32,000 bases of DNA, from the NCBI GenBank assembly GCA_017484165.1, contig JAFUTP010000028.1:1-32000 (forward strand), in the 5' to 3' direction. This DNA is from Cardiobacteriaceae bacterium. GTDB taxonomy: Bacteria; Pseudomonadota; Gammaproteobacteria; Cardiobacteriales; Cardiobacteriaceae. The first letter of the stretch is position 1, and each line of letters begins with the position of its first letter. The position numbers were made by a program, and so were the translations under genes. Below, in pieces: positions 1 through 32,000 of this stretch. The notes under the pieces are model-generated. The model worked only from the letters and a program-made list of their open reading frames with translations. It did no database searches and had not been told where the DNA came from.

Positions 1-1
1 C

Positions 2-607
2 TCAACATTTTCGTCAGTTGATGATAGCTTCGGCGAATCAGTTGCATCTGCAAAATATGCAACAGAGGTAAGTTTATCAGCATTAGCAGTGTTAAATGGT
101 GCTGGCGAACTCGCAACCCTCGCAAGAACTGGAAAAACTGCAGAAAAAATAGTAAAGAGTGCAGATAATTTTGCAGAAGGGGTGGGGAAATCACCCGCAA
201 CAGAAGCACAAAAAGCACGGCAGATTGATATAAATGCTGGTCTTGATGGCGAGATGGCGGGGCAACCTATTCAACTACACTCTTTAAGCAATTACGAAGC
301 TCGCGTCTGGTATCTAGAACAGGAAAGAAATATTCCAAATTTGCTTGATAAATCCGCTTCCTTAAAAACACAATCGCAACAAGCTGTTGAAGCGCGCAAT
401 GAAATCAGAACTGCTGCAAGAGAACTGATGGCTGATAGAGTAGAAGCCGAAAGGTTATACCGAGAAGAACCAAATCGCGATTGGGATTATTTTGCTGATA
501 AATATTCAAAACAAGGATATTCTGGCGATGCGTTATACCAAAAAATAATTGATAGCTCTCAAAAATCCCGAAAAGAGGTCAATGAAAAATTGGGAATTAC
601 GAAATGA
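2..607 (+). CDS. 3' end of a larger polymorphic-toxin-like gene (5' part lies upstream of the window); variable C-terminal domain follows a DNFAEGVGK junction
   Basis: The frame starting at nt 2 has no stop until TGA 605-607, so track ORF 89..607 (GTG start) is only the tail of a longer gene. The junction at 164-190 recurs at 1047-1073 ahead of an unrelated C-terminus. A small ORF follows with an ATGA overlap. I recognised no catalytic family by eye. Confidence 0.6.
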   Translation, partial: STFSSVDDSFGESVASAKYATEVSLSALAVLNGAGELATLARTGKTAEKIVKSADNFAEGVGKSPATEAQKARQIDINAGLDGEMAGQPIQLHSLSNYEARVWYLEQERNIPNLLDKSASLKTQSQQAVEARNEIRTAARELMADRVEAERLYREEPNRDWDYFADKYSKQGYSGDALYQKIIDSSQKSRKEVNEKLGITK

Positions 608-951
608 AACCAATACAAATTATTGAAACATTCGATCGGAAAAATAACAGATTTATATTATCTATTTGTCATATTGATTACGATGTTAGTGATACAGTCG
701 CCCAAATAATGTCTAACAAATACGGTGATATTATCACAGAGAAGTTGGACAATCTTTGGGGGACTTTAATCATTATGCAAAGTAATGAGTTCAAATATGT
801 AATTTCCTATGATGAAGATTATAGAGATAATGAACTACATATTTCCTACAATGAAAATTATATAGATAATAAAAACACGATCTTTCATAATGAATTAAAA
901 AATAAATTAGTGGCTATCACTGACGAGCTAAATTTAGCCTTAAATCAGTAG
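604..951 (+). CDS. putative cognate immunity protein (115 aa, no recognisable family)
   Basis: Its ATG at 604 overlaps the toxin stop (ATGA at 604-607). It is a small acidic cytoplasmic-looking protein. A 12-bp-stem terminator follows directly. The assignment rests on position only. Confidence 0.5.
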   Translation: MKPIQIIETFDRKNNRFILSICHIDYDVSDTVAQIMSNKYGDIITEKLDNLWGTLIIMQSNEFKYVISYDEDYRDNELHISYNENYIDNKNTIFHNELKNKLVAITDELNLALNQ

Positions 952-956
952 TAACA

Positions 957-999
957 TACAAGCGTAAGTTTTCTTACGCTTGTACTTTATTTAATTTTT
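957..999 (+). terminator. rho-independent terminator after the toxin/immunity pair
   Basis: Perfect 12-bp stem: tacaagcgtaag (957-968) pairs with cttacgcttgta (973-984), loop tttt. A T-rich tail ctttatttaattttt follows. Confidence 0.55.
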
Positions 1000-1025
1000 C
1001 TAAAAAAAAATTATGAAATAAATAG

Positions 1026-1520
1026 ACAAATACACAAAATGGCGAAGATAATCTTGCAGAAGGGGTGGGGAAAAATGCTGGGAAGATTGAGAATATTTCT
1101 CCAACACCAGCGGTTGATAACATTCCCGCCTCCAGACCTGATTTTTATGTCAAACCAAATGGGGATGTTATTCCGAGCACGGGGTATCGCTATATGAAAA
1201 GCGAGCACGCGAAGAAAACTATGGAAACTATGTCTGCTCCTGGTAGTTACTTTGGATTTACAAAATATGAAACAGGCAGTGCAGCACGCGATGCTTAGCA
1301 AATCGCCCCGCAATGGAGTGATGCAAGATTGCGGGGTGAATTTGATACCTTACAGGTTATAGATGATATGCGAGTTCCTAGAACTTTTGGTGATCAAGGT
1401 CCTGATTTAGAACCTTTTACAACATCATATCCAGAGTATGGCAAAGGAGGACAGCAGCAGTTTATATATGATAAAGGTGATATTAAATTTATCAAGGTTG
1501 ATTTGTTGGAGGATGAATGA
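1026..1520 (+). pseudogene. orphan toxin C-terminal cassette, promoterless, interrupted by one in-frame TAG (1296-1298)
   Basis: Track ORFs 1065..1298 and 1329..1520 are in the same frame and are separated only by TAG 1296-1298. The frame is open back to 1026 with no ATG or RBS. Nt 1047-1073 are 26/27 identical to 164-190 (both encode DN[F/L]AEGVGK), and the sequences are unrelated after that. Confidence 0.55.
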
Positions 1521-1750
1521 CCAATAATTCACTTGAAATTGCTGAACAGCTTTTATATTTGCTTCAAAAATACTCTCCCAACAAAAAAGAAATAATAAGC
1601 GAGATTGAGCAAAATAAAAATAATTTTAATACATATCTGCCTGAATATATAAAGCATTGTCTAGCAGAAATAGATAGGGCAAATAATCTACATACAAACT
1701 ATTCTTCTGAAGATTTAAAAATAGTTAGAAGTCTAGGCTCTTTTCTATAA
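1517..1750 (+). CDS. putative immunity protein of the orphan cassette (77 aa)
   Basis: Its ATG at 1517 overlaps the stop of the orphan toxin frame (ATGA at 1517-1520), the same coupling as 604-607. It is small and unrelated to the 604..951 product. A hairpin follows. Confidence 0.45.
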   Translation: MTNNSLEIAEQLLYLLQKYSPNKKEIISEIEQNKNNFNTYLPEYIKHCLAEIDRANNLHTNYSSEDLKIVRSLGSFL

Positions 1751-1756
1751 AACAAT

Positions 1757-1781
1757 AAAAGCAGAGTTTTTCTCCGCTTTT
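1757..1781. terminator. probable bidirectional terminator between the orphan cassette and dnaQ (convergent genes)
   Basis: aaaagcagag (1757-1766) pairs with ctccgctttt (1772-1781) with one mismatch. It is flanked by A-rich and T-rich runs and lies between stop 1750 (+) and stop 1804 (-). Confidence 0.4.
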
Positions 1782-1803
1782 ATTCTGTCAATCAATCATT
1801 CCA

Positions 1804-2604
1804 TCAAGCTCTTATTTTTTCCAATATTTTCTGATGTAATTCAATATCTTCGGTTTTATTTTCTATTTTCTTCCAGCTAAAACCAGTGTTATTTTTTTGT
1901 ATCAACAGCATGATTTTTTCAGCGGCTTGGTCTAACTCCTCGTCTTTATTTTTAGCTTGGGACGAAGTTTGATTTTCTACTTCTACAAATCTTTTTTCAG
2001 CTCTATTTTCAGTTGTATTTTCAACTTGATTTTCCGCGAAGAGATTATGTTGCCCGCCCGTTAATTTCAGCCAAACTTTTAGCAGCAATTTGCTATCTAA
2101 TAAAGCACCGTGTCCTTCGCTTTCGCGTTCGCTGGTATCGATGTTGTAATACTTACACAGTGCATCGAGGTTATGTTTTTTGATGTCTTTAAGACTTTGG
2201 CGGGCAATTTTCAAACTATCGGTAATGACAAAACGCGGCTCGATGAGTTTTAATTTTGACTTGGCGCGCTTTAATTCAGTATTCATAAAACATTGGTCGA
2301 AAGCAATATTGTGCGCGATGATTTCATCGACTTCGGGGTCGTCAAAAAATTCTTCAATCTGGGCAAGCTGCTCGGCAAAACTCGGTTTATCGGCTAAAAA
2401 CTCATTAGTTATTTGGTGAATGCGGATAACTTCCTCATCCATTTTTATTTTCGGTTTGAAGAATAAATGCAACTCTTCACCCGTCGGACGGCGATCTTGG
2501 ATTTTTATCGCACCAAGTTCGACAATGTAATGACCTTTCGCGACATCATTTCTATCTCCTCGAAACATACCAGTTGTTTCGGTATCGAAGATTATTTTTT
2601 TCAT
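1804..2604 (-). CDS. dnaQ: DNA polymerase III epsilon subunit (DEDDh 3'-5' exonuclease)
   Basis: Exo motifs are present: IIFDTETTG, IIAHNIAFDQCF and GHGALLDSKLL. Size is 266 aa. Confidence 0.88.
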   Translation of the reverse strand: MKKIIFDTETTGMFRGDRNDVAKGHYIVELGAIKIQDRRPTGEELHLFFKPKIKMDEEVIRIHQITNEFLADKPSFAEQLAQIEEFFDDPEVDEIIAHNIAFDQCFMNTELKRAKSKLKLIEPRFVITDSLKIARQSLKDIKKHNLDALCKYYNIDTSERESEGHGALLDSKLLLKVWLKLTGGQHNLFAENQVENTTENRAEKRFVEVENQTSSQAKNKDEELDQAAEKIMLLIQKNNTGFSWKKIENKTEDIELHQKILEKIRA

Positions 2605-2643
2605 CTATATTCCTTTAATACTTATTCAAATTTATATAAAAAC

Positions 2644-2913
2644 CTATTCCGTAACTTTTGCAATTTCCATATCATCTTCTGCCTGTGCCAAACAGGGCAA
2701 AATTTCCCCATCACGGATATATGCAAGAGTGCTATCACGGTAAGAATATTTTCCCTGCACAAGGCGCATTCGGCAATGCCCGCAATAACCTTGACGGCAT
2801 TGATATTCACAAGGAATATCCGCGTTTTCCATTGCTTCCAATAAAGTTTCTTCGCGGGAAATATAAATTCTTCTATCCGCGATTTTTAAGCTATAAGTAG
2901 TTTGATTAGTCAT
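2644..2913 (-). CDS. yfaE: 2Fe-2S ferredoxin, YfaE-like
   Basis: EYQCRQGYCGHCRMRLVQG and GEILPC closely match E. coli YfaE (EYQCREGYCGSCRTRLVAG, GEILPC). Size is 89 aa. Confidence 0.75.
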   Translation of the reverse strand: MTNQTTYSLKIADRRIYISREETLLEAMENADIPCEYQCRQGYCGHCRMRLVQGKYSYRDSTLAYIRDGEILPCLAQAEDDMEIAKVTE

Positions 2914-2936
2914 TTTTGTGAATGTATCAATTTTTT

Positions 2937-3056
2937 GGCGTATCTAAAATTAGCTTTAGTTCTATTTTTTTACTCTTATCATCCTGAACGCAGCGAAGGA
3001 ACTACCGATAGAGATTTTTCGCCTACGGCTCAAAATGACGAATTTTTAGACACCAC
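2937..3056 (-). repeat. MITE-like nested palindromic element, full-length copy in reverse orientation
   Basis: The reverse complement aligns along its whole length with copy 6787-6898. The outer ends are ggcgtatcta and tagacacc. The inner arms are tcatcctgaacg and caaaatgacgaa. It lies in the divergent yfaE/MATE intergenic region. Confidence 0.8.
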
Positions 3057-3095
3057 TTTTATAACTTTCGATTTGACGATTAAATTTTATTTTTT

Positions 3096-4427
3096 ATGTG
3101 CAAAGAACTTCTTCCCACAATCCAACTTGCTCTACCGATGATTTATGCGCAACTGTTAGGTTATTCGCAGGCGGTGGTTGATACGGTTATGGCGGGGCGG
3201 CATAACTCGCTGACTTTGGCAGCGGTATCGCTTGCCTCGCAATTATTTGCTTTGATTTACTTGCTTTTTAACGGTATTGCGATTGGTTTTGCCGCGCAAT
3301 TTTCCCGTTATAACGGAGCTGATGACCGCTCAAATTTGCGCTTTTGTTTTCATCAGGGCTTATTTATTTTTACCGCGATTGCGGTTTTATGTGCATTTTT
3401 AATTTATCTCGCGGCATTTTTACCGCCTTTTTTCGGCACAAAACCAGAAATTGCCCGCGAATGCAAAAACTATCTTTTAATTTTGGCTATCCCCGCAGGA
3501 GTTTTGATGTTTGCTTCGATTGGCAGCGCATTTTTGCAGGGGATGGCATATCCGCGCAGCGTCAATATTTTGATGACCGCCCTACTTCCCGTAAACATCC
3601 TCGGTAACTGGATTTTTTTATCTTTTACCGATTTAGAAGCGGCAGGAATGGCGATTGCCACGGGAATTTGTTATTTGCTCTACGCCATCGTTTTATTCAC
3701 AATACTTGCCAAATCGCCCAAGTGGAAGATTTATCACCTCTTCCGTGCTCCGTTTATTTTCGATCGCCGTGCCTGCCTACGGTTTTTACTGCTTGGTTTA
3801 CCGATTGGCATTGCAATTGTGCTGGAAGCGGGATTGTTTTCCTTTATCGGGATTATGGCTAGCCGTGAAACCGCGGAAATCACTTCGGCAAATCAAATTG
3901 CGGTGAATTTCATTTCAATAATTTTTATGGTGCCGCTTGGTATTTCTTCGGCACTGACAATCCGTGTTGCGCACGCTTTCGGGCAGAAAAATTATCAGGC
4001 GGTAAAAAATCGCGCAATTGGCGGACTGTTACTGAGCGCTGGTTTTATGAGCTTTGCCGCTTTAATGAATTTTCTCTTGCGGCAAGAAATCGCCGCGATT
4101 TACACCGCCGATGCCGTAATTATTGTTCTCGCGGCAAAAATAATGCTGGTTGCTTGCGTATTTCAGATTTTGGACGGAGTGCAAGTTGCCTCTTCGGGGA
4201 TTTTGCGTGGGCTTGCTGATACCGCAATTTTGATGCGTTTTGCGATTTTCGGTTATTGGATTGTCGGTCTGCCCGTCGGTTTGATTTTTGCTTATGGCTT
4301 GAATTATGGAATTCTCGGACTCTGGATTGGCTGCGCGCTGGGACTGGGAATATTTGCGGTTTTAGCATTAGGGCGAGTTTTCAAGCAAATCAATAAATTA
4401 GCGAGCGTGTCAAATTCGTCATTTTGA
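3096..4427 (+). CDS. MATE family multidrug efflux transporter (NorM-like)
   Basis: 443 aa with about 12 predicted TM segments. The N-terminus LALPMIYAQLLGYSQAVVDTVMAGR is typical of MATE proteins. The last 4 codons and the stop lie inside a repeat element. Confidence 0.85.
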   Translation: MCKELLPTIQLALPMIYAQLLGYSQAVVDTVMAGRHNSLTLAAVSLASQLFALIYLLFNGIAIGFAAQFSRYNGADDRSNLRFCFHQGLFIFTAIAVLCAFLIYLAAFLPPFFGTKPEIARECKNYLLILAIPAGVLMFASIGSAFLQGMAYPRSVNILMTALLPVNILGNWIFLSFTDLEAAGMAIATGICYLLYAIVLFTILAKSPKWKIYHLFRAPFIFDRRACLRFLLLGLPIGIAIVLEAGLFSFIGIMASRETAEITSANQIAVNFISIIFMVPLGISSALTIRVAHAFGQKNYQAVKNRAIGGLLLSAGFMSFAALMNFLLRQEIAAIYTADAVIIVLAAKIMLVACVFQILDGVQVASSGILRGLADTAILMRFAIFGYWIVGLPVGLIFAYGLNYGILGLWIGCALGLGIFAVLALGRVFKQINKLASVSNSSF

Positions 4428-4649
4428 GCCGCAGGCGAAAAATCTCTATCGGCAGATCCTTCGCGACATTCAGGATGACGAGTGGGCGTATCTACAAAAT
4501 TCGTCATTTTGAGCCGCAGGCGAAAAATCTCTCGGCAGATCCTTCGCTACATTCAGGATGACGAGTGGGCGTATCTACAAAATTCGTCATTTTGAGCCGC
4601 AGGCGAAAAATCTCTATCGTCAGATCCTTCGCGACATTCAGGATGACGA
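4416..4649 (+). repeat. head-to-tail triplication of the MITE inner hairpin module
   Basis: Units lie at 4416-4481, 4501-4564 (2-nt deletion) and 4584-4649. They are separated by the identical 19-nt linker gtgggcgtatctacaaaat (4482-4500, 4565-4583). The period is 85 then 83 bp. Confidence 0.85.
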
Positions 4650-4667
4650 GGGCATACGCTCCTATAA

Positions 4668-6785
<2,118 letters not shown>

Positions 6786-6786
6786 T

Positions 6787-6898
6787 GGCGTGTCTCGTCA
6801 TTTTGAGCCATAGGCGAAAAATCTCTTATCGGCAGATCCTTCACTGCGTTCAGGATGACGAAGGTGAAAAATAGAACTAGCCTAAATTTAGATACGCG
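6787..6898 (+). repeat. MITE-like nested palindromic element, full-length reference copy
   Basis: Order of parts: ggcgtgtc, inner hairpin tcgtcattttgagcc...ttcaggatgacga, tail ggtgaaaaatagaactagcctaaatt, then tagatacgc (inverted complement of the left end). It starts 2 nt after the ligA stop. Confidence 0.85.
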
Positions 6899-6923
6899 CT
6901 TAAAAGATAGGAAAACAATATTT

Positions 6924-7931
6924 ATGAATAAACAGGAATTCTTCCGTCAAATCCTCCGCGGCAAAGCAAATTCCCCCCGCGACAATGCAACGGCATTTGC
7001 TCCTAGCAATATCGCGCTGGCGAAATATTGGGGAAAACGCGACACAGAATTAAATCTACCGTGTAATTCCAGTATTTCCATTTCGCTTGGCAGCCTCGGC
7101 ACAAAAACTACTTTGCGCGCAAGTAATCAAGACCGCGTCGTGCTAAACGGCGAAGAAATCCCGTTAGATAAGCCGTTTGCGGCAAAAATCATCAATTTTT
7201 TAGATTATTTCCGCGCAAATCTCTGGCAAGGCGCAATGGAAGTCATCACCGAAAACAATATTCCTACCGCCGCAGGACTTGCATCAAGTGCATCAGGTTT
7301 TGCCGCCCTCACGCTCGCAGCAAATGATTTTTGGAATTTAGATTTAGATACAAAAACGCTTTCCGCAATCGCCCGTATCGGTAGCGGCTCGGCAGCTCGC
7401 TCTTTTTGGCAAGGTTTTGTGAAATGGCAGCGCGGCAAAAATCCAGACGGATTGGATTCATACGCCGAACCACTTGCGCTAGCAGAAAATTCTCCCAGCC
7501 GCAATCTTCGTCTTGCTCTGGTCAAAATCGATGAGAAAGCGAAAAAAAATCCTAGCCGCGACGCAATGATTCATAGTGCCAAAACTTCACCGTATTTTTC
7601 AGCTTGGATTGCAACCGCCGAAATAGAACTTCACAAAATCGAAGCGGCAATAACTAGCGGTAATATCCAAGAACTCCTCCAACTTGCCGAAAGTAATGCA
7701 CTTGCGATGCACGCGGTAATGCTTGCCTCCCGCCCAAGTCTGCTTTATTTACAAGCAGAAAGCATCGTGGCAATCAAGAAAGTTTGGGATTTACGAGAAC
7801 ATGGCGCGGAAATATTTTTCACCATCGATGCAGGACCAAATCTGAAATTACTCTTCGAAGAAAATGCGGATACCAGAGCAATAATCGAAAACAACTTTCC
7901 CTCGGCAATATTTGTCAATCCCTTTGCATAA
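6924..7931 (+). CDS. mvaD: diphosphomevalonate decarboxylase (GHMP kinase fold)
   Basis: Diagnostic motifs are present: APSNIALAKYWGKRD, TAAGLASSASGFAAL, RIGSGSAARS and FFTIDAGPN. I prefer ATG 6924 because the track start 6855 lies inside the repeat element. Confidence 0.82.
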   Translation: MNKQEFFRQILRGKANSPRDNATAFAPSNIALAKYWGKRDTELNLPCNSSISISLGSLGTKTTLRASNQDRVVLNGEEIPLDKPFAAKIINFLDYFRANLWQGAMEVITENNIPTAAGLASSASGFAALTLAANDFWNLDLDTKTLSAIARIGSGSAARSFWQGFVKWQRGKNPDGLDSYAEPLALAENSPSRNLRLALVKIDEKAKKNPSRDAMIHSAKTSPYFSAWIATAEIELHKIEAAITSGNIQELLQLAESNALAMHAVMLASRPSLLYLQAESIVAIKKVWDLREHGAEIFFTIDAGPNLKLLFEENADTRAIIENNFPSAIFVNPFA

Positions 7932-8035
7932 ATAACGGACAAAATTGCAAATAAAATCAACAGACAAATTGAAATTTGCTTAATTCAAGCCATTTTTCAA
8001 ATATTTTTTATTTATTCATTTACGGAGACAAAACT

Positions 8036-9367
8036 ATGCAGAAAAAACTTTTAGCAATACTTCTTCTAGGCGCGGTCGCTATGAGCGTGCAAGCGCAAAA
8101 TCAGGAAAATAGCGAACCAGCCGCAACCGCAAATCCACAAACAGAAGCCGAAATTCAAGCAAAAATCGAAAAAGGCGAACCAACTATCAACGCCACACAA
8201 AAAGAATTAGAACTGCCTTCCAACGAAGAAGTTCCATCAAAAACCGATATCAATCCCAAAAAATCTAACGAAATCGACACTAACCGTCCGCCAAGATCAA
8301 TTTTCAAAAATAAAGCAGAAATTGACAACTATGTGGCTGCCGAAAAGGTTATCGAAGCAATCAAAGAAACCAAAACCGCAGAAGAAGCTGCCGATGTTGT
8401 AGTCGCAATCAAAAGCACCGAAAACGCAATCGAAGCAGCCGAAGCAATTGAGGCAATCAAAAATCCTGACAATGTGCCAGCTGCAACAGCAGAAACCGCC
8501 CCTGCTAAAGAAGCCGTTCAAAATCAAATTCCAAATACTGAAGCCGCAAAAACAGATGCGGTAGAACCAGCAGCGCAAGTGGAAAAACTCGAACAAGCAC
8601 CTGAACAAAAAGCCGTTACTAATACGGAAGAAGCCCCAGCGGAAGAGTTAGTTCCAAACGCGCAAGATTTAGGCATTCCCGCCCCAGAATTTGACAAAAA
8701 ACTCATCAACAAAAAAGCACAGGATTACAAAGAAGAATTCAAATTCACCGCCGACAAAGAACCGCAAACTTTGTATTTCTCTGCCGAAGGTAAATTGACC
8801 GACAAACCAGATGAAAAAGGTTATTACCGCCAAGTTTTAGGTAAAGATGAAAACGGCTTACTCGTCGCACAAGATTTTTATCAAGACACAAAAACCCCGC
8901 AAACTAATAAATTCCTCGTGCGCAAAGGCGGAAAAGTCGAAGATTTCTCAGTAAGCGAAAATCAAGGTTTAGTTGCTTGGTATAACCGTAAGGGAATTTT
9001 GACCAGTGCCTTAATTCTCGATGAAGAATCAAATCCACTCACAATGCAAGCGCATTACAAAAACGGTAAGTTAATCGCACAAGTCGATACTCGTTCGCAA
9101 GTTTTCTATTACGACGACGGCACAACTATCCTCGGATATATCGTCGAAACACCAGAAGGCAGAAGCGATTTAACCCTCTTCCGCACCGACGGCAAAGCTT
9201 ATGCCAGATTTGTGCTCGCTGACGGTGAATTCGTGCGCGGCGAAACTAAATTCTGGAATCAAAGCGGCGAATTAACTCTTCCAGATGAGAAAAACGCCGA
9301 AAGCACCGCACAATTGATGCAAAAAGTTTTCCAAATTATTGATGACATTCAAAATGCGGAAAACTAA
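8036..9367 (+). CDS. secreted/periplasmic protein of unknown function: signal peptide, acidic E/A/P/K-rich low-complexity region, C-terminal MORN/YwqK-like repeat region
   Basis: ATG 8036 is preceded by ggaga and encodes MQKKLLAILLLGAVAMSVQA/Q. [V/A]IEAIK motifs recur around 8340-8470. The C-terminus has G-x-aromatic beta-hairpin-like repeats (GYYRQVLGKDENGLLVAQDFY, AHYKNGKLIAQ, FWNQSGEL). Confidence 0.65.
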   Translation: MQKKLLAILLLGAVAMSVQAQNQENSEPAATANPQTEAEIQAKIEKGEPTINATQKELELPSNEEVPSKTDINPKKSNEIDTNRPPRSIFKNKAEIDNYVAAEKVIEAIKETKTAEEAADVVVAIKSTENAIEAAEAIEAIKNPDNVPAATAETAPAKEAVQNQIPNTEAAKTDAVEPAAQVEKLEQAPEQKAVTNTEEAPAEELVPNAQDLGIPAPEFDKKLINKKAQDYKEEFKFTADKEPQTLYFSAEGKLTDKPDEKGYYRQVLGKDENGLLVAQDFYQDTKTPQTNKFLVRKGGKVEDFSVSENQGLVAWYNRKGILTSALILDEESNPLTMQAHYKNGKLIAQVDTRSQVFYYDDGTTILGYIVETPEGRSDLTLFRTDGKAYARFVLADGEFVRGETKFWNQSGELTLPDEKNAESTAQLMQKVFQIIDDIQNAEN

Positions 9368-9406
9368 TTTTTGAACTTAAATAATTCATTTGAAGAAATA
9401 AAAAAT

Positions 9407-9430
9407 CCCCGTTTTAAGACGGGGTTTTTT
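9407..9430. terminator. bidirectional rho-independent terminator
   Basis: ccccgt (9407-9412) pairs with acgggg (9419-9424). T6 lies downstream and an A-run upstream. It sits between convergent stops 9367 (+) and 9435 (-). Confidence 0.65.
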
Positions 9431-9434
9431 ATTT

Positions 9435-9848
9435 TTATCTTGTTGCTAAGAATCCAAAAAATCCAATTAAAAAGAAAATGACAAAAAAGAGAACATAAGC
9501 CAATTTATACAAACCATACAATCTAATAATTCTTACTTGCCGCAAAAGTATTTGTTCTATTTGTTCGGCTGAAAAATTTTCTATTCCACGATCGCATTCT
9601 TTGGCATATTTTCGAAAACATGCATAAATGTAATAAAGAATAACTAGCAAAATAAATACACCAATAATTGCTGTATACATACCTATGGAATCACTCTCAT
9701 AGAATTCTTTAGCTATTTTTCCTCCCGACAAGGCGGCTAAAACAGTTCCAAGAAAAACAAGAAATGAAGCAGCAAAAAATAGCCCCCAAAGCCAAGAACA
9801 AACTCTTGACCAAAACGCAGCTTTAGTGAGATGTTTTCTGAATTCCAC
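9435..9848 (-). CDS. small polytopic membrane protein, unknown function (137 aa), paralogue-like to 9852..10304
   Basis: It has 3-4 hydrophobic segments. The layout matches the upstream gene: TM pair, then Y-x-x-A-C-[RK]-K, an amphipathic stretch, and a final TM. It starts 3 nt after the upstream gene's stop. Confidence 0.55.
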   Translation of the reverse strand: MEFRKHLTKAAFWSRVCSWLWGLFFAASFLVFLGTVLAALSGGKIAKEFYESDSIGMYTAIIGVFILLVILYYIYACFRKYAKECDRGIENFSAEQIEQILLRQVRIIRLYGLYKLAYVLFFVIFFLIGFFGFLATR

Positions 9849-9851
9849 AAT

Positions 9852-10304
9852 TTATCTCCCGTTCGCAAATATAAAAATCGCAACGGCAACAGAAATAATC
9901 ACAAAACCAGTCGCCAATAAAAATGCCAACCCCCACACTTTTAGCACAGCAGTATGTTTATTAAAAACACGGGCAAGAGTTTCTAAATCCTGCATTGTTT
10001 GCATCTTCTTGCAAGCTCTGGAATATTGCCAAAAAAATACAACCAGAAAAATACTGATTAGAAAAGAAATAAAAGAGCCAACACCATTACTGAAACCATC
10101 CTTTGATGCTAATAAAGCAATCGTAATAAATGGAAGAAATATCACAGCAATAAGATGCAGGATAAATAAAAACATTGACCATCTTCCTGCTGATTTCAAA
10201 ATTTGTAATGATTGTGGAGTTATTAAATTTCCATCGTATTGTTGAATACTTTCCGTTTTCCCCCGCGGTGCGGAATAAGGATTTTCTATATCTATATCCG
10301 TCAT
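9852..10304 (-). CDS. small polytopic membrane protein, unknown function (150 aa), N-terminal NPYSAP motif
   Basis: An RBS aggaaa precedes ATG 10304. The NPY-x-x-P N-terminus and 3-TM layout are reminiscent of DUF5362-type proteins. That family assignment is from memory and is not verified. Confidence 0.55.
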   Translation of the reverse strand: MTDIDIENPYSAPRGKTESIQQYDGNLITPQSLQILKSAGRWSMFLFILHLIAVIFLPFITIALLASKDGFSNGVGSFISFLISIFLVVFFWQYSRACKKMQTMQDLETLARVFNKHTAVLKVWGLAFLLATGFVIISVAVAIFIFANGR

Positions 10305-10336
10305 AAAATTTTCCTTCTATAAACCCTTTAACCAAA

Positions 10337-10449
10337 GGGCGCATCTAATTCCTAATCTTTTTTACCTCGTCATTCTGAGCACAGCGAATAATCTATCGAT
10401 AGAGATTTTTCGCATGCAGATCAAAAAGACAAATTTCGTAGATACACCC
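10337..10449 (-). repeat. MITE-like element, divergent full-length copy in reverse orientation
   Basis: The reverse complement reads gggtgtatctacgaaat-ttgtctttttgatctgcatgcgaaaaatctct-atcgatagattattcgctgtgctcagaatgacga-ggtaaaaaagattaggaattagatgcgccc. This is colinear with copy 6787-6898. Confidence 0.75.
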
Positions 10450-10476
10450 TGCATGAATTGCAATAAATGCGCGTAA

Positions 10477-10485
10477 ATTATATCA
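10477..10485 (-). promoter_or_regulatory. candidate extended -10 promoter (TGaTATAAT) reading toward 10304
   Basis: The minus strand reads T20-gcg-TG-a-TATAAT-ttacgcg. The hexamer is a perfect consensus with the TG motif correctly placed. No -35 element lies at proper spacing. This is a sequence pattern only. Confidence 0.35.
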
Positions 10486-10488
10486 CGC

Positions 10489-10508
10489 AAAAAAAAAAAA
10501 AAAAAAAA
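10489..10508. repeat. 20-nt homopolymeric A tract (T20 on the minus strand)
   Basis: Counted directly. It is consistent with the track ORF 10362..10568, which encodes PLFFFFFFL across the tract. Confidence 0.9.
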
Positions 10509-10573
10509 TAACGGTTTTTTTTGGTCAAAAAAATATATTTTCACCGTATTTTTAGAGCGAAAAATCACCGTTT

Positions 10574-11563
10574 TTACTTTTGGCTCGTAATCGCCGAATA
10601 TTTTTCCAGCATAAATTCCGCAGCCCCAATCAATCCCGAGAGATTATTACGGACTAAATAAATCGGAATGGAGCGTAAATATTGCGCGATATTGCCATCG
10701 ACGGCATCAAAACGAGCACAAAATGCGCTTTTTTTCAAAATCTTTTCGATGCGCGGCAAAATTCCACCGCAGAGATAAATTCCACCGCGCGCCCCCGTCG
10801 CTAGTGCTGTATCGGCAGCAAATGTGCCAAGTAAGCCACAAAAACGCTGTAAAACCGTGATTGCAAACGCATCACCTTGTAAGGCATTTGTCGTAATTTC
10901 GGCGGCAGTCAGAGAGTTCGGCGGTAATTTCTGCAAAAAACGCTCGGCTTTGTATAACAATTCAATACCTTTACCCGAGAGAAAATCTTCATTAGTTATC
11001 CGCTCTCGCGCTAGTTCTTCGCGTGCAAAACGCAAAATAGCAATTTCCTCCTCATTTTGCGGTGAAAAAGCACGGTGTCCGCCTTCGGTTGCAATTACCC
11101 GTGTTTTTCCAACCGTTTGATGCAAAATCGCCAAACCTAAACCCGTGCCTGGTCCCAATACGGCTTGCGGTAAATCTTCTACCGCTAAAATATCACCGTG
11201 GAGTAATATTTTATCCTGTTCAGCAATATGCGAAATCGCCAAAGCCTGCGCGGAAAAATCATTGATAAAAAAAAGATTTTCAAGATTAAGTTTCACTCGC
11301 ACTGAATTACGGGAAAAATGCCAGTGATTATTTTCTAAACGAATTTCCTCACTTAACAAGGGATTGGCAATCGCAATCGCAGCATTGGCAATATTTTTAT
11401 CCTCACAGCAATCTAAATATTCCGCACAAGCTGCCGCCAAATCCGCAAAATCACGACATTGCAACACAAGCGGATTAAAAATCTCACCGCTAGCTAAATT
11501 CAAAAGCGCAAAGCGAGCATTCGTCGCACCGCAATCAGCAATTAAAGCAATGTCTTTGTTCAT
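10574..11563 (-). CDS. glk: glucokinase
   Basis: N-terminal ROK/Glk ATP-binding motif LIADCGATNARFAL. Length is 329 aa with overall Glk-like sequence. Confidence 0.88.
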   Translation of the reverse strand: MNKDIALIADCGATNARFALLNLASGEIFNPLVLQCRDFADLAAACAEYLDCCEDKNIANAAIAIANPLLSEEIRLENNHWHFSRNSVRVKLNLENLFFINDFSAQALAISHIAEQDKILLHGDILAVEDLPQAVLGPGTGLGLAILHQTVGKTRVIATEGGHRAFSPQNEEEIAILRFAREELARERITNEDFLSGKGIELLYKAERFLQKLPPNSLTAAEITTNALQGDAFAITVLQRFCGLLGTFAADTALATGARGGIYLCGGILPRIEKILKKSAFCARFDAVDGNIAQYLRSIPIYLVRNNLSGLIGAAEFMLEKYSAITSQK

Positions 11564-11598
11564 ATTTTTTGTTCTAAATAAAAACCAATAAGGATTTT

Positions 11599-12003
11599 TT
11601 ATATCCAGTTTTCCAACTGCAAACCTTCTACTCTTTCAAATTCTCTTGTGTTGTTGGTTACCAAAGGAAGATTTAACGAACGAGCGTGAGCTGCAATCAA
11701 TAAATCCATTGCTCCAATAGGAGATCCCTTCCTTTGCAAAGATGCACGAATATCCGCATAATGCCAAATAGCCTCTTGTCCGAACGGCAAAATTTGTATC
11801 AATTCAAAAAATTCAAATAACAACGAGCTGTTCTTATCTATTGAACTAGATTTTTTCACTCCGAAGGCTAATTCACAAGCGGTAATATTCGAAATAACAA
11901 CTTCTCCAACTTTGTAGTTACTAAATGTTTCAACTACTTGTTTGTATTTTCTGTTGATGATATAAATACATGTATTGGTATCTAACATACAACGAATTTT
12001 CAT
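11599..12003 (-). CDS. vapC: PIN-domain toxin VapC (tRNA(fMet) endonuclease type)
   Basis: MLDTNTCIYII...GAMDLLIAAHARSLNLPLVTNNTREFERVEGLQLENW closely parallels Shigella/Salmonella VapC (MLDTNICIF...VTNNTREFERVGGLRTEDW). Its start overlaps the vapB stop (ATGA). Confidence 0.9.
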   Translation of the reverse strand: MKIRCMLDTNTCIYIINRKYKQVVETFSNYKVGEVVISNITACELAFGVKKSSSIDKNSSLLFEFFELIQILPFGQEAIWHYADIRASLQRKGSPIGAMDLLIAAHARSLNLPLVTNNTREFERVEGLQLENWI

Positions 12004-12233
12004 ATTATTTCTTCTCTTATTTGTTCGCCCAACTCTTCTCGTTCGATTTTGAAATCATCATCAAATTTATCCAATAAATCTTGCAACAATTGTCCAAGAC
12101 TATCGCTGTTCGGTCGCAATAAAACACCATCAGCACATCGCTCAATCACAACTTCTGTGCTGTCAAATTCAAAATCTTTCGGTAAGGCAAGCATTTGACA
12201 ATTATCCGTATTAAAAAGTTTGACAACTTGCAT
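12000..12233 (-). CDS. vapB: VapB antitoxin (AbrB/SpoVT-type)
   Basis: 77 aa. The N-terminal swapped-hairpin-like part (NCQMLALPKDFEF) is followed by an acidic C-terminus. It lies upstream of, and is coupled to, vapC. Confidence 0.8.
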   Translation of the reverse strand: MQVVKLFNTDNCQMLALPKDFEFDSTEVVIERCADGVLLRPNSDSLGQLLQDLLDKFDDDFKIEREELGEQIREEII

Positions 12234-12254
12234 ACAAAGCTCCTATTCCAATCG

Positions 12255-13034
12255 TTATTCAATATAAATATGCCTAACTGCACGAAAAACTATCGCCGCC
12301 GCAAATGGAATATAGGCGGAAAAAAATAATAAAAATCCTAAAAGACCTAAAAGAGGTAAGATTTTTGCTAGCAAGGATGCAATTTCAAAACCAAGAATTA
12401 GTATTCCCATTAAAAATAAAAATAATCCCGCTGAACTAATGATGTTAATTCTGCCTGAATGCCAAGTTTTGCGCATCAAAATAAAAACCTTTTCCTGCGG
12501 CAAAATACTCATCAACGGTAACACCGACCAGAAAAAATAATATTCAAAAATCAAAGATATTCCAGAGATTTTTAAGGTTTCTATATTTATTCTTATCAAT
12601 TCCTCTTTGCTTATATTAGAAGGGTTAATATTTTGCGGAATATCAGCAATTGTCATCATCAATAGCTGGGTTATCAATAATTTTACGCAAAAGAAAAATA
12701 CCACAAAGAGCCAAAAATTACTGTCCTTAAAATAACGCAATAGGTGATTCGGAAGTTGCGAAAAATCCATTTTTTTACCGCAACATTCATCAGCAAAATA
12801 AGAAAATAACAATCCCCCCAATGCAAACTCTAATACGGTTACAAAGAACATCGTTATCAAGGAAACCTTAAAAACAGCTACAAATAAAATCACCGAGAGG
12901 AGAAAAATTCCACAGCAAAGGGAGCTAATCATCAGCCAAAATTGCCGCTCGGAATTAAACAATGTAAATCCTTCCTTAACACAAACTGGAATGAATGATA
13001 AAGACTGCTTTTTAGGTGTATCTAAAAGTCGCAT
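12255..13034 (-). CDS. polytopic membrane protein, unknown function (259 aa)
   Basis: About 6 hydrophobic segments and very AT-rich. It ends 21 nt upstream of vapB. I could not assign a family confidently (YciC/UPF0259-like at best). Confidence 0.55.
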   Translation of the reverse strand: MRLLDTPKKQSLSFIPVCVKEGFTLFNSERQFWLMISSLCCGIFLLSVILFVAVFKVSLITMFFVTVLEFALGGLLFSYFADECCGKKMDFSQLPNHLLRYFKDSNFWLFVVFFFCVKLLITQLLMMTIADIPQNINPSNISKEELIRINIETLKISGISLIFEYYFFWSVLPLMSILPQEKVFILMRKTWHSGRINIISSAGLFLFLMGILILGFEIASLLAKILPLLGLLGFLLFFSAYIPFAAAIVFRAVRHIYIE

Positions 13035-13051
13035 AAATAATCCGAATAAGT

Positions 13052-13087
13052 AATAAAAAATTATCCCAAAAAGACTTTTGGGATAAT
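13052..13087 (-). terminator. rho-independent terminator of the permease gene
   Basis: Perfect 12-bp stem: 13060-13071 pairs with 13076-13087 (attatcccaaaa / ttttgggataat), 4-nt loop. A T-run follows on the minus strand (plus-strand a13055-13059). It lies 18 nt after the stop at 13105. Confidence 0.65.
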
Positions 13088-13104
13088 TTGTAATGAATAA
13101 TAAT

Positions 13105-14409
13105 TTAAGCTAGCATTACTAGGAAAATTCGTAGCAGTAGCAATCCTGCAATTACCCAAACACCGACCGACACTTCCGAGGCTTTTTCGCATAAGCATTT
13201 AATTAAAGCATAGGAAATAAAGCCAATCGCAATTCCATCAGCAATGGAATATGAAAGAGTGATACCGAATACCGTAAGCAATGCGGGAGCATATTCCGTG
13301 ATATCCGTCCAATCAATATCACCAAGCGCGGAAAGCATCAAAATTCCAACATAAATTAGAGCACCAGCCGTCGCTTCTGGCGGAACAATTTGCGCAATCG
13401 GTGAGAAAAACAAAATCAGCAAAAAGCAAATGCCTGTCGCAACCGCAACTAAGCCCGTTCTACCGCCTGCGGCAATGCCCGATGAACTTTCCACATAACT
13501 CGTCGTGCTAGATACACCAAACATCGAACCTAAAACCGTCGCCGCACTATCGGAAATCAAAGCCTGTTTTAAGCGCGGAATTTTTTCATCTTTTACTAAC
13601 CCCGCACGGTCAGTAACCGTAATCAATGTTCCTGCGGTGTCAAATAAATCTACAAATAAAAATGCAAAAACAATTGTCAGCATCGAAATATCTAATGCCG
13701 CTGCCCAGTCCATTTTGAACAAAATCGGTTCAATCGAAGGCGGCGCAGAAACAATTCCACTAGGCAATTCTGTATGACCAGTAATGATTGCACCAACGGT
13801 AACCACCAACATCGCAATCAAAATTCCGCCCGTAATCCGCAACTGCTGCAACATCATTATCAAAAGAAAGCAGAAAATCGCCATAAAGGTTTTGTATTCG
13901 GAAAAATCACCAATTTGCACCAAAGTGCCTTCCGAATTAACAATCAAACCCGCTTTTTGCAAACCGATGAACAAAATAAATCCACCCAAACCTGCCGCAA
14001 TCGCCTTTTTCAAATTGTGCGGAATGTTGTCAATAATCCATTCGCGGATTTTGAAAAAGCTGATGATTAGAAAAAGTATCCCCGAGACAAAAACGCATCC
14101 CAAAGCAACTTCCCAACTTTTGCCCATATTGCCGCAGACGGAATAAGCAAAAAAGTATAACAATGAAACACCAGGTGCCAGCGCAACAGGCAATTTCGCA
14201 TAAATCCCCATAATGAAACAAGATATCGCCGAAATCAAACAAGTTGCCGTAAAAACCGCACCTTTATTCATCCCCGTTGCGCCCAAAGTTTCAGGCGCAA
14301 GCAAAACGATATAAGCCATCGTCAAAAAGGTAGTAATCCCAGCAATTATTTCTATCTTTAAACTAGAATTTTGCTCTGTTATACCAAAATAATTATCTAT
14401 TTTTTCCAT
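13105..14409 (-). CDS. NCS2/AzgA-family purine (adenine/guanine/hypoxanthine) permease
   Basis: 434 aa. The N-terminus EIIAGITTFLTMAYIVLLAPETLG is typical of AzgA-like permeases, and there are about 12-13 TM segments. Confidence 0.88.
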   Translation of the reverse strand: MEKIDNYFGITEQNSSLKIEIIAGITTFLTMAYIVLLAPETLGATGMNKGAVFTATCLISAISCFIMGIYAKLPVALAPGVSLLYFFAYSVCGNMGKSWEVALGCVFVSGILFLIISFFKIREWIIDNIPHNLKKAIAAGLGGFILFIGLQKAGLIVNSEGTLVQIGDFSEYKTFMAIFCFLLIMMLQQLRITGGILIAMLVVTVGAIITGHTELPSGIVSAPPSIEPILFKMDWAAALDISMLTIVFAFLFVDLFDTAGTLITVTDRAGLVKDEKIPRLKQALISDSAATVLGSMFGVSSTTSYVESSSGIAAGGRTGLVAVATGICFLLILFFSPIAQIVPPEATAGALIYVGILMLSALGDIDWTDITEYAPALLTVFGITLSYSIADGIAIGFISYALIKCLCEKASEVSVGVWVIAGLLLLRIFLVMLA

Positions 14410-14453
14410 TATTTACGGTCTCCGAATAAGTAAAACAACAGATTAAATATAAA

Positions 14454-15308
14454 CTAAACAACATAATCAACAGCATCACGGTGTTCAATATTCAATTCAA
14501 ATTGCGCGGATAATCTTTTATGCAATTCTTCCACCACATAAACACTACGATGCTGCCCCCCAGTGCAACCAATGCAAATATTAACATATGCTCTTTGCTT
14601 GGACTGTTGCAAAAAGTCTGGCAAAGTATTTTCTAAATATTGCGCTAAATTGCTAATAAATTTTTCTACACTCTTATGCGTTTTTAACCAGTCTATTATC
14701 GGTTTTTGCCGACCGCTGAAATGACGAATATTTTTCTCCCAATAAGGATTCGGCAAAGAACGAGTATCAAAAACAAAATCCGCATTCACAGGCAAACCTT
14801 GCTTAAAGCCAAAAGATTGCAAAAAAATAAATAATTTATTCTGAATATTTAGCAGTTTTGATAATTTTTCTCTTAAATCCATCGCAGTAAAAAATGTCGT
14901 GTCAATAAAAATATCCACTAAATTATTCAATGCCTGCAACTCAATTTTTTCCTGCTCAATAAATGATAAAACATTGCTATGTTGCGGCTGCCAATTATGC
15001 AAAGGATGCGGACGACGAGTTTCATTAAATCTCTGCGCTAAAACTTCTTGTTTAGCCGTCAAAAATATTATTTGCAAATCAATTTTTTCTTTTATTTTTC
15101 GAATATATTCTTCCGTTTGAGCAATATTTTTTGAACTTCTAATGTCAATTGCAATTGCAATTTTTCTCTCTGAATTTTTCACAACTTTATCGACAAAATC
15201 ATCTAATAATATTACTGGCAAGTTATCGATACAGTAATAACCAAAATCCTCTAAAAAATTGAGTGCAATTGATTTTCCCGCACCTGACATTCCAGTAATA
15301 ATCAACAT
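14454..15308 (-). CDS. rapZ: RNase adapter protein RapZ (YhbJ)
   Basis: It has the P-loop GMSGAGKS, DNLP, and the C-terminal IGCTGGQHRSV motif. I prefer ATG 15308, which is preceded by gtggggga and avoids overlap with djlA, over track start 15341. Confidence 0.88.
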   Translation of the reverse strand: MLIITGMSGAGKSIALNFLEDFGYYCIDNLPVILLDDFVDKVVKNSERKIAIAIDIRSSKNIAQTEEYIRKIKEKIDLQIIFLTAKQEVLAQRFNETRRPHPLHNWQPQHSNVLSFIEQEKIELQALNNLVDIFIDTTFFTAMDLREKLSKLLNIQNKLFIFLQSFGFKQGLPVNADFVFDTRSLPNPYWEKNIRHFSGRQKPIIDWLKTHKSVEKFISNLAQYLENTLPDFLQQSKQRAYVNICIGCTGGQHRSVYVVEELHKRLSAQFELNIEHRDAVDYVV

Positions 15309-15318
15309 GTTTCCCCCA

Positions 15319-16308
15319 CTATTTCCAACCGTAATATTCACAAATATATTTATAAGCTTCTTGAATTTCTTTCACTTTTTTATTTGCAAGTTCAATTTCC
15401 TCTTGCGGTAAATTTCGTCCTGCCAATTTATCGGGGTGATTTTTATTAACCTGCTTGCTATATGCTTTTTTTACCGCCTTGAAATCATCAGTTTTAGCAA
15501 TACCGATAACCTTAAAAGCATCATCTAAACGGTTAGTTTTGGAATAACTATGCGCGCTATTTTGTCTATACTCTTGATGATAATTATAACCACTATTTTG
15601 CTGGTTTTTTTCATCTCTTCTATGCTGATAAGAGCTTTTTTGCTGCTGATAATTTTGCCACTGTTTATCCTTTTCACTCGCTTTTTTATAAGCCTGACTA
15701 AATCTTGCACGGGCTTGTTCCTGCGATAAAATTTCTTCGAAAACTCGCAAATCGATATGAAAAATGCTTGCAATATCGAGCAGAATAGTTTTCTCATTGA
15801 CTTCCATCACAGCGTCTAACAATGCTGCCCGCATTTGAATTTGCAGAAAACCATTGAGCAATAATTTATTTGAACCGAAGACATGGTGAAATTCCCGCAA
15901 AACTTGTGCATACGGAAAATCTTCGATTTTGCCCGTTCGAAAAGCTTCTTTGGCGATTTTTTTTAACTGCGCGGAATAGTTAAAATCCTGCATTAAAAAT
16001 TCCGCGAAAGCTATATCATCTTTGCTTACCCGACCTTTTGATTTGGCAATATGACCTAAAATCGAAAAAAGGCAAAGAGTGTAAAAATTCTGCCGATTTA
16101 GCTCAAAACTAACCGTAAATCTCTTTTTCTCACCCGTAACACCAAAAATATTTGAACGAATTTTTTCCGCAGAACTACCAGCACCTCGAAATACATCACC
16201 CAGCACTTCTGACAAATAATTACAGACCAATGCCCCCAAAATGGCACCTAAAAGACCAAATTTTGCTCCGAGGATTATTCCGATAAATATGCAAATAAAA
16301 TTCGTCAT
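15319..16308 (-). CDS. djlA: DnaJ-like membrane co-chaperone DjlA
   Basis: It has an N-terminal TM segment, a TerB-like middle region, a Q/N/Y-rich linker and a C-terminal J domain (KKAYSKQVNKNHPDK). Confidence 0.85.
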   Translation of the reverse strand: MTNFICIFIGIILGAKFGLLGAILGALVCNYLSEVLGDVFRGAGSSAEKIRSNIFGVTGEKKRFTVSFELNRQNFYTLCLFSILGHIAKSKGRVSKDDIAFAEFLMQDFNYSAQLKKIAKEAFRTGKIEDFPYAQVLREFHHVFGSNKLLLNGFLQIQMRAALLDAVMEVNEKTILLDIASIFHIDLRVFEEILSQEQARARFSQAYKKASEKDKQWQNYQQQKSSYQHRRDEKNQQNSGYNYHQEYRQNSAHSYSKTNRLDDAFKVIGIAKTDDFKAVKKAYSKQVNKNHPDKLAGRNLPQEEIELANKKVKEIQEAYKYICEYYGWK

Positions 16309-16332
16309 ATAGCTTTATCTATAAATAAAAAG

Positions 16333-16713
16333 TTATTGATATCTTTCTTTTTCTTTTTCACTGTCAGTGATATTTTGCAGTTTATTTTGCTCATCAACCA
16401 GCACAATTTTCGGCTCGATATATTCATTACTATCGATAAAAGCATAAGCCATAATTATCACCTTATCCCCAACCTGAACCAGTCTTGCAGCCGCACCGTT
16501 TAAGCAAATTACTCCGCTATTTCGCGCACCTTTAATGATATAAGTTTCCAGTCTTGCACCATTATCAATATCCACCACCTGCACTTTTTCATATTCGCGC
16601 ATTCCTGCGGCTTCCATCAAAGCCTCATCGATAGTAATGCTGCCGACATAATTCAAATTTGCCTCGGTTACTGTCGCACGGTGAATTTTGCCCTTTAACA
16701 CTTCAATAAACAT
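16333..16713 (-). CDS. panD: aspartate 1-decarboxylase
   Basis: [23 protein letters not shown] includes the self-processing G-S site. Size is 126 aa. Confidence 0.95.
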
Positions 16714-16732
16714 ATTTTTTCCTAATCAAGTT

Positions 16733-17584
16733 TTAATCGATATTTTCGATTAAAAAATTATCTAATAACCGTGCTTTACCGACAAAAACCGCAGTAGCAA
16801 AAAGCGTATTATTTTTCACCGTCGCGATATCCTGCATATTTTCCAAATCTACCGCCTGCAAATAATCAATTCTGGCAAGTTTTTCGCTCTCTATTATTGC
16901 GCGGATTTTTTCTAGGACTACTGCGGTATTTTTTTCACCGTCAGCAATTATTTTTTGCCCTGTTTGCATTGCTTTATTGATTATTGCGGCAGCTTTTCGC
17001 TCTTCACTATTAAGATAAGTATTACGAGAACTTTTTGCCAAACCGTCAGCTTCTCGAACAATCGGACAGCCGATAACTTCTACATCAAAATTAAAATCCG
17101 CGGTAATTCTTTTAATTATGGCAAGTTGCTGGGCATCTTTCTGTCCAAAATACGCCCTGTTAGGCTTAATTAAATTAAATAATTTAACAATTATGGTGCA
17201 AACGCCTCGAAAATGACCCGCTCTTTTTATTCCGCATAAATTATCACCCAATTGATAAATATCAGCAAAACTATTAAAACCTGCAGGGTATATTTCATCC
17301 GCATCAGGAATAAATAAAATATCAGCATGCAATTCACGGCAATAAGCACTATCTTTTACCAAATCGCGCGGATAATTCGATAAATCTTCATTCGCTGCAA
17401 ACTGCTTGGGATTAACGAAAACGCTGACTACGACAATATCATTTTCCTCTCTTGCTTTTTTTATCAAAGAACCATGTCCTTCATGCAAAAATCCCATTGT
17501 CGGCACTAATCCGATAGTTTTATTTTCCGCTTTTAAGTCTTTGATTTTCTGCTTTAAGTCGGCAATATTTTTAACTTCTAGCAT
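16733..17584 (-). CDS. panC: pantoate--beta-alanine ligase
   Basis: VPTMGFLHEGHGSLI (HIGH-type motif) and FGQKDAQQL are present. Size is 283 aa. Confidence 0.95.
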   Translation of the reverse strand: MLEVKNIADLKQKIKDLKAENKTIGLVPTMGFLHEGHGSLIKKAREENDIVVVSVFVNPKQFAANEDLSNYPRDLVKDSAYCRELHADILFIPDADEIYPAGFNSFADIYQLGDNLCGIKRAGHFRGVCTIIVKLFNLIKPNRAYFGQKDAQQLAIIKRITADFNFDVEVIGCPIVREADGLAKSSRNTYLNSEERKAAAIINKAMQTGQKIIADGEKNTAVVLEKIRAIIESEKLARIDYLQAVDLENMQDIATVKNNTLFATAVFVGKARLLDNFLIENID

Positions 17585-17596
17585 GTAATATTTCCT

Positions 17597-18439
17597 TTAA
17601 GCAAGTTGTGCTTTTAATTGTTCAACTATTTCTTTTGGTAGTTGATAAGAATGTTCTGGAGCTGGAAATATTCCTTTTTCCACCTCTTCGCGATATTTTT
17701 TTACCCCATTTTGCATTTCAGAACCGCAATCAGCGAATAATTTCACAAATTTCGGACGATAATCAGGAAACATATTCAGCATATCTTGCCAAACTAAAAC
17801 TTGACCATCGCATTTATTTCCCGCACCGATACCAATCGTCGGAATAGTCAATTTATCGCTAATAATTTCGGCAAGTTCCGCAGGTATCGCCTCCAACACC
17901 ACCATAAACGCCCCCGCATCTTCCACCCGTAAAGCATCGTCAATAATTTCACGGGCTCTTTGCAAAGTTTTGCCCTGGGTTTTGAAACCACCAAATGCCA
18001 AAACCGATTGCGGAGTCAAACCAATATGAGCACAGACGGGAATTTGCGCTCGCACAATCGCCGCAATTTTGTCGGCAACATAAAGCGAACCTTCAATCTT
18101 CACCGCCTCTGCATCGCCTTCTTGAATTAAGCGACCTGCATTACGAATTGCATCATCTGTATTAGTTTGCACGGACAAAAACGGCATATCGCAGAGCACC
18201 ATCGCTTTTTCTGCCCCACGCGCTACCGCCTTGCAATGATGAATCATATCTTCCATCGTAACCTGCACGGGGCTTTCATATCCCAGCATCACCTGCCCGA
18301 GCGAATCCCCGACCAAAAGCACATCAACCCCTGCCGCATCCATATTTTTCGCAGTGCAATAGTCGTAGCAAGTAAGCATTATGATTTTTTCCGCTTTATT
18401 GCATTTTTCCTGCAATTTAACCGTTGTATTGGCGTTCAT
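17597..18439 (-). CDS. panB: 3-methyl-2-oxobutanoate hydroxymethyltransferase
   Basis: MLTCYDY, LLVGDSLGQV and HIGLTPQS motifs are present. It is in a panBCD operon arrangement. Confidence 0.95.
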   Translation of the reverse strand: MNANTTVKLQEKCNKAEKIIMLTCYDYCTAKNMDAAGVDVLLVGDSLGQVMLGYESPVQVTMEDMIHHCKAVARGAEKAMVLCDMPFLSVQTNTDDAIRNAGRLIQEGDAEAVKIEGSLYVADKIAAIVRAQIPVCAHIGLTPQSVLAFGGFKTQGKTLQRAREIIDDALRVEDAGAFMVVLEAIPAELAEIISDKLTIPTIGIGAGNKCDGQVLVWQDMLNMFPDYRPKFVKLFADCGSEMQNGVKKYREEVEKGIFPAPEHSYQLPKEIVEQLKAQLA

Positions 18440-18469
18440 ATCATCTCCTGATTATGTTTTAAGCAAAAT

Positions 18470-19762
18470 TTACAAAAACTTACGATATGCCCGCGAATTG
18501 CGCTCACGGTTATATTTCGCGCGTTTTTTCTCGGGCAATTCTTCGATTTCAATCCGTGAAAATCCCCGTGCTTCAAACCATTGCGCGGTTTGCGTCGTAA
18601 GTAAGAATAAACTTTCCATACCTTTTTGTCTTGCAATTTGCGACAATTGTTCGAGTAAAAAATCAGCCCGCCGATGCTTACGGTATTCAGGTGCTACCGC
18701 CAAACAAGCAAGCTCCGCCGTTTTCTCTTGTGTATAAGGATAAAGCGCGACACAGGCAATAATGCTACCGTCGCGAATCAGCACATAAAACTTATCAATA
18801 TCCGCCTCCAAGATTTCACGGCTGCGCGGTATCAGCGTGCCGTTTGCTTCTAACGGACGAATTAAAGCAATAATGTGATTTATGTCATCAATTGTCGCGG
18901 GACGCAAGATGTCGTATAACTCTGCGGTTATCATTATTCCCGCACCGTCGCGAGTAAAAAGCTCCTGCAAAAGCGCACCTTGATTATCCTTTTCCACCAA
19001 ATGAACCCGTGCAATTCCCTCTTCGCATGCCCGTGCTGCCGCTCGCATTCTGCGACGAATTCCTGAATTTTCCACTTCTTTTTTCTTGGCTAATTCAGGA
19101 GTTAGCTGATGCAGGCGTTCAGTTGCCCGCAAATTTGCTATTCCTTCGCAGAGATAAATCAGCTTATCGGCTGCAAGTTCAGCGGCAATCGTGCTTGCAA
19201 CTTCTTCGCTATCAAGATTAAAAATCTCGCCTGTCGGCGCGTAACCAACTGGTGAAATCAGCACAATTTCATCATCGGACAAAGCGGATTTAATCGCAAA
19301 TTCATTGATTTTGCGAATTTCCCCCGTATAACCAAAATCGCAACCACCAATCACCCCCAAAGGACGGGCGGTAATGTAATTTCCGCCAGCAATTTTTACT
19401 TCCGCATCCTGCATCGGTGAATTGACAATATTCATCGACAAAACCGCCTCAATTTTGAGCCTGACACTTCCCGCCGCGTTCAAAATTTCGGGAATCATTT
19501 CCTTGCTGGTTATCCTCTTATCATTTGAAAAATGGGAAATAATTCCACTCTTTGCTAAATTTCTATCAATTTCCGCTCGAATACCGTGAATTAAAATTAA
19601 CTTTATCCCTAAACTTTGCAAAATTGCACAATCTTGCAGAATATTTTCTAAATAAGAATCGGCAAAATCAGCATCAAAATGAATTACAAAAGTTTTACCG
19701 CGATGCGCATGAATATACGGTGCGGCTTGATAAAAGAAACTTAAAAATTCGGCGGTATGCAT
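18470..19762 (-). CDS. argA: amino-acid N-acetyltransferase (N-acetylglutamate synthase)
   Basis: The N-terminal amino-acid-kinase fold starts FFYQAAPYIHAHRGKTFVI. A C-terminal GNAT domain follows. Size is 430 aa. Confidence 0.88.
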   Translation of the reverse strand: MHTAEFLSFFYQAAPYIHAHRGKTFVIHFDADFADSYLENILQDCAILQSLGIKLILIHGIRAEIDRNLAKSGIISHFSNDKRITSKEMIPEILNAAGSVRLKIEAVLSMNIVNSPMQDAEVKIAGGNYITARPLGVIGGCDFGYTGEIRKINEFAIKSALSDDEIVLISPVGYAPTGEIFNLDSEEVASTIAAELAADKLIYLCEGIANLRATERLHQLTPELAKKKEVENSGIRRRMRAAARACEEGIARVHLVEKDNQGALLQELFTRDGAGIMITAELYDILRPATIDDINHIIALIRPLEANGTLIPRSREILEADIDKFYVLIRDGSIIACVALYPYTQEKTAELACLAVAPEYRKHRRADFLLEQLSQIARQKGMESLFLLTTQTAQWFEARGFSRIEIEELPEKKRAKYNRERNSRAYRKFL

Positions 19763-19828
19763 TTCTTTTTCCAGAGAATATTAAAAAAATGAGTAGTTTA
19801 TATTTTTTACTACTGTTCTAGTAAAAAA

Positions 19829-20497
19829 TTACACCTTTTGATAAAACAAATCCCAGACACCGTGTCCTTTTTTTATACCTCTTTGCTCAAATTTAGTTTG
19901 CGGACGAAATTCTGGTTTATCAATAAAACCTTCACTGTTACCGAGATTTTTCCATTTTGCGTCAAGCAGTAAAAAATCACGAATACTTTCCGCATAATTT
20001 TGCCAGTCGGTCGCGATGTGTAAATAACCGTTTTTCTTTATTTTTTTCCATAATTTATCGCAAAACTCCTGCTGCAACAAACGCCGTTTGTGATGGCGCA
20101 ATTTATGCCAAGGATCAGGAAAATACACCTGCACGCGGTCAATTGTTTCATCTTGAAAATTACTAGTAAAAAACGCTGCCGCATCACCACGCAAAATCCG
20201 TAAATTTTTAATATCGCGTACCTCAATTTCCGACAAAATTCTTCCAATTCCAGGCGGATAAACTTCAATCCCCACAAATCCCGTATCAGGCGCATTTGCC
20301 GCCATTTCCAACAAACTTTCACCGTTACCGAAACCAATTTCCACCACAACTTCACGGTAAGACGGAAAGATTTTTTGGAAATCAAGCATTTCATTTTCTG
20401 CAATATCAATTCCAAAACGCGGCCAAAGTTCGCTTAAAGCTCGCTCCTGCCGCGCGGTAATCCGACCTTGACGGATAACAAAACTACGGTTAGTCAT
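19829..20497 (-). CDS. trmB: tRNA (guanine-N7)-methyltransferase
   Basis: It has the SAM motif VEIGFGNGESL and FPDPWHKLRHHKRR. Confidence 0.9.
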   Translation of the reverse strand: MTNRSFVIRQGRITARQERALSELWPRFGIDIAENEMLDFQKIFPSYREVVVEIGFGNGESLLEMAANAPDTGFVGIEVYPPGIGRILSEIEVRDIKNLRILRGDAAAFFTSNFQDETIDRVQVYFPDPWHKLRHHKRRLLQQEFCDKLWKKIKKNGYLHIATDWQNYAESIRDFLLLDAKWKNLGNSEGFIDKPEFRPQTKFEQRGIKKGHGVWDLFYQKV

Positions 20498-20525
20498 TTT
20501 TATCTCATAAAACGCAAAATTTAGA

Positions 20526-20618
20526 GGGCGTGTCTAAAAAATCTCTATCGGAAGTTCCTTCGCTACGCTCAGGATGACGAGCTAAAAAATAGAATTAAGC
20601 CTAAATTTAGATGTGCCC
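20526..20618 (+). repeat. MITE-like element, deletion derivative lacking the left inner arm
   Basis: gggcgtgtc is joined directly to aaaaaatctctatcggaagttccttcgctacgctcaggatgacga, then gctaaaaaatagaattaagcctaaatttagatgtgccc. The ~22 nt tcgtcattttgagcc..ggcg segment is absent. The right end abuts the folE2 stop. Confidence 0.7.
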
Positions 20619-21418
20619 TAGAGCCGCTTATCGCATTCAATAATCGCATAGGCCGAATGATTATGAATCGACTCAAAATTTTCCGATGACACGCTATACC
20701 AAGAAATCCGCTCATCCGCATTCAAAGCAATCGCTACATCACGGACAATATCTTCAACAAATTTGGGATTTTCATAAGCCCGTTCAGTTACAAATTTTTC
20801 ATCAGGGCGTTTGAGCGTCGCCCAAATCGGACAAGAACCACCGTTTTCTCCAATCGCCGCTAATTCCGCCAAAGTTATCGGATTGTTTCTGTCATACAAA
20901 ATACTAATAATGATGTGCGAGCGTTGATTGTGCGCACCGTATTCGGAAATCTCCTTCGAACATGGACAAAGACTAGTTACAGGCACGGTAATTTCCGCAT
21001 AAACACCGTAATCATCCGCTCTGCCATCAGAACTAATCCGCACCTCATAATTCATCACACTTTTCATACCGCTAACTGGCGCGGATTTTTCTAAAAAATA
21101 GGGAAAAGCTAAATTTATCGTTCCCTCTTCGGCCGACAAACGCGAAAGCATCGTCGAATGAATTTCGCCCAAATTGTCCAAACTAAATTCCGCCATCTCA
21201 TTGAGAATTTCAATAAAGCGCGACATATGCGTGCCTTTTTTATCATGCGGCAAATGCACCGTCATCTCCGCCATCGCAACCGTATGTTGCACCGCTCTAC
21301 CGTCATTAAACTTTATCGGCAACTGAATATCACGAACTCCAACTCGGGTTATCGGCAACTCGCGCTTATCAGGCGAACCTTGCACATCTGGAATATGAAG
21401 ATTGTTTTCTGTGTTCAT
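20618..21418 (-). CDS. folE2: GTP cyclohydrolase IB (FolE2)
   Basis: 266 aa. Family-typical segments are present: PITRVGVRDIQLPI, THMSRFIEIL and SLCPCSKEIS..GAHNQRS. Confidence 0.88.
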   Translation of the reverse strand: MNTENNLHIPDVQGSPDKRELPITRVGVRDIQLPIKFNDGRAVQHTVAMAEMTVHLPHDKKGTHMSRFIEILNEMAEFSLDNLGEIHSTMLSRLSAEEGTINLAFPYFLEKSAPVSGMKSVMNYEVRISSDGRADDYGVYAEITVPVTSLCPCSKEISEYGAHNQRSHIIISILYDRNNPITLAELAAIGENGGSCPIWATLKRPDEKFVTERAYENPKFVEDIVRDVAIALNADERISWYSVSSENFESIHNHSAYAIIECDKRL

Positions 21419-21464
21419 TTATGAAACTCTCTTGAAATAAAAAATTGCTGGTGGTTAAATTTTT

Positions 21465-22346
21465 TTATTTTTTCTGCCCGTAATACTGATTTTCAATGCG
21501 AGCAGCTCGCAAAATCAATTTATCCATCATCGCGGTTGATAAAAATTTTTTTCCTAACGCCGCAAGTTTTGTCGCCGTCCCAACTCGATAGCGAGCGCGC
21601 GGTTTTTTCGCATTCAAAGCCTTAATCAACACTTTGACCACTTCCTGTGCCGACAAAGCAGAACGCGGATATTGCTCACTCTGCAATCTCTGCAACATTT
21701 GCAAATACGATAATTTATGCAAACTTCTTTCGGCATTTATCCACAGCGCAAAATTGTCATAACTATTTTTGCGAAAATTACTGCGAACCGTTCCCATTTC
21801 TAGCAAACTAACCGATATTCCGCTACCGTTGAGCTCCAAACGCAGAACATCAGTTAATCCTTCTAGAGCATATTTAGCCGCAACATAAGCACCGCGATAC
21901 GGCATCGGCGCAATCGCCAATACCGAACTTGCGTTAATAATCTTGCCGTAACCTTGTCTGCGCATAATCCGTAAAACCGACAAGGTCAATTCATGAGTTC
22001 CCAAAAGACAGGAATCAAGTTGATAAGCAAAAGCGGTGCGGGATAAATCTTCTAATGCCGCTGGAATTGCAAAAAAGGCATTGTTAAATAAAGCATCAAT
22101 TTTTCCGTCGCTAAGCCGTAAAGCCCAGTCCAAAGCCATCGCAATCGAATCCGAAGATTGCAAATTAAGCTGCACCGCATTCAAACCTTCTCGCTTTAAG
22201 CGTTCAACATCTTGTGCTTCTCTGGCGGTTGCAATTACCAACCAACCGCGTGCGTGCAAAGCGTGCGCCGCAGCGTAACCAATTCCCGACGAGCAACCTG
22301 TAATCAAAATCGAGGGCTTGCGTCTTTGCAGCGTTATTTTTCCCAA
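21465..22346 (-). CDS. short-chain dehydrogenase/reductase (SDR) family oxidoreductase
   Basis: It has the cofactor motif ILITGCSSGIGYA and the catalytic YVAAKYALE (YxxxK). Confidence 0.85.
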   Translation of the reverse strand: MGKITLQRRKPSILITGCSSGIGYAAAHALHARGWLVIATAREAQDVERLKREGLNAVQLNLQSSDSIAMALDWALRLSDGKIDALFNNAFFAIPAALEDLSRTAFAYQLDSCLLGTHELTLSVLRIMRRQGYGKIINASSVLAIAPMPYRGAYVAAKYALEGLTDVLRLELNGSGISVSLLEMGTVRSNFRKNSYDNFALWINAERSLHKLSYLQMLQRLQSEQYPRSALSAQEVVKVLIKALNAKKPRARYRVGTATKLAALGKKFLSTAMMDKLILRAARIENQYYGQKK

Positions 22347-23362
22347 TTTTTAAGCTCCGAGTTAATCAAATCCGCAAGTAAATCAATATGCGCTCTCTCG
22401 TCATTTAAGGCTGGAATGTAGTGATACTCGCTACCGCCAGCCGATAAAAATACTTCCCGATTACGCATTGCCGTCTCTTCCAAAGTCTCTAAACAATCAG
22501 CACAAAATCCAGGACACATAAGCGCAATTTTTCTCACACCTGCATTCGCGAGCTGCACTAATTCATCTTCGGCATAAGGTTTGAGCCATTCTTCCCAACC
22601 AAAACGCGATTGAAAAATCACCGCAATTTCATCTTCTGAAAAATTAAGCTCCTGCCGTAAAAGCTCCGCCGTTGCCAACACCTGCTCGCGGTAATCATCA
22701 CCTTCTTCACAATAACGCTTGGGAATACCGTGAAAAGATAAAAGCAATTTTTCAGGCTTGCCCTGCTCTTTTTCATATTTACGGTAACTATCCGCCAAAG
22801 CCGAAATATATAAATGATGACGATGCCAATCACGGATAAACCGCCACTCTGGCACACAACGCAAAGACAACATCGTCCGATAAACCGCATCTAAAACGCT
22901 CGCCGTCGTAGTCGAGGAGTATTGCGGATACATCGGAATAATCAAAATCCTTTTACCGCCTGCGCGCACAAATCCAGTAATTTTTTCCTGAACATTCGGC
23001 GCGCCGTAACGACAGCAATAGTCAATATGAATGTTGTTTCGCGCGCAATTTTTACCGTCCGCCTGTTGCGCTTTACCGTCAAAACGCTTACGCAAAGCCA
23101 ACACTTGCTTTTTTGCAAAATAAATCAACGGCGAACCGTCTTCTCGCCAAATTTTCTGATAAAGCCGCAAAGTCTTCTTCGGACGAAGGCGCAAAATAAT
23201 GCCGTGCAAAATCAAAAACCACAAGCTGCGCGGCAAATCAATAATCCGCCGATCCGATAAAAATTCAGACAAATAATTACGCACCGCCTTTACCGTCAAG
23301 CGTTCAGGAGTTCCTAAATTGACTAGTAAAACCAACGGTGCGCTTTTTATTTCTTCTTGCAT
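22334..23362 (-). CDS. hemH: ferrochelatase
   Basis: LLVNLGTPE...VRNYLSEFLSDRRIID aligns with the E. coli HemH N-terminus only if translation starts at ATG 23362 (MQEEIKS). The track start 23476 would run through the rplQ 3' end and its terminator. Confidence 0.88.
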   Translation of the reverse strand: MQEEIKSAPLVLLVNLGTPERLTVKAVRNYLSEFLSDRRIIDLPRSLWFLILHGIILRLRPKKTLRLYQKIWREDGSPLIYFAKKQVLALRKRFDGKAQQADGKNCARNNIHIDYCCRYGAPNVQEKITGFVRAGGKRILIIPMYPQYSSTTTASVLDAVYRTMLSLRCVPEWRFIRDWHRHHLYISALADSYRKYEKEQGKPEKLLLSFHGIPKRYCEEGDDYREQVLATAELLRQELNFSEDEIAVIFQSRFGWEEWLKPYAEDELVQLANAGVRKIALMCPGFCADCLETLEETAMRNREVFLSAGGSEYHYIPALNDERAHIDLLADLINSELKNWEK

Positions 23363-23363
23363 C

Positions 23364-23393
23364 GAAAAACACGAGCCCCGAATTTGGGGCTCG
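23364..23393 (-). terminator. rho-independent terminator after rplQ
   Basis: The minus strand reads cgagcccc-aaattc-ggggctcg-tgttttt (stems 23372-23379 / 23386-23393). It begins 6 nt after the rplQ stop. Confidence 0.6.
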
Positions 23394-23399
23394 ATAGAT

Positions 23400-23777
23400 T
23401 TAGTCATTATTCGGTAGCGGTCTATCCACCAATTCAACATAAGCCATCGGCGCACTATCACCCGCACGATAACCACATTTCAAAATTCGAACATAACCAC
23501 CTGGACGCTCTTTATAACGCGGTGCAAGTTCAGCAAATAATTTCACTACCGCCTTACGATCACGCAAACGCGCAAAAGCTAAACGACGAGCCGCAACCGT
23601 ATCGTTATTTTTCGCATGAGTAATAATCGGTTCAATTACCCGACGCAAATCCTTTGCCTTCGGTAAAGTCGTTTTAATCAACTCATGCTCAATCAACGAC
23701 ACCGACATATTCTTAAACATCGCTTGACGGTGCGCAGAAGTTCTATTGAACTTACGACCCGATAATTTGTGTCTCAT
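23400..23777 (-). CDS. rplQ: 50S ribosomal protein L17
   Basis: [20 protein letters not shown] is the canonical L17 N-terminus, so ATG 23777 is the start rather than track start 23801. Confidence 0.95.
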
Positions 23778-23813
23778 AAAAATTCTCCAAAAAAGCCGCA
23801 AATTTCACGGCTA

Positions 23814-24764
23814 TCAATCAATATCCATTCCTAACGAAAGACCATCGCGCTCTAACACAGTCTTAATCTCAACCAGAGATTTTTTACCAAGATTAGCAAG
23901 CTTCAATAAATCTACTTCACTACGACGAACTAAATCACCAACAGTGTTGATACCTTCCGCACGCAAACAATTCAATGAACGAACTGTAAGCTCTAATTCC
24001 TCTACCGCACGAGCAAAACGCGGATCAACATTGATATCTTCAACAACTTCGGTAGTTTCTTCTTCCGTCGATTCAAGATTTACAAATACACGCAATTGCT
24101 TATAAAGAATTGTCGCCGCTCTGCGAATCGCTTCATCAGCTGCAATCGTTCCGTTAGTTTCAATTTCGATAATAAGTTTGTCTAAATCTGTTCGTTGCTC
24201 TACCCGCGCTTGCTCAACATCATATTTGATGCGACGAATCGGACTAAACGAAGCATCTAAACGCAAAATCTGCGATTGCACCGTCTCCTCATCATCATTA
24301 TTCTGCGCAACAACACGGTAACCTCTACCCTTCTCAACCAAAACCGATAACTCAAAAACAGTATCTTTGGTCAAATGCGCAATGATGTGATCAGGATTAA
24401 ATAATTCCACACCAGCAGGCAAGTCAAAATCACTGGCACGCACAATCCCAGCTTTTTCAACTTTCAAGGTCATATGCGCCCGCTCCATAGTCGGCATCGA
24501 AAGCGCAACACCTTTCAGATTTAACAAAACATCAATAACATCTTCCGTTACGCCGTCAATCGCAGAATATTCGTGCTGAACACCTGTAATAGAGCACTCG
24601 GTAATCGCTGCCCCTTCAATCGAAGAAAGCAAAACGCGACGCAATGCCGTGCCTAATGTATAACCAAAACCGCGTTCCAACGGCTCCAAGGTTACACGAG
24701 AAGTATTCGGCGCAATTTCTTTAATTTGAACGATACGGGGAGTTAATAACTCGGATAACGACAT
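23814..24764 (-). CDS. rpoA: DNA-directed RNA polymerase alpha subunit
   Basis: [24 protein letters not shown] (N-terminal domain) and a C-terminal domain ([12 protein letters not shown]) are present. It is in the expected operon position. Confidence 0.95.
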
Positions 24765-24790
24765 AACAAAAACACCATCTATCTCAACAA

Positions 24791-25411
24791 TTATTTCGAA
24801 TAAAGCTCAACAATCAGCGACTCATTGATGTCAGGAGATAAGTCAATCCGTTCTGGAATACGCTTGAATTGACCACTCATTTTCTTGGTATCAACCTCAA
24901 CCCAATCAACAAATCCGTGTTGTTCAGCCAAAGAAAGAGATGTTTGTATCCGAACTTGAGAGCGAGATTTTTCACGAACCGAAATAATATCTTCCGCCTT
25001 CACTTGATAAGAAGCAATCGTTACCCGCTGACCATTTACTTCAATCGCACCGTGTGAAACCAATTGACGGCTTTCCGCACGAGTTGAACCAAATCCCATA
25101 CGATAAACAACATTGTCTAAACGGCATTCCAAAATTTGTAATAAATTTTCACCCGTAGAACCCTTGCGTTGCGCTGCTTTTTTGTAGTAAATACGGAATT
25201 GACGTTCTAAAACACCGTAAATTCTTTTAACTTTTTGCTTTTCCCGTAACTGACCACCGTAATCTGATAATCTACCACGACGAGCACCGTGCTGACCAGC
25301 AGCCGTGTCCATATTGCATTTTGATTTCAAATCACGAACACGCGATTTCAACTCTAAATCTACACCCTCACGGCGCGCCAAACGACATTTTGGACCTATG
25401 TATCTAGCCAT
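24791..25411 (-). CDS. rpsD: 30S ribosomal protein S4
   Basis: The [17 protein letters not shown]-terminus is canonical. Size is 206 aa. Confidence 0.95.
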
Positions 25412-25438
25412 AAATATAAATTTCCTTATTCAAAATAA

Positions 25439-25843
25439 TTACACACGGCGTTTTTTAGGAGGACGGCAACCGTTATGAGGAATCGGAGTAATGTCAGTAA
25501 TGCTATGAATATTAAAACCGCTCGCATTCAATGCACGAACAGCTGATTCACGCCCAGGACCAGGTCCTTTAATATTTACATCAACATTTTGCACACCATA
25601 TTCTTTGGCGGCAGTAGCGGCGCGTTCGGCTGCGACTTGTGCTGCAAAAGGAGTACTTTTGCGCGAGCCTCGAAAACCCGAACCACCGGCAGTTGCCCAA
25701 GAAAGCGTGTTACCTTGTCCATCAGTAATGGTAACAATGGTATTGTTAAATGAAGCGTGGATATGCGCAACAGCATCCACAACAACACGCTTTGCTTTTT
25801 TTCTTACTTGTTTCTGTTGTTTACCAGCAGTAGTTTTAGCCAT
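25439..25843 (-). CDS. rpsK: 30S ribosomal protein S11
   Basis: [15 protein letters not shown] and [14 protein letters not shown] are present, with C-terminal [11 protein letters not shown]. Confidence 0.95.
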
Positions 25844-25873
25844 AAAAATAACTCACTTAAAAAAATCGCTAAA

Positions 25874-26230
25874 TTAGCGTTTAATCGGACGACGCGGACC
25901 TTTACGAGTACGAGCGTTCGTTTTAGTGCGCTGACCACGCACAGGAAGACTGCGACGATGACGCAAACCACGGTAACAGCCTAAATCCATCAACCGTTTA
26001 ATATCCATCGATACTTTGCGGCGCAAATCGCCTTCAACTTGATATTCACCAACAGCTTGACGCAATGCATCAACTTCAGCATCAGTTAAATCGCGAACTT
26101 TTTTATCAGTCGGAACACCAGCAGCCGCACAAATCGCACGAGCTCTTGGCACCCCAATACCATAAATTGCAGTCAGTGCAATGAAGGTATGTTTTTGAGT
26201 TGGAATATTGATACCGGCTATACGAGCCAT
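25874..26230 (-). CDS. rpsM: 30S ribosomal protein S13
   Basis: [10 protein letters not shown]...ALTAIYGIG is canonical. Size is 118 aa. Confidence 0.95.
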
Positions 26231-26281
26231 AAAAAATTCTCCTAAATTGATTTGTAAATATCAACAAATCGGAATAAATAA

Positions 26282-26395
26282 TCAACCTTGGCGTTGTTTA
26301 TGACGCTTATCAGTGCAGATTACACGAACACTGCCGTGTCGGCGAATAATCCGACAATTACGACACATTTTTTTTACAGAAGCACTTACTTTCAT
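26282..26395 (-). CDS. rpmJ: 50S ribosomal protein L36 (37 aa; below the ORF-track size cutoff)
   Basis: Hand translation of the minus strand gives [37 protein letters not shown], with the Zn-ribbon C-x2-C...C...H. It lies between secY and rpsM as expected. Confidence 0.85.
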
Positions 26396-26432
26396 TGAAT
26401 ACTCCAAAAAAATTATTTTCAGCGGTTACCCC

Positions 26433-27767
26433 TTAACGGTGATACTGCCCGCCAAATCCAGATAAATTAGCTTTACGCATCAAGCTTTCATATTGCTTCG
26501 AGAGAATATGAGATTGCACTTGCGACATAAAATCCATTGCAACTACAACCGCAATCAATAACGATGTTCCACCGAAGAGGAAAAGTATCTGTCCAGCAGT
26601 CGAGCCAATATTCATCAAAGACGGCAAGATACAAACAAACGCTACATATATCGCTCCAAGCAATGTCAGCCGCTCTTGCACCATATCCAAATATTCAGCC
26701 GTTTGCTTACCAGGACGAAAACCTTGAATAAAGGCATTGGAACGCTTCAAGTTATCAGCTAGTTCGCGGTTTTCATACATCATTGAAGTGTAGAAGAACG
26801 AAAACAGCACGATTAACAAGGTAAAGCTTGCGATATATAGCCAGCTACCAGGACCGAAGCTACTACCGAGTTCGCTTAAAAAACGACCAACGGTGCTCGT
26901 ACTACCGACAAACAAACCAAAACCTGAAACCAGCAAGGTAATAATCGCGGAAGCAAAAATTGCAGGAATAACCCCAGCCATATTGATTTTCAACGGAATA
27001 TGCTGTTTATCATTCATCGCTGCCAAAGAAGCACCTTGCGTTCTTTTCGCATAGTGAATTGCAATTTTGCGTTGTGCTCTTTCAACATAGACTATCAAAG
27101 CGAACAGTCCAATAATCAAGCCTAAAATCAGGAAAAATTTGCCATAAGACAAAGAACCGTCTTTCGCTTGTGAGACCATCGCCCCAATACCTGTCGGCAT
27201 ATTTACGGAAATACCCGCAAAAATCAACATCGATATACCGTTACCGATACCGCGTTCCGTAATCTGCTCGCCGAGCCACATCATAAACATAGCACCAGTA
27301 GTCAAACCGATAGTGGTAATTAGAACAAACTGCGAAGCCGCAACCGTGTCTAATTTCATTCCGCCGTTCATCACCGCACGCGATATCGCTAAACCTTGCA
27401 CAACAGAAACAAACAATGTCAGATAACGCGTATATTGCATTATCTTCTTCTGCCCAGAACTGCCCTGCTGCCGTAGTTCCTTCAAAGCTGGATACATATG
27501 TGTAACCAGCTGCATAATTATCGATGCACTGATATACGGTGCAACGCCCAATGCTAATAACGAAGCATTCGACAATGCACCGCCAGAAAACATATTGAAC
27601 AATTGAAACAGCGAGCCAGAACCACCTTCGAACATATCCCGTATTTTTGCCAAATCCACACCTGGCACTGGAATATGCACACCGATACGGTAAATGATTA
27701 AGGAAATAATCAAAAACCACAAACGAGCAGTTAGTTCCTTGAACGGATTTGAAGCAGGCTGTGCCAT
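26433..27767 (-). CDS. secY: preprotein translocase subunit SecY
   Basis: 444 aa with 10 TM segments. It has the typical start ELTARLWFLIISLIIYRIGVHIPVPG and is in the expected operon position. Confidence 0.95.
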   Translation of the reverse strand: MAQPASNPFKELTARLWFLIISLIIYRIGVHIPVPGVDLAKIRDMFEGGSGSLFQLFNMFSGGALSNASLLALGVAPYISASIIMQLVTHMYPALKELRQQGSSGQKKIMQYTRYLTLFVSVVQGLAISRAVMNGGMKLDTVAASQFVLITTIGLTTGAMFMMWLGEQITERGIGNGISMLIFAGISVNMPTGIGAMVSQAKDGSLSYGKFFLILGLIIGLFALIVYVERAQRKIAIHYAKRTQGASLAAMNDKQHIPLKINMAGVIPAIFASAIITLLVSGFGLFVGSTSTVGRFLSELGSSFGPGSWLYIASFTLLIVLFSFFYTSMMYENRELADNLKRSNAFIQGFRPGKQTAEYLDMVQERLTLLGAIYVAFVCILPSLMNIGSTAGQILFLFGGTSLLIAVVVAMDFMSQVQSHILSKQYESLMRKANLSGFGGQYHR

Positions 27768-27774
27768 AAGAGTT

Positions 27775-28215
27775 TTATTCCTCTACCTTACCGCCAGCAG
27801 CTTCAATTGCCGCTTTCGCACCTTTGCTTACCGAAATTCCTTTCAAAGTTACCGATTTAGAAATTTCACCTTGCAAATATACTTTTGCAGAAGTCGCCAA
27901 AATCGGAGCAATCCCAGCATCTTTCAGTGCTTGCAAATCAATAACTTGCACAGACAAAGCATTCAATTCTTGCAAACGCACACGAGCTGTATCAATACGC
28001 TTTTGACTACGGAAACCGCGTTTTGGCAAACGGCGTTGCAAAGGCATTTGTCCGCCTTCAAAACCAACTTTATGATAGCCACCAGAACGAGCTTTTTGAC
28101 CTTTATGCCCCTTACCGCTAGTTTTACCTAAACCAGAACCAATACCGCGTCCTAAACGCTTCTTCGACTGATGAGAACCTTCGGCAGGTTTTAATGTATT
28201 CAAACGCATTTTCAA
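27775..28215 (-). CDS. rplO: 50S ribosomal protein L15
   Basis: [12 protein letters not shown]...[13 protein letters not shown] is present. The start is either ATG 28215 (ATGA overlap with the rpmD stop) or ATG 28209 (an E. coli-like N-terminus). Confidence 0.93.
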
Positions 28216-28397
28216 ACCTCTTCGACTTTCAGCAAATATGCAACTTTGTTAATCATTCCTCGATTTTCAGGAGTATCGAGAACTTCACGAGACTGGTGCA
28301 TTTTGCGCAAGCCCAAGCCTTTTACACACAATTTATGGTTTTCTAAACGACCGTTAAGGCTTTTTACCAGTGTAACTTTGATTTTCTTATCGGACAT
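28212..28397 (-). CDS. rpmD: 50S ribosomal protein L30
   Basis: 61 aa. IKVTLVKS...[34 protein letters not shown] parallels E. coli L30. Confidence 0.93.
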
Positions 28398-28902
28398 TAG
28401 CTAACACCTCTTCCAAAGATTTACCGCGTTTATCGGCAACTTCTTGTGCTGTATTCATTGATACTAAACCGTTAATCGTCGCACGAATTACATTGCCTGG
28501 ATTACGAGTGCCGATACATTTTGCCAAGACATCTTTCACCCCGACAACTTCAAATACCGCACGCATCGCACCGCCAGCAATAATTCCTGTACCAGCAGAA
28601 GCAGGCTGTATGAATACTTTTGCCGCTCCGTGTGTGCCGATAACCGCATATTGCAAAGTATCATTATTCAAAGAAACGGTAACCAAACTCTTTTTAGCTT
28701 GTTCAATTGCTTTTTGAATTGCAACTGGAACTTCTTTCGCCTTACCGTATCCAAATCCGACACGACCTTTGCCATCACCAATAACTACCAAAGCAGCAAA
28801 AGCAAATTGCCGACCACCTTTAACAACTTTTGTAACCCGATTAACGGCAACTAATTTTTCTAAAAACTCGTTTTCTTGTTGGCGTTCTTTTTGTTGAGCC
28901 AT
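28387..28902 (-). CDS. rpsE: 30S ribosomal protein S5
   Basis: [43 protein letters not shown] is canonical. Confidence 0.95.
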
Positions 28903-28911
28903 AATAACCTC

Positions 28912-29271
28912 TTAAAATTGTAATCCAGCTTCACGCGCAGCTTCTGCCAACGCCTTCACACGACCGTGATACGGAAAACCGCTCCGATCAAACGCCACTT
29001 CTGCGATACCCAAAGATTTAGCCTTTTCGCCAATCAACTTACCGACTTTGCCAGCCGCTTCAATGTTACCTGTATATTTCAATCCTTGTTTTACCGCAGA
29101 TTGCACAGTAGAAACCGTAGCCAACACACGATTTTCATCACCACCGCTAATCAGTTGTGCATAAATATGACGCGGGGTTTTATTAACAATCAAGCTCGCC
29201 TTACCAGATTCACGGATATTCAAACGAGTGCGTTTGCCACGACGAATACGGTTGATTTTTTTCTGATTCAT
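28912..29271 (-). CDS. rplR: 50S ribosomal protein L18
   Basis: [15 protein letters not shown]...[26 protein letters not shown] is canonical. Confidence 0.95.
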
Positions 29272-29283
29272 CTTTTTACCCCG

Positions 29284-29817
29284 TTATTTTTTCTTGGTTT
29301 CTTTGATGATTACGCGTTCATCCGCATAGCGAACACCTTTACCTTTATAAGGTTCAGGCGGACGATAAGCACGAATCTTCGCCGCAACTTCACCGACCAA
29401 CTGTTTATCATTACCTTTGATAAGGATTTCAGTTTGAGACGGAGTTTCAATAGCAATACCAGTAGGAACTGCAAATTCAATCGGATGCGAAAAACCAAGC
29501 GATAAATTCAATTTTGCACCTTGCGCCTGTGCTCTATAACCAACACCGACTAATTGCAACTTCTTCTCAAAACCAACGCTAACACCAATCATCATATTAT
29601 TGACTAATGCACGCATCGTTCCTGTCATCATCCAGTGTTCAGCCGTTTCTTTAACTGGTTTAATCAATAAACGACCGTCATTTTCTTCAATAGTAGTAAA
29701 AGGGTGTAATTCTAATTTCAACTCGCCTTTTGCGCCTTTTGCGCTAACTTTTTGCTTATCAATCGAAATTTGAACACCTTTTGGAATTACAACAGGTTGC
29801 TTACCAATACGAGACAT
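29284..29817 (-). CDS. rplF: 50S ribosomal protein L6
   Basis: MSRIGKQPVVIPKGV and PEPYKGKGVRY are present. Confidence 0.95.
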   Translation of the reverse strand: MSRIGKQPVVIPKGVQISIDKQKVSAKGAKGELKLELHPFTTIEENDGRLLIKPVKETAEHWMMTGTMRALVNNMMIGVSVGFEKKLQLVGVGYRAQAQGAKLNLSLGFSHPIEFAVPTGIAIETPSQTEILIKGNDKQLVGEVAAKIRAYRPPEPYKGKGVRYADERVIIKETKKK

Positions 29818-29826
29818 CTTTCCCCC

Positions 29827-30216
29827 TTATGCCACAAAGCAGATAACTTCGCCGCCAATACCATTCTTACGGGCTTGCAAATCACTCATTACACCCTTCG
29901 AAGTAGAAATTATGGCAACACCCAAGCCGCCTTGTACACGGGGCAACTCTTTGGCATTTTTAAAAATACGCAAACCAGGACGACTAACTCTTTGCAACAA
30001 CTCAATAACTGGTTTGCCTTGATAGTATTTCAAACTAATAGTCAATTCTGGTTTAACATCAGACGAAACTTCAAAACCGAGAATATAGCCCTCTTCTTGC
30101 AAAACCTTTGCAATCGCAACTTTTTGCTTTGAAGATGGCATAGTTACTAATGAACGCCCAACACTTTGAGCATTGCGGATACGCGTGAGCATATCAGCAA
30201 TAGGATCCATCATCAT
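29827..30216 (-). CDS. rpsH: 30S ribosomal protein S8
   Basis: [13 protein letters not shown] is present. Which of the three N-terminal ATG codons is used is uncertain. Confidence 0.93.
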
Positions 30217-30280
30217 ATAAAAATTACCTCTATTTCAGTATCAGAACTTAAAGTTCTTGGAACTTAAAGAATGCCAGTTG

Positions 30281-30589
30281 TTACCAACTAGCTTTTCTTA
30301 CACCTGGAACTTCGCCACGCATAGCGAGTTCGCGCAATTTATTCCGAGAAAGCCCAAAACGACGATACACAGCATGCGGACGACCAGTAATCCGACAACG
30401 GCGTTGCAATCTCACAGGAGAAGCATCACGCGGTAGTTTGTGTAATTGTTCTTGTGCCGCCAAGCGTTCTTCATCAGAATATGAATCAATTTTGCGAATA
30501 ATTTCTTTAAGTTTGGCGCGTTTTTCAGCATATTTTTCAACCATTTTAATACGCTTCAATTCGCGATTTACCATACTTTTTTTAGCCAT
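30281..30589 (-). CDS. rpsN: 30S ribosomal protein S14 (long, non-zinc form)
   Basis: [10 protein letters not shown]...[39 protein letters not shown] is present. Size is 102 aa. Confidence 0.95.
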
Positions 30590-30591
30590 TA

Positions 30592-31137
30592 TTAACCTCT
30601 AAATGGAAAGCCGAAAGCGTCAAGCAATGCTTTTGCTTGCTCATCATTAGCCGCAGTGGTGGTAAAAGTAATATCCATACCGCGAATTGCATCAGTTTTT
30701 TCAAAATCAATTTCAGGGAAAATGATTTGCTCTTTAACACCAAAACTGTAATTTCCGCGACCGTCAAATGATTTTGCACTCAAACCACGAAAATCTCTTG
30801 TCCGCGGAATCGAAATGTTAATCAAACGATCTAAAAATTCATACATTTTGTCGCGACGCAAAGTTACTTTACAACCAATCGGCCAACCATCACGAATTTT
30901 GAAACCAGCAATAGATTTCTTCGATTTAGTGATAATCGGCTTTTGACCAGTGATTAAACTCAAATCACGAACGGCATTATCCATAATTTTTTTGTCCGCA
31001 ACCGCTTCACCAACACCCATATTCAAAGTGATTTTTTGTAAGCGTGGAACCTGCATAATATTGCTCAAACCAAGCTTTTGTTGCAGAGCAGGAACAATTT
31101 CCTTTTTATAAATTTCTTCCAAACGGGACATATTCAC
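30592..31137 (-). CDS. rplE: 50S ribosomal protein L5
   Basis: [10 protein letters not shown] and IFPEIDFEK...[10 protein letters not shown] are present. Confidence 0.95.
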
Positions 31138-31138
31138 C

Positions 31139-31450
31139 TCAAACTAACGCACCGTTAGATTTGAAATAACGGACTTTTTTACCGTCTTCAAACTTAAATC
31201 CAACACGATCGCCTTTGCCAGTTGCAGGATTGAACAACATTACATTGGAAATATGGATTGTTGCTTCTTTGCGAACAATTCCACCTTCAATGCCAAGTTG
31301 CGGATTTGGTTTAATGTGTTTTACAACCATATTCAATCCTTCAACCAAAACACGATCACCGTGAACCGCTAAAACTTTACCGCGTTTGCCTTTATTGTCA
31401 GCTTTACCAGCAATAACAATGACTTCATCGCCTTTTTTAATGCGTTTCAT
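31139..31450 (-). CDS. rplX: 50S ribosomal protein L24
   Basis: It has the KOW motif [23 protein letters not shown]. Confidence 0.95.
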
Positions 31451-31459
31451 TGCAACTCC

Positions 31460-31828
31460 TTATAAAACTTCTGGCGCAAGTGAAACAATTTTCATAAATT
31501 TTTCACTACGCAACTCGCGGGCAATTGGTCCAAATACACGAGTCCCAATCGGTTCAAGTTTAGTATTTAATAATACCGCAGCATTACCGTCAAAACGCAG
31601 AACCGAACCGTCTGCACGACGAACACCTTTACGAGTACGGACAATCAAAGCGTTATAAACATCGCCTTTTTTCACCCTTCCACGCGGCATAGCTTCTTTC
31701 ACGGAAACTTTAATAACATCGCCAATTCCCGCATAACGACGGTGCGAACCACCAAGCACTTTTATACATTGCAACTCACGCGCGCCGCTATTGTCGGCAA
31801 CGGAGAGTCTTGATTGCATCTGAATCAT
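31460..31828 (-). CDS. rplN: 50S ribosomal protein L14
   Basis: [28 protein letters not shown] is canonical. Confidence 0.95.
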
Positions 31829-31837
31829 TCTTACACC

Positions 31838-32000
31838 TTAATCTTTTGCTTTTTCGACAATTTCGACTAAACGCCAAGTTTTAGTTTTAGAAATCGGACG
31901 AGATTGCGCAATCAACACCGTATCGCCAATATTGCACTCATTGTTTTCATCATGAGCGTGGCATTTGAGTGTGCGCTTAATAAACTTTCCATACAAAGGG
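31838..32000 (-). CDS. rpsQ: 30S ribosomal protein S17, 3' part (the gene continues beyond the window edge)
   Basis: Hand translation of the minus strand ends ...[23 protein letters not shown], with the stop at 31838-31840. It lies upstream of rplN as in the S10/spc junction. Confidence 0.85.

Follow-up and report, generated by a model that had tools for sequence, protein, structure and literature searches.

A probable polymorphic toxin island of an uncultured Cardiobacteriaceae from the rumen: its distal end, with a silent orphan cassette behind a new junction motif

Three kinds of polymorphic toxin system come closest to the locus described here. In the Maf islands of Neisseria, those of class 3 in particular, a toxin gene of medium size stands ahead of its coupled immunity gene, and behind the two come start-less orphans that retain only a short conserved junction motif; the class motifs of Neisseria MafB are VSGDF, VKYDT and DWVKN (PMC4287609). 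Maf systems have also been reported in gamma-proteobacteria (PMC7738311). In CdiA-CT/CdiI loci a short demarcation motif separates the constant region from a variable C-terminal (CT) domain, the immunity gene is coupled and promoter-less orphans share the sequence before the junction, and Rhs/YD-repeat toxins have displaced CT/immunity pairs downstream.

Bases 2-1790 of the window (the whole stretch of DNA that was analysed, 32,000 nt) probably form the distal end of such an island in an uncultured rumen Cardiobacteriaceae bacterium, and they resemble all three systems in this layout, the coupled immunity genes here being putative. However, they also depart from each. Unlike in Neisseria MafB, the junction reads KS.DN[F/L]AEGVGK rather than VSGDF, VKYDT or (W)DWVKN, the 62-75 aa of constant region that are available show no PF06255 similarity, and the host is a rumen Cardiobacteriaceae rather than a Neisseria. 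Unlike in CdiA, no VENN/PT-VENN, DUF637 or FHA repeat is present in the 62-75 residues before the junction, and there is no cdiB nearby, the flank consisting of core genes. Unlike in Rhs, neither a PxxxxDPxGL motif nor an RHS repeat precedes the junction. The view of the initial annotation that the junction peptide is none of the established motifs is borne out for VENN, (Q/E)LYN, PxxxxDPxGL and VSGDF/VKYDT/DWVKN, and a literature search for junction motifs returned nothing relevant. This splice-point motif and one of the CT domains are undescribed. The parts of the locus are the following.

2-190, plus strand: 3' end of the constant (pre-toxin) region, 'class B', an open frame cut by the contig end and ending in KSADNFAEGVGK
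155-190, plus strand: conserved junction island encoding KS.DN[F/L]AEGVGK, proposed recombination site
191-256, plus strand: 22-codon linker SPATEAQKARQIDINAGLDGEM, also present in P0003, an Ntox50 toxin encoded in the same MAG (nt identity to L001 of 93-97% over +0 to +66)
278-607, plus strand: CT1 toxin domain, ~107 aa, all-alpha, plus the stop codon (phmmer, AF2)
604-951, plus strand: putative immunity gene 1, an ORF of 115 aa with ATGA coupling to the CT1 stop
957-984, plus strand: terminator-like hairpin of the intrinsic-terminator type, 12 bp, loop 4, T-rich tail
1046-1073, plus strand: junction remnant (..EDNLAEGVGK) heading the orphan cassette, 28 nt, 96% identical to 163-190
1074-1520, plus strand: orphan CT2 toxin module (from translation), predicted ART/NADase-superfamily fold, inactivated by a TAG at 1296-1298
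1517-1750, plus strand: putative immunity gene 2, 77 aa, intact, ATGA-coupled, SD GGAGGA
1754-1784, no strand assigned: 13-bp hairpin, likely a bidirectional terminator, convergent with an RNase_T/dnaQ-like gene

Read from base 2, the main frame meets no stop before the TGA at 605-607 (201 codons), with AEGVGK ending at 190 and 138 codons following it; base 1 of the window is the contig end, as reflected in an NCBI 'partial' protein with an identical start. The open frame to 607, the ATGA-coupled ORFs of 115 and 77 aa and the hairpins had been listed in the initial annotation and are all present, and its reading of them as the 3' end of a polymorphic toxin gene, a putative immunity gene coupled to it and, further downstream, a silent orphan CT/immunity cassette is supported by this anatomy together with the junction mosaic described below. 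We infer toxicity and immunity: CT1 would be the modular toxin that ends an expressed gene, and the 115-aa product of 604-951 would neutralise CT1 in the producer. The ORF has a weak SD, GGGAA, 6 nt upstream of its ATG. It finds no match in Pfam, in NCBIfam or in a tblastn search of plasmids, and it is unrelated to the small ORF that follows a CT1 domain in Ralstonia. Thus, it is position that suggests its role.

The relation between the two frames is apparent from the junction itself. An 18-nt sequence, GCAGAAGGGGTGGGGAAA, occurs exactly at 173-190 and at 1056-1073, where chance expects 0.01 and 0 of 100 shuffles gave two; between main and orphan frame the extended repeat measures 28 nt at 96% identity. 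Among five copies from three assemblies, the last 30 nt of the junction are 77-97% identical across all pairs, and 90-97% identical when L002, whose motif is AGDVGK, is set aside, with the flanks dropping to 20-40%. By blastn, the window junction matches L001 and L005-8 over 36 nt at 94-97%. A sequence switch at AEGVGK in related copies had been set beforehand as a check, and it is what we find: such copies agree across the junction, and then on either one side or the other all similarity is lost. The main frame is 87-97% identical upstream of the junction (83-91% over the region 2-190), and 31-40% identical downstream, to its counterpart in L002, from a second Cardiobacteriaceae MAG, whose protein (P0002) shares the constant region and has a different CT. 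Compared with P0003, it is unrelated upstream, 93-97% identical in nucleotides through +66, and then ~20% identical. The window orphan is unrelated upstream to the orphan of L005 and 87-96% identical to it downstream, and P0003 is 72-97% identical upstream to that same orphan and unrelated downstream. P0001, P0002 and P0003 thus have a common junction and different CTs. Across the five copies of this mosaic the pre-toxin region is joined to unrelated CTs, a trait of polymorphic toxin systems in the sense of Zhang et al. 2012, and the orphan at 1046-1750, with its 28-nt copy of the junction, has equivalents in L001 and L005-8.

The assemblies point to the same position. From base 190, the end of L010, a megahit k141 contig, is exactly 141 nt away on the upstream side, and an end one k-mer before that base is the outcome expected of a de Bruijn graph that branches at the junction. 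At the level of sequence, the junction mosaic and this contig end are together the recombination signature of a polymorphic toxin. As for the mechanism, we infer that toxin heads would be exchanged by homologous recombination at the 28-36-nt island that encodes KS.DN[F/L]AEGVGK. In the window, a crossover between the direct copies, which lie 883 nt apart, would remove CT1 together with immunity gene 1, leaving the constant region joined to CT2. However, RecA-dependent recombination needs a minimum length of homology, and the 28 nt offered by the window orphan come close to that lower limit, which counts against the exchange model. Short and with sharp boundaries, the new motif can be seen directly in assembly graphs, and loci of this kind would be systematically missing from MAGs because contigs break at the junction.

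The second frame, which spans 1026-1520 and opens ..GEDNLAEGVGK, retains only ~10 codons of the constant region, with in-frame stops just upstream of the junction remnant. The in-frame TAG at 1296-1298 takes the place of a family-conserved Tyr (ARDA[Y]QI), which makes the frame a pseudogene. It is also promoter-poor: promoter-like sites such as that at 1023-1052 do not exceed chance (6 found, 9.8 expected), and no orphan promoter is claimed for this reason. The initial annotation had denied this frame both a start codon and an RBS. The former does not strictly hold, as there is an in-frame GTG at 1065, at the V of AEGVGK, the codon at which gene callers start the intact homologue P0152; the latter does, as no usable SD spacing is present. 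The short constant-region remnant and the nonsense codon together indicate that the CT2 module is silent and decaying. Immunity gene 2, by comparison, is intact, and it is possible that it still protects against CT2-armed neighbours. Its relatives follow CT2-type toxins in L005-8 and L015 (34-44% identity, BLASTP E=9e-11), so that in three loci its family accompanies CT2 as a conserved partner; the similarity to the ORF that follows CT2 in Haliovirga is not significant. The 13-bp hairpin at 1754-1784 likely marks the end of the island, with the RNase_T/dnaQ-like gene (Pfam label) converging on it from 1804-2604 on the minus strand.

The CT2 family comprises 80 homologues, including RHS, PT-HINT and PT-TG fusions, some of them placed directly after DPLGL-type RHS ends. 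All 12 of its 12 invariant residues, among them R21, W-S-D and E95, are kept in the window copy. The fold was taken from an AF2 model of an 82%-identical intact paralogue (pLDDT 95.9), for which the top Foldseek match is Tne2 (6b12_A; prob 0.99, TM 0.54-0.59), the NADase effector of a P. protegens T6SS. Next come Tpt1/KptA, TreTu, RhsP2, PARP14 and DarT, with weak E-values (0.07-7). CT2 is like Tne2, TreTu, RhsP2, DarT and Tpt1 in that the matches are all NAD+-utilising ART-superfamily folds, and as modelled it resembles an ART/NADase-like fold. However, it differs from Tne2 in its sequence, with ~11% identity, a Foldseek E of only 0.07 and no Pfam match. CT2 may thus be an NAD+-using ART/NADase-like toxin held in a spare module with its 77-aa immunity gene, and it represents a second unannotated family, modelled as a Tne2-like NAD+-dependent toxin.

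CT1 belongs to a far larger family, with 971 cluster representatives (phmmer, clusters at 50% identity) and a core corresponding to query aa 93-199. It ends within 5 aa of the C-terminus in 136 of 160 matches and is fused to RHS, CdiA (TPS/DUF637), DUF4280, PAAR-like, LXG, PT-HINT, MuF and eCIS proteins. Bona fide CdiA proteins are among these (P0143 and a Ralstonia protein), the latter being a 3374-aa CdiA-like protein encoded on a megaplasmid that ends in CT1 and is accompanied by an overlapping small ORF and a TpsB gene. On RHS proteins, both CT1 and CT2 lie directly after the DPxGL core end. Judged by sequence, the two are large families on RHS, CdiA, LXG and other scaffolds that have no Pfam model and are not specific to this lineage. 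The window CT1 keeps 7 of 7 invariant residues, with R48, R52 and R56 among the invariant positions, and its AF2 model is all-alpha with a pLDDT of 94.4. It has no match in Pfam or NCBIfam, nor in the PDB, where the best hit has E=0.57 in a profile search and E=2.5 with Foldseek. A minority of proteins carry CT1 internally or in three copies, an arrangement that is unusual for a catalytic toxin and counts against the toxin reading. As a large unannotated polymorphic-toxin CT family with a confident model that matches no fold, CT1 is a target in the search for new toxic activities.

By what route these toxins would be delivered can be approached from the sister loci. The export part of the toxin would lie beyond the contig end. 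This gene or its L002 counterpart is present in four assemblies; each breaks within the constant region, so that the N-terminal delivery domain was not recovered. Protein searches by word index, whose queries were the fragment and a profile of the constant region, found no longer copy, nor did two JGI metagenome scans and one IMG/VR scan; a scan of GTDB genomes gave only the MAG of P0002, which is also cut, and exact look-ups with the immunity protein and the neighbouring dnaQ product led to contigs that were all shorter than the window or broke off in the same region. Pfam, even at E<=10, and NCBIfam give no match to the constant region. In the sister contigs L005, L006 and L008, a PF06255 gene (E=4e-13) and Imm42 directly precede AEGVGK orphans, and this linkage to a mafB-type gene is seen there, not in the window. 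The sister loci are also Maf-like in pairing Ntox50 with MafI2, and their cassettes carry SUFU, Imm8 and Imm42 besides. In L005 it is Imm42 that comes after the PF06255 gene, and in L002 Imm8 comes after the CT of P0002; these immunity families are listed with Ntox18 and Ntox7 (Zhang 2012), but no Pfam match assigns either domain to the toxins paired with them here. Against Maf, the Cardiobacteriaceae PF06255 gene lacks an AEGVGK motif and is itself 5'-truncated. The L005 and L006 contigs also break in the gene upstream of this ORF. Since AEGVGK orphans lie behind a PF06255 gene and beside an Ntox50/MafI2 pair, a Maf-type system is the best guess, and delivery by Sec and a MafA/MafB-type system of a new class is a tentative proposal to which we give somewhat less than an even chance. 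The initial annotation had suggested an undescribed delivery or toxin family; as to delivery, the setting in the sister contigs speaks rather for the Maf system that is already known. The window scaffold could equally be an undescribed one. The locus adds uncultured rumen Cardiobacteriaceae to the hosts of cassette-swapping toxin islands, here tentatively of Maf type.

It is possible, if on balance unlikely, that the scaffold is neither Maf, CdiA nor Rhs and that it begins with an N-terminal domain specific to the lineage of rumen Cardiobacteriaceae, with AEGVGK as its CT-exchange site. The failure of the constant region to match Pfam or NCBIfam would fit such a domain, as would the junction motif, which falls into no known class, and the distribution of its relatives, which come from two MAG lineages only in 5.8 G protein clusters, GTDB representatives and JGI metagenomes. 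Nor does the constant region show similarity to the local PF06255 protein of L005 (BLASTP; p=0.43-0.96 by Smith-Waterman against shuffles), a comparison over 62-75 aa only. However, with so few residues a divergent form of a known domain could still lie further upstream, and the AEGVGK orphans share contigs with a PF06255 gene and with Maf-type toxin/immunity modules. More speculative still, and rather doubtful, is the wider proposal that the 36-nt island serves as a portable adaptor for at least two unrelated scaffolds (classes A and B) in rumen Cardiobacteriaceae, with a window scaffold of an undescribed delivery kind and a widespread CT1 of new fold and activity; the class A and class B constant regions are not significantly similar (p=0.08).

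An improbable scenario is that frame 2-607 is itself another orphan with a long 5' remnant, the segment being an orphan string far from the active gene. Any stop further upstream would be hidden by the contig edge, orphans in sister loci keep up to 77 constant codons (P0003) compared with 62 here, and the counterpart P0002 in the other MAG has a frameshifted CT. However, the frame is open through all 62 codons here, and through 75 in L002, to the contig ends, CT1 keeps every invariant residue, and class-B constant sequence is found only in the two edge genes, never in demonstrable orphans. It is most unlikely that these are plain two-gene toxin-antitoxin or addiction modules without secretion that share a motif through gene duplication: small overlapping gene pairs do resemble type II TA operons, and a PIN-type pair is present elsewhere in the window, but here the order is toxin first, with the toxin forming the tail of a longer protein, both CT families are overwhelmingly C-terminal on exported RHS, CdiA, LXG and PAAR-like proteins, and the cross-strain mosaic reflects cassette exchange rather than duplication.

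Scans of the window with Rfam and for tRNAs were empty. The MAG that supplied the window is from a ruminant gut. The AT-richness that the initial annotation had ascribed to the locus is real, but GC by region places it most strongly in the two small ORFs, which have a GC content of 0.28-0.30 (0.28-0.33 for immunity gene 1) compared with 0.44-0.50 at 3-8 kb.

The start of the window has a modular anatomy that is a textbook match to Maf, CdiA and Rhs loci. All the features that the initial annotation had described there are present:

2-607, + strand: main frame, open from base 2 to the TGA at 605-607; reads ...KSADNFAEGVGK, with the K ending at base 190 and 138 codons beyond
604-951, + strand: 115-aa ORF, in ATGA overlap with the main-frame stop
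957-984: hairpin with 12-bp stem and T-rich tail, 3' of the 115-aa ORF
1026-1520, + strand: second frame, beginning ..GEDNLAEGVGK after in-frame stops; C-terminus unrelated to that of the main gene
1517-1750, + strand: 77-aa ORF, ATGA-coupled to the second frame, with a GGAGGA Shine-Dalgarno
1754-1784: 13-bp hairpin, also facing the convergent RNase_T/dnaQ-like gene at 1804-2604

NCBI lists a 'partial' hypothetical protein from a Cardiobacteriaceae MAG (locus tag IJ566_02525) whose sequence matches the 201-aa main-frame fragment exactly, and base 1 of the window is thus a contig end. Related contigs originate from ruminant gut metagenomes, one sister MAG being labelled 'Water deer reticulum'. 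The AT-richness that had been noted is borne out as a drop in GC to 0.28-0.30 across both small ORFs, versus 0.44-0.50 deeper in the window.

The value of the locus rests mainly on the two C-terminal toxin domains (CT1 of the main gene, CT2 of the orphan second frame) and on the site of their exchange, whose precise mapping provides a third handle. The junction preceding them is of an AEGVGK type that fits no described class, as had been suggested, and this motif is novel together with its host lineage. The 18-nt sequence GCAGAAGGGGTGGGGAAA occurs exactly twice in 32 kb, versus 0.01 expected, as direct copies 883 nt apart (173-190 and 1056-1073). Aligned with the Lys codon as anchor, five junction copies were compared: those of the window main gene, the window orphan, the main gene of a second Cardiobacteriaceae MAG (P0002 on L002), P0003 on L001, an Ntox50 toxin from the same MAG as the window, and the orphan in sister contigs L005-L008. 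The last 30 nt of the junction are 77-97% identical in every pair of the five, and 90-97% identical without L002, whose motif is AGDVGK. The proposed sequence switch after AEGVGK in relatives is sharp, and the flanks change partners:

Identity on either side of the junction
Window main vs L002 main: upstream 87-97%; downstream 31-40%
Window main vs P0003: upstream unrelated; downstream 93-97% for 66 nt (linker SPATEAQKARQIDINAGLDGEM), then about 20%
Window orphan vs L005 orphan: upstream unrelated; downstream 87-96%
P0003 vs L005 orphan: upstream 72-97%; downstream unrelated

Judged from sequence, such a mosaic bears the mark of cassettes exchanged through recombination at an island that is short and conserved. 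Assembly breaks lend independent support: 0/4 assemblies with this gene or its L002 counterpart extend past the constant region, and contig L010 from another assembly (megahit k=141), 99.9% identical to the window, ends exactly 141 nt upstream of base 190, as would be expected of a de Bruijn graph whose branch point is the base immediately following AEGVGK. Beyond what the sequences show (anatomy, mosaic, family assignments and the CT2/small-ORF pairing), we infer that the missing N-terminal scaffold exports CT1, which would intoxicate neighbours while ORF 604-951 guards the producer, and that the toxin head may be swapped by recombination between direct junction copies or with incoming DNA. 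The orphan CT2 would now be dead, its intact immunity gene perhaps still shielding the cell from CT2-armed kin.

A further novelty is that both cargo domains come from large families that lack a curated-library description, and one lacks a recognisable fold. When 1.84 G cluster representatives were scanned in full with HMMER, the main-frame fragment returned 971 relatives; nearly all of the matches listed cover a domain of ~107 aa at query residues about 93-199 (window 278-604). Its signature is LSNxEARxWYLxQE...LRNxxRTxAR.LM.DR...PN.TW...SSQRSR.SVN..LG; the window copy retains 7/7 invariant residues. CT1 ends <=5 residues from the C-terminus in 136/160 local domain hits, and 68 longer carriers include fusions to RHS repeats (6), DUF637/TPS of CdiA (3) and DUF4280 (2) as well as LXG, PT-HINT, eCIS core and phage MuF. 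A 3374-aa CdiA-like protein on a Ralstonia megaplasmid has CT1 as its C-terminus; next come an 81-aa ORF that overlaps it and a TpsB gene. Neither Pfam nor NCBIfam has a model for CT1, and a profile search of the PDB found no relative (best E=0.57); the AlphaFold model of CT1 is confident (pLDDT 94.4, seven helices), and Foldseek matched it to nothing in the PDB (best E=2.5). CT1 is a candidate for a new toxin activity. Three tandem CT1-type copies occur in each of the homologues P0092, P0095 and P0102, copies one and two with SATHSH in place of SSQRSR, and the domain is internal in a few proteins; P0095 (1961 aa) further contains hydrolase, GNAT and glutamine-deamidase domains. Such tandem copies are unusual for a toxin domain and hint that the role of some of them may be non-catalytic or regulatory.

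The orphan CT2 has 80 homologues in a word-indexed search, with fusions to RHS core ends (P0204; many directly after DPLGL), PT-HINT (P0167) and PT-TG (P0178). An intact paralogue from the same MAG on another scaffold (P0153, 82% identical in the domain alignment) was modelled in place of the window copy (pLDDT 95.9). Its best match is the T6SS NADase Tne2 (6b12_A; probability 0.99, TM 0.54-0.59), followed by Tpt1/KptA, TreTu, RhsP2, PARP14 and DarT; with weak E-values, these matches point to the NAD+-utilising ART superfamily, and CT2 may be a Tne2-like NAD+ toxin. In the window, a TAG at 1296-1298 breaks the frame in place of the conserved Tyr in ARDAYQI; since 12/12 invariant residues are otherwise retained, the decay appears recent. 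The second frame had been described as lacking both start codon and RBS: a usable RBS is indeed absent, but the V of AEGVGK is encoded by an in-frame GTG, so that the silence of the orphan comes from its having no usable RBS or promoter, not from a complete lack of start codons. The best sigma-70-like match in the region (1023-1052, TAGACA-18-GATAAT, 10/12), whose -10 box GATAAT is formed by the junction's conserved Asp-Asn codons, is only a curiosity, as such sites are not above chance in number there.

The 77-aa ORF is 34-44% identical to small ORFs 3' of CT2-type toxins in L005-8 and L015 (E=9e-11), and the CT2/small-ORF pairing is thus conserved. The 115-aa ORF has no relative detected by Pfam, NCBIfam or plasmid tblastn and bears no relationship to the ORF that follows CT1 in Ralstonia; hence it is position and coupling that suggest its immunity role. 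Neither small ORF has an obvious N-terminal hydrophobic leader on reading, which suggests cytoplasmic targets.

As to delivery, we tentatively favour a Maf-type scaffold for the main gene. Sister contigs L005, L006 and L008 carry a PF06255 'Neisseria toxin MafB' ORF (E=4e-13, model positions 46-150) and Imm42, then directly an AEGVGK-type CT2 orphan, and L001 has a SUFU immunity gene, the AEGVGK-bearing Ntox50 toxin and a MafI2-family gene, in that order. Ntox50 is a known CT of Neisseria MafB (PMC9970974; PMC3482391), and Maf systems are reported in Moraxella and other gamma-proteobacteria (PMC7738311). Start-less orphans with only the junction motif left are typical of class-3 Neisseria islands (PMC4287609). 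The PF06255 ORF (L005 190-1530, L006 241-1581) begins at model position 46, and since its frame is open upstream without start codon or signal peptide, it represents a 5'-truncated mafB-like gene; the L005 and L006 contigs also break within the gene upstream of it.

It is possible, if less likely, that the scaffold is an undescribed one. The constant region (62 aa in the window, 75 aa in P0002) matches no Pfam family even at E<=10, and 5.8 G protein clusters, GTDB species representatives, JGI metagenomes and IMG/VR yielded no further relative. Several findings speak against a Maf assignment. The L005 PF06255 ORF lacks AEGVGK, is 5'-truncated as described, and resembles neither constant region (BLASTP; Smith-Waterman against shuffles p=0.43-0.96). 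The two constant-region types, class A (P0003 and the L005-8 orphans) and class B (window and L002 main genes), show no significant likeness beyond the motif (p=0.08). However, the context in L005, L006, L008 and L001 leads towards Maf. An orphan status of the window 'main' gene, compatible with either scaffold, seems improbable.

Further observations concern neighbouring cassettes and repeats. The main-gene CT of the second MAG (L002 2-717) is frameshift-split into 2-406 and 355-717; Pfam gave it no Ntox7 hit, its ADGTRGYRF is similar to the 'DGx..hR' motif of Ntox7, and the next gene is Imm8, the immunity that predominates with Ntox7 (PMC3482391). Downstream of the CT2 cassette in L005 lies an orphan-like pair (3876-4465; 81-aa toxin fragment and 114-aa ORF, ATGA-type overlap), which gave no Pfam hits and retains no junction remnant. 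An 83-85-nt unit is present in three tandem copies (4412-4690) downstream of the MatE gene (3096-4427) and in an inverted copy upstream of it (2979-3046); L010, 99.9% identical, lacks exactly 83 nt at this place and has one unit less, reflecting either a REP-like element with copy-number variation or assembly collapse. Finally, a 134-aa PIN-domain ORF (11599-12003, - strand) has a 77-aa partner upstream in the gene table of L010, a colinear contig, and the two probably form a toxin-antitoxin pair of the VapBC type.
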